Shown here: piece by piece, positions 1-24,330 of the stretch | Layout: each line of letters begins with the position of its first letter | How positions within the stretch are numbered: position 1 is the first letter of the stretch | Source: a virus | Length of the DNA stretch: 24,330 nucleotides | Virus genome (UHGV): UHGV-0242784 | Strand: one strand, 5' to 3' | Made by a program: the position numbers and the translations under genes | The notes under the pieces: generated by a model | What the model saw: the letters and a program-made list of their open reading frames with translations, nothing else | Database searches by the model: none | What the model was told of the DNA's origin: nothing

Positions 1-90
1 AGAACGGGCATTCCCTGCTCCTGCCAGTTCTGAATGGTACGGATACTCGCACCGAAAATGTCAGCCAGCTGCTTTTTGTTGACTTCCATT
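1..90 (-). CDS. nu1: Terminase small subunit Nu1, N-terminal 30 codons only (gene continues left of window)
   Basis: Reverse complement of 1-90 translates MEVNKKQLADIFGASIRTIQNWQEQGMPVL, which I recognise as the lambda Nu1 N-terminus; start ATG at 90-88, 188 bp from the cohesive end as in lambda. Confidence 0.85.
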
Positions 91-300
91 GTTCATTCCC
101 CGGACAAAAACAGAGAAAGGAAACGACAGAGGCCAAAAAGCTCGCTTTCAGCACCTGTCGTTTCCTTTCTTTTCAGAGGGTATTTTAAATAAAAACATTA
201 AGTTATGACGAAGAAGAACGGAAACGCCTTAAACCGGAAAATTTTCATAAATAGCGAAAACCCGCGAGGTCGCCGCCCCGTAACCTGTCGGATCACCGGA
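91..300. other. Lambda-type cos site: cosN 12-nt cohesive end at 267-278 (AGGTCGCCGCCC, reverse complement of GGGCGGCGACCT), cosB between cosN and Nu1
   Basis: Exact match to the lambda cohesive-end sequence and flanking cos sequence as I recall it (CGCGGGTTTTCGCTATTTATGAAAATTTTCCGG on the minus strand). Confidence 0.8.
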
Positions 301-477
301 AAGGACCCGTAAAGCGATAATGATTATCATCTACATATCACAACGTGCGTGGAGGCCATCAAACCACGTCAAATAATCAATTATGACGCAGGTATCGTAT
401 TAATTGATCTGCATCAACCTAACGTAAAAACAACTTCAGACAATACAAATCAGCGACACTGAATACAGGGCAACCTC

Positions 478-669
478 ATGTCAACGAAGAACAGAACCCG
501 CAGAACAACAACCCGCAACATCCGCTTTCCTAACCAAATGATTGAACAAATTAACATCGCTCTTGTTCAAAAAGGGTCTGGGAATTTCTCAGCCTGGGTC
601 ATTGAAGCCTGCCGTCGGAGACTAACGTCAGAAAAGAGAGCATCTACATCAATCAAAAGTGATGAATAA
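478..669 (+). CDS. Hypothetical small basic protein (63 aa), possible ribbon-helix-helix fold
   Basis: ORF track; pattern RNIRFPNQMIEQINIALVQKGSGNFSAWVIEACRRRL resembles Arc/CopG-type proteins; weak SD, so coding status uncertain. Confidence 0.3.
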   Translation: MSTKNRTRRTTTRNIRFPNQMIEQINIALVQKGSGNFSAWVIEACRRRLTSEKRASTSIKSDE

Positions 670-922
670 TGAATATCCCGGTTTCTTTACCTCCCCTCCC
701 ACCCCGCACAGGACTGGCGAACGTGTGGGACAAATATGTGAGTCATAAACGCCTTATCTTCAGAAATGCAGTTGGCATCCGAACAGGACGATATTGTAAC
801 TTCACCTAATTACGAGGCATTGCAGTAGTTGAATTGTAGTTCTGTATTAGCCTGACAGTGACAGAATGCGATATTGACTCTGTCACAGGTGAAATAGTTT
901 GAATGGTTAGCAGTTATGGCGA

Positions 923-1129
923 TCAGTCAACCACCAGGGAATAATCCTTCGAATTCTTATCGTGCTTCACCAACGCTGCCTCAATTGCCCTGAATGCTTC
1001 CAGAGACACTTGATGTTCTATACATGCAATTACAACATCCGGATAACTCATAGAAATGGTGCTAGTGAGCATAGTTTTTACACGGACCTGATCCAAGGAT
1101 GAGTCATCAGTGTATTGATCTTTATGCAT
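923..1129 (-). CDS. Hypothetical 68-aa protein (small ORF near the phage right end)
   Basis: ORF track; same strand as the late genes; size and position resemble a small ORF at the right end of lambda (from memory, unverified). Confidence 0.4.
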
Positions 1130-1424
1130 TTTGTCGCTCCATGCGTTTGCTCTTCACTTGCGGCTAAAAATATAACGTCAAATCACTCAGCATGAAAGTG
1201 TGAAAGTTTCAGCGCGTTTCCCTTACATAATCTGTCGTTTGTATTCTCTCCAGGCATACCGGAAAGACTAGGTATTGTCACACAACCAATACCACCGACT
1301 ATCGAGATTTATATCTATTCGGTAATGTTTAAATATAACAAAACCCCGTAAAAACGAGGTTTATGGGTAAATTGTATTGTTGAATAGCATCTGATAAGAA
1401 ATTGATGCTAATACTATAAACACA

Positions 1425-1598
1425 CTAGATTAAATCAATCTTGATATCATAGCTTTCAAGACCAGTCATTTTTTCCCGTGCAGTAAACTGGATACTGGTA
1501 ACTTCTTTCCCGGTCTTTTTCTTAAGCTCAATAATTTTTTTTGTTATATATTCAGAAATATCTGCTTCTGTTTTTGTTTTTAACTCTTCAATGTTCAT
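1425..1598 (-). CDS. GnsA/GnsB-family small protein (57 aa)
   Basis: MNIEELK...FTAREKMTGLESYDIKI matches my recollection of GnsB; start placed at the internal Met of the 88-aa ORF. Confidence 0.65.
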   Translation of the reverse strand: MNIEELKTKTEADISEYITKKIIELKKKTGKEVTSIQFTAREKMTGLESYDIKIDLI

Positions 1599-1770
1599 CA
1601 TTTCCTCTTTTAGTCTGTTATGACTTTCCTGGTACACAGTAGTGTCAATTATATGGAGCAAACGTATAAAAGATAAGATGAAACATCGCAATAATCAACA
1701 TACGACAGTCTAAATTTCGCACAAACAGATAAAGATGATTATCCTTTATTATCAAGGCATTAGAATGAAA

Positions 1771-2001
1771 TCAATTCAAGAGTCTCATTGCTGCTTCCAG
1801 AATTTCTTCTGAAGTTACATGTCGATCCGCTGCTACATAAATGACTTTATGATCTCCGGTCAGAGATGGAAACCCTGCAGCCATTACAGTGAGATGTGTT
1901 GTTTCGCCATTTGGATATTCACGCATGATGGTGTTAACTCCGGTCATCACTGGCACTACCATTGCTGGTTCAGAGTTAAAAAAAACTATTATTTTTTTCA
2001 T
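1771..2001 (-). CDS. Hypothetical protein (76 aa from internal Met; ORF could extend to 2040)
   Basis: ORF track; lies between the gnsB-like and cspI-like genes on the late strand; start ambiguous. Confidence 0.4.
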   Translation of the reverse strand: MKKIIVFFNSEPAMVVPVMTGVNTIMREYPNGETTHLTVMAAGFPSLTGDHKVIYVAADRHVTSEEILEAAMRLLN

Positions 2002-2044
2002 GATGTTACCGTAATATGTGAGTATCCATCGACTAGACACTAAG

Positions 2045-2076
2045 CAAAAAAGCTCCCGAAGGAGCCTTCATTTTCA
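2045..2076. terminator. Rho-independent terminator hairpin (GCTCC-CGAA-GGAGC) with A-tract before and T-rich tract after; likely bidirectional
   Basis: Perfect 5-bp GC-rich stem with tetraloop at 2052-2065; on the minus strand it is followed by UUUUUU, about 200 nt downstream of the cspI-like gene. Confidence 0.6.
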
Positions 2077-2272
2077 CTTTCTTAAATCTAACGACAGACG
2101 GCTAACATTTAAGTATTGTGAAATATTATCAAATGTAATCATCATTGATTTACAAAAGATACATTTTGCCCCGAAAGGATTCCTGTCAGAAACATCAAAA
2201 GATGATGTTCTATACTGAGAACCATGGCAACACGGGCATCTAAAGTGAATATGGTTTGTAATATTTTCTACC

Positions 2273-2485
2273 TCAAAGTGCCACTACATGAACAGCCGCG
2301 GGGCCTTTAGGTCCGTTCTCAATACCAAATTCGACTTGCTGATTCTCAGTTAACGTTTTGAAATCGTTGCTCTGAATAGCTGAGAAATGGACAAACACAT
2401 CTTTGCTACCATCTTTCGGCGTGATGAAACCAAAACCTTTTTCAGGGTTAAACCATTTCACTAAACCAGTCATTTTGTTAGACAT
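2273..2485 (-). CDS. cspI: Cold-shock protein, CspI-like
   Basis: [45 protein letters not shown]...: cold-shock domain with RNP1/RNP2 motifs; AT-rich long leader upstream. Confidence 0.9.
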
Positions 2486-2853
2486 CATTATTACCTTTTG
2501 AAGAAGTTAGCCCTTGGGCAGAATGGTCCGAAAAAAATATCAGAGAGAAAAACCAACAAGGAAATCTCAAGAGGTACAAATAATAAAATTATAACAATGA
2601 CTGCTTCAGATAATTTTGTAACAAACCAGAACACCATTAACGCATGATTAACCAACCATAGCAAGGATTACTTTTGTAAAGAAAAACACACGAATGAAAC
2701 AATAGCTTTATTTATTAATAAAACGTATCATTCTGTCTAATGACCTTTTATCTTACCCTTAAGATTTCAAGGATTTTGACTCATGGAAGAGTCCTTTTTA
2801 TTTAAATTTCACATTCAGCGCTAAAAATAATCCGATTTAATGTTAATCTACAT

Positions 2854-3875
<1,022 letters not shown>

Positions 3876-3980
3876 GGATATTTATCAGGATTTATCGGTT
3901 TCTGAACCCTGGATATGTTTATCTGTCCCGGCCTGTTGAATCAGGCGGGGAAAAGGTAAAGACAATCAAGAGGATTATTT

Positions 3981-4253
3981 ATGGACAATAACACCATTTC
4001 TCTACAGGAGTTGCTCGACTGCATTTCAAAGCTTCGGGATGATGTAAATGCCCTCACTGTTGCATTTTCATATTTGGCCTTATCAATTCCCAGAGAACAA
4101 ATGCAACCAACACTGGCATCGCTCCTGCTTGAATCACGCAACCCCAAATGGTCCCAGGAACAACAAAATTCTTTCAAGTGGCTGGCGGCATTACTGGAAG
4201 AAAAATATGCTGGTAAAATTACCATTTCGGTGGAGTCTTCAGAGAATCAGTAA
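3981..4253 (+). CDS. Hypothetical 90-aa protein, antisense-oriented inside the lysis cassette
   Basis: ORF with good SD (AAGAGGA 8 nt upstream) and protein-like composition; the overlapping minus-strand 94-aa ORF looks compositionally implausible. Confidence 0.4.
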   Translation: MDNNTISLQELLDCISKLRDDVNALTVAFSYLALSIPREQMQPTLASLLLESRNPKWSQEQQNSFKWLAALLEEKYAGKITISVESSENQ

Positions 4254-4563
4254 TTCTTCCTGGTAGCTTTCCTTTGTAGGTTATCCACACATTCTGCGCC
4301 TCTAAAATTACGGGGCGCTTTTCCGGCGACTGCTCATCCCCTTCACATAACCCGGCTGCAACTTCCAGGAAGACCTGTCTGATGCTCCTTCTGGCTGCTG
4401 CCTCATAAAACTCCAGCGCGGCACCTTCAACACGGTCCAGCGAGATGTCCAGGTCAAAAATTTCACCGTCAAAGCGTTTTTTGTCCCTTAATGCTACAGT
4501 TACCGCAACTTTATTCTCAAAATTGCGGATCCCTTTCACAATCAGTTCATAGTTTTGTGTCAT
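4219..4563 (-). CDS. Hypothetical protein between holin and endolysin (114 aa from internal Met)
   Basis: ORF track (121 aa); start moved to the first Met downstream of the holin stop; same strand as the lysis genes. Confidence 0.45.
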   Translation of the reverse strand: MTQNYELIVKGIRNFENKVAVTVALRDKKRFDGEIFDLDISLDRVEGAALEFYEAAARRSIRQVFLEVAAGLCEGDEQSPEKRPVILEAQNVWITYKGKLPGRITDSLKTPPKW

Positions 4564-4567
4564 TGAA

Positions 4568-4783
4568 TTACTCTCCCCGTGCAACCTTACGCTTGTCTTC
4601 TTTAATCTTGAAATAAAGGTTTGTCAGGTACGTCAGCAAGCCAAATACCAGACTACCCAGCACACCGATTGCAGCCCACTGTGACGGAGTTACTTTATCG
4701 AGTAACTGCAATGCCCAGAAACCAGCATTACCAGCCGATGTGCCATAGGCGATACCTGTTGTTAACTTATCCATTGATTTCAT
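4568..4783 (-). CDS. Class II holin / pinholin, phage-21 S-type, with dual-start motif MKSM
   Basis: [28 protein letters not shown]...[22 protein letters not shown] matches my recollection of S21; two TM segments; SD GAGGA upstream. Confidence 0.85.
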
Positions 4784-5001
4784 ATCCTCACCCCGATGTA
4801 CACAGATGGTGCAATATGTTTGAAAAGATCGGAGTCTATGGGGTAGTTTTTATAGCAAACGTTGTTCTCAACGGCGCTAAAAAACAGACACATTAAAAAT
4901 GTGGGTAATTATTTTAAAAGAAAATCATATATTAAATAATAATACGAGATATGTTTTCATATTTAGTGTACTGTATACGGCCATTTATACAGGAAAAGCC
5001 T

Positions 5002-5172
5002 ATGTCAGAACGTAAAGACTCAAAATCACGCCGTAATTATCTCGTTAAATGTTCCTGCCCAAACTGCACCCAAGAGTCAGAACACAGTTTTTCAAGAATA
5101 CAAAAAGGTGCCCTTTTGATCTGCCCTCATTGCAACAAAGTATTCCAGACAAATCTTAAAGCTGTAGCTTGA
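5002..5172 (+). CDS. Small zinc-ribbon protein (56 aa; CPNC...CPHC)
   Basis: ORF track (73 aa) with internal Met preceded by AGGA; two CxxC pairs; followed by a terminator. Confidence 0.5.
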   Translation: MSERKDSKSRRNYLVKCSCPNCTQESEHSFSRIQKGALLICPHCNKVFQTNLKAVA

Positions 5173-5231
5173 TTGATTTTATTCGTAACAAGTATTTTTT
5201 ATATTTTAATAACATATTTAAAGCAGATAAT

Positions 5232-5256
5232 AAAAAACCCGCCTGAGCGGGTTTAA
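5232..5256. terminator. Rho-independent terminator (AACCCGC-CTGA-GCGGGTT) flanked by A- and T-tracts; bidirectional
   Basis: Perfect 7-bp stem with tetraloop at 5236-5253 read directly; flanked by AAAAAA and TTT. Confidence 0.6.
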
Positions 5257-5535
5257 TATTGTGGTACTTTTTGTGGGAGTCATCCACTTACGCACTTTGT
5301 TTTGCTATGCCAGCAGTTAGCTTCTGCTGTAAAACTATTCATGCAGCAAACCTGCACTTCACCACAATGGTTAGCATACTTTTCCTGATTAAGTTATTGC
5401 CAAATATGCTGGCCATTGTTTCATGTATTGGACCTCCTTACTATTTATTAAAGAGATCCAATATTCACCACTCTGTCTGTATCTCCACTCAGGCATCAGC
5501 CTTCTTCGTTATCGTATACAGACAAACTATGAATT

Positions 5536-5751
5536 TTAATCAGTAATTATGACATTTGCTGCTGCAGGACCTTTAGCACCACTCTCTACAGAGAAGGTAA
5601 CCTTTTGACCTTCAAATAAGGTTCGATAATTATCATTCTGAATCGCAGAAAAATGCACAAACACATCTTTACTACCATCAACAGGAGAAATAAAGCCAAA
5701 ACCTTTATCAGCGTTAAACCATTTTACTAAACCAGTCATTTTATTTGACAT
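5536..5751 (-). CDS. cspB: Cold-shock protein, CspB-like
   Basis: [53 protein letters not shown]...: cold-shock domain; AT-rich leader region upstream. Confidence 0.9.
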
Positions 5752-6051
5752 TCTACATTCCTTAACTTGAGCCTTTCGGCATAAATGGCTTGTATAACAG
5801 AAACGACTTCGTACTTAATTGGAGAGACTCAAAGAAGGAATAAGTGAATAACACCTGAAATGAGAACTGCTTTAGTAAACTACTTCGTATATCGTCTGTT
5901 CTTCAAACCGACGCAATCATTAACGCATAGTTGAACATATGAAGCAATGTTTATTTTAGACATCCAGCCATCTTCAACCCCATCAAAAAACTATAGCTTT
6001 CTTCAGGAACGTGTGTATAGTGCGCCAAGTTATCAGTATTAAGGAATTTTT

Positions 6052-6264
6052 TTGTCCCGTAAAATGACAGGAATTCTCAAAACCTTTGACGGCAAAAGCG
6101 GCAAAGGTCTTATAACCCCATCCGATGGTCGTATCGATGTCTAGCTTCATGTTTCAGCGCTCAATCTCCGCGATGCAGAAGAAATTACCACCGGATTACG
6201 CGTGGAATTTTGCCGGATAAATGGTCTGCGTGGACCATCAGCTGCCAATGTTTACCTTTCATGA
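6052..6264 (+). pseudogene. cspF: CspF-like cold-shock gene interrupted by an in-frame TAG at 6142-6144 (codon 27 from ATG 6064)
   Basis: Manual translation: (L)[68 protein letters not shown]; cold-shock-domain similarity continues through the stop; divergent from the cspB-like gene. Confidence 0.55.
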
Positions 6265-6550
6265 GCTATATTAAAGCTTTAACTTCAAGCCCCATCGAAT
6301 CAAACATGGAGAGTTTTCATGAATAAACCCGTCTGTCTTGATGACTGGTTGATTGGCTTTAAAAGCTTATGCTGTACTTTGACCTTAATAGCTCTGCTAA
6401 TAATGTAATAAGCAGACTCATTGTATCTATGGACATTGTACTGGAAGAAAACATTTTAAACATCAGGCAAAAAACAAAGTCACCCGATAAATAATAAGTA
6501 AACTAACATGAATCCCGTAATGAGATTCAACATCTCTATTACCCTATTTA

Positions 6551-6585
6551 AAGCACAAAAACCCGCTCATCAGCGGGTTTTCTAC
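6551..6585 (-). terminator. tR'-like terminator downstream of the late promoter (AACCCGC-TGATGA-GCGGGTT then U-tract on minus strand)
   Basis: Perfect 7-bp stem followed on the minus strand by TTTTTGTGCTTT; lies about 45 nt downstream of the PR'-like -10 element. Confidence 0.6.
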
Positions 6586-6626
6586 TTTTTCTTAACTTCG
6601 GGTATACAAAGCCCATCGTTGAAAAA

Positions 6627-6655
6627 ATTTTATCCATATTTTTTGAAAAATGCAA
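6627..6655 (-). promoter_or_regulatory. PR'-like late promoter: -35 TTGCAT, 17-nt spacer, -10 TAAAAT (minus strand)
   Basis: Hexamers read directly, immediately downstream of the Q gene stop; arrangement matches the Q-dependent late promoter plus short terminated leader of lambdoid phages. Confidence 0.55.
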
Positions 6656-6686
6656 GCATCACGTCGCCATCTTCGGCGAAAATCAC

Positions 6687-7439
6687 TTATCTCGTCACCT
6701 TTCTCAATTGTGCTTCAGCGTAAGATTCCTCCTGCCAGCACTTTGTAACCAGTTTATCAATGACATTTGCATATCCTTTATACCACTGATAATCACTCAG
6801 GTCCGGTACCAGCTTCTGGACATGATGCCGCGCCAGTGTGGTTGGTAAACGACTAAACCGTTTTCCATTGCAACGCCCACAAATCTTATAAACAGGTGTG
6901 CCATGAAGCCGGGTCCTTTTTTCATCCAGGACAATACCTTTACCCTTACACCCTCTGCACGCTGTGCTGACTTCTCCCTTACCATGGCAATGCTGACATA
7001 GTTCCTTCACCCACTCTTCTTTGATAACAGATTCCCCGCTTCTGGAGTGTTTCACCACTTCGCGCAATACATTATGAAATCCAGTACCAGCACAATGCTC
7101 ACAACGAGCCTTACTTGCCGCAGACCTGGAATAATCAGCAAAGGCAAAATTCACAAGGTAAGGAATAATCTGTAGCCGGGTTTCTTCACTCAATTTATTC
7201 AATGTCGGGTTATCCAGTGCCATCGCGTAATTGAGCAGACCTTCAATCGCAAACTGAGGATCCTGAACACCAACTTTTGCCAGGAATAAGGCAAACCCAA
7301 GCGGTGCTTTCGACTGCACCATCCCCTGCGCAGCCATCACATCCGTAATCGTTAAACCACCAGAGCCTGTCGCCGGTGCGTCATCACTCAATTTTGGAGA
7401 TTTTGGGGAGTAATATTTTGGTAAGGCTTCAAGGTTCAT
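6687..7439 (-). CDS. Late-gene antiterminator Q (phage-82/Qin QuuQ type, 250 aa)
   Basis: 250 aa with multiple CxxC zinc-binding pairs (CEHCAGTG, CQHCHGKG, CRGCKGKG, CGRCNGK); position directly upstream of the PR'-like promoter. Confidence 0.8.
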   Translation of the reverse strand: MNLEALPKYYSPKSPKLSDDAPATGSGGLTITDVMAAQGMVQSKAPLGFALFLAKVGVQDPQFAIEGLLNYAMALDNPTLNKLSEETRLQIIPYLVNFAFADYSRSAASKARCEHCAGTGFHNVLREVVKHSRSGESVIKEEWVKELCQHCHGKGEVSTACRGCKGKGIVLDEKRTRLHGTPVYKICGRCNGKRFSRLPTTLARHHVQKLVPDLSDYQWYKGYANVIDKLVTKCWQEESYAEAQLRKVTR

Positions 7440-7452
7440 GCTCGTTCTCCAC

Positions 7453-8448
7453 TTACGCCAGTACGCCTATTGCCAGCGCACGATCGATAAAACGAAATAT
7501 CAGCTCCAGCTGGGAGCCATACTTCTCTTCAAATGCCACGGTATCCGCATGCAGCTCGTCGTGATGCTTTCTGCACAAAGGCAACACAAAAAGGTCATGC
7601 GCTTTTGTACCCATTCCCCCCTGACCGTGGCCTATCAGGTGGTGGGGATCATCAGCAGGTTTTCCACAACATGCGCACGGCTGCGTCTTAACCCAGCGCG
7701 TGTACTTTTCATTAACCCAGCGGTGACGTTTTGGGCGTAACATAAAAGACTCCGGCGACTCCGGATCCACTTTCAGCGCCAGCACCTTTTTCGCCTTATC
7801 CTGGATGATGCTGGTGGCAGGAACCGAAGGCACAAGGTCACTTTCCCGGGTAACAGACGGCACAACAGGCTTCGGTAATCTCAGTGCCTTACGGGCTGCA
7901 CTTTCCGGTAAGGCATCCGCCAGATCATTACGAATCAGCCACCAGCACAGTTCCGGCATTGTCACAACATGACAGTCATCAAAACCGAGATCCCGACGCA
8001 CAACAGACAACACCCAGCGGGCACAGTTATCCGTTGCCATTGATTCCAGCCGTTCCGTGAACTGATCGCGCAGCTGGTTATCGCAGTGCCAGCACAGACG
8101 GATTGCGCCCGGAGCGTGTCGCATTGTTGTCATGTTCTCGCTGTGCCAGTCGGAATGAGGCCACTGGCAGCCTTTTTCACGAAGTAACCAGCTTTCAAGA
8201 CATTCCACGCCACCAGCACGACGGATCACTGCCTCATTGCGGAACACGGCCCGAACGGCAGGATCATCCGCCAGCGGTTGTGATGCCGCCGGAACGACAC
8301 CACTGGCGAAAGATGAATAACGTTCCGGCTCAGGCTCCAGCAGGACACGCCCCTGCATAAACAAGGGCATCAGCTCTGAACCTGGTCTGAACAATACGAT
8401 CCCCATACGCGGGGCAATTTCAGGGGTCAGTAGTGCTCTCACGGTCAC
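7453..8448 (-). CDS. DUF968/YdfU-like protein with C-terminal Cys/His cluster (possible HNH-like zinc module)
   Basis: 331 aa; C-terminal CACCGKPADDPHHLIGHGQGG...CRKHHDELH; position next to Q as in the Qin prophage (recalled). Confidence 0.65.
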   Translation of the reverse strand: MTVRALLTPEIAPRMGIVLFRPGSELMPLFMQGRVLLEPEPERYSSFASGVVPAASQPLADDPAVRAVFRNEAVIRRAGGVECLESWLLREKGCQWPHSDWHSENMTTMRHAPGAIRLCWHCDNQLRDQFTERLESMATDNCARWVLSVVRRDLGFDDCHVVTMPELCWWLIRNDLADALPESAARKALRLPKPVVPSVTRESDLVPSVPATSIIQDKAKKVLALKVDPESPESFMLRPKRHRWVNEKYTRWVKTQPCACCGKPADDPHHLIGHGQGGMGTKAHDLFVLPLCRKHHDELHADTVAFEEKYGSQLELIFRFIDRALAIGVLA

Positions 8449-8449
8449 C

Positions 8450-9277
8450 TCAATGAACGGTATCGAGCAGCTTTAACAGCTCAGGGAATCGGGATTCGAA
8501 GAAATGCGGCTGCGTCTCGCGCGGATTTGCAGGACTGGTGATGTTCTTGCCGAACATGCAGCCTTTCGCGGTCAGCGACCAGAATTTTTTGATGTTGTTA
8601 ATCGCGGTACGACTGTATCGTTCGCGTTGTTCAACGATCCCCAGCTTCGCCATCTGGTGATATGCCTGATTAGCCGTCAGGCGGATACCATACTGCTTCA
8701 GCAGTGCACTCAGCGACAGCGTAGGGCGGCTTGAACCATCTGGCGCATCAGCAGGTGCATCAATGGCATAGATCGGCATAAGTTCAGGAAGACCAGCTAC
8801 CTTTGATAATTTCTGGTATGCACCAAGTTTCGAGGAGTTTGACAGATTTAGAGTCTTCGCTGCTGATTCAAGCAGAATGACCCCGGATTTAATTTTGTCG
8901 GATGTGGTTTCTTCTGGTGATGAATTATGAAGCGCATCAAAAGTACGTATCACTTTTAAGCTGAATGCCGGGCTGATCCACATTGCATATGCATAGACCA
9001 GCTCTTTACAGACATACGTCCCACCATTGCGCCCCTGAATGGTGATGACAGGAATACTACGGGAATCTCCCGTAGTTTCTTCTTCCAATAATTCCACAAG
9101 AGCCTTCGTTTCAGGACGACGCATAAACTCGTGAACTTCCAGCGAACGGGAGGAGCGATTCTCACCAGCGGCAAGAAGAGCAGCTTTCTGAAGGTCGTTA
9201 AGACAGTAGTTAGATTCGAAGTACTGGCGCACAGAAACGCCATCAATTACAAGCAACTGATTCATTGGTTTCTCCAC
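8450..9277 (-). CDS. KilA-N domain protein (antirepressor/DNA-binding type)
   Basis: N-terminal region with ...GTYVCKELVYAYAMWISPAFSLKV... resembles the KilA-N signature; true start may be the internal Met MNQLLV. Confidence 0.65.
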   Translation of the reverse strand: MEKPMNQLLVIDGVSVRQYFESNYCLNDLQKAALLAAGENRSSRSLEVHEFMRRPETKALVELLEEETTGDSRSIPVITIQGRNGGTYVCKELVYAYAMWISPAFSLKVIRTFDALHNSSPEETTSDKIKSGVILLESAAKTLNLSNSSKLGAYQKLSKVAGLPELMPIYAIDAPADAPDGSSRPTLSLSALLKQYGIRLTANQAYHQMAKLGIVEQRERYSRTAINNIKKFWSLTAKGCMFGKNITSPANPRETQPHFFESRFPELLKLLDTVH

Positions 9278-9427
9278 AAATTTTTATCCACGAGCGGGAC
9301 TGCACTCCCTTTTCGTTGATGCAGGATGAACTTACTGCGATTTTTAATAGTTATCAAGGATACACTGTTCATAAATACAGTATCTTTAACGAGGTAATAC
9401 CCAAATTTAGGGTGTTGCTCAATTCCG

Positions 9428-9823
9428 TTACCGAGTTGCTAATTTGCAACTCGCTTTTTCGTACTTACTGATAGTGATCTCGACCTTCCCCTCCGGGATA
9501 ACCGGTCCCCACTCCACCAGCATTCTTTTCACCTGACTGTCGTCTTCCCACACCCCCGCGTGGGTCAGGGCGTCAAACAGCGCCTTGTTATAGTTGTCCA
9601 GATCGCGGATCCGGTTATCCGGAGGAAACAACACGATCTCCACTGAAGCAGGTGCCGACGTTGGTTTCGGCAGACGACGTAACTGCTCAACTATTGCTGC
9701 ACACGCCGCGCTCTGGAATTTTCGCCCCGCCGCGCTTATCAGGCTCTTACCAGCAAACGCCCCTTTGTTGGGGTGTCGCCAGTACGTGTTCACGCTGGGC
9801 GGAAAAGGCAGGATCAGCTTCAT
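9428..9823 (-). CDS. rusA: RusA-family Holliday-junction resolvase
   Basis: PFPPSVNTYW ... DLDNYNKALFDALTHAGVWEDDSQV: conserved RusA acidic catalytic motifs (DxDN) recognisable. Confidence 0.8.
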   Translation of the reverse strand: MKLILPFPPSVNTYWRHPNKGAFAGKSLISAAGRKFQSAACAAIVEQLRRLPKPTSAPASVEIVLFPPDNRIRDLDNYNKALFDALTHAGVWEDDSQVKRMLVEWGPVIPEGKVEITISKYEKASCKLATR

Positions 9824-10146
9824 ACTTTCAGGCCTCTCTCATGTAACCAATGGGCTGCACGCAGCCTGGCGTTTTCCTCACCGGCAAGCAGTGAGCGGAT
9901 AATCCCGACCGCCTCGCTGTCGTCGTCCTTCGCCACGGTATGAAGCGTGATCCCCCGGGCCACACCACGCTTTATCGTGATGACGCCTTTTTTCTCCAGT
10001 GCGCGAAGATGCTCCACCGCTGCATTCACTGAACGGTATCCCAGCATGGTTGCCACCTCCAGATTGGTTGGCGGGAAGCCACGTTCTTTCTGATAAGAAA
10101 TCAGCATATCCAGCACCTGCTGCTGGCATTGAGTTAACGTCGTCAT
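9820..10146 (-). CDS. LexA-type winged-helix DNA-binding domain protein lacking the S24 peptidase domain (108 aa)
   Basis: LTQCQQQVLDMLISYQKERGFPPTNLEVATMLGYRSVNAAVEHLRALEKKGVITIKRGVARGI parallels the LexA N-terminal domain; no Ser/Lys peptidase region follows. Confidence 0.55.
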   Translation of the reverse strand: MTTLTQCQQQVLDMLISYQKERGFPPTNLEVATMLGYRSVNAAVEHLRALEKKGVITIKRGVARGITLHTVAKDDDSEAVGIIRSLLAGEENARLRAAHWLHERGLKV

Positions 10147-10796
10147 GCCGCCATCTCCCTGACCAGTTTTTCCGCCTGCTGGCGAACCTGCGCCAGAAAC
10201 GCCTCACCACATGCCTCAAGTTCATCGCGCCCGATGTAGCTGATTGCCGGTCCCTTCCAGGTCTTGTCGAAAACAGCAATAGCACCAGCGAAGAAAGCGC
10301 CTGTCGGCACCTGCTTCTCATCTTTCGGGATAAACCAGGCAGGCAGTTCAAAACCAATACGCCCGCGAATAAAAGCAATATGATCTGCATCTTCCGGCCA
10401 CCACACTTCGCTGGTGGCAGCTTTGATCAGGAAAACATAGCGCCCGCCTTTATCACGCATGGCACTGGCATGTTTCATGATGTAACGCATGCCGGTGATG
10501 TATTGCCCCTCATGCTGACTGGCGCGGCTGTATGGGGGATTACCAAAGGCAGCACCTTTAAGCTCCGCAAGACGTTCTGACCAGTCATGCGCCAGCGCGT
10601 TGTCTTCCGCCGTGTAATACGCGGCACATTTGGCGTTATCACCATCGGTAAACAGATCCAGAACAAACGGGCCAAACAGGGTGTTAATCCCCCAGAAAAT
10701 GTTATCCGGCGTGCGCCACTGATCGCCCACTTCCTTCAGTTCATGGGCTGGTTTGTTCCGCAGTTCCACCAGTGCCTGACAATATTTATTACTCAT
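10143..10796 (-). CDS. Phage Dam-family N6-adenine DNA methyltransferase
   Basis: Motif GNPPYS (NPPY catalytic motif IV); start placed at Met12, which overlaps the upstream stop as TAATG; the ORF could instead start at 10829. Confidence 0.75.
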   Translation of the reverse strand: MSNKYCQALVELRNKPAHELKEVGDQWRTPDNIFWGINTLFGPFVLDLFTDGDNAKCAAYYTAEDNALAHDWSERLAELKGAAFGNPPYSRASQHEGQYITGMRYIMKHASAMRDKGGRYVFLIKAATSEVWWPEDADHIAFIRGRIGFELPAWFIPKDEKQVPTGAFFAGAIAVFDKTWKGPAISYIGRDELEACGEAFLAQVRQQAEKLVREMAA

Positions 10797-11290
10797 TAAG
10801 CCCCCACGTAATTCCCTGACAGATACCACTCTTCACCCGATGCAGCGCGCTTGCTGCTTTTCCGTAAGCACCGCTCACGACGCGCCAGAAAATTGTTTCG
10901 TTCTGGCTGGGAGTGGCTTTCACGGAATGCCGCCATCCACACGGTTGCAGCACGACGAAATAAGCCCCTGGACTCCAGTTCTTCAGCCTGGCGGGTCAGG
11001 CACAAAATCACCCGGGGATCGTTAGTGCCGACATAGAAATTGCGCACAGGTCTGGTTTCACGAACTGGTTGTGGTTCCGGCTCCTGCGCTCTCTCAGTCA
11101 GGCGCGGGAAATGTCTGCGTGTATCTCCTTCACAACGGTGAGCCACACGCCCGCTCTGACGTAACTTGCTTGCTGACTGCAGTACGCGCTGCCGTGAGTA
11201 ACCTGCAAAAGCATCCGCAATGTCTCCGGAAGTACACCCCGGATGGGCTTCAATGAATTTCTGAACGTCATTCAAAAGACTCATGCTCAC
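10796..11290 (-). CDS. Hypothetical protein (164 aa), basic C-terminal half
   Basis: ORF coupled to flanking genes by ATGA/TAATG overlaps; family not recognised. Confidence 0.55.
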   Translation of the reverse strand: MSMSLLNDVQKFIEAHPGCTSGDIADAFAGYSRQRVLQSASKLRQSGRVAHRCEGDTRRHFPRLTERAQEPEPQPVRETRPVRNFYVGTNDPRVILCLTRQAEELESRGLFRRAATVWMAAFRESHSQPERNNFLARRERCLRKSSKRAASGEEWYLSGNYVGA

Positions 11291-12228
11291 CCCCTGAATC
11301 CTGCCGGGATCTGGCTGTAGTCCACATTGTCGTAACTGGCTTTGAAGTACGGGTCTTCGCGTTTTTCTGTGTACGTGCTGATGGACGGCGATAAGCGCAG
11401 GGAAAGCTCATCCCATTTTTCCCGCAGCTTCGACGGGCTGAGCACGTTACGGCACCAGAACGGATCGCGGCTGATGCGGCTGTACATCTCGCAGATTTGT
11501 TTGTGAGTACGACCATCCTGCACACACATCAGGCGAATTTCGTTTGCCCAGGCTGTCCAGTTCGGTTCTTTGGGACGAACCACCTCGCCGTCACATTCGG
11601 CGGCCTGCTCGTACAGGGCGATGATTTTTTTCCAGAGCCACTGTGCGCAGGTCAAATCATCCTGCGTTCCCCACTGGCACTTTTTAGGGCTGAATACAAC
11701 CGCATCAGGATGGCGAGTTAAAAAATCCTGTTCAGCCGTCTGCGTGTCCGGTTGCGAAACGTCCGGACGAGAAGGTTTTTTATCTGACGGATCATATTTT
11801 GATTTTACTGACGGATCCCCGCCAGATTCTGACGGGTGAAAACCCGCTTTTTTGCCAGATTTCGACGCATCAAATTTTGACGGGTCAGATTTTGATGCGT
11901 CAGATTTTGACGGGTCAGAATCTGACAGTTGAGAAAATGCCGCGGCCTGAAGCTTCGCAACGTTAAGCTGATAAACATTCGACGCATTACGGTTACCCTG
12001 GCGACGCGCCTTACGCGTTAACCAGCCTTCTGCTTCCAGCCGTGCAATAGCCGTTCTGACGGTACTCATCCCCGCGCCAATCTGGCGGGCAATGGTTTCA
12101 ATCGATGGCCAGCACACACCTTCGTCATTACTGAAATCAGCCAGGCGGGCCATAATTGCCACACTGGATAATTTCATGCCTGACGCTGCGCAACCATCCC
12201 ATACATAGCCGGTTAATTTAGTGCTCAT
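11287..12228 (-). CDS. Replication initiation protein (N-terminal HTH; internal iteron-encoded SDPSK repeats)
   Basis: N-terminus (LSSVAIMARLADFSNDEGVCWPSIETIARQIGAGMSTVRTAIARLEAEGWL) resembles the HTH of phage/plasmid initiators; mid-protein repeat SDPSKSDASKSDPSKFDASKS is encoded by tandem DNA repeats. Confidence 0.75.
   Translation of the reverse strand: MSTKLTGYVWDGCAASGMKLSSVAIMARLADFSNDEGVCWPSIETIARQIGAGMSTVRTAIARLEAEGWLTRKARRQGNRNASNVYQLNVAKLQAAAFSQLSDSDPSKSDASKSDPSKFDASKSGKKAGFHPSESGGDPSVKSKYDPSDKKPSRPDVSQPDTQTAEQDFLTRHPDAVVFSPKKCQWGTQDDLTCAQWLWKKIIALYEQAAECDGEVVRPKEPNWTAWANEIRLMCVQDGRTHKQICEMYSRISRDPFWCRNVLSPSKLREKWDELSLRLSPSISTYTEKREDPYFKASYDNVDYSQIPAGFRG
11776..11930. repeat. Putative origin iterons: five tandem 15-bp repeats (consensus CAGATTTTGACGGGT, 11856-11930) plus related copies at 11784-11837, inside the replication gene
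   Basis: Direct reading: cagatttcgacgcat / caaattttgacgggt / cagattttgatgcgt / cagattttgacgggt / cagaatctgacagtt; arrangement analogous to ori-lambda inside gene O. Confidence 0.6.
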
Positions 12229-12237
12229 GACCGACCT

Positions 12238-12576
12238 CTATTTCCCTGAATTTACGACGAAACTGTTCGAGCGGGCTGAAGCACTCATGCTCATAGCCTT
12301 CGCGGAGGTAGATAACCCGTTGTGTTTCCGGTTCCCAACGAATGACTCTGACGGGTACTCCGTAGTGATCTTTGAACCAGCGGTTAACTTGTCGCAAAGG
12401 ACTGTCTCCTTCTGCCGGTTGAAATCACCCACAGCCCACTCAGCAAAGCTGTGGGTTACAATTTCCCTGTCACCTGGTACATTTACTGCATAGCAATACT
12501 CCACCTTCGCTTTTCCACCCGGTACAGGAAGCGCAATCAGTTGCGAGCGACGGTAGTGTGTTGTTAAACTGTTCAT
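12238..12576 (-). CDS. Hypothetical protein (112 aa)
   Basis: Start ATG overlaps the upstream stop (ATGA) and the ORF ends 10 nt before the replication gene, consistent with an operon; the overlapping plus-strand ORF 12221-12493 is rejected. Confidence 0.4.
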
Positions 12577-13244
12577 GCGTTAGTTTCTCCACAACCAGAA
12601 GCAATCGACGCCACGACGCCCGGAGCTGCACACTCGCGGGCGTCATTACTTTCTGAAACGCAAAAAATTTTGTAGACAAGTGCTGCATGCTCCTGCAGCT
12701 TCGAAATTGAGAGGTACAGCTCGTCGTTAATTGCTGTCTTCTCATGCGGTTCCACTACACCGTCTTCGATTGCCGAACGAATCTGTTTTGAATAACTGCC
12801 GATCTGTTCAATGACTTCCAGTAAACGCTGGTTAATATCGGCATTGTCCACATCCTCGACGTCAGGAAGAGACACAAAGACGCCATTTGCAGACTGCGCC
12901 ACAGCGTCAGCAATGAAGTGAGTGCCACCAGCACGTTGTAAAATCATTGCCCATCCCAGCGGGAAAATCTGATCGCCATCGGCACGAAGGCGGTTAAATA
13001 ATGCGTTCTCTGTTACATCCAGCCAGTCAGCTGCTTCAGCGTAACCACCCGGCAACGCTGCGATAGTTTTTCTGACAGCTTTCACGTACCACTCAGGCTG
13101 TTTTTCTACTTTCCAGTGATACTTACCCACGGTTAGCCTCATCGTTCTGTGGTTTCTGTTAATCGATTTATCCATTAGATTTTTCATAAAGCTCAGGTTT
13201 AAATGGCAACCGTCCGCAAGTTCTATATGCTGCTTCTGCTGCAC
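12573..13244 (-). CDS. YdaT-like protein in the cII position (start uncertain; ORF overlaps the cro-like gene by 77 nt if 13244 is used)
   Basis: ORF track; N-terminus [12 protein letters not shown] resembles my recollection of Rac YdaT; alternative starts at 13187, 13175 or 13142. Confidence 0.5.
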
Positions 13245-13368
13245 GTCCTTTTGGAATTAACTGGCCCGGACGGTTTCGCCACTGATAAACGGCCTCAGTT
13301 GTTATGCCGAAAAAAGCAGCAACTTTCTCAATACTGCCGAAGTAGCTTTCGATATCGTCAGTTGTCAT
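13168..13368 (-). CDS. Cro/YdaS-like HTH regulator (66 aa), divergent from cI
   Basis: HTH-like segment IEKVAAFFGITTEAVYQWRN; SD GGAGGG 5 nt upstream of the ATG; divergent arrangement with the repressor gene. Confidence 0.65.
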   Translation of the reverse strand: MTTDDIESYFGSIEKVAAFFGITTEAVYQWRNRPGQLIPKGRAAEAAYRTCGRLPFKPELYEKSNG

Positions 13369-13377
13369 ACGCCCTCC

Positions 13378-13445
13378 AAAACTAAGTTTTATTAGATGTT
13401 AATTATCAATCTATCTTAGGTCAATAAAAACTAAGATTACTTAGT
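13378..13445. promoter_or_regulatory. Immunity-region operators and PR-like promoter: O1 AAAACTAAGTTTT (13378-13390), O2 ACTAAGATTACTTAGT (13430-13445), PR -10 TAACAT / -35 TTGACC on minus strand (13396-13424)
   Basis: Palindromes and hexamers read directly in the 98-bp cI/cro-like intergenic region; both operators share the ACTAAG half-site. Confidence 0.6.
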
Positions 13446-13466
13446 AATTTAAGAAATGGTGCTCCT

Positions 13467-14093
13467 ATGGAAACGGTTGGTCAGCGTATAAAAGCTCTGA
13501 GAAGGGTTACCAGAACGTCCCAGAAAGAATTGGGTAAATTTTGTGGGGTAAGTGACGTTGCTGTGGGGTACTGGGAAAAAGACATCAATGTCCCTGGCGG
13601 GGAAGCACTTTCGAAATTAGCGAAGTTCTTTAATACGTCAATAGATTACATTCTTTATGGTGCTGAGTTTGAAGGCAAACTAGTCACAAACATGCGCAGA
13701 GTTCCTGTAATTTCGTGGGTTCAGGCTGGGCAGTTTACTGAGTGCAGGGCAGCAGAAGTGTTTAGTGAAGTGGACAAGTGGGTAGATACATCTTTAAAGA
13801 TTGGTGATAACTCATTTGCATTAGAAGTTAAAGGCGACTCCATGACTAATCCTAATGGCCTCCCAACAATACCAGAAGGTGCAACAGTGATTGTAGATCC
13901 TGATGCAGAACCTCGTCATGGAAAAATAGTCATTGCTCGACTTGATGGAACGAACGAAGCTACAGTAAAAAAATTAGTCATCGATGGTCCTCAAAAGTTT
14001 TTAGTGCCATTAAATCCACGGTATCCCAACATCCCAATCAATGGTAATTGCCTGATCATTGGTGTAGTCAAAGGAGTTCAATACGAACTCTAG
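13467..14093 (+). CDS. cI: CI-type prophage repressor (HTH-XRE N-domain + S24 LexA-like autopeptidase C-domain)
   Basis: N-terminal HTH (QKELGKFCGVSDVAVGYWE), linker, C-terminal S24 domain with GDSM serine motif (EVKGDSMTNP) and a downstream Lys (KKLV); divergent from the cro-like gene. Confidence 0.9.
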   Translation: METVGQRIKALRRVTRTSQKELGKFCGVSDVAVGYWEKDINVPGGEALSKLAKFFNTSIDYILYGAEFEGKLVTNMRRVPVISWVQAGQFTECRAAEVFSEVDKWVDTSLKIGDNSFALEVKGDSMTNPNGLPTIPEGATVIVDPDAEPRHGKIVIARLDGTNEATVKKLVIDGPQKFLVPLNPRYPNIPINGNCLIIGVVKGVQYEL

Positions 14094-14115
14094 TACCTCC
14101 CTTCTCTAACCAAGG

Positions 14116-14150
14116 CACCAAACTAAGAAAAGTTTGGTGTTTCCTCTTGC
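14116..14150 (+). terminator. Hairpin after cI (CACCAAACT-AAGAAA-AGTTTGGTG) with T-rich tail; terminator or operator-like palindrome
   Basis: Perfect 9-bp inverted repeat 23 nt after the cI stop; the arms contain the operator-like AAACT/AGTTT sequence. Confidence 0.45.
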
Positions 14151-14154
14151 CTTA

Positions 14155-14167
14155 AAAACTAAGTTAA
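14155..14167. promoter_or_regulatory. Third operator-like site AAAACTAAGTTAA (11/13 match to O1) inside a candidate promoter TTGCCT-N17-TAGATT (14147-14175, plus strand)
   Basis: Direct sequence comparison with O1; candidate OL/PL equivalent. Confidence 0.4.
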
Positions 14168-14256
14168 GTTAGATTTAATATCAAAGATAACGAACAGGCA
14201 GGACGCCCACAAAGTAGCCTCCTGGGGCAAATGAAGTCCAGGATGATTCGTTAGCA

Positions 14257-14282
14257 ACAAAAAAGCGCCCTATAGGACGCTT
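14257..14282 (-). terminator. Rho-independent terminator for the 173-aa gene (GCGUCC-UAUA-GGGCGC with one G-U pair, then UUUUUU on minus strand)
   Basis: Stem-loop at 14265-14282 with a U-tract (complement of AAAAAA 14259-14264), 40-60 nt downstream of the stop at 14324. Confidence 0.55.
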
Positions 14283-14323
14283 CGATCTTTAACAATCTGG
14301 GTATCATCCAACCAATGCAAGAT

Positions 14324-14845
14324 TTAAGGAATCCAAGGCGAATTCAGATCTCGCCCCGACTCACGTAATGATCTTGGTCGTTCGTACATCGGATTTTTTT
14401 CCATAAGAAATTTATTTTCACAGTGAAGGCAACGGCTTGTAAGAAAATGAGAAGTTTTACCTACTGGAAGCGGATGAAGTATCGATTTTATATTTTTGGA
14501 ATAACAAAGTGGGCACAGATGCACAGTTATTTCTTTTCCACTCACAATTTCATTTTTAGAGTAAACAAAAGCACCAGAGTCAAGCTGATCAAGGACATAT
14601 CCTTCTACCTTGGCACAAAAATCTTCAAACTCTGCAATTTTTGCTTTGAGATGCATCACCTCTTCATCACGAAGGCGGATCGCATCGCCAAGAGAGAAGC
14701 ATTCTGCCTGAAGCGTGATTAGTTTGTTCTGGAGTTCAATGGTTGCAGCTTTAACTTCTGCATCCGTTTTCGCGTCATTAATAACCTTAGCAAGACCGGC
14801 AGTCTCCTTTATAGCAGCCATAGCCGCAGACAGTTCAGCTATCAC
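14324..14845 (-). CDS. Hypothetical coiled-coil + zinc-ribbon protein (173 aa), lone gene convergent with cI
   Basis: ORF with apparent GTG start (alternative ATG at 14824); N-terminal heptad-like Ala/Leu/Lys/Glu-rich region; C-terminal CPLC...(x22)...CLHC; own terminator. Confidence 0.6.
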   Translation of the reverse strand: MIAELSAAMAAIKETAGLAKVINDAKTDAEVKAATIELQNKLITLQAECFSLGDAIRLRDEEVMHLKAKIAEFEDFCAKVEGYVLDQLDSGAFVYSKNEIVSGKEITVHLCPLCYSKNIKSILHPLPVGKTSHFLTSRCLHCENKFLMEKNPMYERPRSLRESGRDLNSPWIP

Positions 14846-15131
14846 GTTGAATACTCAGCTAGTTGTTGGGGGTATCCAGATTAACCAAATCCTTGTTGTT
14901 GGGGAATAACCAGGTCCACCTCGCCTGATGTGGCTAAAAGCAGGCACATAACAGCTAAGTATTTTCAACCAGAGAGAATCCTTAGCGTTGTGGTGAATGC
15001 GGCTCAGCGCACGCGGGTTAAGGTTGAGGCTGACAGTCGACCTTCTGTGGATACCCACCCGTCTGGTGTGCAACCTTCGCCAGGCACCGGGAGGCACCCG
15101 GCACCACAACTTTATGCTGTGTGTAGTCCTG

Positions 15132-15176
15132 GCGGTACCAGTTTGTACCCTTGCTTCCGGCTGGTACCGTCCTTTT
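15132..15176 (+). terminator. Terminator-like hairpin (CGGTACCAG ... CTGGTACCG, 19-nt loop) followed by TCCTTTTT
   Basis: Perfect 9-bp inverted repeat followed by a T-tract; inside the non-coding leader of the accessory operon. Confidence 0.5.
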
Positions 15177-15265
15177 TACAAAACAGAGAAGAGCATCACC
15201 GGACGACGGGCTCATAACCCAATCCATCCGGGCGGCTGCCACCGCAGGTGTTCTTCTCTGTTTTG
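15177..15265. repeat. Perfect 15-bp inverted repeat (ACAAAACAGAGAAGA / TCTTCTCTGTTTTGT) enclosing 59 nt with internal GC-rich hairpins: candidate structured RNA element
   Basis: Arms at 15177-15191 and 15251-15265 are exact reverse complements; the enclosed segment has further local pairing (GCGG-CTGCCA-CCGC). Confidence 0.6.
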
Positions 15266-15314
15266 TGGAGAAACTAATCGGCCTTGCAGGGTCGATATGA
15301 TGAGGAGCAGCAAA

Positions 15315-15677
15315 ATGGCTAGCGAACGCAGTACTGATGTGCAGGCATTTATCGGGGAGCTGGACGGCGGCGTATTTGAAACCAAAATCGGCGCAGTTCT
15401 CAGTGAAGTCGCTTCCGGTGTGATGAACACGAAAACCAAAGGTAAGGTCTCGCTCAACCTGGAAATCGAACCATTTGATGAGAACCGTGTGAAAATCAAA
15501 CACAAACTCTCATATGTTCGCCCGACTAACCGCGGGAAAATTTCCGAAGAAGACACCACCGAAACGCCGATGTATGTCAATCGCGGTGGTCGCCTGACTA
15601 TTCTGCAGGAAGACCAGGGACAATTACTGACTCTTGCCGGTGAGCCTGACGGAAAATTACGCGCAGCAGGTCATTAA
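15315..15677 (+). CDS. YfdP-like hypothetical protein (120 aa)
   Basis: ATG at 15315 with SD AGGAG 7 nt upstream; the N-terminal extension in the ORF track (from 14997) is rejected; size and order match the CPS-53 yfdP-yfdQ-yfdR-yfdS cluster as I recall it. Confidence 0.6.
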   Translation: MASERSTDVQAFIGELDGGVFETKIGAVLSEVASGVMNTKTKGKVSLNLEIEPFDENRVKIKHKLSYVRPTNRGKISEEDTTETPMYVNRGGRLTILQEDQGQLLTLAGEPDGKLRAAGH

Positions 15678-15742
15678 TATCGTTCTTAATTAACTGATTA
15701 TTTATCTCATCACTGAATATCTTTATATAGTGAGGACTTATT

Positions 15743-16567
15743 ATGTCTCAGAACTTAGACGCAACCGCAATTAATCAAATCCATGCCCTTATTTCTGCTC
15801 AGGGTGTTAATGAAATTATCAGTAAGATTGGTGCCGATGCTGTGGCATTGCCTGAGAATTTCCGCATTCATGATCTGGAAAAATTTAATTTAAATCGCTT
15901 CCGTTTCCGTGGTGCGCTTTCCACTGCCAGCATCGATGACTTTACCCGTTATTCTAAAGATCTTGCAGATGAAGGCACCCGCTGCTTTATCGATGCCGAT
16001 AATATGCGAGCCGTCAGTGTGCTTAACCTGGGTACTATTGGTGAACCAGGTCACGCAGATAACACCGCCACACTCAAACTGAAAAAGACAGCACCGTTCT
16101 CTGCTCTGTTGTCTGTTAATGGCGAGCGTAACTCCCAGAAGTCACTGGCAGAATGGATTGAAGACTGGGCCGACTACCTTGTGGGCTTTGATGCTAATGG
16201 TGACGCTATTCAGGCAACAAAAGCGGCTGCGGCGGTCCGAAAAATCACGATTGAAGCAAACCAGACCGCTGATTTTGAAGATAATGACTTCAGCGGCAAA
16301 CGCTCCCTGATGGAGTCTGTCGAAGCGAAGACCAAAGATATTATGCCAGTGGCATTTGAATTTAAATGCGTTCCGTTTGAAGGTCTGAAAGAACGTCCAT
16401 TTAAATTACGCCTCAGCATTATCACTGGCGATCGTCCTGTACTGGTTCTGCGCATTATTCAGCTGGAAGCAGTGCAGGAAGAAATGGCTAACGAATTTCG
16501 TGATCTGCTTGTTGAGAAATTCAAAGACAGCAAAGTAGAAACCTTTATTGGTACTTTCACCGCCTGA
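15743..16567 (+). CDS. YfdQ-like protein (DUF2303 family, 274 aa)
   Basis: ORF with SD GAGGA; length and N-terminus consistent with my recollection of E. coli YfdQ. Confidence 0.7.
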
Positions 16568-16695
16568 TTTCATTACTGCAAATGCCCCTGCGGGGGCATT
16601 TATGGAAACGTAATTAACTCAATAATCGCCGGATGGTGAGGGCTTCCTTTTACCCGAATTCAGCGCGGTGCAGCGCATATAACGTGGAGAACAAA

Positions 16696-17232
16696 ATGTC
16701 ATTTATTAAAACTTTTTCCGGGAAGCATTTTTATTATGACAGGATAAATAAAGACAACATCGATATTAACGATATCGCGGTTTCCCTTTCAAATATCTGT
16801 CGCTTTGCTGGTCATCTTTCACACTTCTACAGCGTTGCCCAACATGCGGTGCTTTGCAGCCAGCTGGTACCGGAGGAGTTTGCTTTTGAAGCGTTAATGC
16901 ATGATGCAACAGAAGCGTATTGCCAGGACATCCCCGCACCACTGAAACGCCTTCTTCCTGACTATAAACGGATGGAAGAAAAAATAGATGCCGTAATCCG
17001 TGAGAAATACGGGTTACCCCCAGTTATGAGTACGCCCGTGAAATATGCCGATCTTATCATGCTGGCAACCGAACGCCGCGATCTCGGGCTTGATGATGGC
17101 TCTTTCTGGCCTGTACTGGAAGGCATCCCGGCAACAGAGATGTTCAACGTGATTCCACTGGCACCTGGCCATGCCTACGGGATGTTTATGGAACGTTTTA
17201 ACGAGTTATCGGAGTTACGCAAATGCGCATGA
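16696..17232 (+). CDS. yfdR: HD-domain phosphohydrolase, YfdR-like (5'-deoxynucleotidase family, 178 aa)
   Basis: HD-domain metal ligands visible (GHLSH ... MHDATE ... D); SD GGAGA 5 nt upstream of ATG 16696; the ORF track's upstream extension is rejected. Confidence 0.7.
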   Translation: MSFIKTFSGKHFYYDRINKDNIDINDIAVSLSNICRFAGHLSHFYSVAQHAVLCSQLVPEEFAFEALMHDATEAYCQDIPAPLKRLLPDYKRMEEKIDAVIREKYGLPPVMSTPVKYADLIMLATERRDLGLDDGSFWPVLEGIPATEMFNVIPLAPGHAYGMFMERFNELSELRKCA

Positions 17233-17585
17233 ATGTTTTCGAAATGGAAGGGTTTCTTCGCGGGAAATGTGTACCGCGAGATCTGAAAGTGAACGAAACA
17301 AATGCTGAGTACCTGGTACGTAAATTCGACGCGCTTGAAGCTAAATGTGCGGCACTGGAAAACAAAATAATACCAGTGTCAGCTGAACTGCCACCAGCAA
17401 ATGAAAGTGTTCTGTTATTTGATGCTAACGGAGAAGGCTGGCTGATTGGCTGGCGTTCTCTCTGGTACACCTGGGGACAAAAAGAAACCGGAGAATGGCA
17501 GTGGACATTTCAGGTCGGGGACCTTGAAAACTTCAATATCACTCACTGGGCAGTAATGCCCAAAGCGCCGGAGGCTGGAGCATAA
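17223..17585 (+). CDS. YfdS-like hypothetical protein (120 aa)
   Basis: ORF overlapping the previous gene's end; Trp-rich C-terminus; size and order as in the yfd cluster. Confidence 0.6.
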   Translation: MRMNVFEMEGFLRGKCVPRDLKVNETNAEYLVRKFDALEAKCAALENKIIPVSAELPPANESVLLFDANGEGWLIGWRSLWYTWGQKETGEWQWTFQVGDLENFNITHWAVMPKAPEAGA

Positions 17586-18205
17586 TGACCACATTTACCA
17601 ATAAAGAACTGATTAAAGAAATCAAAGAACGAATCAGCAGCCTAGAGGTTCGAGACGATATTGAGCGCCGTGCTTATGAAATTGCTCTGGCATCGCTGGA
17701 AGAGGAGCCGGTGGCATGGCTGCATTCAGACAATGGCTTAGGTATTCCGGCAATAACCAGGAGCAAAAACATTGCTGACAGTTGGTTATCAATGGGCTGG
17801 TATGTTCAGCCGCTATATATAGCCAAGCCAGTACTGGTGGTGCCAGATGCTCGTCCGTCTTTAAATAATGGCATAGTCGGTTTTGATGAAGGCTGGAACG
17901 CCTGCCGCGCCACCATGCTTCATGGTGCCAAACCTGTAAGCCAGACTTACAAGTTGAACAAGCTGTCGGGCAACTCTCCGGTAACTCAGGATGGTTGGAT
18001 AAGCTGTAGTGAGCGAATGCCGAACGATAAACAGTATGTTTGGTGTTGGGGTAAGTCTTACGGCTGGACTGAGTGCGATACCTTCGAAGGGTATTACGAT
18101 TGGTCGAGAAACAAATGGTGGGCAGTTACAGACGATGGGGAAGAACCGGCATCGAAAGTAACCCACTGGATGCCGCTACCGGAGCCACCGCAGGAGGTGA
18201 AGTAA
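17585..18205 (+). CDS. DUF551-domain protein (206 aa)
   Basis: C-terminal WISCSERMPND...WAVTDDGEE...VTHWMPLPEPP matches the DUF551 signature as I recall it; start coupled to the upstream stop (TAATG). Confidence 0.65.
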   Translation: MTTFTNKELIKEIKERISSLEVRDDIERRAYEIALASLEEEPVAWLHSDNGLGIPAITRSKNIADSWLSMGWYVQPLYIAKPVLVVPDARPSLNNGIVGFDEGWNACRATMLHGAKPVSQTYKLNKLSGNSPVTQDGWISCSERMPNDKQYVWCWGKSYGWTECDTFEGYYDWSRNKWWAVTDDGEEPASKVTHWMPLPEPPQEVK

Positions 18206-18399
18206 TGAACAACTTAATGACAACTAAACAAGTCGCCGACTTCTGTGGTGTTTCAGTATCGACCGTTCTTCGCTGGAACAGCGTAAACAGGAGAACTGGC
18301 CAGAAATACAGGCCTGACTTTCCAGATCCTGATATTAAATCCTGCCCAAATAAATGGGCATCACGCAAGATATACAGGTTTGCTGGAGTTATTGAGTGA
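18205..18399 (+). CDS. Small HTH protein, excisionase/AlpA-like (64 aa)
   Basis: ATG 18205 overlaps the upstream stop (TAATG) with SD AGGAGGTGA; HTH segment TKQVADFCGVSVSTVLRW typical of the Xis/AlpA family. Confidence 0.6.
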   Translation: MNNLMTTKQVADFCGVSVSTVLRWNSVNRRTGQKYRPDFPDPDIKSCPNKWASRKIYRFAGVIE

Positions 18400-18433
18400 T
18401 GGGTATTAGCTCATATCAGAACTAATACCCATC
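18398..18433. repeat. Perfect 12-bp inverted repeat (GATGGGTATTAG ... CTAATACCCATC, 12-nt loop) starting in the stop codon of the HTH gene
   Basis: Read directly; no adjacent U-tract on either strand. Confidence 0.6.
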
Positions 18434-18601
18434 AATGACACAGAGCCAACTACCCACCCTGTGTCAGGGGCTAACTTTTAACACCATAATTCACCGCTAG
18501 ATAAAAACTGTATTGCATTGCACGAGCGGCGCAGCATTATCAGTTAGAGTGTCTTTACCTTGTTAGGCTCCACAGTTCGCACTGTCCAACGCCTGTCACT
18601 T

Positions 18602-21600
18602 TCACACGCTGCGCCTTCGAGAATATTCATTTAATCGCTGATAACGAACATCTTGCTCCAGTTGTGGAGCAGCTTGAACAATTTGAAGCAAGCATTGCCC
18701 CAACTCTCGAGGCCCCCAGTGTTGTTCGGCAATCACGGCATTCAGCAGGGATAGAGCGTCCGCAGGATATCGGCTGCAAATATCTGATTCTAGCAAAAGG
18801 CGAACGTCGTAGCTAAGGTGTTCGAGCGGTTGCAGCCAGTCCTGCACCACTGCCAAAGCCGCCGGAAATTCACCTCGGGCAGCAATCACCATACGAGTCA
18901 ACGATTCGGATATGCGTGGGGTGGCCAAGTTGCGGGACTTTGGCCAAACCTGTTGCCAAAATGGCTGGACACGATTTTTCCAATACTCCTCGCGCTGATC
19001 GCCCGCACCTTCAAGTGCCTGGTATAACGCCTGCGCGGCTACCTCCAGACCTTCTTGTGGAAGAGCACTAATTGCCGTTCGGAACTCCTCCACGGTATAT
19101 CCCTCGGTAGGGCCCAGAGCTGCATAAGTCAGGAAAGTAGCGAATTGCTGCCGGTGCTCGCCAAGATCAGAATAGTGATTGGCGCTCTCCAAAAAATCTG
19201 ACTTGAAAGCTATCAGCAACGGTTCATACAGGCGTGGCGACCAGAGGAAGCCTTCCCACACAGCTTTTGCTTCGACGGGATTACTCCAAGCAAACAAGGG
19301 CAATAGATACTGTTCGGTCCAAGGTCGATCTACGCGAAAAAATGCGATCAGCCGCGACCCCAGCAACACCCGACCATGGCGGAATAGCTCTATCTGTACA
19401 TTACACAATTTGGTGAAAAGTGTTTTCAATTCAACAGGAAGCAAATCATTGTCATTCGGGTTCTGTTTGAACCATAGGGTGATCAGTGATTGCGTGACAT
19501 GCCCAATGGGATGATTGATCGCCGTAGAAACAGGATCATAGGTCTCAATTCCGTTTCGAATGGTGCTAGACTCTGGGCTTGTTTCTATCATCAGAACCCG
19601 ACGACAAAGGGCCAGTAGAATCTCCTCGTGGCAGAGGATGGTCTTCGAAGCCTCCTCCATCCACCAAGTGACAGCGTGGGAAATCTCCTGAAGTACTGCG
19701 TCAGGCATGTCAAGCACCAACGGTGCGGCGTACCGCCACGAACGCAAAATCATCCCTGGTTCAGCCCAAGTCTGCAGAGCTTCACGCCACCGACCAACAG
19801 GCCACACATCATCTTGTGATAGTTTACTTAACGCATACAGACTGTGAAAAAAGCGCGTACGGCAAACATCACTCCAAGTGTCCTCATAGAAAGGCAGTCT
19901 TTCTGGCATAGGCTTTGCGAGCCATTGCACTAATTCCTGCCACTTACGGGGCGCAATGTCGACATCTATATTCTCCTCGAAGCCTGGATCACCGGTTCCG
20001 CTCATCCAGTGAGAGAATTCATCACGCTCGTTGGTTGCCAGTTGCCATTTTGGGTATGCTGTGGATATTTCCGTCAAACGTGTAGCCGCAGACTCTCCCA
20101 AAACAAGGCCCGCTCCCCTGAGCTTCGCTAGACACAACCAGACGGAATGAGCCACCAAATAATGCCACCTGTCTGCTTCCAAATTATCCTCGTACATCTC
20201 GCGCGGAGGCCCTGCCAAGATAGCAGTTTCCAGACGCTCTTGTGCAATTCCTGTCAGATGTCGTCCCTGCAAAACAAACAGTCTGAATACCTCTCGCCCA
20301 GTATCCGTGGCCCACAACCACCATGAACCGTCCTCTAACAACCAATTAACCCACCGCTCAGGTGGTATGCAGTTGTCTTGGCTTGCGGCAAACAGTGCCA
20401 GACGTTTGAAGGTGGGATATGGCAACTCAAACCAATTCTGAGCAATGCGCGTGGCCTGATCGCTGTCTTTGGCTCGAACGGCTAACCATGAATCCCGAAG
20501 TAATTCAATCAGGCTCACCCAATCGCGGAACCCCCGGTTCTGCCAGTGCGGAGTGATGGACGGCAAATCCCAATGCGAGCGGTCGTGACGATCGTCGGAC
20601 TCTCCCAACTCCCGCAACAAGTCCAGTGCATCACGCAACAACTGCTGAAAATCTTCCAACAGGTATGGCAAGGACGATTTCCATGACTCGTCAGCAAGGT
20701 CGAACAGGGTTGAACGTACGTAATCAGCAGTCAGCACCAGCTCCCAATCCACCAATTGCTTGATTCGCAAGGGTTCATCAGTGCTGCTCGAATCGTCTTC
20801 ACTATAGCGAAACGGCCGCCTCAACATAACCTTGGGAGAAAGCAACTCGCGTAACTCCAAGCGCAATGTAGTCGTCAAGCCTTCATTCTTTAAGCGGTTT
20901 TGCCAACGATACAAATCCAGGTTCTGCAATGGCGATTTCACACGACCACTAAGCAGAAGCCGCCATAAAGTAGACATAGGTGGACCAGGAATAGCCAGGG
21001 GGGAATGCAAGAGAATTTCATCTAACTCAAAAGTCTTACGCTCCCGCATCAGTGCTGCTAAGCGATCTAGTTCGCTCTCAATCAGAAACATCCAACGGTC
21101 GTGTATTTGTCCGCCGCGTTCAGCAATCCATATGATCAACCTAGGGTCGCCCAGATAACGAACTAGCCAACGGGCTATATGGGACATTACGTCATCCCAT
21201 TTGCTAGCACTGACACATCCAGAAACCAGCGACATCTGCAGGGCCAGCTCATAGGGCGCAGGACGCTGAACCAGACTGAATCGGAGTTTCGGGTCAATTT
21301 CGACATGCGGAGATACACAAAAGCGTGGCAGATCGCTGTATTTAAATCGTTCGTCCGAGAAAGCTTTCAATAACCAATCCAGCGGCGGTGCAGGATTGAG
21401 TTCCGCAAAGCGTTTTGCTGGTAAACCTGATTTATCTGACAAGGCCCACAACATCCGACCAACGAAATCGTCCTGACGAGTGCTGTCCTGCGGGCGGGCC
21501 AGAGCATGTTTGACGACTATAGCCTCTTTGCCCTGTATACCATCTCGATAAGTATCTGCCCAAGCGTGCAACGTTTGATGCAGCACTGAATGATCAGTGG

Positions 21601-22429
21601 AGCCCGCCGGTACGGTGTAAAGGATAGGAGTGACCCCTTTGGCCTCCCACTCGATGGCTTTCCGGTGCTCCTGCCCCGGCTCACACTCCCCCAGTGCCCA
21701 TACTTGTGGTGTGACTTCACCGAGCCTCCGATCTGCTGCAAGCGCATCCATCATGTAGCGCAGTACCGGGTCGTTGATGCTGTAGCCAACGAAGCAGACC
21801 ACATAGTTACGAAATAACTCACTCACAAAGCGAGCTGCCCAACGCTCAGTGAGATAAGCCAAGCCAAAGTCACCGCTGGTAACAACCAGACGATTCAGGG
21901 CAGTATCATCCGCCTTTTCCGGTAACAGCCCATGCAGGTATACAAGTCCATCCCAGCGGCTGTTTTTTGGAATTGGCAGCATCGGCGCTACATAGGCCTG
22001 AAAAGCCTGGCCTGTACGTTTAGCTGCCACATGAAAGAGACGGTCAAAGTTGGTAGTGACCAATCGAAGGGCACCCTCGCGGCTACGGGCTAAACGTAAC
22101 AGCGCCGCCTGAGTATCAATAGCGCCCCTACGACGGAGCTTTGGCTTAAGGGCTTTTTCCAACGCGCGTCGGACGGCTATACGCTGCCCTGGTAAGCGCC
22201 GTTCCAGCAAATCTAATGTGCCGTCAAATTGCCCACGCTCGAAAACCTCACGCTCAATTTCTGAAAGTGTTGTTCCGTTCCTCTGGTAAATTAGTTCTAC
22301 CAACCCTTTGAAACCAGGTAAACCAGCAGGGTAGGAAATGCCTGCTCCACAGAAGAACACAACGCGCCCTTCCTCGTGCGCCTGCAAAAGCTCATCAGGA
22401 ATATCAGGGCCGTTGGTAATGAATTGCAT
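18602..22429 (-). CDS. Large SIR2-domain protein (1275 aa): N-terminal defence-type SIR2 NADase-like domain + ~1000-aa helical C-terminal region (DSR-like candidate)
   Basis: Uninterrupted 3.8-kb ORF with SD AGGAGG 7 nt upstream; SIR2 motifs in the first ~250 aa: VVFFCGAGIS, VTTNFDRLFH, VYLHGLL, VCFVGYSINDPVL; no Walker A (GxxxxGK[ST]) found by eye. Confidence 0.85.
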   Translation of the reverse strand: MQFITNGPDIPDELLQAHEEGRVVFFCGAGISYPAGLPGFKGLVELIYQRNGTTLSEIEREVFERGQFDGTLDLLERRLPGQRIAVRRALEKALKPKLRRRGAIDTQAALLRLARSREGALRLVTTNFDRLFHVAAKRTGQAFQAYVAPMLPIPKNSRWDGLVYLHGLLPEKADDTALNRLVVTSGDFGLAYLTERWAARFVSELFRNYVVCFVGYSINDPVLRYMMDALAADRRLGEVTPQVWALGECEPGQEHRKAIEWEAKGVTPILYTVPAGSTDHSVLHQTLHAWADTYRDGIQGKEAIVVKHALARPQDSTRQDDFVGRMLWALSDKSGLPAKRFAELNPAPPLDWLLKAFSDERFKYSDLPRFCVSPHVEIDPKLRFSLVQRPAPYELALQMSLVSGCVSASKWDDVMSHIARWLVRYLGDPRLIIWIAERGGQIHDRWMFLIESELDRLAALMRERKTFELDEILLHSPLAIPGPPMSTLWRLLLSGRVKSPLQNLDLYRWQNRLKNEGLTTTLRLELRELLSPKVMLRRPFRYSEDDSSSTDEPLRIKQLVDWELVLTADYVRSTLFDLADESWKSSLPYLLEDFQQLLRDALDLLRELGESDDRHDRSHWDLPSITPHWQNRGFRDWVSLIELLRDSWLAVRAKDSDQATRIAQNWFELPYPTFKRLALFAASQDNCIPPERWVNWLLEDGSWWLWATDTGREVFRLFVLQGRHLTGIAQERLETAILAGPPREMYEDNLEADRWHYLVAHSVWLCLAKLRGAGLVLGESAATRLTEISTAYPKWQLATNERDEFSHWMSGTGDPGFEENIDVDIAPRKWQELVQWLAKPMPERLPFYEDTWSDVCRTRFFHSLYALSKLSQDDVWPVGRWREALQTWAEPGMILRSWRYAAPLVLDMPDAVLQEISHAVTWWMEEASKTILCHEEILLALCRRVLMIETSPESSTIRNGIETYDPVSTAINHPIGHVTQSLITLWFKQNPNDNDLLPVELKTLFTKLCNVQIELFRHGRVLLGSRLIAFFRVDRPWTEQYLLPLFAWSNPVEAKAVWEGFLWSPRLYEPLLIAFKSDFLESANHYSDLGEHRQQFATFLTYAALGPTEGYTVEEFRTAISALPQEGLEVAAQALYQALEGAGDQREEYWKNRVQPFWQQVWPKSRNLATPRISESLTRMVIAARGEFPAALAVVQDWLQPLEHLSYDVRLLLESDICSRYPADALSLLNAVIAEQHWGPRELGQCLLQIVQAAPQLEQDVRYQRLNEYSRRRSV

Positions 22430-22611
22430 TCCTTTTCCTCCTATCCAATGTGCACGTTCATTCGAGTAAATGAAGGCAAGGGGTTACATCTTATTATACC
22501 GACCGTGCAAATCCGGCTTCCTAGCAAGCTACTTTACTTGCCAACTCATAATGTCCGAACTCCGAACAAAGCGGACTGCTAGATTTGATTGCGTTCTAGC
22601 TACGCAAAATA

Positions 22612-23835
22612 TCATTTCGAGCCTGAACGAGTACAAGTAACAATCGATTCAACTCTCTCCCACCATGCCTGGTAGGCTTTACGCTGTTCTTCTAGATAAT
22701 CACTCTTGTCATAAACTTGCCATACACCTGGCAGTTTATGACCGAGCATTATTTCAGCAATATGAGGCGCAGTAAGATCAGAAAAGTTTGTTCGTGCTGT
22801 TCGTCTCAAATCATGAAGAGACCAATGAGGAAATTGATACCCCAAACGCCGCCATGCGTACTGCATTAAATTGTAAGGTAGCGACTGCAATGATGTCCGA
22901 CCAACTGGTTCCCTGCTTCCTTCCTTAGTAAAAAGCATATCGGAACCGTTGTTCATAGAGATAACGTATTTTATAAGCTCTTCAACCGGTTCAATAATGG
23001 GCCGCTTTAGCGGTTCGCCTGTTATATCCCCTGTCTTATGTCGTTCTGGTGGTACAGTCCATATTTTATTAATGAAATCAAAATCGTCCACCTTGGCAGT
23101 AATTAGCTCTGAACTACGGCAACCAAAATGCAGCAATAGTTTAATGAAGGCCCGGTATTTAGGAACCATTCGAGAACCATCGATCGCAGCATAAAGGATT
23201 TTAATTTCATCATGTGTCAGAAACCGTTTCTTCTGACCTTTACGGATATCCATATCTTTACCCGTGATATCCGACAGCGGGCGAGTTTCAATGAGCTTTC
23301 TCTTATACGCCCAGACATGGGCCTGCTTTGCGTTAATTAGCAATCGGTCTGCTATTGCTGGAGTCTTAGTGCTAAGAGGCTCCAGGACTTCTAACCAATC
23401 ATGCAATGTAGCTGCATCGTGAGGGATATTCCCGATTTTAGAGAACAGGTGCAGCTCAAACGAGCGGAGTATCTGTTCAGAACCTTTTTTATTTTTTACA
23501 CAATATGCTTCATACCAAGCACGGATCACAGATTCTACCGTCATGGCTTCAGTAGCTTTACGTTTTTCTGCCAGCTTGACCAATCGTGGATTGCGGTTTG
23601 ACTCGAGTTCACCACGAAGACGGATAACTTCTTCTCTGGCCTCTTTTAGTCCAGTTGCCGGGTAAGTTCCGATATCAAGACGCTCACCTTTCCCCGCCCA
23701 CTGATAACGATATTGGAACACTACGCGACCTTTCGGTGATACTCTAACAGACAGACCATCACGATCGGATTTAACCAAAACCTTATCACGTTCCTTTCCA
23801 ACAACTGAACGCAACCACGCATCAGACAGCGCCAT
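22612..23835 (-). CDS. int: Tyrosine recombinase / integrase (P4-type, 407 aa)
   Basis: Catalytic residues in the expected order (R ... HDLRRT ... Y near the C-terminus); N-terminal arm-binding-like region; located at the prophage end next to the host junction. Confidence 0.9.
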   Translation of the reverse strand: MALSDAWLRSVVGKERDKVLVKSDRDGLSVRVSPKGRVVFQYRYQWAGKGERLDIGTYPATGLKEAREEVIRLRGELESNRNPRLVKLAEKRKATEAMTVESVIRAWYEAYCVKNKKGSEQILRSFELHLFSKIGNIPHDAATLHDWLEVLEPLSTKTPAIADRLLINAKQAHVWAYKRKLIETRPLSDITGKDMDIRKGQKKRFLTHDEIKILYAAIDGSRMVPKYRAFIKLLLHFGCRSSELITAKVDDFDFINKIWTVPPERHKTGDITGEPLKRPIIEPVEELIKYVISMNNGSDMLFTKEGSREPVGRTSLQSLPYNLMQYAWRRLGYQFPHWSLHDLRRTARTNFSDLTAPHIAEIMLGHKLPGVWQVYDKSDYLEEQRKAYQAWWERVESIVTCTRSGSK

Positions 23836-23844
23836 TACTCACCT

Positions 23845-24032
23845 TGTACAAATAACAAAAAACCTCTGCTGTTTTGTACATTATGTACAAGCACATGTAC
23901 AGATTTTTGATGAAAGTAACCTGATCAATTTAAAGTTACATGAAAGAATTTTCAATCAAAGAAATCACATAACATCATGTTATTAAATGAGTTATATAAT
24001 TATCACTCAATTAATTGAAAGGATTTTGAAAG
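23845..24032. promoter_or_regulatory. AT-rich int upstream / attL arm region with four TGTACA palindromes (23845-23901) and four TGAAAG direct repeats (23911, 23941, 24016, 24027)
   Basis: Repeats read directly; TGTACATTATGTACA (23875-23889) is a perfect 15-bp palindrome; TGAAAGAATTTT (23941-23952) and TGAAAGGATTTT (24016-24027) are near-identical. Confidence 0.45.
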
Positions 24033-24055
24033 AGTAAAAGAGCTTTTATTTGGGC

Positions 24056-24130
24056 TTAATTATTGGGGTGAGAAATAATGGCAAAAGTGCGGCGCTTCGC
24101 CACCTCTTGCAAATAAGGAGACAACGTCAT
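24056..24130 (-). pseudogene. prfC: Truncated 5' end of host prfC (release factor 3): 22 native codons then phage-derived N-N-stop
   Basis: Minus strand from 24130 translates [24 protein letters not shown]; I recognise [22 protein letters not shown](DAGKTT) as the RF3 N-terminus; sequence turns AT-rich and phage-like after CACCC (~24065). Confidence 0.75.
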
Positions 24131-24227
24131 AATTCTTTCTTCTTGAGTAAGCGGCATCGCGCCGCGCTTGTTGAAAACGAAAAATTGCGGCTATTTTACC
24201 CATCAACGGGGGGGAGGCAATCAGTGT

Positions 24228-24330
24228 TTACACAGGAGCTGCTCCAGTTCGTGCAACGAAGAAACGGTCCAGGTGGGCGCGATGCCACACCGTAGGCATT
24301 CCCCCTACTGTTTCATGGGCGCCGTTATTC
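24228..24330 (-). CDS. Possible 3' end of the host gene upstream of prfC (partial, continues right of window)
   Basis: Open minus-strand frame from the window edge to a TAA at 24230-24228, ~97 bp upstream of the prfC start; identity not recognised. Confidence 0.3.
   Translation of the reverse strand, partial: NNGAHETVGGMPTVWHRAHLDRFFVARTGAAPV

Follow-up and report, generated by a model that had tools for sequence, protein, structure and literature searches.

A lone LexA-type DNA-binding domain encoded beside rusA in lambdoid prophages of Enterobacterales: a possible RecA-insensitive LexA surrogate

The window, the whole stretch of 24,330 nucleotides of DNA that was analysed, is a lambdoid prophage, and in its nin-like region it encodes a 108-residue protein that has the LexA-type winged helix and lacks the S24 autopeptidase domain. 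The best explanation of this LexA-like protein, to which we give a probability of about 0.4, is that it stands in for LexA during lytic growth, binding CTGT-type palindromes while being insensitive to RecA. [quoted passage not shown] A damage-proof LexA look-alike in two in five sequenced E. coli could be an overlooked SOS modulator; alternatively, it could be a widespread modulator of competition between co-resident prophages. The protein is small and easy to test. The original observation holds in full, and the interpretation given with it is sensible and supported in part. The architecture class is already known from the phage protein gp6, and the family is abundant and already annotated.

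The gene and the signals at its two ends are as follows, the overlaps and the Shine–Dalgarno motif having been read directly from the DNA.

9820–10146, minus strand: LexA-like gene, 108 codons plus the stop codon (ATG-initiated open reading frame; PF01726; phrog_362)
10155–10158, minus strand: GGAG Shine–Dalgarno motif, 8 nt 5′ of the LexA-like ATG
10143–10146, minus strand: ATGA overlap of the Dam stop and the LexA-like start
9820–9823, minus strand: ATGA overlap of the LexA-like stop and the rusA start

The ATG start codon of the LexA-like gene (10146–10144) interlocks with the stop codon of the upstream Dam methyltransferase gene (10145–10143), and its TGA stop codon (9822–9820) interlocks with the ATG of rusA (9823–9821). 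Both overlaps, with the methyltransferase gene upstream and with rusA downstream, had been named in the original prediction, and both are present. In the favoured explanation, translation of the gene would be coupled to that of both neighbours. Because the stop codon overlaps the rusA start, there is no space for a peptidase domain after residue 108. The dN/dS ratio of 0.11–0.32 indicates purifying selection, and the open reading frame is therefore a real gene whose protein is under constraint. A decaying relic was considered and is ruled out by the purifying selection together with the conserved length and the conserved gene overlaps.

Within the protein, three segments can be distinguished.

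9940–10146, minus strand: LexA-type winged helix-turn-helix, residues 1–69 (AF2, Foldseek, ungapped LexA alignment)
9991–10032, minus strand: recognition helix SVNAAVEHLRALEK, residues 39–52 (alignments to LexA and to the family)
9823–9939, minus strand: linker and predicted two-helix hairpin, residues 70–108 (AF2, family alignments, hydrophobic pattern)

The Pfam LexA DNA-binding profile (PF01726 LexA_DNA_bind) matches residues 1–65 over 65 of its 65 positions (E = 1e-18; 67.3 bits, cutoff 23.7), and BLASTP gives 43% identity to E. coli LexA over residues 1–90 (E = 1e-21), the alignment being ungapped up to residue 69. The best PDB sequence matches are all LexA (1lea, 1jhh and 3jso). An AF2 run on the sequence alone was uninformative (pLDDT 53) and was replaced by a run on a 27-sequence family alignment (pLDDT 82.7), in which helices span residues 6–22, 28–35 and 40–52 and the wing strands residues 56–58 and 66–68. 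Foldseek places this model on the LexA DNA-binding domain (1lea, 3jso) with an r.m.s.d. of 1.1–1.4 Å and about 50% identity over 67–70 residues. The likeness to the LexA N-domain that the original prediction had drawn from the DNA is thus borne out by both profile and structure searches.

The absence of the peptidase half, also predicted, is equally clear. The NCBIfam lexA equivalog TIGR00498 is matched over positions 1–91 of its 203 only, and the score of 69.7 bits falls below the cutoff of 110.95 bits; the S24 residues Ser119 and Lys156 are absent from the LexA-like protein. The protein has no Pfam Peptidase_S24 match and ends at residue 108. Since the S24 autopeptidase is missing, RecA-stimulated self-cleavage is impossible. 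The Ala84–Gly85 self-cleavage site of LexA was not found in the protein. A segment LLAGEE, which aligns loosely with VAAGEP of LexA, was considered as a retained site for cleavage in trans and was rejected: its glycine is Asn in several relatives and missing in distant ones, and the segment is predicted to be helical.

In helix 3 of LexA the DNA is reported to be contacted by Ser39, Asn41, Ala42, Glu44 and Glu45 (PMC3091678; PMC13416735). The numbering is identical in the LexA-like protein, where S39, N41, A42 and E45 are the same as in LexA and Glu44 is replaced by Val. All of the 76 full-length LexAs from gamma- and betaproteobacteria that were compared (197–230 residues, collected by means of a pattern not involving helix 3) carry Glu44, within the sequence S-x-N-A-A-E-[E/D]-H. 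Across the short family, position 44 is V, A, F, T, L or N and is acidic in no member; even relatives of only about 40% identity all have S39 and N41, most members keep A42 and E45, and little or no variation is seen at G54, I56, G61, R64, G65 and I66 of the wing. This family-wide loss of the invariant Glu44 of LexA while the other contacts are mostly kept is a new observation, and it makes the family a natural experiment on DNA recognition by LexA. The original prediction had looked to the LexA recognition residues for agreement; it is found at S39, N41, A42 and E45 but not at position 44, where the residue is replaced throughout the family. Binding to SOS-box-like sites, which had also been proposed, is plausible from these residues, and the loss of Glu44 fits either a shifted base preference or a tuned affinity. 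The replacement in every member, which points to a change of base specificity or affinity, counts against a LexA surrogate.

The universal loss of an otherwise invariant residue favours instead a phage transcription factor with its own diverged operator, which would time phage genes in the manner of gp6 and would not act on SOS boxes. The gp6 protein of the Betatectivirus GIL01, a truncated homologue about 44% identical to the LexA domain of its host, provides the precedent: it binds GaCACAnnTGTGaC at a site that overlaps the −35 element of the late promoter P3, which it activates, and its critical recognition residue is Lys38 (PMC6182141). A phage LexA domain with a new site that acts as an activator is also an argument against the surrogate. 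However, gp6, whose target is a non-SOS palindrome, differs from LexA at four of the five contact positions, whereas the LexA-like protein differs at one, a difference that favours the surrogate. Furthermore, the GaCACAnnTGTGaC motif is absent from the window even when one mismatch is allowed, BLASTP finds no alignment between the LexA-like protein and gp6, and late-gene control is already supplied by Q in these phages. We consider a gp6-like factor with a private operator rather unlikely.

Beyond the winged helix, the AF2 model has a flexible linker of low confidence followed by two amphipathic helices at residues 74–87 and 93–103, and the family alignments share the pattern xEAxxxIRALLxG...ARxRAxxWLxxxG. 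This two-helix tail, which recurs throughout the family, has no counterpart in LexA or gp6, and as a conserved helical segment of about 35 residues it appears to be a new feature. Dimerisation would probably take place through the hairpin, and the spacing of the half-sites is not guaranteed because this module differs from the dimerisation module of LexA. The tail also diverges fastest, with 22–42% identity in distant members against 46–55% for the DNA-binding domain. A helical pattern that is kept while its sequence diverges, together with the high overall rate of change, would suit a protein that mainly contacts other proteins through its tail, for instance by decoying or modulating a factor of the host or of a rival phage, with DNA binding secondary. 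We think this very unlikely, given that the DNA-surface residues S39, N41, R64, G65 and I66 are invariant and that no known anti-defence or defence family is matched, the sole PADLOC match being marginal (E = 4.7e-4).

The genes of the prophage that set the context are listed below.

22612–23835, minus strand: integrase
18602–22429, minus strand: Dsr1 SIR2 defence gene
13467–14093, plus strand: cI, with HTH and S24 domains
13168–13368, minus strand: cro, the first gene of the rightward early operon
Between cro and the O-like gene, minus strand: CII/CP76-like gene, then YmfM-like gene
11287–12228, minus strand: O-like replication gene
10796–11290, minus strand: PerC/YfdN-like gene
10143–10796, minus strand: phage Dam-type N6-adenine methyltransferase (TIGR01712, E = 1.7e-76)
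9428–9823, minus strand: rusA, Holliday-junction resolvase (PF05866)
Beyond a 150-bp gap after rusA, minus strand: KilA-N gene
7453–8448, minus strand: DUF968/HNH gene
6687–7439, minus strand: Q, followed by lysis genes

The true Dam start, as read from the sequence, is the ATG at 10796, which overlaps the PerC stop codon as TAATG. The LexA-like gene lies between the replication gene and Q, in agreement with its earlier assignment to a nin-like region, and from this place in the rightward operon it is probably a delayed-early, lytic-cycle gene at the position of the lambda nin region. It would be transcribed with cro, the cII-like gene, O, PerC, Dam, rusA, KilA-N, DUF968 and Q, and the protein would for that reason be made during lytic growth.

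Comparison of loci shows which of these neighbours is constant. Among spread-sampled E. coli records with full-length matches, rusA adjoins the LexA-like gene with the ATGA overlap in 29 of 29, and the partnership is kept in 12 diverged lineages in which the LexA-like protein falls to as little as 43% identity. The overlap recurs in the Citrobacter lineage and in lineages L007, L010, L012, L015 and L017, while in two lineages a small open reading frame or a reverse-oriented inserted gene stands between the two genes. Immediately upstream, most E. coli copies have Dam, and five of the 29 sampled records have PerC/YfdN; other lineages have a replication gene there, or else an unrelated methylase of the C5 or D12 type. 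Downstream of rusA lies KilA-N in some loci and a Rha/ANT protein in others. An obligatory link to Dam was therefore rejected, as Dam is missing from the Citrobacter and L007 lineages and from those five records. The original prediction had placed its emphasis on the methyltransferase, which proves dispensable; the constant partner is rusA. That the gene is invariably tied to rusA, and not to Dam, is new.

The same adjacency, at loci where Dam, PerC, KilA-N or Rha vary, could point to a DNA-binding accessory of RusA or of phage recombination or replication, one that targets, loads or restrains RusA. A comparable pairing exists in the lambda nin region, where the small DNA-binding protein NinH adjoins the Rap (NinG) nuclease. 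Against such a role, a RusA homodimer works unaided, and rusA is found in other lambdoid prophages that lack the LexA-like gene, so that RusA does not need the LexA-like protein. Moreover, the robust link to rusA may reflect plain inheritance of the whole module, and the conserved base-contact residues favour sequence-specific over structure-specific binding. We regard an accessory of RusA as decidedly unlikely.

The gene is common. Of 5426 complete E. coli genomes, 2233 (about 41%) contain the 327-bp sequence at an identity of at least 90%, with a maximum of four copies in one genome, and 51 deposited phage genomes carry it, including mEp460, PhiR49_1, Stx2a_1447, Stx2a_WGPS2 and many Stx2c phages. 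Deposited annotations read 'LexA DNA binding domain protein', 'repressor, lexA family' or 'LexA family protein'; the label 'SOS-response repressor and protease LexA', found in some deposited phage genomes, is wrong. The protein matches phrog_362 with residues 1–108 against positions 1–106 of 106 (E = 1e-58), and PHROG 362 owes its name 'transcriptional repressor' to homology only. In a survey of Stx phages the gene figures only as a gene family, pham 237 (PMC8136144), and our search of the literature for a functional study of PHROG 362 or of the LexA-like family found annotation-level mentions only.

A search of 1.84 billion representative proteins returned 15 matches at E ≤ 1e-30, plus a tail of true LexAs. 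Full-length relatives have 104–116 residues, extend down to about 40% identity and share one plan, namely the LexA domain, a linker and the two-helix tail. Their hosts are all Enterobacterales (E. coli, Salmonella, Citrobacter, Hafnia, Atlantibacter, Kosakonia and Buttiauxella), and a genome scan, which returned mostly host lexA genes, added four further family loci, again all in Enterobacterales. These hosts share the CTGT-N8-ACAG box. The LexA-like protein changes faster than its neighbours: between Citrobacter and the window it is 64% identical, against 91% for RusA and 88% for DUF968, and in the other lineages it is 43–50% identical against 64–82% for RusA. Regulators that change specificity often evolve fast, and many other short LexA-domain phage proteins are found in BFVD; both observations lend weight to a regulator with its own diverged operator.

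SOS boxes in and around the prophages bear on the target of the protein. The strongest candidate site in the window is the following.

9363–9382, no strand assigned: strong SOS box, TACTGTATTTATGAACAGTG on the minus strand, with a perfect CTGT-N8-ACAG core at 9365–9380

It is the one perfect CTGT-N8-ACAG in the whole window, where chance alone would give about 0.3; one or more turned up in 25 of 100 shuffles. With a score of 20.7 it is also the only window site at or above 15 with an approximate weight matrix, built from E. coli SOS boxes, that as a positive control recovered the boxes preceding host lexA genes. The box sits 440 bp downstream of the LexA-like gene, in the 150-bp gap between rusA and KilA-N and about 85 bp upstream of the KilA-N start. 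The region looks like a LexA-controlled promoter region of the KilA-N gene; a simple promoter scan found no clear sigma-70 match near the box. The box is a candidate target of host LexA and possibly of the LexA-like protein.

As a dedicated operator of the LexA-like protein this box is not supported. The spacer that bears it occurs in 185 E. coli genomes, against 2233 for the gene, and accompanies fewer than 10% of the E. coli copies of the gene. In mEp460 and Stx2a_1447 the junction of rusA and KilA-N is 19 bp long and has no SOS box, the homologous gaps in lineages L012, L017 and L021 hold at best a one-mismatch box, and no strong box was found in the retrieved flanks of six of the 12 lineages. 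The search for CTGT-N8-ACAG boxes that accompanied the original prediction thus yields one strong site in the window but no constant companion of the gene, which weighs against the surrogate. An unbiased search of the 12 lineages for recurrent inverted repeats returned repeats inside the homologous replication genes and the SOS box, ACTGT-N8-ACAGT being the only palindrome that recurs at non-syntenic positions. It found no conserved palindrome at a shared position near the LexA-like gene, a result that tells against a private diverged operator. Carrier prophage stretches contain seven strong SOS boxes in 119 kb (0.4 expected; at most two in 200 shuffles), and mEp460 has four. Host LexA alone could account for this enrichment.

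Taken together, a RecA-insensitive LexA surrogate is favoured by the LexA fold and domain, the four of five contacts kept, the conserved wing and the purifying selection, and also by the restriction of the hosts to Enterobacterales, the density of strong boxes in the carrier stretches and the recurrence of ACTGT-N8-ACAGT at non-syntenic positions. That a lone LexA domain can repress is indicated by the isolated N-terminal domain of LexA, which reportedly keeps some SOS-box binding and repression and has to be removed by ClpXP (PMC10584840). As the protein has no S24 domain, no conserved Ala–Gly site and no VAA-type end, RecA* cannot inactivate it, and it should escape the ClpXP pathway by which the N-terminal fragment of LexA is cleared. 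Pairs of the protein, formed through the C-terminal hairpin and possibly also by wing–wing contacts on DNA, would bind CTGT-type inverted repeats, either SOS boxes or a close variant. Repression of LexA-controlled promoters would in this way be re-imposed or retuned once host LexA has been destroyed. Host SOS genes are candidate targets, as are LexA-controlled morons, the KilA-N gene of the window among them, and genes under LexA control in co-resident prophages or colicin plasmids.

A more specific version, which we consider unlikely, is that the protein is a RecA-proof surrogate of retuned specificity that, during lytic growth, selectively re-silences some of the promoters under LexA control. 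The loss of Glu44 would permit re-silencing of such a subset only, and its members might include suicide or lysis modules, colicins and LexA-controlled antirepressors of rival prophages. The coupling to rusA might link the shut-down of SOS to a hand-over from the SOS-regulated RuvAB to the phage RusA. If this were true, the retuned surrogate would protect the burst of the producer and suppress competitors. SOS-dependent traits, among them the induction of Shiga-toxin phages in polylysogens, might also be affected, since about 41% of complete E. coli genomes, and several Stx2 phages besides, carry the gene.

Among known systems, the protein belongs to the same family as PHROG 362 and the 'LexA family protein' of mEp460, SfV, cdtI and Stx2 phages, from which it shows no difference; it is 96–98% identical to the proteins of mEp460 and Stx2a_1447. 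With E. coli LexA it shares the winged-helix fold (by the r.m.s.d. given above), S39, N41, A42, E45 and the wing. It differs from LexA in having no S24 domain, a replaced Glu44 and an added two-helix tail, and in being phage-encoded, within a lytic operon and without autoregulation by an upstream SOS box. The LexA(1–84) fragment is likewise a DNA-binding domain without the peptidase/dimerisation domain. It ends in VAA, which marks it for ClpXP, unlike the LexA-like protein, whose C-terminus reads ...GLKV.

The likeness to gp6 is one of architecture and setting: both are phage-encoded, lie in an early operon, consist of a LexA domain without the peptidase and are about 43–44% identical to the host LexA domain. 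gp6 comes from a tectivirus of Bacillus and is a tail-less domain of 66 residues, whereas the LexA-like protein comes from a lambdoid siphovirus of Enterobacterales and carries the added tail. Their contact stretches read S-H-K-T-A-H-R-Y and S-V-N-A-A-V-E-H, respectively, and the position of Lys38 in gp6 is occupied by Asn41 in the LexA-like protein. Should the LexA-like protein bind a private phage site only, it would be an ordinary regulator of the phage and, after gp6, the second instance of that theme.

Several representative database proteins of 140-350 aa (P0129, P0136, P0150-P0155 and others) match the LexA-like protein of the prophage in two separate stretches, and such chains therefore carry tandem LexA DNA-binding domains; in this arrangement a covalent link would take the place of dimerisation. 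Four other database entries (P0021, P0092, P0099 and P0120) combine a Dam domain and a LexA domain in a single polypeptide. Frameshifts or sequencing errors at the ATGA junction, and not true fusions, probably account for them.

Two further genes of the prophage lie in the window as follows.

10796..11290, minus strand: PerC/YfdN-like protein, 164 aa (PF06069; phrog_1324, 'transcriptional activator')
18602..22429, minus strand: SIR2-domain protein, 1275 aa (full-length match to the PADLOC Dsr1 model, E=0)

The PerC/YfdN-like gene has the replication gene on one side and Dam on the other; its stop codon overlaps the Dam start in the sequence TAATG. PerC homologues of EHEC prophages can activate the LEE virulence genes. 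Dsr1 is an already known anti-phage defence gene, and here the SIR2-domain Dsr1 gene is cargo of the prophage, adjoining the integrase (22612..23835).

In six diverged prophages with relatives of the LexA-like gene, GGTTGC-N3-GCAACC occurs inside the replication-protein gene at an equivalent relative place (L007, 4593; L010, 1781; L014, 3185; L015 and L017, 1966; L016, 725). An origin or iteron element is one possibility for this repeat; plain conservation of coding sequence is another.

Phage mEp460 (JQ182728.1) contains four strong SOS boxes, at 23255-23302, 31970-31989 and 41021-41040: two form a tandem pair upstream of its dinI-like gene, one is within the cI repressor gene and one falls where a DNA methylase gene begins, in the interval from Q to the lysis genes. 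The distant relative L011 has the following arrangement.

2863-4232, divergently oriented: RNase-toxin/immunity pair (RNAse_A_bac, CdiI_2)
4560-4579: strong SOS box

This box is flanked by the toxin/immunity pair and a small ORF which precedes the LexA-like gene; together, the pair and the box may represent a bacteriocin-like insertion under SOS control.

The window itself holds a strong SOS box upstream of a KilA-N domain gene, within a gap of 150 bp.

9363..9382: strong SOS box, TACTGTATTTATGAACAGTG
8450..9265/9277, minus strand: KilA-N gene

In PhiR49_1, a phage carrying the LexA-like gene, the KilA-N start is annotated at the equivalent of ATG 9265; the ORF list gave GTG 9277 instead. The spacer variant holding this SOS box is shared by 185 complete E. 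coli genomes. The layout of the SOS box and the KilA-N gene resembles the promoters of LexA-controlled antirepressors or morons (inserted accessory genes).

What the first reader, a model, noticed from the sequence alone, without database searches (positions are those of the whole stretch)
11287..12228. Replication initiator with the origin iterons in its own coding sequence and no recognisable helicase-loader gene
Five tandem 15-bp repeats plus related copies are translated in frame as a Ser/Asp/Pro/Lys repetitive linker (SDPSKSDASKSDPSK...). This indicates an ori-within-gene arrangement like lambda O. The downstream genes are a 164-aa unknown, a Dam-type methyltransferase and a LexA-DBD protein, not a lambda-P or DnaC-like loader. 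The mechanism of helicase recruitment is therefore unclear, and the 164-aa protein is a candidate unconventional loader.
Basis: partly seen in the sequence, partly recalled or inferred. Interest (0 to 1): 0.45.

Follow-up and report, generated by a model that had tools for sequence, protein, structure and literature searches.

The report
Loader-less lambda-type phage replication initiator
This very common E. coli/Shigella prophage replication gene carries its own origin repeats inside its coding sequence, has no helicase-loader gene beside it, and ends in a copy of the tail of the host restart protein DnaT, which probably lets it borrow the host's loader.

Summary
ORF 11287-12228 (minus strand, 313 aa) is the replication initiator of an SfII/SfIV-like lambdoid prophage. 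Its inter-domain linker holds 4.3 tandem 15-bp units plus three dispersed copies of a 10-bp palindromic box. These are seven in-frame boxes at 11785-11917, conserved more at the DNA level than at the protein level.

The lambda-O analogy holds. The C-terminal domain is homologous to that of lambda O (39% identity, E 6e-25). [quoted passage not shown]

No lambda-P, DnaC or DnaB homologue exists in the window, or in the complete SfII and HannyBb phage genomes.

The 164-aa neighbour is YfdN, a winged-helix plus PerC-family regulator. It shows no loader similarity and is absent from some relatives, so I do not support it as a loader.

The new lead is the initiator's C-terminus, ...YSQIPAGFRG-COOH, which matches the conserved C-terminus of E. 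coli DnaT (...SQIPPGFRG-COOH). Across at least 12 initiator lineages this tail never occurs with lambda-P. It sometimes occurs with a facultative phage dnaC-like gene. Seven lineages with the same C-terminal domain but other tails all have P.

The most likely mechanism is a DnaT-like tail that recruits host DnaB-DnaC. This is inferred, not shown.

The parts
11287..12228 (-). Replication initiator gene (313 aa plus stop), the lambda-O-type initiator of an SfII/SfIV-like prophage
   Evidence: ORF list. PHROG 391 'replication initiation O-like', E 5e-134. 97-98% nucleotide identity to SfII, PhiR49_1 and others, where it is annotated as replication protein O or primosomal protein.
11944..12228 (-). 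N-terminal winged-helix DNA-binding domain (aa 1-95), presumed to bind the iterons
   Evidence: Pfam HTH_36, E 4e-11, with weaker DnaD_N and RP-C hits. It is not Phage_rep_O.
11785..11917 (.). Iteron cluster of seven 10-bp palindromic boxes (consensus TGAYSSNTCA on the coding strand) at 11908-11917, 11893-11902, 11878-11887, 11863-11872, 11830-11839, 11809-11818 and 11785-11794. It is read in frame as the D-[P/A]-S repeats of the linker.
   Evidence: for the boxes. DNA-level conservation and codon bias. Copy-number variants.
11776..11807 (.). The most AT-rich stretch of the gene (77% AT over 30 bp), lying between and after boxes 6 and 7. It is the candidate unwinding region.
   Evidence: with the composition profile. 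It is modest compared with lambda, so the assignment is inferred.
11392..11733 (-). C-terminal helical domain (aa 166-279), homologous to the lambda O C-terminal domain and distantly to DnaD-like replisome organizers
   Evidence: BLASTP against lambda O gives 39% identity over 112 aa, E 6e-25. tblastn also reaches DnaD-like proteins of Bacillus phages. The AlphaFold model has mean pLDDT 86 (chain including the tail) and is helical. The search of cluster representatives found 2597 proteins.
11290..11391 (-). C-terminal tail (aa 280-313), predicted to be mostly disordered. The last 9 residues, SQIPAGFRG (11290-11316), match the C-terminus of E. coli DnaT at 8 of 9 positions.
   Evidence: pLDDT is below 65 from about aa 285 of the protein. 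The tail is shared at 79-100% identity with the otherwise unrelated SfV/mEp460-type initiators.
10796..11290 (-). yfdN-like gene, coding a winged-helix plus PerC-family protein. It is 164 aa from the GTG start, or more likely 162 aa from the ATG at 11284. Its start overlaps the initiator's stop codon. It is not a loader homologue.
12218..12397 (-). DUF4222 gene immediately upstream of the initiator, overlapping its start. It is syntenic in both the P-containing and the P-less relatives.
   Evidence: Pfam E 8.6e-19. RefSeq annotation. Synteny in L297, L298 and L301.
10143..10829 (-). Phage Dam (N6-adenine) methyltransferase of the same early operon. Two iteron boxes contain GATC.
   Evidence: Pfam Dam, E 1e-45. 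GATC in boxes 6 and 7.

Best explanation
This is the replication module of a lambdoid (SfII/SfIV-type) prophage. It consists of an origin-binding initiator with no phage helicase loader.

Proposed steps:
1. Dimers of the N-terminal winged-helix domain bind the seven palindromic boxes that lie inside the initiator's own coding sequence (11785-11917).
2. The adjacent AT-rich stretch opens.
3. The C-terminal lambda-O-type domain, with its flexible DnaT-like tail (...YSQIPAGFRG-COOH), brings in the host DnaB-DnaC complex. This replaces the phage P protein that lambda O recruits through its own, different tail.

The 164-aa downstream protein (YfdN) is a PerC-family regulator in the 'ren/nin' slot. 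It is not the loader.

What is shown: the repeats and their DNA-level constraint; the homology to the lambda O C-terminal domain; the absence of any P, DnaC or DnaB homologue; the identity of the tail with the DnaT C-terminus; and the strict association of tail type with loader type across lineages.

What is inferred: that the repeats act as an origin, that the tail is a recruitment peptide, and what its target is (DnaC, DnaB or their complex).
For: Origin inside the gene:
- The repeats are clustered, palindromic and in frame.
- They are more conserved as DNA than as protein, and show a TCA codon bias.
- Lambda's iterons are recovered in the equivalent position of O by the same tool.
- Three other initiator types each have their own repeats in the linker.

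Homology: the C-terminal domain matches that of lambda O.

No loader:
- Six-frame phmmer of the window finds no DnaC, DnaB or P at E <= 10.
- SfII is an isolated phage shown to infect. SfII and HannyBb have none in their complete genomes.

The tail:
- 8 of 9 residues are identical to the DnaT C-terminus, and both lie at the extreme C-terminus.
- HannyBb's O-like protein ends in an even closer copy of the DnaT tail.
- The IPxGFRG ending, at or within two residues of the C-terminus, is kept in about 115 of the 120 listed DnaT-search hits.
- All 120 matches to a back-translated tail pattern in viral contigs are protein C-termini followed by a stop codon.
- The tail sits on at least three unrelated C-terminal domains, and only the tail aligns in profile-profile comparison.

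Association with loader type:
- Among tail-bearing initiators, 0 have P. About 25 of the 120 have a dnaC-like gene 7 nt downstream (48-50% identical to host DnaC). The rest have none.
- Initiators that are 100% identical occur both with and without the dnaC-like gene.
- Of six diverse tail-bearing representatives, five have no loader and one has an IstB/DnaC-like gene.
- Seven lineages with the same C-terminal domain but xTDWxxGL or WNxxEAWENxx tails all have PF06992 lambda-P directly downstream. 79 of 79 lambda-P loci have the lambda-type tail.
- The closest case is P0249/L301. It has the same N-terminal domain, the same iteron boxes and a closely similar C-terminal domain (about 77% aa identity), but a lambda-type tail followed by P and then Dam.

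In E. coli, dnaT is followed directly by dnaC.
Against: - No experiment links these repeats to origin activity.
- The AT-rich element is weak: 77% AT over 30 bp.
- The function of the DnaT tail is unknown. Residues 154-179 are absent from the structures 4OU7 and 9ZBT/9ZBU, and the most recent model proposes the DnaT N-terminal domain, not the tail, as the DnaB/DnaC recruiter.
- The association with dnaC-like genes is by genomic context only. The lineages compared are not fully independent, and many loci are prophages of unknown viability.
- The YSQIPAGFRG sub-type carried by this window is never next to a dnaC-like gene. It is almost always next to yfdN.
Confidence: 0.55

Rival explanations
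1. The tail connects the initiator to the PriA restart primosome rather than to DnaC/DnaB directly. By copying the DnaT C-terminus, the origin-bound initiator would dock PriA and/or PriB, or replace DnaT in a PriA-PriB complex, at the opened origin. DnaB would then be loaded by the restart pathway.
For: - The tail is the DnaT tail.
- DnaT works inside the PriA-PriB-DnaT preprimosome, and its C-terminal domain contacts PriA.
- The partner of residues 154-179 is unknown.
Against: - The genomic association is with dnaC-like genes, in both phages and the host operon. No priA- or priB-like gene was noted beside these initiators, though none was searched for.
- The PriA contact seen by cryo-EM was modelled with DnaT 84-153 alone.
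- Removing 154-179 roughly doubles the apparent Kd for ssDNA and lowers cooperativity.
Confidence: 0.15
2. One reading: the 164-aa YfdN protein is an unconventional adaptor or loader that links the initiator to DnaB.
For: - It sits where P sits in the closest P-containing relative: initiator-P-Dam in L301 against initiator-YfdN-Dam here.
- Its start overlaps the initiator's stop codon.
- The last 33 codons of the initiator and yfdN travel together as one block between two unrelated initiator types.
- PerC/ANR-type domains are small helical modules, and I recall (from memory, not tested here) that they can act through protein-protein contacts. The ANR hit itself is below threshold.
Against: - It is a PerC-family protein with a winged helix, and shows no similarity to P or DnaC. 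DciA was not tested by sequence and did not appear in the PDB fold search.
- It is absent after the same initiator in L092 and L101, and after the SfV-type initiator in L122.
- Other tail-bearing initiators without a loader are followed by unrelated genes: DUF977, DUF1627 or unknowns.
- Where a dnaC-like gene is present, those same genes simply come after it. The slot therefore corresponds to lambda ren/nin, not to P.
Confidence: 0.1
3. The repeats are only a low-complexity flexible linker with no cis-acting role, and the origin lies elsewhere (or this prophage copy does not replicate).
For: - The peptide SDPSK/SDASK looks like a disordered linker.
- The AT-rich element is weak.
- No functional data exist.
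Against: - The 10-bp boxes are palindromic. They are kept in three dispersed copies with different flanking residues.
- Codon choice is biased toward the box sequence.
- Nucleotide identity exceeds amino-acid identity only in this segment.
- Lambda O and the three other initiator types examined (SfV/mEp460, HannyBb and L010 types) each carry their own repeat set at the same position.
Confidence: 0.05

Closest known systems
Bacteriophage lambda O protein and ori-lambda (with P)
   Same: - The C-terminal domain is homologous (39% identity, E 6e-25).
- The origin repeats lie inside the initiator gene, in the linker between the DNA-binding and C-terminal domains.
- The gene sits after cro/cII in the early rightward operon.
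   Different: - The N-terminal domain is HTH_36, not Phage_rep_O.
- The boxes are 10-bp palindromes at 15-bp spacing plus dispersed copies. Lambda has four ~18-20-bp iterons at 20-24 bp spacing.
- The AT-rich element is weak.
- The tail is DnaT-like instead of ...NTDWIYGVDL.
- There is no P gene.
E. coli primosomal protein DnaT (dnaT-dnaC operon)
   Same: The extreme C-terminus SQIPxGFRG-COOH matches at 8 of 9 positions, and the motif is conserved in DnaT orthologues. Some tail-bearing phage initiators are followed directly by a dnaC-like gene, as dnaT is by dnaC.
   Different: There is no DnaT C-terminal domain (PF17948) and no DnaT N-terminal domain. Only the tail aligns. This protein is a sequence-specific origin binder, not a restart factor.
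Prophage initiators followed by a dnaC-like loader gene (for example L040, L289; the Rac ydaU-ydaV type as I recall it from memory)
   Same: The tail is the same IPxGFRG type. Many share the lambda-O-type C-terminal domain, and all sit in lambdoid early operons.
   Different: They carry their own DnaC paralogue (48-50% identical to host DnaC). That gene is facultative even for 100%-identical initiators. The window has none.
SfV / mEp460 / Stx2c-phage 'replication protein' (about 272 aa)
   Same: The last roughly 24 residues are identical (REDPYFKASYDNVDYSQIPAGFRG). The downstream yfdN-dam-lexA-DBD-rusA block is the same, and there is no loader.
   Different: The linker repeats and the C-terminal domain are unrelated to the window's. 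That C-terminal domain aligns with the DnaT C-terminal domain (hhalign probability 96.5) rather than with lambda O.
DopC-DopE of Cellvibrionales/Oceanospirillales (Brezellec et al. 2017, PMC5509034)
   Same: It has an HTH_36 N-terminus combined with a DnaT-derived C-terminus in a protein of lambda-O ancestry.
   Different: DopC has the DnaT C-terminal domain, is chromosomal, lacks iterons and is paired with a P-like protein. Here only the tail is DnaT-like, iterons are present and P is absent.
PerC/Pch family regulators (relevant to the 164-aa protein)
   Same: PF06069 scores above its gathering threshold, and NCBI names the protein a PerC family transcriptional regulator, yfdN.
   Different: It has an extra N-terminal winged helix. 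Its target is unknown. Its position and translational coupling to the initiator are not explained.

Membership tests
Lambda-O-type initiator with the origin inside the gene | C-terminal domain homologous to the lambda O C-terminal domain | tested here: met
   BLASTP gives 39% identity over 112 aa, E 6e-25. phmmer lambda O against the window gives E 1e-23.
Lambda-O-type initiator with the origin inside the gene | N-terminal Phage_rep_O (PF04492) DNA-binding domain | tested here: not met
   Pfam gives HTH_36 and no PF04492. Lambda O and Pm34 gp15 do hit PF04492.
Lambda-O-type initiator with the origin inside the gene | Repeated initiator-binding sites inside its own gene, between the two domains | tested here: met
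   Seven boxes at 11785-11917 in the linker. DNA-level constraint. Binding itself was not tested.
Lambda-O-type initiator with the origin inside the gene | AT-rich unwinding region adjacent to the iterons | tested here: inconclusive
   The best 30-bp window is 77% AT, at 11776-11807. No long AT tract is present.
Lambda-O-type initiator with the origin inside the gene | Partner P gene (PF06992) immediately downstream | tested here: not met
   The downstream gene is PerC-family. No P homologue in six frames.
Lambda-O-type initiator with the origin inside the gene | Supports origin-dependent replication | not testable with these tools
   This needs an origin-plasmid assay.
DnaT (primosomal protein i) | DnaT ssDNA-binding C-terminal domain (PF17948) | tested here: not met
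   No PF17948 hit. hhalign aligns only the last 16 columns.
DnaT (primosomal protein i) | Conserved C-terminal ...IPxGFRG-COOH tail | tested here: met
   8 of 9 residues identical at the extreme C-terminus. The motif is conserved in DnaT orthologues.
Helicase loaders (lambda P, DnaC/IstB AAA+; DciA by fold search only), applied to the 164-aa protein | Sequence or fold similarity to a known loader | tested here: not met
   No loader family in Pfam, PHROG or NCBIfam. BLASTP against lambda P finds nothing. PDB Foldseek returns only winged-helix regulators, with E > 1e-3.
PerC family (PF06069), applied to the 164-aa protein | Pfam PerC domain above the gathering threshold | tested here: met
   34.5 bits against a cut-off of 22.6, residues 100-151. 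RefSeq names it 'yfdN: PerC family transcriptional regulator'.
PerC family (PF06069), applied to the 164-aa protein | Acts as a transcriptional activator | not testable with these tools
   No functional data were found for YfdN.

The most novel reading that the evidence does not exclude
The C-terminal peptide ...IPxGFRG-COOH is a portable helicase-recruitment tail. It would be the still-unidentified element through which DnaT hands the DnaB-DnaC complex to the restart primosome. Lambdoid phages would have swapped it, cassette-like, with the P-binding tail of lambda-O-type initiators. That swap would let them dispense with a loader gene and use host, or facultative phage, DnaC.
Probability: 0.35. 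Interest if true: 0.75.

Novelty: new variant of a known kind. Interest (0 to 1): 0.45.

Why it matters
In itself the module is ordinary and extremely common. It is present at 80% length or more in 1576 of 5426 complete E. coli genomes, and also in SfII and SfIV. RefSeq labels it only 'helix-turn-helix domain-containing protein'. Recognising it as the origin and initiator improves prophage annotation.

The wider interest is the tail. How the PriA-PriB-DnaT preprimosome recruits DnaB-DnaC is stated to be unknown in the 2026 cryo-EM paper, and the conserved DnaT tail is missing from every structure. The natural tail-for-loader swaps seen here point to one short peptide. It can be tested directly by pull-down, by AlphaFold-Multimer, by tail deletion in dnaT and by origin-plasmid assays.

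The result also suggests a simple rule for reading which loader a lambdoid initiator uses from its last ~10-15 residues.

Tried and rejected
- Profile-profile comparison of the lambda-O-type C-terminal domain with the DnaT C-terminal domain aligns only the tail. I therefore dropped the idea that the whole domain is DnaT-like.
- A profile search of PDB sequences with the C-terminal domain found nothing significant.
- Foldseek with the YfdN model returned only winged-helix regulators.
- The search for related loci with a diverse C-terminal domain alignment returned only near-identical loci, so it was useless for the association test. I used the look-up of encoding contigs on cluster representatives instead.
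- Literature: no paper in the library mentions PPGFRG or IPPGFRG or 'initiator-solo'. The SfII and SfIV genome papers only name a 'replication module'.
- Weigel & Seitz 2006 (FEMS Microbiol Rev), which I recall as describing 'initiator-solo' modules, is not held. That statement rests on memory.
- The 112-aa upstream ORF has no Pfam or NCBIfam family, matches only a PHROG family of unknown function, and overlaps a better-supported DUF4222 gene. I did not pursue it as a loader.
Full report
**What the window is.** The region is the early-right operon of a lambdoid prophage of the SfII/SfIV/SfV group. 2 kb around the finding is 97-98% identical to Shigella phage SfII, Escherichia phages PhiR49_1, Kati and others.

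On the minus strand the gene order is as follows:
- cro (13168-13368)
- CP76-type cII (12573-13244)
- DUF4222 (12218-12397)
- initiator (11287-12228)
- YfdN-like protein (10796-11290)
- Dam (10143-10829)
- LexA-DBD protein (9820-10146)
- RusA (9428-9823)
- KilA-N protein, a DUF968/HNH protein and Q

cI is divergent, at 13467-14093. The initiator gene is present at 80% length or more in 1576 of 5426 complete E. coli genomes, where RefSeq calls it only 'helix-turn-helix domain-containing protein'.

**The observation.** The 313-aa ORF contains the stated repeats. Tandem Repeats Finder gives 11856-11919, period 15, 4.3 copies, so there are four full units rather than five. The conserved core is a 10-bp palindromic box. 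Seven copies with at most 1 mismatch lie in 11785-11917, against six in the remaining 24 kb, and 0 of 100 shuffles reach the observed count. All seven are in one reading frame and encode D/H-[P/A]-S, with spacings of 15, 15, 15, 33, 21 and 24 bp.

Three results argue that the DNA itself, and not only the peptide, is constrained:
- The Ser codon in the boxes is TCA in 6 of 7 cases, against 3 of 29 elsewhere in the gene (p = 2.8e-4).
- Against the homologue in L301, the linker is 83.6% identical in DNA but 76.4% in protein. The two flanking domains show the normal opposite pattern.
- The residues between boxes change (K to N, D or E) while the boxes stay.

Natural alleles of 308, 313 and 318 aa differ by exactly one 15-bp unit. 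The same repeat tool recovers the four annotated ori-lambda iterons inside lambda O. It also finds a different repeat family in the linker of each of three other initiator types: HannyBb with 5 x 23 bp, the SfV/mEp460 type, and the L010 type. The most AT-rich 30 bp of the gene (77% AT) lies at 11776-11807, next to boxes 6 and 7. This is a weak unwinding element compared with lambda.

**What the initiator is.**
- Residues 1-95 are an HTH_36 winged helix with weak DnaD_N and RP-C hits. They are not the Phage_rep_O domain of lambda O.
- Residues 166-279 are homologous to the lambda O C-terminal domain (39% identity, E 6e-25). This domain is widespread: the search of cluster representatives found 2597 proteins. 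It reaches DnaD-like replisome organizers of Bacillus phages by tblastn. Its AlphaFold model is a confident helical domain with no strong PDB neighbour.
- The last roughly 30 residues are predicted to be mostly disordered.

**Is there a loader?** No. Six-frame phmmer of the window with E. coli DnaC, DnaB and lambda P finds nothing at E <= 10. Pfam finds none in any other ORF of the window. The complete genomes of SfII (an isolated, infective phage) and of HannyBb also contain no homologue.

**The 164-aa protein.** It is YfdN.
- It scores 34.5 bits against PerC (PF06069; cut-off 22.6) and matches PHROG 1324 'transcriptional activator' at E 5e-79. NCBI names it a PerC family transcriptional regulator.
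- The family is narrow, limited to prophages of Enterobacteriaceae.
- The model has a winged helix (residues 1-60), a disordered linker and a three-helix domain (residues 90-148). Foldseek against the PDB returns only ArsR, MarR and BlaI-type winged helices, none significant, and no loader.
- BLASTP against lambda P finds nothing.
- It is missing after the same initiator in L092 and L101, and after the SfV-type initiator in L122, where Dam follows directly.

Other initiators without a loader are followed by unrelated genes such as DUF977, DUF1627 or unknowns. Where a dnaC-like gene is present, those same genes simply follow it. YfdN therefore occupies the variable 'ren/nin' slot rather than the P slot.

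Two facts still favour a link to the initiator. Its start overlaps the initiator's stop codon. It also travels as one recombination block with the last 33 codons of the initiator between two unrelated initiator types. I keep the loader idea as a 0.1 rival.

**The DnaT-like tail.** The initiator ends ...VDYSQIPAGFRG-COOH, and E. coli DnaT ends ...SEPDSQIPPGFRG-COOH. The O-like protein of phage HannyBb ends ...VNHISEPDTEIPPGFRG, against ...VNTVSEPDSQIPPGFRG in DnaT. In about 115 of the 120 listed hits of the DnaT search the ending is [EQ]PDx[QH]IPxGFRG, with the x position free; a few carry two extra residues (GFRGAK).

All 120 are true protein C-termini. They sit on several architectures: the window type, the HannyBb type, the SfV type, a 358-aa type, and proteins with a genuine DnaT C-terminal domain.

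Profile-profile comparison shows that the window's C-terminal domain and DnaT share only the tail (16 columns). The SfV-type C-terminal domain aligns with the DnaT C-terminal domain more broadly. The tail is thus a short module that has been moved between different domains.

**Tail type predicts loader type.** Among the 120 tail-bearing loci, none has lambda-P.
- About 25 have a dnaC-like gene 7 nt downstream, 48-50% identical to host DnaC.
- About 40 have DUF977 directly downstream.
- About 50 have yfdN.

Initiators that are 100% identical over 325 aa occur both with and without the dnaC-like gene. The phage dnaC is therefore facultative, which implies that the host DnaC suffices.

Of six diverse tail-bearing cluster representatives (sharing less than 50% identity), five have no loader and one has an IstB/DnaC-like gene. 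Conversely, seven lineages have the same C-terminal domain but tails of the type ...xTDWxxGL or ...WNxxEAWENxx. These are lambda, Pm34, P0266, P0285, P0294, P0255 and P0249, and all have PF06992 lambda-P directly downstream, overlapping the initiator's stop in the five where it could be read. 79 of 79 lambda-P loci have ...NTDWIYGVDL.

Two natural swaps are especially close:
- P0255 (L298) is 45% identical to the window protein through residue 279. It then diverges to a WNSAEAWENTL tail with P downstream.
- P0249 (L301) has the same N-terminal domain, the same iteron boxes and a closely similar C-terminal domain (about 77% aa identity), but a ...DFDNTDWIYGI... tail followed by P and then Dam.

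In the host, dnaT is followed directly by dnaC.

**Mechanism proposed.**
- Shown: an initiator with the origin inside its gene and a lambda-O-type C-terminal domain; no phage loader; a DnaT-type tail that is mutually exclusive with P and linked to DnaC-type loaders.
- Inferred: winged-helix dimers bind the boxes and the adjacent AT-rich DNA opens. The flexible tail then recruits host DnaB-DnaC, as the lambda-type tail region is inferred to recruit P-DnaB.

The main uncertainty is the tail's target. DnaT residues 154-179 are absent from all structures (4OU7, 9ZBT, 9ZBU). Deleting them roughly doubles the apparent Kd for ssDNA and lowers cooperativity. The 2026 preprimosome paper says DnaB/DnaC recruitment is still unknown and favours the DnaT N-terminal domain. 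A PriA/PriB-directed role of the tail is therefore a serious rival.

**Comparison with what is known.** The module works like lambda O with the origin in the gene, but it fails two lambda-O membership features: the Phage_rep_O domain and the partner P. It is not a DnaT, since only the tail matches. Modules without a loader ('initiator-solo') were, as I recall, described by Weigel & Seitz 2006. That paper is not held, and the term is absent from the library. Brezellec et al. 2017 described DopC, which combines HTH_36 with a DnaT C-terminal domain and is paired with a P-like protein. Some annotation pipelines already label these proteins 'primosomal protein (I)'. I found no paper that mentions the tail motif.

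**Verdict.** The finding is a real but common prophage replication module, a variant of the lambda-O kind. The DnaT-tail lead is what raises the interest above routine, and it remains an inference from comparative genomics.

Noticed in passing
window 18602-22429 (minus strand): The 1275-aa protein is a full-length DSR1 defence-associated sirtuin (PADLOC PDLC02183, E = 0; Pfam SIR2_2). It lies between the integrase (22612-23835) and the early-left genes, a typical anti-phage cargo position in a prophage.
   Followed up: partly
window 12218-12576 (minus strand): Two overlapping ORFs lie in different frames here. One is a 59-aa DUF4222 gene (12218-12397; Pfam E 8.6e-19), annotated by RefSeq and syntenic upstream of the initiator in distant relatives. 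The other is the 112-aa ORF (12238-12576) that the SfII record annotates. The 112-aa call is doubtful, at least in its 3' half.
   Followed up: partly
window 11785-11818, with 10143-10829: Iteron boxes 6 and 7 contain GATC, and the same operon encodes a Dam methyltransferase. Methylation could modulate initiator binding.
   Followed up: no
window 11290-11391 plus 10796-11290; loci L003, L007, L008: The last 33 codons of the initiator and yfdN move together as one mosaic block between two unrelated initiator types (the window type and the SfV/mEp460/Stx2c-phage type). The recombination joint lies at the boundary between the C-terminal domain and the tail.
   Followed up: partly
cluster representatives P0249, P0266, P0285, P0290, P0294 and others; lambda O: Lambda-O-type initiators that have a P gene share their own conserved C-terminal motifs (...D[WF]xNTDWxxGL or ...WNxxEAWENxx). 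These tails are candidates for the P-contact peptide.
   Followed up: partly
L069, L089, L105, L014, L056, L082: Some prophage proteins combine a different N-terminal domain with a genuine DnaT C-terminal domain and tail. They look like the phage relatives of the host dnaT gene. In L056 a dnaC-like gene follows immediately.
   Followed up: partly
window 6687-7439 and 7453-8448 (minus strand): The antiterminator Q homologue also carries a sub-threshold match to the DnaJ-type CXXCXGXG zinc-finger domain (31.2 bits; cut-off 32.7), and a DUF968/HNH-like protein lies next to it.
   Followed up: no

Follow-up and report, generated by a model that had tools for sequence, protein, structure and literature searches.

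The question raised by this locus is what the ACTAAG-type repeats on both sides of its cI-like repressor gene represent, and which protein reads them. A first-pass annotation had described three operator-like sites with an ACTAAG(T) core, two at the cI/cro switch and one after cI, namely AAAACTAAGTTTT at 13378-13390, ACTAAGATTACTTAGT at 13430-13445 and AAAACTAAGTTAA at 14155-14167. These strings were all found at exactly those positions in the window, by which we mean the whole 24,330-bp stretch of DNA that was analysed. The sites do share a motif, but their number is five rather than three (OR1, a weak OR2, OR3, OL2 and OL1), and the repeated unit around cI is an 18-bp dyad, AACTAAG-N4-CTTAGTT. 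Very probably, these repeats are the operators of a P22-type lysis/lysogeny switch, a reading in which we infer binding by the repressor from sequence comparisons.

The genes of the switch and their host context

The window derives from a lambdoid prophage of E. coli, of the mEp460 / CFT073-prophage type, and contains its immunity region. That region is 100% identical to E. coli FDAARGOS_1258, and 94 to 96% identical to phage mEp460, to phages vB_EcoS-569R4 and vB_EcoM-689R6 and to a CFT073 prophage. At least 80% of segment 13100-14400 is found in phage mEp460 and in 513 of 5,426 complete E. coli genomes, among them that of CFT073. To judge by 20 titles among the 64 papers that mention it, mEp460 appears in the literature as a prophage-typing label only. 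Two divergent genes form the core of the region:

13467-14093, plus strand: cI-type repressor, 208 aa, with an HTH_3 N-terminal domain and an S24 autopeptidase domain (LexA-like)
13168-13368, minus strand: cro-like gene, 66 aa, first gene of the PR operon, divergent from cI

Both domains of the repressor are recognised by Pfam (HTH_3, PF01381, E 3.5e-9; Peptidase_S24, PF00717, E 1e-27), and the protein carries an Ala87-Gly88 cleavage motif as well as Ser125 and Lys168. Over its full length it is 47% identical to P22 c2 (205 residues, E 1e-65). The N-terminal domain matches the P22 c2 structures 2r1j, 3jxb and 1adr of the PDB (E about 7e-10), and the C-terminal domain matches that of lambda cI, with VQAG, GDSM and KKL aligned with the cleavage and catalytic residues. 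The cro product belongs to the Pfam family P22_Cro (PF14549, E 4.4e-11), is 30% identical to P22-type Cro, and is annotated in RefSeq as Cro/CI family. On the minus strand, cro is followed by a YmfL/CII-like gene and then by a replication gene. About four tandem 15-bp repeats (CAGATTTTGACGGGT) are present at 11856-11919, within a 313-aa HTH replication-initiator-like gene, and by analogy with the lambda O gene they look like origin iterons.

An 18-bp dyad around the repressor gene

The five sites are the following:

13380-13397: OR1, AACTAAGTTTTATTAGAT, an exact CTAAG-N5-TTAG dyad that overlaps the PR -10 and start region
13404-13421: OR2, weak, TATCAATCTATCTTAGGT, whose right half overlaps the PR -35; absent from the first-pass annotation
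13429-13446: OR3, AACTAAGATTACTTAGTA, a perfect 16-bp palindrome nearest to cI, with zero mismatches to ACTAAGNNNNCTTAGT
14121-14138: OL2 candidate, AACTAAGAAAAGTTTGGT, with a consensus left half and a degenerate right half, inside a terminator hairpin
14157-14174: OL1, AACTAAGTTAAGTTAGAT, which fills the PL spacer and overlaps its -10; the best 18-mer of the window

The site now called OR1 had been presented as the 13-bp palindrome AAAACTAAGTTTT. This definition has to be given up, since the AAAA/TTTT flanks vary while the downstream TTAGAT is kept, which makes the 18-bp dyad the unit. Relatives read, for example, TTAGCTAAGTTTGG, in which the outer runs of A and T are not conserved, and TTAGAT at OR1 is invariant in all relatives but one. 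A repeat finder also aligned CCTCCAAAACTAAGTTTTATTAGAT (13373) with CCTTAAAAACTAAGTTAAGTTAGAT (14150) at 80% identity over 25 nt, so that the common unit exceeds the 13-mer.

Counting alone requires some care. The bare heptamer AACTAAG occurs four times in the window, which is not unusual (27 of 100 shuffles reach four), and all four copies lie within 13380-14163. The dyad CTAAG-N5-TTAG occurs exactly three times in the 24,330 bp (13382, 13431 and 14159), with a one-mismatch copy at 14123. In 30,000 first-order Markov simulations modelled on the two intergenic regions, such dyads numbered 0.008 per run on average and never as many as three. When up to one or up to three mismatches are allowed, the counts over the whole window are not above those of shuffles. 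The significance of the sites therefore rests on the exact dyads, their clustering and their conservation, and not on enrichment over the whole window. Moreover, the CTAAG-N5-TTAG pattern was chosen after looking at the sequence, so that the independent test is the comparative one.

Conservation among relatives

A search for the motif in phages with orthologous repressors had been suggested in the first-pass annotation as a check. We scanned 20 loci whose repressors are 63 to 90% identical to that of the window, using one genome per species, from about ten other genera (Enterobacter, Kosakonia, Kluyvera, Serratia, Rahnella, Yersinia, Rouxiella, Providencia and Proteus). The outcome was favourable: the OR sites were found in nearly all of them at the same distances, and OL sites in 15 of the 20. 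Upstream of the repressor ATG, most relatives have dyad matches at -85 to -87, the position of OR1, and at -35 to -39, that of OR3 (-48 in locus L091; no match in L095). Downstream of the cI stop codon, two matches are present in 14 of the 20, near +22 to +44 and +55 to +79; those of L090 lie at +81 and +113, and L085 has the distal one only. Elsewhere in the 5.6-kb loci there are almost none. Measured in 20 sequences (the window and the 19 relatives having an OR3 anchor, L095 being left out), the layout OR1, 6 bp, OR2, 7 bp, OR3 is invariant, which gives OR1-OR2 and OR2-OR3 spacings of 24 and 25 bp, respectively.

In variants from E. coli that diverge by about 4% in cI, changes in the operators are confined to the central or outermost bases. 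One central base of OR1 varies, and OL1 is essentially invariant, with one single-base variant. The OL1 sequence is also identical in eight of the relatives with OL sites, belonging to five genera, although the flanks have diverged.

A position matrix was built from 82 half-sites of the relatives only, with the window excluded. Its consensus reads A-(A/T)-C-T-A-A-G-(T/A)-T; A1, C3, T4, A5 and A6 are nearly invariant, G7 is predominant and the inner positions are variable. Applied to the whole 24-kb window, this matrix returned OL1 (14157, score 24.9), OR1 (13380, 21.2), OR3 (13429, 20.1) and OL2 (14121, 12.2) as the best four 18-mers, in that order. The next best, at 2852, is unrelated and scores 5.2. 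OR2 (13404) scores 1.8 and ranks seventh of 24,313 positions, its right half alone scoring 10.0.

The left part of this arrangement is not universal, as illustrated by the Rouxiella clade, where post-cI sites are missing and a third site is found upstream instead. Five loci comprising this clade and metagenome-assembled genomes (L091, L093, L094, L095 and L104) have no operator sites 3' of the repressor gene. Several of these five loci carry a third site, located about 31 bp beyond OR1, and in L104 and L095 a complete set of three sites is repeated about 400 to 480 bp upstream. To judge from these sequences, the left operator seems to be organised differently in that clade. Three Providencia and Proteus loci (L096, L097 and L098) have a third OL-region site immediately 3' of the PL -10 (+77 to +80 relative to the stop codon), and thus three sites on the left compared to two in the E. 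coli version.

The probable right operator and PR

A promoter scan detected a candidate for PR within this layout:

13424..13396, minus strand: PR-like promoter, with a -35 TTGACC (13424..13419), an N17 spacer and a -10 TAACAT (13401..13396)

GGTCAA is conserved in most relatives, and the position of this promoter relative to OR1 and OR2 matches that of P22 PR. The overlap of the first site with the predicted PR start region, noted early on, was borne out: OR1 covers the -10 as well as the start. OR2 has one good half-site only in the window. It is degenerate among relatives, yet it displays its own dyad symmetry in each lineage, such as ACCAA..TTGGT or ACTAAT..ATTAGG (AACCAATCTAACTTTGGT, TACTAATCTTTATTAGGT and ATATAAGTTTTCTTTTAT), as would be expected of a weak dimer site.

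OR3 presumably overlaps PRM. Weak -10 candidates for this promoter are AGTAAT or TAATTT (13443-13451), and TAAGAT in OR3, none of them with a convincing -35 or clear conservation.

The probable left operator, PL and its leader

Three further features lie between cI and the next gene:

14116-14148, plus strand: cI intrinsic terminator, with a 9-bp stem CACCAAACT/AGTTTGGTG (14116-14124 and 14131-14139), a 6-nt loop and a T-rich tail TTTCCTCTT
14147-14175, plus strand: PL-like promoter, with a -35 TTGCCT (14147-14152), an N17 spacer and a -10 TAGATT (14170-14175); start near 14181-14183
14189-14305, plus strand: shared PL leader module, 117 bp, non-coding, outside the immunity-specific segment and with no annotation under it

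A third copy of the motif had been placed about 60 bp past the cI stop, inside the promoter TTGCCT-N17-TAGATT. We measure 62 bp after the stop at 14093, and the promoter strings are as described. The end of the OL1 site provides the -10 hexamer TAGATT. In relatives, the corresponding stretch reads TTGACC or TTGACA, 4 bp, AACTAAGTTAAGTTAGAT, then TTT, and a common E. coli variant has TTGCCA instead of TTGCCT at the -35.

The sequence predicted to be transcribed from PL, ...CAGGCAGGACGCC...GTAGCC, with its leader CAGGCAGGACGC, shows homology to the opening bases of the PL transcripts of P22 and lambda, ATCAGCAGGACGC. The 14189-14305 module, which starts with this lambda/P22-like leader CAGGCAGGACGC and ends with a boxA-like ATCTTTAACAA, matched 1,612 E. 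coli records, including prophages with other immunity regions (SfIV, e14-like). Exactly from position 14189 onwards, immediately past the promoter, the sequence is again homologous to heteroimmune prophages (SfIV and e14-type), and SfIV has GTAC-type dyads instead and no CTAAG dyads. The operator sites lie within the immunity-specific DNA, which is bounded just 3' of the PL -10. This boundary, together with the situation in SfIV, places the third site in the immunity-specific module, on a genuine homologue of PL. The fold of the leader (14182-14320) is no more stable than that of shuffles (z -0.5), and therefore a put-like or nut-like RNA is not claimed. An Rfam search of 12500-16000 gave no match at the operator sites.

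A convergent gene and its terminator are found in this part of the window:

14324-14845, minus strand: 173-aa gene without a Pfam match, convergent with cI and PL
14262-14283, minus strand: strong intrinsic terminator of the 173-aa gene

In mEp460, PL stands directly 5' of a different plus-strand gene, encoding a 122-aa product with a C-terminal HTH. Given this different gene at the same position, the 173-aa gene looks like an inserted extra ('moron') cassette. The PL transcript of the window would run antisense to the 173-aa gene, into the gene and its terminator. The yfdP-yfdQ-yfdR genes lie on the plus strand beyond this convergent gene.

Some other observations concern this neighbourhood. 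The 14262-14283 terminator is overlapped by a weak minus-strand Rfam match to Phe_leader, probably a chance one. A full-length match to STnc100, a gammaproteobacterial sRNA of Rfam, was found in the early-left region (14957-15179, plus strand, 41.2 bits, E 9e-7), just below the gathering score of 47; RefSeq has a frameshifted hypothetical gene there, and mEp460 has near-identical ORFs. For segments 11268-11290 of the window and 1697-2185 of L001, RefSeq marks a gene beyond the 173-aa ORF as frameshifted and a neighbour of the yfdN/PerC family as a pseudogene with an internal stop. Because of this pseudogene and the frameshifted gene, the prophage may be partly decayed despite its intact immunity region.

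A terminator hairpin that may double as OL2

The palindrome directly after cI, with its AAACT/AGTTT arms, had been mentioned alongside the operator-like sites. It is primarily an RNA terminator hairpin, and this part of the proposal has to be revised; it nevertheless carries the OL2 candidate, 36 bp from OL1. The hairpin folds at -14.7 kcal/mol (z -3.3). In eight other aligned sequences (seven relatives and an E. coli variant), changes in the stem are mainly one-sided changes to G-U, and one is compensatory. One-sided changes of the G-U type indicate RNA pairing on the plus strand, and hence that the hairpin is the terminator of cI. In the Yersinia, Providencia and Proteus relatives, a full 18-bp site occupies the OL2 position with no GC-rich stem, and the terminator lies elsewhere. 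We hold with moderate confidence, on the basis of these comparisons, that the terminator hairpin may double as OL2. The terminator alone might account for the right half of OL2.

As to an OL3 upstream of OL2, the only candidate is an isolated CTAA at 14106-14109, whose spacing is inconsistent in relatives, and it was rejected.

Comparison with P22 and lambda

P22 c2 is the closest characterised repressor: both proteins combine HTH and S24 domains, with the 47% identity given above, and both phages have a cro of the P22_Cro family. The P22 repressor binds as a dimer to 18-bp sites that are symmetrical about an axis between base pairs 9 and 10, the outer 7 bp being conserved and the 4 bp at the centre variable (PMC4267663). 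The operators of the window have the same 18-bp geometry, in their axis as well as in their conserved outer positions and variable centre. OR spacing is also similar (23/25 bp in a P22-immunity phage, 24/25 bp here), and in both phages the PR -35 is at the edge of OR2. The OL of P22 likewise comes directly after the repressor gene, its PL reading TTGACC, 4 bp, OL1 AATTAAGAAGTCTTAAAT, TTT; its OL1-OL2 distance is 35 bp, compared to 36 bp here, and the start of the PL leader is common to both. An OR/OL-like pair flanking the repressor gene was part of the first-pass annotation and is supported. In contrast, the distance of about 770 bp between the two, which it had singled out, is not a special feature, since P22 has the same layout.

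Differences from P22 are of two kinds. Some concern organisation: OL2 appears fused with the cI terminator, unlike in P22; a P22-immunity phage has OL1, OL2 and OL3 after c2, whereas the window is without a clear OL3; the cI leader of the window is about 20 nt long with a GGTG, whereas the P22 ATG abuts OR3; and the early-left genes differ, the window being without gene 24 (N-like) beside PL. Others concern specificity. The half-sites have AxxTAAG in common, but P22 reads ATTTAAG and the window AACTAAG, so that the contacted position 3 is T in P22 and C in the window. The operator specificity of P22, which would indicate homoimmunity, was not found here: the half-site is CTAAG and not TTAAG, and the residues of the recognition helix differ. 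Across four groups of phages, helix and half-site were as follows:

P22 type: helix SNVAISQWERS, half-site TTAAG
Photorhabdus, Xenorhabdus: helix SHVAISQWEKE, half-site TTAAG
Window and relatives: helix SDVAVGYWEKD, half-site CTAAG
Morganella, Proteus: helix NRVTVTGWEKG, half-site ATGTAAG / CCTACAT

This covariation of helix and half-site is the strongest indirect support for the cI-like protein as the reader of the sites. With a different half-site and a different recognition helix, the phage of the window and P22 should be heteroimmune. Thus, as predicted from its repressor and operators, the window is a member of the P22 c2-type family with a distinct immunity specificity, and not of P22 immunity. 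Reading operators from prophage sequences and correlating them with the recognition helix is an established approach: in the Cro 'evolutionary code' database of Hall, Cordes and co-workers, OR half-site consensus sequences from prophages were correlated with recognition-helix residues (PMC6649833). The operator strings had no match in a full-text search of the literature, the coverage of which is incomplete; within that coverage, this operator specificity class appears to be undescribed.

The resemblance to lambda is more general. It includes divergent cI and cro genes, a tripartite OR at about 24-bp spacing, an OL at PL, and a PL transcript beginning with a CAGCAGGACGC-type leader. The C-terminal domains of the two repressors are homologous, with the cleavage site and the Ser/Lys dyad aligned, whereas the relationship between the N-terminal domains is remote. 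The operators of lambda have a length of 17 bp and an axis on a base pair (PMC6649833), compared to 18 bp in the window. According to PMC5880393, the presence of rexA and rexB puts OL of lambda at a distance of 2.3 kb from OR.

A model for the switch, and alternatives

In the mechanism that we propose, dimers of the cI-like repressor, and by analogy of Cro, would recognise AACTAAG-N4-CTTAGTT with an axis between base pairs 9 and 10, the central four bases of the dyad probably not being contacted. OR1 and a cooperatively filled weak OR2, covering the PR -10/start and -35, respectively, would block PR. OR3, beside cI, would overlap the putative PRM and thereby permit autoregulation. The terminator directly after cI would end the cI transcript. 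PL would drive the early-left operon on the plus strand, and OL1, with or without OL2, would block it. RecA-stimulated self-cleavage at Ala87-Gly88 would lift repression and lead to prophage induction. In this scheme, repressor binding and its cooperativity are inferred, as are the location of PRM and a role for OL2. Points that speak against the model are the weak candidates for PRM, the single good half-site of OR2, the degenerate right half of OL2, the missing post-cI sites of the Rouxiella clade and the course of the PL transcript into the convergent 173-aa gene. Tentatively, and as an idea that we consider rather doubtful, OL2 may have merged with the cI terminator in the E. coli/Enterobacter/Kosakonia clade, the same 24 bp acting as an RNA terminator and as a DNA partner that cooperates with OL1, perhaps also anchoring an OR-OL loop of about 777 bp.

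Of the other explanations, the one to be taken most seriously concerns the left side only: OL1 may be the sole operator there, and the hairpin at 14116-14139 just the cI terminator, its ACTAAG being a leftover or a coincidence. We give this reading an appreciable chance, although well short of an even one. The changes from A-U to G-U and from C-G to U-G in the hairpin point to selection on RNA pairing, the right half-site of OL2 scores only 1.7, and the 13-bp AAACT/AGTTT symmetry pointed out in the first-pass annotation is simply the sequence of the stem. However, OL2 still ranks fourth in the window under a matrix blind to the window, its distance from OL1 agrees with that of OL2 in P22, CTAA is invariant across the hairpin variants, and the more distant relatives have a full site at this position with no stem.

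The two remaining explanations question the operators as a whole. The motifs may be bound by another protein (Cro only, the YmfL/CII-like protein or a host factor), the link with cI being positional only. Cro proteins share operators with repressors, and sequence alone therefore cannot identify the binder. Nevertheless, the half-site varies together with the recognition helix of the repressor across clades, in geometry and promoter overlap the sites reproduce the P22 arrangement, in which c2 binding was demonstrated, and ymfL is also present in heteroimmune phages without the motif, so that we find this very improbable. Finally, the repeats could be functionless, a chance similarity in AT-rich intergenic DNA, as the unexceptional window counts of the short core and of the dyads relaxed to one or three mismatches might suggest. 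Composition-matched simulations never yielded three exact dyads in 30,000 trials, and position and sequence are kept across about ten genera where the flanks diverge. We give this explanation virtually no weight; conservation in the relatives and the relatives-only matrix effectively refute it. We thus retain operators of a P22-type switch, with the cI-like repressor as their probable reader.

Significance

We describe here a new class of specificity for what is otherwise a textbook switch of the P22/lambda kind. It leaves the current understanding of lambdoid switches unchallenged, and is unsurprising but useful for annotation and immunity typing. The consensus allows PR and PL to be annotated in such prophages and may serve in the design of reporters and of orthogonal repressor/operator pairs. 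If the merged OL2/terminator is real, it would tie together termination, repression of PL and long-range autoregulation within a very compact unit. Compared to P22, the locus represents a natural swap of specificity, in which a change of T to C at position 3 of the half-site goes along with N-to-D, S-to-G and Q-to-Y changes in the helix, and which could be compared with the well-studied P22 c2-DNA structures. As this immunity region is common in E. coli, its operator consensus may allow groups of superinfection immunity to be predicted.

Follow-up and report, generated by a model that had tools for sequence, protein, structure and literature searches.

The window analysed here, a 24,330-nt stretch of DNA (UHGV virus genome UHGV-0242784), carries beside its cI repressor gene an open reading frame (ORF) that very likely encodes a Rip1-family protein, a one-gene abortive-infection defence borne as a moron by an SfV/SfIV-like lambdoid Escherichia coli prophage. 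We establish below its homology, its fold and the conservation of its zinc-site residues, together with the anatomy of its cassette and its genomic context, and by homology the ORF would be a further example of a defence already described in 2026 and not a new kind of defence. A first-pass annotation of this DNA had reported a 173-aa minus-strand ORF with a C-terminal CxxC...CxxC next to cI, all of which is present, and had proposed that it was defence cargo, possibly acting by abortive infection. This proposal fits what we found, namely a clear Rip1 homologue by both sequence and fold, at a repressor-adjacent location that recurs. Coordinates of all features are collected in Table 1.

Table 1. 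Features of the immunity region and of the rip1-like locus, in window coordinates.
Feature	Position	Strand	Details
CII-like gene	12573..13244	-	
Cro	13168..13368	-	
oR operator-like repeats	13376-13395, 13425-13444		between Cro and cI
cI repressor	13467..14093	+	HTH_3 + Peptidase_S24; convergent neighbour of the rip1-like ORF
cI terminator hairpin, oL-like operator repeats and candidate pL	14113..14175	+	
Candidate pL	~14147-14175	+	-35 TTGCCT 14147-14152, N17, -10 TAGATT 14170-14175; predicted from sequence
Directional intrinsic terminator	14252..14283	-	GAAGCGTCC-TATA-GGGCGCTTT + U-run
rip1-like ORF	14324..14845	-	173 aa; GTG start; TAA stop included
C-terminal beta-rich domain with four-Cys site	14396..14596	-	aa 84-150; AlphaFold2 block pLDDT 92-96
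N-terminal helical half	14609..14842	-	aa 2-79; AlphaFold2 secondary structure
Conserved ~105-nt upstream element	14846..14953	-	presumed promoter + 5'UTR of the cargo slot
Weak Shine-Dalgarno GAG	14854..14856	-	8 nt before GTG; nearly invariant alignment column
Repeat copy 2	14862..14871		GTTGTTGGGG on +, CCCCAACAAC in mRNA sense; 17-26 nt upstream of GTG
Candidate promoter	14878..14906	-	-35 TTCCCC 14906..14901, 17-nt spacer, -10 TAATCT 14883..14878
Repeat copy 1	14895..14904		33 bp from copy 2; overlaps candidate -35
Early-left genes	from ~15276	+	YfdP-like, then DUF2303/YfdQ, HD hydrolase and DUF551 genes
1275-aa gene, then integrase			beyond the early-left genes

Assignment to the Rip1 family

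Searches of Pfam, NCBIfam and PADLOC v2 (2023) with the 173-aa protein returned only sub-threshold noise; these libraries hold no model of the family and therefore give no independent family call, and a PHROGs match to phrog_1244 (E=2.7e-52) leads to an entry listed as unknown function. The family had not been recognised in the first-pass annotation, which is in keeping with these results, but the protein can now be assigned to Rip1, a name that dates from 2026. In a large protein collection 167 full-length homologues passed E<=1e-3, every one labelled 'hypothetical', and they come from many Enterobacterales, while tblastn against phage genomes identified relatives in the Pseudomonas Mu-like phages D3112 (orf25), DMS3, JBD30 and MP42 at ~30% identity, and in the lambdoid phage HK446 at 25% identity. 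When a profile of 105 homologues was compared with PDB sequences it matched chain L of 9oox, 'ring interacting pore 1 (Rip1)', with E=3.2e-20 in an almost full-length alignment (positions 5-151 of the profile to residues 15-160 of the chain). The chain matched is the product of HK446_037, and the entry is titled 'Cryo-EM Structure of the Escherichia phage HK446 Rip1 in complex with the Enterobacteria phage T6 small terminase'.

Likewise, a Foldseek comparison of the AlphaFold2 model with the PDB gave 9oox_L and 9oox_M as its only significant matches (E=3e-7 and 2e-6, respectively; probability 1.00), with TM values of 0.53 and 0.71 when normalised to target length, and with all remaining PDB matches at E>0.2. 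Homology and structure searches, which had been proposed as a check on the ORF, both arrive at Rip1. Using BLASTP, the protein was 25% identical to HK446_037 (E=2e-13) and 30% identical to JBD30_030 (E=3e-20). Overall, identity to the two characterised Rip1 proteins spans only 25-31%, and for this reason trigger specificity, and even activity, may differ in the protein studied here. A library-wide profile search at E<=1e-3 recovered 2495 cluster representatives, nearly all of 145-180 aa and matched end to end, which gives a family of ~2500 clusters as defined at 50% identity. The features of Rip1 found in this ORF are full-length similarity, the fold, the zinc-site residues and a prophage gene that stands alone and has transcription signals of its own, among which the promoter is a candidate.

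Our description of the Rip1 mechanism is drawn from secondary accounts (PMC13434031, PMC12908700 and PMC13601566). Rip1 was named by Patel et al. in 2026 (Nature 651:1060-1067, doi 10.1038/s41586-025-10075-1, cited via PMC13434031), and that review presents it as a single-protein, prophage-encoded, pore-forming abortive-infection defence that is non-toxic when alone; a conference report (PMC12908700) agrees with the review's account. As summarised in the review (PMC13434031), escape mutations affect the portal in Pseudomonas phages and the small terminase in E. coli phages, and an 11-mer ring of the small terminase is capped by 12 Rip1 monomers, with the N-terminal part of Rip1 forming an amphipathic helix and the C-terminal half touching the terminase ring. 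The complex is described there as a pore, with release of dye from liposomes and premature lysis of infected cells, and homologues are stated to be common across Proteobacteria, mainly in prophages (PMC13434031). A further account lists Rip1 among the small-terminase sensors (PMC13601566). The location that the review gives for the Pseudomonas Rip1, between the terminase genes, is that of JBD30_030 (PMC13434031).

Start codon and protein architecture

The GTG start codon was accepted because the N-terminus that it defines (MIAELSAAM) is kept in aligned homologues and because GTG is used in 16 of 17 related genome loci, with TTG in the other; the ORF listing held no longer in-frame extension. 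An AlphaFold2 model of the 173-aa protein had a mean pLDDT of 88.7, with helices at residues 2-24 and 28-79. Heptad periodicity in the protein was moderate, with hydrophobic residues at 6 of the 8 a/d positions in each 28-residue window. The N-terminal 18 residues are rich in Ala and have a mean hydrophobicity of 0.40, and the hydrophobic moment of the N-terminal helices was modest, with a maximum of 0.34. Hydrophobicity analysis detected no transmembrane (TM) segment or signal sequence in the 173-aa protein. The N-terminal half is therefore fairly described, as in the first-pass annotation, as heptad-like, its moderate heptads falling short of demonstrating a classical coiled coil. By homology with the description of Rip1 in the review, we would expect residues 2-79 to be the amphipathic, pore-forming part, and residues 84-150, the beta domain, to make contact with a phage protein ring.

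The C-terminal domain contains a four-Cys motif composed of C111-x2-C114 (codons 14515-14513 and 14506-14504) and C139-x2-C142 (codons 14431-14429 and 14422-14420), which is presumed to be a zinc site. All four cysteines are invariant in two alignments of homologues and 98.5-100% conserved among 136 diverse family members, in which Y83, Y95 and L123 are conserved too, and the four align with cysteines of HK446 Rip1 and JBD30_030. In addition, the clade to which the protein belongs has an invariant C49, a histidine at position 124 in place of the Q carried by 89% of the family, and a tail of ~20 residues at the C-terminus, and in these three traits it differs from HK446 and JBD30 Rip1, which have none of them.

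Genomic context of the rip1-like gene

Sequence comparison identified the window as an E. coli prophage of the SfV/SfII/SfIV group of lambdoid phages. The region 14100-15300 matches several complete E. coli chromosomes at 100% identity, with this sequence being 100% identical in 12 complete E. coli genome records among the matches listed, and 80% or more of it, rip1-like gene included, is found in 372 of 5426 complete E. coli genomes. DSR1 is encoded by the same prophage, which makes this a defence-carrying element.

The rip1-like ORF stands alone on the minus strand, with plus-strand neighbours on both sides, and has no partner gene. It is convergent with cI, which lies 230 bp away on the other strand, and is separated from the first early-left gene by ~430 nt of non-coding DNA. 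The cI terminator hairpin folds at -14.7 kcal/mol (z=-3.7), and just past it are operator-like repeats (14120-14134 and 14153-14172) of families D1-D3, which are common to oR. At the position of the candidate pL, the heteroimmune relatives PhiR29_1, SfIV and SfV have TTGACA-N17-ATAATG. Because the oL-like repeats and the candidate pL separate cI from the ORF, we place the rip1-like gene within the early-left transcription unit, in antisense orientation.

A cI-like gene is also convergent with the Rip1-like gene in ~11 of 20 genome loci of other genera, as well as in phage vB_EcoM-689R2, and a Rip1-like gene is antisense to both of its neighbours in three independent settings, that is in the pL leader here, in HK446 and in JBD30. 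The enterobacterial Rip1 clade usually occupies such a repressor-adjacent slot, with a conserved expression element and exchangeable cargo.

A conserved cassette with exchangeable cargo

Cassette boundaries were set by alignment with PhiR29_1, SfIV and 689R6. The left flank is common through the terminator hairpin up to ...TCTTTAACAATCTGG (~14301) and the right flank is common from GTTGTTGGGG (14862) onward, so that the intervening ORF alone differs: the cargo of PhiR29_1 is Rip1-like, with 58% protein identity, and that of SfIV/689R6 is an unrelated 144-aa gene. SfV, SfII and mEp460 have different inserts, and neither the hairpin nor the repeats. On the minus strand a terminator stem of nine pairs (14283..14262) leads into a T-rich tail (TTTGTTG) with a U6 run; it folds at -14.9 kcal/mol, compared with -8.2 kcal/mol and no U-run on the plus strand, and since the hairpin is directional, pL transcripts should pass it. 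This terminator is kept in PhiR29_1, SfIV and 689R6, even beside the unrelated cargo.

The ~105-nt upstream element has 73-93% nucleotide identity across ~10 genera, though the Rip1-like proteins that follow it are only 50-86% identical. Within the 24-kb window GTTGTTGGGG occurs in two exact copies only, and we regard these repeats as non-chance given their conservation in 17 related loci (~10 genera) and in at least 120 IMG/VR contigs, the latter recovered with a pattern built from the upstream element. Among the 120 matches listed, a Rip1-like ORF begins ~21 nt downstream of the element in 83, with a GTG start in 80 of these, and the first ORF after the element is not Rip1-like in 37. At least three unrelated non-Rip1 cargoes recur. 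One is a 148-aa family and another a 98-aa protein, and the third pairs a proline-rich peptide of 26 aa with a downstream ~150-aa protein that contains a long hydrophobic stretch. The terminator and the two direct repeats that had been noted as the ORF's own are both present and conserved; on these alignments, however, they are parts of a conserved swappable cassette that is common to unrelated cargoes, and not features particular to the rip1-like ORF.

A consensus sigma-70 scan upstream of the rip1-like ORF reported no promoter, and a lenient scan of 18 loci found no common promoter site at >=8/12 positions. The candidate promoter in Table 1 matches the consensus at only 6 of 12 positions, which is why the consensus scan missed it. 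Its TAATCT, which lies between the repeats, is invariant in 18 of 18 aligned sequences, and HK446 rip1 has TACCCC-N17-TAAAAT at the equivalent place, with TAAAAT between its own repeats. From this invariance and the analogy with HK446, a transcript from the candidate promoter would be expected to start near 14871.

RNAalifold analysis of the 105-nt element gave little structure on either strand (-5.3 and -8.8 kcal/mol) and almost no covariation, and we therefore regard the element as a signal at the level of DNA or of primary sequence. A pseudoknot drawn by hand in the element (GCCUG/CAGGC with CCAC/GUGG) was unsupported.

Proposed mechanism

Lysogen expression, trigger, pore formation and protection are attributed to this locus by homology with the characterised Rip1 proteins. 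The lysogen would transcribe the rip1-like gene from the ~105-nt upstream element, with the transcript ending at the gene's own directional terminator, and the protein would be harmless by itself. Once an incoming phage reached late gene expression, its small terminase 11-mer or its portal would be bound by the C-terminal four-Cys beta domain, and this ring would template a ring of ~12 Rip1 protomers, the amphipathic N-terminal helices of which would open a pore across the inner membrane, such that cell death or lysis would precede the completion of progeny.

Since the gene is antisense to the early-left transcript, pL read-through upon induction may damp Rip1 synthesis and so spare the resident phage, and the antisense arrangement suggests a testable route by which a prophage might avoid triggering its own Rip1. 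A broader reading, which we consider possible rather than probable, is that the defence gene is the current passenger of a portable antisense cassette in the pL leader, in which silencing of the cargo by pL read-through confers self-immunity. Such a cassette would consist of the ~105-nt promoter/5'UTR element with its two CCCCAACAAC boxes 33 bp apart and of the one-way terminator, and the boxes might be regulator-binding sites, one placed over the -35 and the other at the transcript start. If this reading is true, transcriptional interference at induction would provide the resident phage with self-immunity without an anti-defence protein.

Alternative explanations

The low identity to characterised Rip1 (25-31%), the invariant residues and C-terminal tail that are the clade's own, and the location of the gene inside a lytic transcription unit could all be taken to mean that a protein of Rip1 fold has been re-purposed, for example to adjust lysis timing or packaging in its own phage, or to act against plasmids or satellites instead of protecting against heterologous phages. 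We consider this unlikely, as the full-length architecture and every family-wide invariant residue are kept, and as an antisense gene with its own terminator in a lytic operon has the layout of a lysogen-expressed moron, as in HK446 and JBD30. Furthermore, the cargo of the slot is swappable, and because the slot carries alternative cargo it is dispensable for phage growth. Re-purposing apart, the ORF might be a decaying remnant or a chance ORF antisense to the pL leader that is never expressed, and it does have no consensus promoter, a GTG start and a weak Shine-Dalgarno sequence. This is barely credible for an ORF with 167 full-length homologues that conserve its start and cysteines (and the 2495 cluster representatives in the library-wide search), with an upstream element and GTG conserved across genera, and with the 12 identical copies in complete E. 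coli genome records among the matches listed.

A regulatory role, which the first-pass annotation had left room for, would require a coiled-coil and C4 zinc-finger transcription regulator in the manner of DksA/TraR, or another DNA- or RNA-binding zinc-ribbon protein. The likeness in architecture, long helices followed by CxxC...CxxC, is superficial, and a weak NCBIfam match to the zinc-ribbon regulator CdsZ (E=0.11) points the same way, but Pfam gave no zf-dskA_traR match even at E<=1, only sub-threshold coiled-coil noise, the Cys pairs are spaced by 24 residues, and Rip1 is the sole significant fold match beside a Rip1 profile match at E=3e-20. With neither a domain match nor a fold match to DksA/TraR, and none to any other regulator in Pfam/NCBIfam, a DksA/TraR-like regulator was rejected and the wider class is highly improbable. 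Other prophage morons near immunity regions act by superinfection exclusion, blocking DNA entry or an early step while the cell survives; for the protein studied here this mode, which the first-pass annotation had named as an option, is equally hard to sustain, as it has no TM segment or signal sequence and as the homologues are reported in the review to act late, on assembly proteins, and with cell death (PMC13434031). Membership of the Rip1 family therefore remains our preferred explanation of this ORF.

Discussion

A widespread 'hypothetical protein' is here placed in a defence family with a reported mechanism, and since the models of Pfam, NCBIfam and PADLOC v2 miss this family, its annotation can be improved. 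The cI-adjacent slot is also a practical site in which to search for further small prophage defence genes, and the candidates that it has already supplied are the 144-148-aa family, the 98-aa protein, and the 26-aa peptide paired with a two-TM protein.

The closest comparison is with HK446 Rip1, which has 164 residues against 173 here. In both proteins N-terminal helices precede a beta domain bearing CxxC...CxxC, the predicted fold matches, and invariant Cys, Tyr and Leu positions are held in common. Both are encoded by single prophage genes that lie antisense within a lytic operon, and HK446 rip1 likewise has direct repeats of ~10 nt (two copies of ACCCCTACAG), ~34 nt apart and just upstream of the start. 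The genomic slots differ: the gene studied here sits between pL/oL and the first of the early-left genes, whereas HK446 has its copy downstream of N and JBD30 between terminase genes. In JBD30, a Pseudomonas Casadabanvirus, JBD30_030 is an antisense gene within the late operon, flanked on one side by a DUF1804/HTH small-terminase-like gene and on the other by the genes for the large terminase and Mu-type portal.

In phage lambda, rexAB occupies the interval from cI to oL/pL on the same strand as cI, with which it shares a transcript. Rex is a prophage-encoded abortive-infection system that ends in membrane depolarisation and death of the infected cell. The first-pass annotation had called the position of the ORF rex-like, an analogy that holds only loosely, as the rip1-like gene is found past oL/pL and is read from the other strand, antisense to the early-left transcript and outside the cI transcript. 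There is no homology between the systems, with no match to a Rex protein in Pfam, NCBIfam or PADLOC, and one gene is present here compared with two in lambda. What they share is the immunity region of a lambdoid prophage and an outcome in which membrane integrity is lost and the infected cell dies, which for Rip1 is as described in PMC13434031; according to the same review, sensor and effector in Rip1 are the same protein.

In Pseudomonas phage JBD26, the slot that is taken by the Rip1-like gene in JBD30 is held by Tab, as reported by Patel et al. 2024 (PMC10884400). Other Casadabanviruses carry a Rip1-like gene in the Tab slot, and both systems target virion-assembly components late in infection. 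However, Tab is an unrelated protein of 83 residues that is described as blocking tail assembly via the tape-measure protein (PMC10884400), and it has an anti-Tab partner, whereas no partner gene stands beside the rip1-like ORF.

Finally, the Avs family and TerI resemble Rip1 in detecting conserved packaging proteins of tailed phages and then killing the cell, as set out in PMC13601566. Members of the Avs family, however, are large STAND NTPases that carry separate effector domains, with Avs1-3 recognising the large terminase, whereas Rip1, of only ~170 aa, senses oligomeric rings and is itself the pore.

Alternative cargoes of the cassette

The slot that holds the rip1-like gene in the window carries other genes in related phages. 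In SfIV, in 689R6 and in further contigs, the promoter element and terminator found with the rip1-like gene serve an unrelated family of 144–148-aa proteins, which had no match in Pfam or PADLOC. Downstream of the conserved upstream element in IMG/VR contigs L041, L049, L037, L089, L046 and others, the cargo is instead a conserved proline-rich peptide of 26–28 aa (e.g. MSYDYEERHMPPFKRPEPPPKPDDSD), which starts 21 nt past the element. Downstream of the peptide comes a protein of ~150 aa whose long hydrophobic stretch (MTRDDMIFDVNYSFHLEKLYF...) reads as two putative transmembrane helices. Together they may represent one more small defence or toxin module of prophages. A 98-aa protein is a further cargo of the slot, in contigs L030, L097 and L125.

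The pL transcript and the non-coding stretch

A block of 64 nt at the beginning of the presumed pL transcript is kept in every phage compared (SfV, SfII, SfIV, mEp460_4F5, 689R6 and PhiR29_1), including heteroimmune ones with other cargo, and could act as an RNA element of the leader or antitermination type. PhiR29_1, SfIV and 689R6 all carry GCTCTTTAACAA, the rrn-type boxA sequence, immediately past the hairpin in the sense of the pL transcript, and its counterpart in the window has one mismatch. This boxA-like site may be a Nus-factor site for antitermination of the pL transcript, or it may be a mere tail of the hairpin.

STnc100 is a prophage sRNA, and a full-length match to its model (Rfam RF02076, model positions 1–206) was obtained in the conserved non-coding stretch at 41.2 bits (E=3e-7), below the gathering score of 47. 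The fold z-score of 14916–15290 is -5.5 on the + strand against -2.9 on the - strand. SfV, SfII and SfIV are 96–98% identical to the window over this stretch, and no RNA feature is annotated there; STnc100 has been linked to PasD sRNAs (preprint). The block at ~15155–15290, which includes the 25-nt inverted repeat, is the second leader stretch kept across genera.

Features of the window and of related phages (L002, HK446; L003, PhiR29_1; L004, SfIV; L025, 689R6)
Feature	Position	Strand	Remarks
cspA thermoregulator RNA match	window 2227-2642	-	113.7 bits, above threshold
cspA thermoregulator RNA match	window 5473-5912	-	156.7 bits, above threshold
64-nt block (ACGAACAGGCAGGACGCCCAC...GGATGATTCGTT)	window 14190-14253	+	conserved; start of presumed pL transcript
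GATCTTTAACAA	window 14284-14295	+	counterpart of GCTCTTTAACAA, one mismatch
STnc100-like RNA match	window 14957-15179	+	RF02076, sub-threshold; inside conserved non-coding 14916-15275
Inverted repeat, 25 nt	window 15178-15266		84% complementary, 39-nt loop; immediately 5' of YfdP-like start
DSR1 gene, 1275 aa	window 18602-22429	-	PADLOC Dsr1; Pfam SIR2_2
GCTCTTTAACAA	L003 3096-3107; L004 3096-3107; L025 1684-1695	pL-transcript sense	right after hairpin
144-148-aa cargo family	L004 3331-3765 (SfIV_36); L025 1919-2353	-	also L050 and relatives
ACCCCTACAG direct-repeat pair	L002 ~3890-3958		~34 nt apart; upstream of rip1

Other genes of the prophage

Adjoining the integrase gene (22612–23835) is a gene whose 1275-aa product matches PADLOC Dsr1 with 2729 bits over residues 1–1275 and contains the Pfam domain SIR2_2. 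Judged by these matches it is a full-length defence-associated sirtuin DSR1, and the prophage therefore has a second, known defence gene. The two cspA thermoregulator matches indicate that the late or nin region holds two predicted genes for cold-shock proteins.

Comparison with HK446

Upstream of HK446 rip1, TAAAAT sits between the two ACCCCTACAG repeats, an arrangement that parallels the CCCCAACAAC pair and TAATCT of the window, although the remainder of the sequence upstream of HK446 rip1 is unrelated to that of the window.

Follow-up and report, generated by a model that had tools for sequence, protein, structure and literature searches.

The locus considered here lies in a 24,330-nt stretch of the UHGV virus genome UHGV-0242784 (the window), in which cI occupies positions 13467–14093 on the + strand and cro positions 13168–13368 on the − strand. 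These positions place the 470-bp region at 14846–15314 in a leftward, PL-type early operon that continues through yfdP, yfdQ and yfdR and then xis and int, and not in the rightward operon to which a sequence-only reading of the same DNA had assigned it. The region is bordered by a 173-aa gene on the − strand and by the yfdP start codon (15315–15317, +) and, whole or in part, is present in 2780 of 5426 complete E. coli genomes.

A PL-like promoter (TTGCCT-17-TAGATT; 14147–14175, +) is overlapped by an operator of the type found between cI and cro, with repeats common to 13376–13445; dozens of relatives have consensus-like −35/−10 pairs with different operators and an unchanged spacing to the next element. 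That element, which directly follows the promoter, is a three-helix RNA designated the PL-leader motif (14189–14252, +) and composed of P1 (AACGAA/UUCGUU), P2 (GGC-AGGAC-GCC), and P3 (CCUGG/CCAGG). Covariation supports this structure, with 95.6% of cells paired versus 23–45% when partners are slid, seven pairs changed on both sides, and a covariation score of 0.297 versus 0.082 (0 of 500 shuffles). A local hairpin, GCCU-CCUG-GGGC, was set aside in favor of the covarying P3 helix seen in diverse homologs. The motif occurs in phages of Shigella, Salmonella, Klebsiella, Yersinia, Pantoea, and Pectobacterium, and neither Rfam nor a covariance model of put RNAs matches it; its position makes it a candidate cis-acting antiterminator. 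A boxA-like sequence, GATCTTTAACAA, was also observed at 14284–14295. Between the PL-like promoter and yfdP, the + strand holds no ORF of at least 30 aa except frames antisense to the 173-aa gene.

The region itself begins with a spacer (14862–14985, +) that carries two direct repeats of ~25 nt, with cores CTAGTTGTTGGGG at 14859–14871 and CTTGTTGTTGGGG at 14892–14904. In SfIV this spacer travels with the RNA element downstream of it (98.7% identity from 14862) and the adjoining minus-strand gene differs. It is possible that the spacer is a promoter or regulatory region for that RNA or for the divergent 173-aa gene. A search of both strands of 14846–14985 yielded no convincing sigma-70 promoter for either, the best sigma-70-like match nearby being CAGACA-17-AATACT at 14827–14855. 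Because no convincing promoter lies upstream, the RNA 5′ end at 14986 may represent a processing site.

Mechanical ORF calling in the region gives frames of 95, 84, 49, and 161 aa as well as a 226-aa in-frame 5′ extension of yfdP. A Pfam search of these ORFs returned no match, and alignment with ST64B revealed 1-nt indels and a 38-nt insertion that break the frames. Protein coding was rejected on these two grounds, in agreement with the earlier view that no convincing ORF exists here; substitutions among homologs instead track RNA pairing. The PGAP annotation of a ‘frameshifted hypothetical protein’ pseudogene and the overlapping ORFs of the SfIV record are regarded as spurious.

Downstream of the spacer lies a predicted small RNA of ~192 nt (14986–15177, +), which by sequence comparison is best described as a divergent member of the STnc100/PasD family and as the positional ortholog of sRNA-17. 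The Rfam STnc100 model (RF02076) aligns over its full length (1–206) to 14957–15179 with 41.2 bits (E = 2.5e-7), a score below the curated Rfam gathering cut-off of 47 bits; the same model scores 38.4 bits in SfIV and 35.1 bits in ST64B. R1, a covariance model built from 40 diverse family homologs, scores 78.5 bits on the core of the window element and finds it in single copy, with no second copy in a PR-type operon of the window of the kind seen in the putL/putR pair. The STnc100 helices and the invariant 3′ motif (P1, H1, P4, P5, and terminator) are all kept. An invariant 22-mer, CACCGGGAGGCACCCGGCACCA, with a single occurrence in the window and none in 100 shuffles, is common to more than 100 viral contigs and identical in the STnc100 family. 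At curated thresholds Rfam reports only two cspA elements, far from the region, and ARAGORN detects neither a tRNA nor a tmRNA there or anywhere else in the window; weak Rfam matches in the region to DicF, ftsZ-DE, and the hairpin ribozyme were dismissed as noise. The single-sequence fold of the small RNA is unexceptional (z = −1.76).

The structural center of the RNA is a pseudoknotted core (14988–15110, +) supported by R1, RNAalifold, and a permutation test. It comprises helix P1 (14989–14995/15102–15108), hairpin H1 (14999–15014), helix P4 (15063–15068/15078–15083), and the invariant P5 (CCGGG-AGGCA-CCCGG, 15087–15101), a 5-bp hairpin within the near-tandem direct repeat AGGCACCGGG/AGGCACCCGG at 15082–15101, both of which had been discerned from the window alone. 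Compensatory changes among homologs, proposed as a check by the sequence-only reading, were found by RNAalifold at 12 of 25 core pairs, in P1, H1, P4, and a J helix (columns 30–32/97–99 of alignment A1). The pseudoknot pairs AAGGUUG (15020–15026) with CAACCUU in the P4 loop (15071–15077). As the alignment register shifts between sequences, ruling out fixed-column counts, this pairing was tested by comparing cognate with permuted duplexes; with 42 distinct duplexes, the cognate score was 16.6 versus 11.08 ± 0.52 for permuted partners, and 0 of 20000 permutations reached it. A near-invariant pseudoknotted domain is unusual for a base-pairing sRNA and hints at a further, as yet uncaptured function.

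The core is followed by a single-stranded linker and candidate seed (15109–15130, +; ACUUUAUGCUGUGUGUAGUCCU), which is unpaired in both the minimum-free-energy and the centroid folds. The stretch UGCUGUGUG(U/A)AGUC of this linker is kept in ST64B and two other contigs, and the linker carries UGCUGUGUGUAGUC, a candidate pairing stretch; a search for its complement elsewhere in the window gave no site beyond chance. An intrinsic terminator (15131–15177, +) then marks the predicted sRNA 3′ end and poses a barrier before yfdP. Its stem-loop, with a 9-bp stem of CGGUACCAG/CUGGUACCG (15133–15141/15161–15169), is followed by UUUUU (T5 run, 15173–15177), just as the sequence-only reading had claimed; the attenuator that it had envisaged survives in the weak sense only that this + strand terminator is a barrier before yfdP. 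In ST64B the 9-bp stem is kept with a different sequence, GUCGGCGUC/GACGCCGAC, together with a T-run. Across the family, a hairpin and T-run occur within 190 nt in 102 of 115 copies, and the terminator-like hairpin lies at a median of 33 nt.

The closest described counterpart of the window element is sRNA-17 of E. coli K1 RS218, a 193-nt RNA documented by RACE and northern blotting (Sun et al. 2020, Front Microbiol; PMC7719688). The mEp460 allele corresponds to sRNA-17, and the RNA accumulates in lysogens and ends at the terminator (PMC7719688). RACE-based ‘full length’ primers place the 5′ end of sRNA-17 at CGUUGUGGUGAAUG and its 3′ end in a GGCGGUACCAG...CUGGUACCG terminator (PMC7719688). 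The window element agrees with sRNA-17 in locus, strand, and RNA ends. Both reside in an mEp460/SfV-type prophage, between a cI-side minus-strand gene and yfdP and on the same strand, and they have the same 5′ start (CGUUGUGGUGAAUG), ~96% of the terminator and a near-identical downstream leader in common, with lengths of 193 and ~192 nt. The mEp460 copy spans 2856–2989 of its locus (L004) plus the terminator, equivalent to 14986–15177 of the window. However, near-identity is confined to ~15 nt at the 5′ end and ~50 nt at the 3′ end. Over the ~100 nt in between the relationship is distant, R1 scoring 26.7 bits on mEp460 versus 78.5 in the window, and BLAST joins the two sequences only from 15130 onward; the core represents a divergent allele. 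A literature search for an sRNA at the corresponding site of ST64B found nothing relevant.

In the sRNA-17 study, in which read counts were low, replacement of the sRNA-17 body by a cassette raised yfdP ~95-fold (log2 change of 6.6) and yfdR by a log2 change of 4.1; its authors reported finding no homolog in Rfam and took yfdP to be a trans target (PMC7719688). The homology arm of the deletion primer retains most of the terminator hairpin, so that loss of the terminator alone does not account for the increase in yfdP. Yet the reported trans ‘target’ lies directly downstream of sRNA-17, and a cis explanation must accordingly be excluded.

With STnc100, EcOnc27/sRNA103, and PasD, the window element has in common a P1 of UGGUG/CACCA, the CCGGG-AGGCA-CCCGG hairpin, a covarying P4, and a 3′ terminator, as well as its prophage-borne location and co-oriented downstream genes. 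EcOnc27/sRNA103 and PasD are reported to be Hfq-bound, and PasD was validated by northern blotting. The differences are that H1 reads GCGGCUCAGCGCACGC in the window and CCCCCUGUGCGGAGGGG in canonical copies, that the pseudoknot is absent from the Rfam structure line, and that canonical STnc100/PasD copies occupy the late region, from Q to lysis or just after stx2B, whereas the window copy sits in the early-left operon. Family copies were co-oriented with the next gene at 19 of 19 sampled loci, and the downstream genes vary among lysis cassettes, yfdP, and morons. Some copies form tandem arrays of 2–4 units spaced ~250 nt apart; many of these units carry a terminator of their own, and some carry what looks like a promoter. 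Most copies lie between Q and the lysis genes and many directly behind a TTGACx-17-TAAATT promoter, an arrangement that aligns them with the lambda PR′-6S RNA-tR′ module and StxS of Stx phages. In those systems too, a short terminated RNA precedes an operon that requires antitermination and can double as a trans-acting sRNA, and many family members occupy the exact Q-to-holin slot with its TTGACx/TAAATT promoter. The window copy, by contrast, does not adjoin Q, and we know of no conserved pseudoknotted domain in the lambda 6S or StxS leaders.

The sequence-only reading had likened this RNA to HK022 put, and one alternative accordingly holds that the core at 14988–15110 is a processive antiterminator that binds its own RNA polymerase and promotes read-through into yfdP–int. 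The resemblance to HK022 putL/putR is that of a structured early-operon RNA ahead of terminators in a lambdoid phage whose PL-like promoter is followed by no N-like ORF before yfdP; it is reinforced by the complexity of the domain, which is near-invariant in places and pseudoknotted, by the position of family copies at the head of long operons (in the window, a PL-type operon), and by their unvarying co-orientation with downstream genes. Yet no relationship in sequence or structure is detectable. A put covariance model (R3), built from seven put RNAs and able to recover HK022 putL (96.9 bits) and putR (57.8 bits), found nothing at the element, its highest-scoring match in the window (9.4 bits, E = 1.2) lying at another place and on the opposite strand; this search, another of the proposed checks, was equally negative at the homologous loci of SfIV, mEp460, ST64B, and Stx2a, and R1 in turn gave no match in HK022. 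The window element also lies ~800 nt from the PL-like promoter and is single-copy, and transcripts of its homolog stop at the terminator directly after the domain instead of continuing past it. Removal of the domain from that homolog increased rather than reduced downstream expression, most family copies are already downstream of the protein antiterminator Q, and a cis-acting antiterminator would make no sense in tandem arrays whose units carry their own terminators and, in some cases, promoters. We consider a put-like function of the core improbable; the PL-leader motif at 14189–14252 comes nearer to a put analogue by position only and by model is not a put homolog.

Equally improbable, in our judgment, is a riboswitch-like attenuator, with the terminator at 15131–15177 turned on or off by a ligand or protein that the domain recognizes. 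The closed multi-helix junction, with its pseudoknot and invariant unpaired nucleotides, is aptamer-like, a terminator-like hairpin follows, and the window sequence offers AAGGUUG two alternative partners, the P4 loop and a local stretch at 15038–15045. That alternative pairing is not conserved in ST64B, however, and a non-exhaustive inspection of the window and ST64B disclosed no conserved terminator/antiterminator alternative. The tandem arrays and the lack of any Rfam riboswitch match also speak against such a switch, and the heterogeneity of the downstream genes leaves no common metabolic logic for it.

Beyond the terminator lies a second element, the Y-shaped yfdP-leader motif (15178–15266, +), supported by covariation, fold z-score, and a dedicated covariance model (R2). 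Its P1 (15178–15197/15247–15266) extends over 20 bp including G-U pairs and contains the perfect 15-bp inverted repeat (15178–15192/15252–15266) enclosing 59 nt, which the sequence-only reading had correctly identified; P2 (15199–15203/15227–15231), P2a (15208–15220; GGG-CUCAUAA-CCC), and P3 (15232–15235/15242–15245) complete the structure. Among homologs, 95.5% of cells are paired versus 36–53% with slid partners, a result that 0 of 500 shuffles reach, and nine pairs have changed on both sides; the single-sequence fold is likewise strong (z = −4.36; equaled by none of 200 shuffles). One pair is U-G in 19 of 22 sequences and another G-U in 9 of 22, and such pairs, conserved on the + strand only, assign the structure to the + strand RNA. 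Model R2 matches 18 of 27 yfdP-homolog loci, always ~45–50 nt before the ATG, and most of the homologs sampled, which span many Enterobacterales, have the leader in front of yfdP; a T-run lies directly 5′ of it at 96 of 103 yfdP-leader loci. Rfam has no match for 15178–15266, and the leader appears to be a separate folded RNA element undescribed so far. That the inverted repeats are instead DNA operators for a regulatory protein, or that the region encodes a small protein, is barely credible: a perfect 15-bp inverted repeat, the ORFs placed here by PGAP and the SfIV annotators, and the reported binding of phosphorylated ArcA to DNA upstream of sRNA-17 favor such readings, but the G-U/U-G pairs are conserved on the + strand only, where the leader model scores 67–111 bits versus 29–43 bits on the − strand, the arms lie 59–85 nt apart among homologs with a variable insert, and the ORFs lack Pfam matches and are indel-broken in relatives.

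Within the leader, the arm CGACGGGCUCAUAACCC (15204–15220, +), which bears the best-conserved loop of the element, matches the anticodon stem-loop of the E. coli initiator, tRNA-fMet, at 16 of 17 positions, with an exact 14-nt run covering the three G-C pairs. The local alignment score of 29 exceeds the shuffle maximum of 23 (0 of 2000), and elongator tRNA-Met and tRNA-Ile2 have only the 7-nt loop in common with the arm. The tRNA-fMet sequence used was verified by 100% identity in 5426 of 5426 E. coli genomes, where it is annotated as tRNA-Met. Among 18 homologs fished by protein and not by RNA, the loop reads CUCAUAA in 12 and CUCAUUC in 5 and is absent in 1. A tRNA gene was rejected, since ARAGORN detects no cloverleaf in the window and only the anticodon arm is held in common. 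Between the leader and yfdP, the single-sequence fold predicts a small hairpin at 15277–15296, and AUGAG (15300–15304, +) overlaps the Shine-Dalgarno sequence GAGGAG (15302–15307). The leader loop is modestly more complementary to the Shine-Dalgarno/start region than to control windows (mean run of 5.5 versus 4.1).

A precedent exists in the E. coli thrS operator, a mimic of a tRNA anticodon arm in an mRNA leader. As there, an arm of the 5′ UTR presents a tRNA-identical anticodon stem-loop near the translation start; the yfdP leader differs in mimicking the initiator tRNA and in preceding a phage gene of unknown function. It is enticing to speculate that the leader represents a new class of phage 5′-UTR element that functions as a mimic of the tRNA-fMet anticodon arm, an idea that we rate as unlikely. 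Such mimicry could operate through base pairing between the CAU loop and the start/Shine-Dalgarno region of yfdP. Alternatively, the leader could bind a factor that reads this arm of the initiator tRNA, candidates being the 30S P site together with IF3, MetRS, and a tRNA-fMet-cleaving nuclease of the VapC type. The resemblance may, on the other hand, reflect convergence on a YUNR-type kissing loop. A literature search for initiator-tRNA mimics in prophage leaders found nothing relevant.

Taken together, these findings make it probable that the region consists of two + strand RNA modules, an STnc100/PasD-type sRNA with its terminator and, behind it, a separate yfdP leader. Comparative sequence analysis establishes the homology, covarying structure, and terminator of the first module, and the covarying Y-structure, tight coupling to yfdP, and tRNA-fMet-like loop of the second. 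The broader claim of the sequence-only reading, that a structured non-coding regulatory RNA precedes the yfdP operon and includes a terminator that transcripts must pass, is thereby borne out, with the RNA on the + strand; its put-like identity for the element is contradicted by the put model and by the rise in yfdP upon deletion of the sRNA-17 homolog. In the two-module arrangement, transcripts arriving from upstream would stop at the terminator at 15131–15177, and termination would both generate the sRNA and silence the yfdP–int operon in the lysogen. The released sRNA would act in trans, as reported for Hfq-bound relatives, and on read-through transcripts the yfdP leader may control processing, stability, or translation initiation of the first gene. 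Lytic read-through would be supplied by another factor, for which the PL-leader motif at 14189–14252 is the best candidate by position.

These observations tie sRNA-17, reported in 2020 without relatives (PMC7719688), to the abundant STnc100/PasD family of prophage RNAs, and they endow that family with a covariation-backed pseudoknotted structure missing from the Rfam model. The start of the leftward early operon thus presents three conserved structured RNAs in series, two of them without an Rfam match. One of these, the PL-leader, occupies the position of HK022 putL in phages whose stretch from the PL-like promoter to yfdP contains no N-like ORF. If initiator-tRNA mimicry by the yfdP leader were true, it would couple early-left operon expression in the phage to the condition of the host initiation machinery. 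Roughly half of complete E. coli genomes carry part or all of the 470-bp region. The two unannotated RNAs, the yfdP-leader and the PL-leader, offer a direct experimental entry into RNA-based control of prophage early genes.

The window is a lambdoid, SfV/mEp460-like prophage of E. coli, and its 469-bp region at 14846-15314 is 100% identical to that of E. coli FDAARGOS_1258, in which gene positions from the Q-type antiterminator through yfdR also match. Before the region lie a cro-like gene (13168-13368, -), a cI/LexA-like repressor gene (13467-14093, +) and a 173-aa gene (14324-14845, -); after it come yfdP (15315-15677, +), yfdQ and yfdR (+), an operon that runs on towards xis and int, as in the matching RefSeq record and SfIV. 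Operator-like repeats of the kind found between cI and cro reappear at 14120-14173, where they overlap a plus-strand promoter match (TTGCCT-17-TAGATT), and this identifies the region as the leader of a leftward PL-type operon, ~800 nt from its PL-like promoter. The sequence-only reading had placed it in a rightward early operon with no evident N-like gene; the direction has to be reversed. From the PL-like promoter to yfdP there is no N-like ORF. All four sequence features described there are in place, and the proposal of a structured, non-coding, regulatory region was borne out by covarying RNA folds and by ORFs that have no Pfam match and whose frames are disrupted in the ST64B homolog by 1-nt and 38-nt indels. 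The region is carried whole or in part by 2780 of 5426 complete E. coli genomes and also by 74 phage records, as a mosaic whose 3' 185 nt are far commoner than the 5' part.

Several features of the surroundings deserve mention. The 173-aa gene, whose product combines a coiled-coil N-terminal half with CxxC...CxxC motifs and has no Pfam family, is transcribed against the PL-type operon in the manner of a moron, and its slot holds different genes in SfIV and mEp460. The cspA thermoregulator (Rfam RF01766) is matched twice over its full length (2227-2642 and 5473-5912, -; 113.7 and 156.7 bits), which implies two cold-shock-protein-like genes in the late/accessory part of the prophage; no cold-shock gene is annotated in the corresponding stretch of the otherwise matching RefSeq record (L001). 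Downstream of the yfdP operon, ORFs of 1275 aa (18602-22429, -) and then 407 aa (22612-23835, -) have no counterpart at the corresponding position of that record. Matches to C4 antisense RNA and IsrK (64-84 bits, -) sit inside an antirepressor-like gene a few genes downstream of cro in the rightward operons of mEp460 (L004, 323-511), ST64B (L005, 409-597) and an Stx2a phage (L006, 268-456); the window has none.

The first of two RNA modules in the region (14986-15177, +) is a new allele within an already known family of prophage sRNAs, STnc100/PasD. In the Rfam search that had been suggested, a permissive scan returned STnc100 as the sole meaningful match, with 41.2 bits where the cut-off is 47 (E = 2.5e-7), and nothing for the second module. 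This match is strongest at the 22-mer CACCGGGAGGCACCCGGCACCA, and a search of viral contigs with 20 nt of it collected more than 100 loci that have little else in common. The consensus of an alignment of 40 diverse members comprises a closing helix P1, hairpin H1, a junction helix, hairpin P4 and an invariant hairpin P5, with compensatory changes at 12 of 25 pairs. In almost every member the P4 loop is complementary to 6-11 nt after H1, by way of 42 different duplex sequences; cognate partners score 16.6 versus 11.08 +/- 0.52 for permuted ones, a value reached in 0 of 20000 permutations. The window's own pseudoknot joins AAGGUUG (15020-15026) to CAACCUU (15071-15077) on the plus strand. The family covariance model scores 78.5 bits at 14988-15110, the only copy it detects in the window.

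Elsewhere, most family copies occupy the interval from a Q antiterminator (PF03589, or PF06530/DUF1133) to a holin, many directly behind a TTGACx-17-TAAATT promoter, and the next gene was co-oriented at all 19 loci sampled. A hairpin and T-run follow 102 of 115 copies (median distance 33 nt), and some phages carry arrays of 2-4 copies ~250 nt apart. The subclass with the window-type H1 sequence is found downstream of cI or beside moron-like genes. Tandem arrays occur in viral contigs L014 (2325-3350), L023 (373-989), L052, L029 and L064, where the exact 20-mer used for collection is missing from several units. The RefSeq prophage L001, whose sequence matches the window exactly across the 469-bp region, has in addition a canonical STnc100 copy at ~1797-1817 (-), in the late region, flanked by a DNA methyltransferase gene and the holin. 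The two prophages differ at that site, as no such copy occurs in the window.

Three published RNAs bear on this module. EcOnc27/sRNA103, an sRNA that binds Hfq and lies immediately downstream of stx2B, overlaps STnc100 (PMC12711010), and common ancestry with STnc100 has been proposed for PasD, an Hfq-associated RIL-seq sRNA of EPEC (bioRxiv 10.64898/2026.05.13.724894). The third, sRNA-17, is a 193-nt RNA of an mEp460-like prophage in E. coli K1, mapped by 5'/3' RACE and northern blot (Sun et al. 2020, PMC7719688); by its primers, the 5' end lies at CGUUGUGGUGAAUGCGCAGG and the 3' end inside the GGCGGUACCAG...CUGGUACCGCUCUUUU terminator, and its authors found no Rfam homolog. sRNA-17 is the mEp460 allele of the window element: the family model matches it at the same position (26.7 bits), and terminator and downstream leader are ~96% identical between mEp460 and the window. 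No link between sRNA-17 and STnc100/PasD was found in the literature searched. Replacement of the sRNA-17 body by a Cm cassette raised yfdP by log2 6.6 and yfdR by log2 4.1, which Sun et al. interpret as effects on trans targets, and the homology arm, by its primers, retains most of the terminator hairpin (PMC7719688). The rise in yfdP is thus not simply terminator loss, and because this gene adjoins sRNA-17 downstream, an effect in cis is no less likely than one in trans. By the pKD3 design, the cat gene of the cassette would point away from yfdP. One and the same oligonucleotide serves as forward qRT-PCR primer for sRNA-17 and as distal primer of the 'promoter' fragment (PMC7719688, supplementary primer table). 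What the assay measures are therefore transcripts that begin 5' of the end mapped by RACE, a hint that this 5' end arises by processing.

The second module, the yfdP-leader (15178-15266, +), is an independent RNA whose outer stem is the 15-bp inverted repeat. Twenty-two diverse homologs align as a Y-shaped fold of a 20-bp stem P1, helix P2, hairpin P2a and a variable hairpin P3, in which 95.5% of cells pair versus 36-53% with partners slid. The compensatory changes that the sequence-only reading had proposed looking for among relatives thus appear in both modules, here as 9 pairs changed on both sides (observed value reached in 0 of 500 shuffles), with CCGGA/UCCGG in P2 covarying with CCGGG/CCCGG and CCAGG/CCUGG. 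Conserved G-U/U-G pairs and a model score much higher on the plus than on the minus strand locate the structure in the plus-strand RNA; the single-sequence fold gives z = -4.36. When yfdP homologs were sampled via the protein, one genome per species and independently of the RNA, the leader model detected the element at 18 of 27 loci, which span many Enterobacterales genera, always ending ~45-50 nt before the start codon; the sRNA model matched only 8 of the 27. A T-run stands directly 5' of the leader in 96 of 103 distinct loci.

The most surprising single feature is the initiator-tRNA-like loop of P2a (GGG-CUCAUAA-CCC). The segment CGACGGGCUCAUAACCC (15204-15220) matches the E. coli tRNA-fMet anticodon stem-loop at 16 of 17 positions, among them the three G-C pairs characteristic of initiator tRNAs. 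The alignment scores 29, and shuffles reach at most 23; the loop alone is shared with elongator tRNA-Met and tRNA-Ile2. The tRNA-fMet sequence was confirmed in 5426/5426 E. coli genomes. Among the 18 protein-sampled homologs the loop reads CUCAUAA in 12 and CUCAUUC in five and is absent from one, and the three-G-C stem (GGG/CCC) is retained in 13. Complementarity of the loop to the Shine-Dalgarno/start region is modestly higher than in control windows (mean run 5.5 vs 4.1). Candidate roles for the leader are an RNase III or 5'-stabilising stem, a loop kissing the start region, and true mimicry of the initiator arm.

Membership of the put family, raised by the initial suggestion of a put-like RNA or an attenuator, is rejected: a covariance model trained on HK022 putL and putR, HK639, phiEt88, CobraSix, S9-5 and UPF_BP1 recovers putL at 96.9 bits and putR at 57.8 bits, yet matches nothing in the window, SfIV, mEp460, ST64B or one Stx2a phage. 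The functional analogy with put is weak too: the homolog terminates right after the domain, and removal of the domain raises downstream expression.

The PL-type operon has two terminator hairpins to pass, at 14262-14283 (bidirectional) and 15131-15177. Immediately after the PL-like promoter lies a 64-nt PL-leader motif (14189-14252, +), in the position of HK022 putL or of nutL, from which we infer a candidate cis antiterminator; the put model does not match it. Phages of Shigella, Salmonella, Klebsiella, Yersinia, Pantoea and Pectobacterium conserve it behind promoter/operator sets that differ greatly, and its three helices covary strongly (95.6% of cells paired versus 23-45% slid; 7 pairs changed on both sides; 0 of 500 shuffles). 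In a pattern-collected sample, with exact-motif matches alone counted, 51 of 103 loci carry it ahead of the yfdP-leader and on that element's strand. The bidirectional hairpin follows 10 nt later, is strong on the minus strand and ends the 173-aa gene; GATCTTTAACAA overlaps its 3' end (within 14262-14295) and resembles the rrn/lambda boxA consensus, with no boxB or N gene identified. The yfdP-leader and the PL-leader motif are conserved RNAs without Rfam match or description in the literature searched, and the STnc100/PasD family is now linked to sRNA-17 and given a pseudoknotted structure.

Follow-up and report, generated by a model that had tools for sequence, protein, structure and literature searches.

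Dsr1 is reportedly the defence-associated sirtuin 1 of Gao et al. 2020, and it is a single-gene system, as is the gene described here. DSR1 defends cells and depletes NAD+, and in Bacillus subtilis the depletion is transient and occurs without cell death (10.1101/2021.12.14.472415). The defence is abolished by NARP1, a phage pathway that reconstitutes NAD+ (10.1101/2024.02.11.579819). For the Escherichia coli protein (EcDsr1), a 2026 preprint (PMC12803255) reports that the major capsid protein of phage ZL19 is the trigger, that co-expression of EcDsr1 with the capsid protein kills cells, and that disruption of the NADase domain abolishes toxicity. The reported phenotypes differ, with transient depletion without death in B. 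subtilis and cell killing in the co-expression experiments of the preprint. The same preprint states that Dsr1 lacks a STAND NTPase and reports that the EcDsr1 sensor is homologous to that of Avs7.

Several described systems resemble Dsr1 in part. DSR2 of B. subtilis (Protein Data Bank (PDB) 8wy8 and 8k98, among others) shares the SIR2 fold, the catalytic histidine, a helical C-terminal sensor and the single-gene organization; however, the two sensors are unrelated in sequence and have no detectable fold likeness beyond helical repeats, and DSR2 is triggered by the tail tube protein, whereas the major capsid protein is reported for EcDsr1. Avs7, a member of the STAND family, is reported to have a homologous sensor and the same Drexlerviridae major capsid trigger (PMC12803255), but it uses a STAND NTPase, carries other effectors (for example, the Cap4 nuclease) and incorporates EF-Tu, whereas Dsr1 has a SIR2 domain and no NTPase. 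ThsA (of Thoeris) and KomC have the closest solved SIR2 domains in both sequence and fold (KomC, E = 4.5e-10 by profile; Foldseek, E = 1e-10); unlike Dsr1, these proteins form filaments, have small-molecule signals or partner proteins as activators and are without the solenoid sensor of around 975 residues.

Here we analysed a stretch of 24,330 nucleotides from the virus genome UHGV-0242784 (the window) and conclude that it almost certainly carries an intact dsr1, a single-protein anti-phage system. Nothing about it is new: the gene has a name, models in defence databases and a record of experimental characterization; the significance lies in the annotation of a known abortive-infection or NAD+-depletion gene on a lambdoid prophage.

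Identity of the gene

The 1,275-amino-acid open reading frame that the earlier note had located is intact (Table 1). Its product matches the NCBIfam equivalog model of Dsr1 (NF041818) with 2054.9 bits against a cutoff of 1400, with residues 1–1271 aligned to positions 1–1263 of 1,263, and the PADLOC Dsr1 model PDLC02183 with 2729 bits, covering 1–1275 of 1,275. Chance falls far short of explaining an open frame of 3.8 kb whose product scores more than 2000 bits with curated models. RefSeq gives the name dsr1 to a gene of 100% identity (WP_039720274.1), and NCBI and UniRef both call the identical sequence Dsr1. Architecture and length match those of Dsr1, and nothing of substance differs. The earlier note had proposed a DSR-like system and had left its exact type to alignment; NCBIfam, PADLOC and RefSeq settle the assignment as DSR1, rather than DSR2 or a new variant.

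Table 1 Features of the dsr1 locus in the window
Feature	Position	Strand	Basis
dsr1 coding sequence (1,275 amino acids and stop)	18602..22429	-	Open reading frame list; ATG start
N-terminal SIR2 NADase effector domain (around residues 1–299)	21533..22429	-	Pfam, AlphaFold2, Foldseek
Asn127 codon (TTNFD), putative catalytic residue	22049..22051	-	Motif position; family conservation
His166 codon (LHG), putative catalytic residue	21932..21934	-	Motif position; family conservation
C-terminal sensor region (residues 300–1275), mostly alpha-solenoid	18605..21532	-	AlphaFold2, family search
Shine–Dalgarno sequence AGGAGG, 7 nt 5' of the dsr1 ATG	22437..22442	-	Direct sequence reading
Region upstream of dsr1, travelling with the gene	22430..22566	-	Cassette boundary; cross-genus conservation
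dsr1 cargo cassette, 4,120 bp, replaceable module	18447..22566	.	blastn against a phage without dsr1
Excisionase gene, 64 amino acids, convergent with dsr1	18205..18399	+	phrog_1553
Tyrosine integrase gene, 407 amino acids, directly upstream of dsr1	22612..23835	-	Pfam; RefSeq WP_001218277.1
Attachment-site core, 14 bp, prophage end	24066..24079	.	Mapped from Stx2c phage records

Domain architecture

The N terminus, as modelled, is a defence-type SIR2 fold. All four SIR2 motifs lie where the earlier note had placed them: VVFFCGAGIS at residues 23–32, TTNFD at 125–129 (with Asn127), LHG at 165–167 (with His166) and FVGYS at 213–217. The profile search that the note had suggested returned Pfam SIR2_2 at residues 123–269 (E = 8.9e-23), in addition to the full-length matches to the Dsr1 models. 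All 69 relatives compared, some as distant as 37% identity, carry G28, G30, N127, D129 and H166 unchanged. The TTNFD motif of Asn127 aligns with TTNYD of the KomC NADase, and His166 aligns with the catalytic His146 of KomC, the residue that is mutated in PDB entry 9xvc ('KomC(H146N)'). An AlphaFold2 model of residues 1–320 (pLDDT 92.7, pTM 0.90) has KomC, ThsA and the SIR2 domain of DSR2 as its top Foldseek matches (E around 1e-10, TM 0.6–0.7). PDB sequences were searched both with the protein itself and with a profile of 69 members; SIR2 domains alone were retrieved, and no relative of the sensor. We also considered a canonical sirtuin deacylase (CobB/Sir2, recognized by PF02146 or a deacylase equivalog together with a Cys4 zinc ribbon) and rejected it: there is no CxxC zinc ribbon, and the NCBIfam deacylase models gave around 11 bits (E = 0.17–0.18) against cutoffs of 221–243.

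The remainder of the protein is, as had been noted from the sequence, rich in leucine, tryptophan and arginine (14.2%, 4.4% and 8.1%, respectively, in residues 281–1275). A scan for the Walker A motif [AG]x4GK[ST] was empty across all 1,275 residues, as the earlier reading of the sequence had indicated, and Pfam gave no family for residues 300–1275 at E ≤ 10 and no NTPase, NACHT or AAA domain for the whole protein at E ≤ 1. In the AlphaFold2 model of the C-terminal region (pLDDT 90.0, pTM 0.83), which is mostly helical, the part after the SIR2 domain consists of helices with occasional short strands and lacks a Rossmann-like NTPase core. The scans and the model support the proposed helical, NTPase-free C-terminal sensor. 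Comparison of the predicted structure with DSR2, which had been suggested as a check, gave no match to the DSR2 fold; among PDB folds, the sensor had generic HEAT/ARM solenoid matches only. The Dsr1 sensor is still without a specific solved structural relative.

A search with the sensor alone retrieved 2,771 representatives at 50% clustering. The best 150 of these 2,771 matches all cover the sensor, and the full-length ones do so from around residue 300 to the C terminus. Of eight shorter matches that were scanned as possible carriers of other effectors, six contain SIR2_2, mostly at, or truncated at, the N terminus, and two have no significant domain. Judged by sequence, the Dsr1-type family is large and has a uniform architecture of SIR2 domain plus sensor.

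Prophage context and expression

The gene is integrase-proximal cargo of a lambdoid prophage that is inserted beside yjjG in E. coli. As the earlier note had described, it sits alone between an integrase gene, the product of which carries the Pfam domains Arm-DNA-bind_3, Phage_int_M and Phage_integrase, and a convergent xis-like gene, the 64-amino-acid product of which matches phrog_1553 over its full length (E = 7.7e-36, residues 1–64 on 1–63 of 65) and has a weak match to Pfam HTH_17. The excisionase gene is not annotated in the RefSeq record. The attachment-site core was mapped from the repeat_region described as 'duplication due to insertion' in the Stx2c phage records LC727881 and LC727876, and the host gene yjjG comes next after the core in every E. 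coli genome that matches. A search of complete E. coli genomes gave no match to the final 61 bases of the window.

Alignment by blastn to phage Stx2c_PV98-693 (L011) delimited the cargo. The flanks (17001–18446 and 22567–24286) align at around 95%, and 1,859 bp take the place of the 4,120-bp interval with dsr1. In related Stx2c phages, Stx2c_PV98-693 among them, the slot between int and xis holds an uncharacterized gene of 517 amino acids instead of dsr1; the slot is a swap site, occupied by dsr1 or by the 517-amino-acid gene, in a phage family that includes Stx2c-converting phages. Together with the matching genomes, this comparison bears out the int-proximal cargo position. The cassette has a GC content of 51.9%, higher than that of int (44.4%) and of the prophage genes upstream (46.9%). 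In a matching genome, several of the prophage genes nearby are pseudogenes. An Rfam search near dsr1 found no RNA family.

The swapped cassette holds dsr1 alone. The neighbours of dsr1 differ completely in Rahnella, Vibrio cholerae (where the gene lies in a Tn7-like element), Marinobacter and Nitrogeniibacter; across five genera the neighbourhoods are unrelated and no partner gene is kept, in agreement with the single-gene system that had been proposed. Genes for TIR, HerA or Argonaute proteins are absent from the vicinity, where the neighbours are the excisionase and integrase genes.

The strong Shine–Dalgarno sequence that had been noted upstream of the start codon is present (Table 1). A perfect TATAAT lies at 22493–22498 inside the upstream region, of which around 110 nt are conserved before dsr1 in Rahnella and around 70 nt before dsr1 in V. 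cholerae. A scan for consensus promoters called no sigma-70 site upstream of dsr1, and there is no terminator between dsr1 and int, so expression might depend on read-through from int. We infer that a promoter lies within the upstream region, that the allele in the window is expressed from it and that its product behaves as the tested protein does.

Alternative assignments

Other SIR2-based systems share parts of this architecture. A DSR2-type protein, in which the C terminus of a SIR2 NADase senses the phage tail tube protein, would have the same layout of an N-terminal SIR2 domain and a long helical C terminus, and the model of the SIR2 domain superposes on that of DSR2 (E around 5e-10, TM 0.6–0.7). 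However, no Dsr2 model occurs among the PADLOC matches at E ≤ 1 and the C terminus is not DSR2-like, which refutes membership; we regard this assignment as highly improbable. We attach still less weight to a SIR2-STAND (Avs5-like) protein or another sensor driven by an NTPase whose degenerate P-loop escaped notice. The reported homology of the Dsr1 sensor to that of the STAND protein Avs7 (PMC12803255) speaks for such a protein, whereas the empty Walker A scan, the absence of a Pfam NTPase, the model without a Rossmann-like NTPase core and the statement in the preprint that Dsr1 is NTPase-free all speak against it. Equally negligible is the chance that the gene needs a partner as part of a multi-gene SIR2 system (Thoeris ThsA/ThsB, SIR2-HerA or SIR2-pAgo). 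The ThsA and SIR2-component models of PADLOC matched weakly (E = 3e-5 to 3e-3), but these matches are confined to the SIR2 part, and the one-gene cassette, the dissimilar neighbours in four other genera and the absence of TIR, HerA and Argonaute genes nearby argue for a protein that acts alone. Among these systems, Thoeris ThsA, which would call for a SLOG/STALD ligand-binding domain and a neighbouring ThsB gene with a TIR domain, was rejected specifically, as the ThsA matches are weak (E = 3e-5) and limited to the SIR2 part and the genes on either side encode excisionase and integrase, and so was SIR2-HerA, as no HerA ATPase gene is next to dsr1 in the window or in homologous loci.

An intact dsr1 could also be silent or inactive in the prophage, a relic that is carried along. 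The empty promoter scan, the disruption of some E. coli copies and the pseudogenes in the neighbouring prophage would fit such a relic; against it stand the fully open frame of 3,828 nt with all of the invariant residues, copies with 100% identity in 11 records among the matches listed, the strong Shine–Dalgarno sequence, and the cross-genus conservation of the upstream region, which contains a perfect TATAAT. We consider a silent relic very unlikely, and favour a functional dsr1.

Proposed function

The copy of dsr1 in the window looks functional, and a host that carries the prophage is probably immune to T1-like phages. In the mechanism that we propose for Dsr1, the C-terminal alpha-solenoid of around 975 residues would be the sensor, binding a structural protein of the phage; for E. 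coli Dsr1, the major capsid protein of Drexlerviridae (T1-like) phages is the reported trigger. Binding of the trigger would switch on the N-terminal SIR2 domain, which would hydrolyse NAD+ to ADP-ribose and nicotinamide by means of Asn127 and His166; the loss of NAD+ would stop phage replication and protect the lysogen population from superinfection. The basis for this proposal in our analysis is the identity as Dsr1, the SIR2 fold, the invariant catalytic residues, the absence of an NTPase or partner, and the cassette, whereas NAD+ depletion and the trigger are taken from the literature. We know of no structure for how the Dsr1 solenoid converts capsid binding into SIR2 activation.

Distribution and alleles

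Among complete E. coli genomes, 76 of 5,426 carry dsr1, with at least 99% nucleotide identity in 67 of the 76 and 90–95% in 7. We can only infer identity between the protein in the window and the tested EcDsr1 (WP_029488749.1). Compared with the representative of its 90% cluster, the allele in the window has nine residue differences. Because eight of the nine positions at which it departs from the common E. coli allele fall in the sensor, recognition of a different set of capsids by the prophage allele is conceivable; we give a slim chance to this, or to a need of Dsr1 for host EF-Tu, as in Avs7. If either is true, the natural allele series would offer a way to learn how a solenoid without an NTPase couples the binding of capsid protein to the activation of SIR2. 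Several of the 11 records with identical copies look like duplicates of the same chicken isolates. The disrupted copies in E. coli include an IS1203 insertion in strain CUVET18-789 and a truncation in OkiPb01713.

Identity of dsr1

Three independent profile libraries gave one common answer for the 1275-residue product of dsr1. Pfam placed SIR2_2 at residues 123–269 (E = 8.9e-23) and no second family; in PADLOC, the Dsr1 model PDLC02183 was matched with 2729 bits over 1–1275 of its 1275 positions and a second Dsr1 model with 644 bits, none of the Dsr2 models was matched, and matches to ThsA, SIR2 and LmuA were weak and limited to the SIR2 part of the protein. The NCBIfam equivalog NF041818 (‘anti-phage defense-associated sirtuin Dsr1’) aligned end-to-end with 2054.9 bits (cutoff of 1400). 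The earlier note had read the gene as a single-gene SIR2 system of the DSR type, had proposed such a profile search and had left undecided whether it belongs to DSR1, to DSR2 or to a distinct variant; the full-length matches to Dsr1 models in PADLOC and NCBIfam support that reading, and the answer is DSR1.

The finer observations were likewise confirmed down to each detail. All four SIR2 motifs were found, at residues 23–32 (VVFFCGAGIS), 125–129 (TTNFD), 165–167 (LHG) and 213–217 (FVGYS), and the P-loop said to be missing from the long C-terminal part is absent from the whole protein (zero occurrences of the Walker A pattern across all 1275 residues). The strong Shine–Dalgarno sequence is AGGAGG, 7 nt 5′ of the ATG, and the gene does lie between an integrase, directly upstream, and a convergent excisionase gene downstream. 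The latter gene is missing from the RefSeq annotation of the identical prophage.

The identical nucleotide sequence is present in Escherichia coli chromosomes, annotated as dsr1 (WP_039720274.1), and the exact protein is named Dsr1 in public collections, where its 90% cluster has 418 members. PHROGs contains it as a phage-borne family with no function assigned. Thus named, modelled in databases and already studied by experiment, dsr1 is not new.

Coordinates of dsr1 and associated features
Feature	Location	Strand	Basis
dsr1, unbroken ORF with ATG start, 1275 aa	18602..22429	-	ORF list
Tyrosine integrase with arm-binding, central and catalytic domains	22612..23835	-	Domain search
Excisionase, 64 aa	18205..18399	+	Full-length phrog_1553 match, E 7.7e-36
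dsr1 upstream leader, TTGCACGGTCGGTATAAT ... GGATAGGAGGAAAAGGA	22430-22540	-	Rahnella locus L002 about 7885-8000; V. cholerae locus L003 about 5930-6000
Replaceable cassette, 4120 bp	18447-22566		Comparison with Stx2c-converting phages
517-aa AT-rich ORF, slot equivalent to the cassette	3627-5180 of L011 (Stx2c_PV98-693 phage without dsr1)	+	Comparison with window
DUF551 gene, intact 206-aa ORF	17585-18205	+
cspA-type thermoregulator RNA leader	2227-2642	-	RF01766, 113.7 bits
cspA-type thermoregulator RNA leader	5473-5912	-	RF01766, 156.7 bits

Effector and sensor

G28, G30, T125, N127, D129, H166 and G167 are invariant in a family alignment of 69 members with identity down to 37%, and in alignment with the SIR2 NADase KomC, H166 falls on His146, which is mutated in PDB entry 9xvc. 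AlphaFold2 gave a confident model for residues 1–320 (pLDDT 92.7, pTM 0.90), and its top Foldseek matches were defence NADases only, namely KomC, ThsA and the DSR2 SIR2 domain (E about 1e-10, TM 0.6–0.7).

The sensor (residues 300–1275) had no match in Pfam at a threshold as loose as E ≤ 10. Searched alone among 1.84 billion representatives, it has 2771 relatives at E ≤ 0.001 and is covered by the alignment in the best 150 of these; full-length relatives among the matches listed are proteins of about 1250 residues in which the sensor extends from about residue 300 to the C terminus. Eight sensor relatives, chosen for shorter or longer N-terminal regions, were scanned with Pfam: SIR2_2 was found in six, mostly N-terminally truncated, two had no significant Pfam domain, and no effector other than SIR2 was seen in any of the eight. 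The structure-database copy searched contained no specific solved relative of the sensor.

Other families that carry SIR2 domains were considered. A housekeeping sirtuin is ruled out by the absence of a CxxC zinc ribbon and by scores of only about 11 bits on NCBIfam deacylase models, and a DSR2-like sensor was rejected. The protein lacks defining features of each of DSR2, Avs/STAND, ThsA, SIR2-HerA and the canonical sirtuins; as far as sequence can test them, it has all the defining features of Dsr1. How SIR2 is activated by an NTPase-free sensor is a matter for the Dsr1 family at large and not for this locus.

Distribution and spread

Among 5426 complete E. coli genomes, 76 carry dsr1, with copies at least 99% identical in 67 and a 90–95% allele in 7. 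Homologues with 78–85% identity are present in Rahnella, in Vibrio cholerae, in Marinobacter and in Nitrogeniibacter, a betaproteobacterium. The homologues recovered by sequence search (P0002–P0120) include proteins of Enterobacterales, Vibrio, Marinobacter, Halothiobacillus, Thauera, Ferrovum and Nitrogeniibacter, all with 77–84% identity over 1275 residues, which points to one allele group having spread horizontally, recently and widely, through gamma- and betaproteobacteria.

No neighbour genes are shared across the Rahnella, V. cholerae, Marinobacter and Nitrogeniibacter loci, where dsr1 is found, respectively, in an integrase island with IS elements, in a Tn7-like element with Csy3/Csy4 genes, beside an integrase and IS91, and at a site with an ATP-synthase operon on one side and a chemotaxis gene on the other. 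The V. cholerae Tn7-like element (L003/L004, 1-13524), which carries dsr1 as cargo, has TnsA-like, rve and TniB genes and additionally bears a VspR-like regulator; its Csy3/Csy4 genes are of Cas type I-F.

The cassette takes in 137 nt 5′ of the dsr1 ATG. Rahnella shares about 110 nt of this upstream region, including a perfect TATAAT, and V. cholerae about 70 nt, in each case 5′ of the homologous gene, and conservation of the leader among E. coli, Rahnella and V. cholerae is about equal to that of the coding sequence, or higher. This conservation suggests that dsr1 travels with its own expression signals; the leader may be a promoter or a leader with a regulatory function. A consensus scan called no promoter upstream of dsr1, and no Rfam family matched the leader.

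Probable mechanism

Garb et al. reported that a DSR1 protein protects against phage and depletes NAD+, and that in Bacillus subtilis the depletion is transient and the culture does not collapse (10.1101/2021.12.14.472415). A phage NAD+ reconstitution pathway cancels DSR1 defence (10.1101/2024.02.11.579819). According to a 2026 preprint on E. coli Dsr1 WP_029488749.1 (the allele studied here is WP_039720274.1), the sensor is common with the STAND family Avs7, protection by the protein extends to a few Drexlerviridae phages, the major capsid protein of ZL19 was the unique activator in a 73-gene screen, and disruption of the NADase domain removes toxicity (PMC12803255). On the basis of these reports, dsr1 most likely acts by capsid sensing: its solenoid would bind capsid protein and switch on the SIR2 NADase, which would act through N127 and H166, and the resulting NAD+ depletion would block phage replication, to the benefit of the lysogen.

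Prophage site and swap cassette

In three annotated E. coli genomes, including one with the 94% allele, dsr1 is flanked by the integrase and early-left genes (yfdP/Q/R/S, DUF551 and xis) of a lambdoid prophage adjoining yjjG. Stx2c-converting phages with the same integrase and excisionase have, in place of the cassette (GC content of 51.9% versus 44.4% for int), 1859 bp that encode a 517-residue protein on the opposite strand. This protein matched nothing in Pfam or PADLOC and only phrog_13820 (function unassigned) in PHROGs; its gene is a candidate cargo or defence gene in the same hotspot as dsr1. Its N terminus seems hydrophobic by eye.

In two matching E. coli genomes, the RefSeq annotation splits the DUF551 region into two pseudogene fragments, both partial; the first of these genomes has zero differences from the window over 16726-24286. 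Over its last 44 bases (24287-24330) the window abruptly ceases to match yjjG, the sequence found at this point in all matching E. coli genomes, and bases 24270-24330 had no match among the 5426 complete genomes; yjjG appears to be cut by other sequence 66 nt short of its 3′ end, unless an assembly junction lies at the end of the window. The two RF01766 leaders lie ahead of cspI and cspB, cold-shock genes of the prophage, and are known features.

Follow-up and report, generated by a model that had tools for sequence, protein, structure and literature searches.

Within a 24,330-nt stretch of viral DNA (UHGV virus genome UHGV-0242784, hereafter called the window), a short open reading frame on the minus strand starts like release factor 3 (RF3) and then breaks off close to an integrase gene. 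A first-pass annotation, made from the sequence alone, had proposed that a prophage is integrated inside the 5' coding region of prfC, which it took to be an essential gene, and that either the phage must reconstitute a functional prfC at its other end or the host carries a disrupted RF3. The locus raises the question of what this stub is and of what became of the host gene that it was cut from. The answer that we consider very likely is that the stub marks the attL site of a lambdoid prophage that resembles the Cdt-I phage in its integration module and carries the Dsr1 defence gene, and that a phage-borne mimic of the prfC start rebuilds the gene at attR.

The junction inside prfC and its core

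The open reading frame runs from an ATG at 24130 to a stop codon at 24058-24056 and comprises 24 codons plus this stop. When its product was compared with RF3 of E. coli K-12, residues 1-22 turned out to be identical, such that the N-terminal peptide match survives alignment, and two asparagine codons and the stop then follow. At the DNA level, the window equals K-12 from inside yjjG, across the 90-nt intergenic region and up to nt 65 of prfC, beyond which the alignment with K-12 shows an abrupt switch to AT-rich sequence; the K-12 alignment agrees here with the first-pass annotation, which had described 22 RF3 codons followed by AT-rich phage sequence and a stop. The first 65 nt of the stub and the 156 nt upstream of it are 100% identical to the E. 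coli yjjG-prfC region, and the match of 24131-24286 to yjjG and intergenic DNA (100% identity, E = 4e-73) excludes chance. The yjjG stop codon is found at 24221-24223, and the longest open reading frame that includes the stub starts at an in-frame ATG at 24157, the annotated K-12 start being 24130. A promoter scan returned a candidate native prfC promoter by consensus match only (TTGCCT-16-TAAAAT, 24220..24193). RefSeq genomes annotate the stub as a partial pseudogene. No tRNA or other RNA gene was found at the junction and the window is devoid of any tRNA, and the att alignments described below likewise place the attL-side boundary between host and prophage in prfC rather than in a tRNA, as had been proposed. 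The features of the locus are collected in Table 1.

Table 1. Position of the features at and around the prfC junction (window coordinates unless a locus number is given)
Feature	Position	Strand	Basis or remark
Excisionase-like gene (recombination directionality factor)	18205..18399	+	weak HTH_17 and Xis_Gifsy_1 matches
dsr1, anti-phage sirtuin defence gene	18602..22429	-	NF041818 and PADLOC; 1275 aa
Tyrosine integrase gene (int), putatively of the prfC-targeting (SXT-cluster) type	22612..23835	-	Pfam domains; 398/404 residues identical to cdtI Int
Int-proximal phage arm of attP (P' arm)	23836..24065	-	collinear with attP of cdtI and Ayreon
Displaced native prfC 5' end (24-codon stub)	24056..24130	-	last 2 codons and stop phage-derived
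14-bp core / crossover region	24066..24079	-	ATTATTTCTCACCC; common to attB, attL, attR and attP
Native yjjG-prfC intergenic region	24131..24220	-	K-12-identical; includes native ribosome-binding region
3' end of host yjjG (pyrimidine 5'-nucleotidase)	24221..24286	-	100% identical to E. coli yjjG; yjjG annotated in NZ_CP104371.1
Int-xis slot in relatives	L089:1570-3702; L090:1518-3707; L008:4250-4969		anti-phage defence genes, co-oriented with int

The 100% identity to E. coli extends to 24286, and the final 44 nt of the window (24287-24330; ACACCGTAGGCATTCCCCCTACTGTTTCATGGGCGCCGTTATTC) leave the yjjG sequence. A search of 5426 E. coli genomes and of the PLSDB plasmids gave no match for these 44 nt, and it is possible that they stem from a contig-end artefact, from a rearrangement or from an insertion in yjjG. 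With these 44 nt, the host flank departs somewhat from an ordinary one.

The exact crossover, which comparison with an uninterrupted prfC had been expected to reveal, was located by three-way (attB, attL, attR) and five-way (with attP) alignments that define a 14-bp core. This core corresponds to codons I18-I19-S20-H21-P22, directly before the DAGKT P-loop of RF3, the P-loop being the G1 motif of translational GTPases. In the five-way alignment, the attP of phages cdtI, 2H10 and Ayreon reads, base for base, as the phage arm of attR, then the core, then the phage arm of attL, and the same 14 bp are annotated as a "duplication due to insertion" in Stx2c prophage records (for example LC727881). 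Altogether, these observations support that the region 24056-24130 is attL, the int-proximal boundary between host and prophage in the 5' coding region of prfC.

Both arms of attP carry clusters of a TGTACA motif. In the int-proximal arm, four such motifs lie within 57 bp (23845-23901), out of seven sites in the 24 kb of the window, and the other attP arm also has four (L004:1545-1670, attR arm). The distance is ~10-60 nt from the int start for the first cluster and ~15-130 nt from the surrogate prfC start for the second, both clusters lying upstream of the gene concerned and overlapping candidate promoters; we infer that they are candidate arm-type Int-binding sites. One of these promoters, found by a promoter scan of the int-proximal arm (TTGAAA-17-TAAATT, 23955..23927), may be that of int. 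Two LexA-box-like palindromes, CTGTGTTTGTATACAG and CTGTATGAATAAACAG, were also seen outside the window, on the attR arm (L004:1478-1530), upstream of a divergent dinI-like gene and ~150-200 nt from the rebuilt prfC start; this palindrome segment is absent from phage Ayreon.

The other junction and the rebuilt prfC

Neither the rest of prfC nor a second copy of the core was found within the 24,330-nt window, which carries no attR. Because the window stops in the lysis/csp region of the prophage, the far junction was taken from E. coli 2021CK-01784 (NZ_CP104371.1), whose ~50-kb prophage matches window positions 1-24286 at 99.89% identity, and the reconstitution was then read in ~690 other genomes. 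In NZ_CP104371.1, an intact PGAP-annotated prfC of 1587 nt is found directly after the dinI-like gene. Its first 21 codons are derived from the phage and are followed by the native gene from codon 23 onward, such that the rebuilt RF3 is a protein of 528 aa, one residue shorter than the native protein and differing from it only in residues 2-7; from residue 23 on, it shows no difference from K-12 RF3. Residues 2-7 of RF3 vary between species in any case, as seen in the native stubs at homologue loci. Thus, by proxy for the window, the far end of the prophage lies in prfC with an in-frame start provided by the phage, and of the two outcomes that had been put forward, the intact fusion at attR of the 99.89%-identical prophage and of ~690 genomes speaks for a prfC rebuilt by the phage and not for a disrupted RF3.

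The phage-derived 5' end of the rebuilt gene pre-exists in free phages: in cdtI, 2H10 and Ayreon, the core ends a 24-codon prfC-mimic open reading frame that is located ~220 nt upstream of int. The context of its start codon, AATTATGAC, is the same in the phage mimic and in the host prfC. In the nine codons before the core, encoding EVAKRRTFA, phage and host differ at 8 of 27 nt and all these differences are synonymous (GTG/GTA, AAG/AAA, CGC/AGA twice, ACT/ACC and GCC/GCA). Simulations showed that the peptide is kept in a single one of 2,000,000 random sets of 8 substitutions (~5e-7). Since 8/8 differences are synonymous, the EVAKRRTFA peptide must be under selection, and this constraint, together with the kept start context, argues that the rebuilt fusion is translated and selected.

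Two other readings of the mimic were tried and rejected. In one of them, the copy starting with MTSLLAAE would be the native one and the stub in the window would be the phage copy; this does not hold, as the stub and its 156 nt of upstream DNA belong to the E. coli chromosome and as free phage genomes contain the MTSLLAAE copy. In the other, the surrogate would be conserved merely as core-binding DNA for Int, which does not fit with 8/27 nucleotides differing while the peptide is unchanged.

A strong sigma-70 promoter was not found on the attR phage arm, where the best candidates match 8/12 positions; among them, a weak -35/-10 candidate (TTTTCT-17-CATAAT) ends 16 nt before the ATG of the rebuilt prfC. 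Since every adjacent phage gene lies on the other strand and since SXT is reported to supply a promoter at the prfC site, we infer that the rebuilt prfC is probably transcribed from a promoter in the ~220-bp phage arm.

In the model that we favor, an integrase of the SXT cluster would have recombined the phage attP with an attB located in codons 18-22 of the E. coli prfC, through the core ATTATTTCTCACCC. As the sequences show, the crossover parts the native promoter, the ribosome-binding site and the first 22 codons from the remainder of prfC, leaving at attL a stub that is closed by a phage stop two codons past the core. At the other end, the attP mimic of the prfC start (the AATTATGAC context and 21 codons) fuses in frame to codon 23, the predicted attR order being dinI-like gene, ~220-bp arm, ATGACAAGCCTTTTGGCCGCAGAGGTAGCGAAAAGAAGAACCTTTGCA, core and prfC from codon 23 onward. 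Transcription from the native prfC promoter may now continue past the stub into int and dsr1; such a read-through is possible because no terminator-like site was found between the stub and these two genes on the minus strand in a scan of the window.

We then looked at how frequent this configuration is, using 5426 complete E. coli genomes. The attL junction was detected in 700 of them and the phage-type attR in 692, so that ~13% of complete E. coli genomes carry the prfC-integrated element, while 5424 of the 5426 have at least 80% of prfC in one piece. The prfC-integrated configuration is common and stable, and prfC is not lost.

The integrase, the prophage and their relatives

The integrase gene starts 220 nt past the stop codon of the stub and reads away from the junction, confirming the distance and orientation given by the first-pass annotation. 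Its product contains the domains PF13356 Arm-DNA-bind_3 (DUF4102; 58 bits), PF22022 Phage_int_M and PF00589 Phage_integrase, all above cutoffs. In an alignment of 13 sequences, no variation is seen at the catalytic residues R204, K232, R344, H366 and Y375, H341 being conserved at 90% or more, and all are present in the window protein. The protein is 99% identical to Int of phage cdtI. Smyshlyaev 2021 placed the cdtI phage integrase and IntSXT in one cluster, all members of which insert at prfC, and on the basis of this identity and of the published tree, the window Int most probably belongs with the IntSXT cluster.

Integrase homologues of 50-85% identity are widespread. We examined 80 homologue loci drawn from species-representative genomes and found a same-strand prfC stub ending with ISHP upstream of int in 36 of them; such a stub is present at all loci where the integrase identity is 49% or more and the upstream sequence is long enough. 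The stubs are located ~196-235 nt upstream of int (125 nt at one locus), they always break after His-Pro, just before the P-loop, and they are usually closed by a stop within a median of 4 codons. Hosts bearing them include Pantoea, Xenorhabdus, Serratia, Pseudomonas, Acinetobacter, methanotrophs and Burkholderiales. On a contig of a Rheinheimera metagenome-assembled genome (CAYTIQ010000001.1; loci L055 and L056), two integrase homologues lie 49.4 kb apart with different prfC stubs. This pair resembles two elements in tandem at prfC, where the surrogate brought by the first element would have been displaced and now forms the second stub, and it is comparable to the tandem arrays that SXT/R391 ICEs can form at prfC.

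The window comprises the half of a ~50-kb lambdoid prophage that reaches from int to the lysis genes. Going inward from the junction, its genes encode the integrase, Dsr1, an excisionase-like protein, yfdP-S-type early proteins and a LexA-like CI repressor, followed by an O-like replication protein, a methyltransferase, a RusA-like protein, a Q-like antiterminator, Csp proteins, lysozyme and Rz. In NZ_CP104371.1, the prophage goes on with lambda-like terminase, head, tail and tail-fibre genes, an invertase and the dinI-like gene. Taking the window and the annotation of this 99.9%-identical prophage together, CI/Cro, O-type replication, Q, lysis and head/tail genes are found in lambda order, and relatives of the prophage have been isolated as free phages.

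The dsr1 gene occupies a variable cargo slot between int and xis, in the same orientation as int and as the native prfC promoter. Its product matches the NCBIfam equivalog NF041818 over its full length (2055 bits for a cutoff of 1400) and the PADLOC Dsr1 model (2729 bits), and has an N-terminal SIR2 domain (PF13289 SIR2_2). In relatives, this position is occupied by BovA (Borvo, CHAT domain) in cdtI and Ayreon and, in 2H10, by a 239-aa protein that is unassigned. The excisionase-like gene is the last of a leftward early operon and converges with dsr1-int; at its position, cdtI and 2H10 have a 195-nt gene annotated as "excisionase".

Two other sequence features of the window were noticed. The minus strand has two RNA thermoregulator elements of the cspA type (Rfam RF01766, 114 and 157 bits), at 2227-2642 and 5473-5912; they belong to phage-borne cold-shock genes flanking the lysis cassette, and they account for a 200-nt direct repeat (2286-2485 / 5552-5751). 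At 11856-11930, the O-like replication gene (11287-12228, minus strand) contains a repeat of 15-nt period, with four 30-nt copies that overlap one another and code for a reiterated SDxSKSD peptide; these may be iteron-like origin repeats of the kind that lie within lambda O.

Integration into prfC with replacement of the 5' end has been published before, both for SXT and for closely related phages, and RefSeq contains near-identical prophages. Phages cdtI, 2H10 and Ayreon have an integrase region of 95-97% nucleotide identity, which lies mid-genome in them. The free phage cdtI (NC_009514) shares with the window the attP layout, the 14-bp core and the 24-codon prfC-mimic open reading frame, as well as the order dinI-like gene, attP, int, cargo, xis and DUF551, and the Cdt-I converting lambdoid phage is described as inserting at prfC (Asakura 2007, as cited in PMC8138268). 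It differs from the prophage of the window by the presence of cdtABC beside dinI and of BovA downstream of int, where the window has Dsr1. Long-tailed Stx1, Stx1a and Stx2c phages occupy the same site in STEC O103:H2 and CC119 (PMC2323221; PMC10132054; PMC12831630), with an int region of 94.5-99.9% nucleotide identity to that of the window, whereas the prophage of the window has csp genes and no stx between Q and the lysis genes. One of these studies described a Stx1 phage in prfC with the same N-terminal replacement, reported that prfC is not essential and stated that expression of the rebuilt gene is unknown (Ogura 2007, PMC2323221). The essentiality attributed to prfC by the first-pass annotation is contradicted by this report and by the delta-prfC strains in use.

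The same strategy is known from conjugative elements. The 5' end of prfC is also where SXT/R391 ICEs integrate, and they replace the N-terminus of its product (Hochhut & Waldor 1999, as described in citing papers). This family is marked by a conserved conjugative-transfer backbone and by an Int ~99% identical to IntSXT. Since the element of the window is a phage, with terminase, portal, capsid and tail genes and without transfer genes, it lies outside the SXT/R391 ICE family, although it uses an SXT-like att strategy with a related integrase. The SXT core presumably overlaps ATTATTTCTCACCC. The Rac prophage in ttcA is another element that replaces the 5' end of its target gene. The dusA-specific islands, for instance IMEVchUSA3 (PMC8409611), likewise restore the reading frame of their target, to which they bring an altered N-terminus together with a new promoter; contrary to the element of the window, they have other target genes and unrelated or distant integrases.

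Alternative readings and what the junction means

Besides preserving prfC, integration could amount to a reciprocal promoter swap with a regulatory meaning, int and Dsr1 being expressed specifically in lysogens and RF3 being placed under a phage-arm promoter. We regard this as unlikely. If it were true, a constitutive host prfC promoter would drive lysogeny-specific expression of a defence cargo, RF3 with an altered N-terminus would be driven from a region that contains the candidate Int-binding TGTACA motifs and adjoins the LexA boxes, and the quality control of translation termination would be subtly reprogrammed by the state of the prophage. A related possibility is that integration restores prfC in structure but silences it, the promoter being lost and lysogens tolerating the absence of a dispensable RF3. 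Such silencing would agree with the weakness of the promoter-like matches on the attR phage arm, with a non-essential gene whose expression in lysogens was called unknown (Ogura 2007, PMC2323221) and with the listing of prfC as disrupted in another study (Bobay 2013, PMC3603311). The surrogate 5' end is nevertheless constrained at the protein level (8/8 synonymous differences, ~5e-7 by chance), its start-codon context is kept, it is conserved in 3 free phages and 692 genomes, and a working promoter is reported for SXT at the same site; such constraint and conservation would be senseless if the fusion were never expressed, and we find a silent prfC quite improbable.

That prfC is truly truncated, either as no compensating sequence exists or as the far end was deleted in the source strain, is highly improbable. 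The far end does lie outside the window, and prophage decay and deletions are common, but the fusion is intact in the 99.89%-identical prophage, and a near-full-length prfC is missing in just 2 of 5426 genomes, compared to ~700 genomes with attL. Even less credit, practically none, can be given to the stub being an assembly or rearrangement artefact or a chance resemblance of peptides: although the last 44 nt of the window match no E. coli sequence, the junction recurs without a single base difference in 700 complete genomes that were assembled independently, it is exactly predicted by the attP of free phages, and the insertion duplication is annotated in Stx-phage records. The reading that accounts for these observations remains an attL site in prfC with the gene rebuilt at attR by the phage mimic.

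A widely cited prophage survey counted prfC among the core genes "disrupted" by integration (Bobay 2013, PMC3603311). This label is misleading for prfC because the junction data show a rebuilt gene, and such counts probably reflect gene calling or annotation at the altered 5' end. For annotation, a short partial prfC pseudogene beside an integrase gene denotes an occupied att site and not a broken translation factor, and prophage surveys should not score prfC as "disrupted". More generally, the locus is a clean and very common case in which an element aims at the best-conserved part of a gene, here the codons before the GTPase P-loop, and brings along a selected mimic of the start of its target. 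This start-mimic strategy is not new in kind and is common to phages and SXT-type resistance ICEs across many Proteobacteria.
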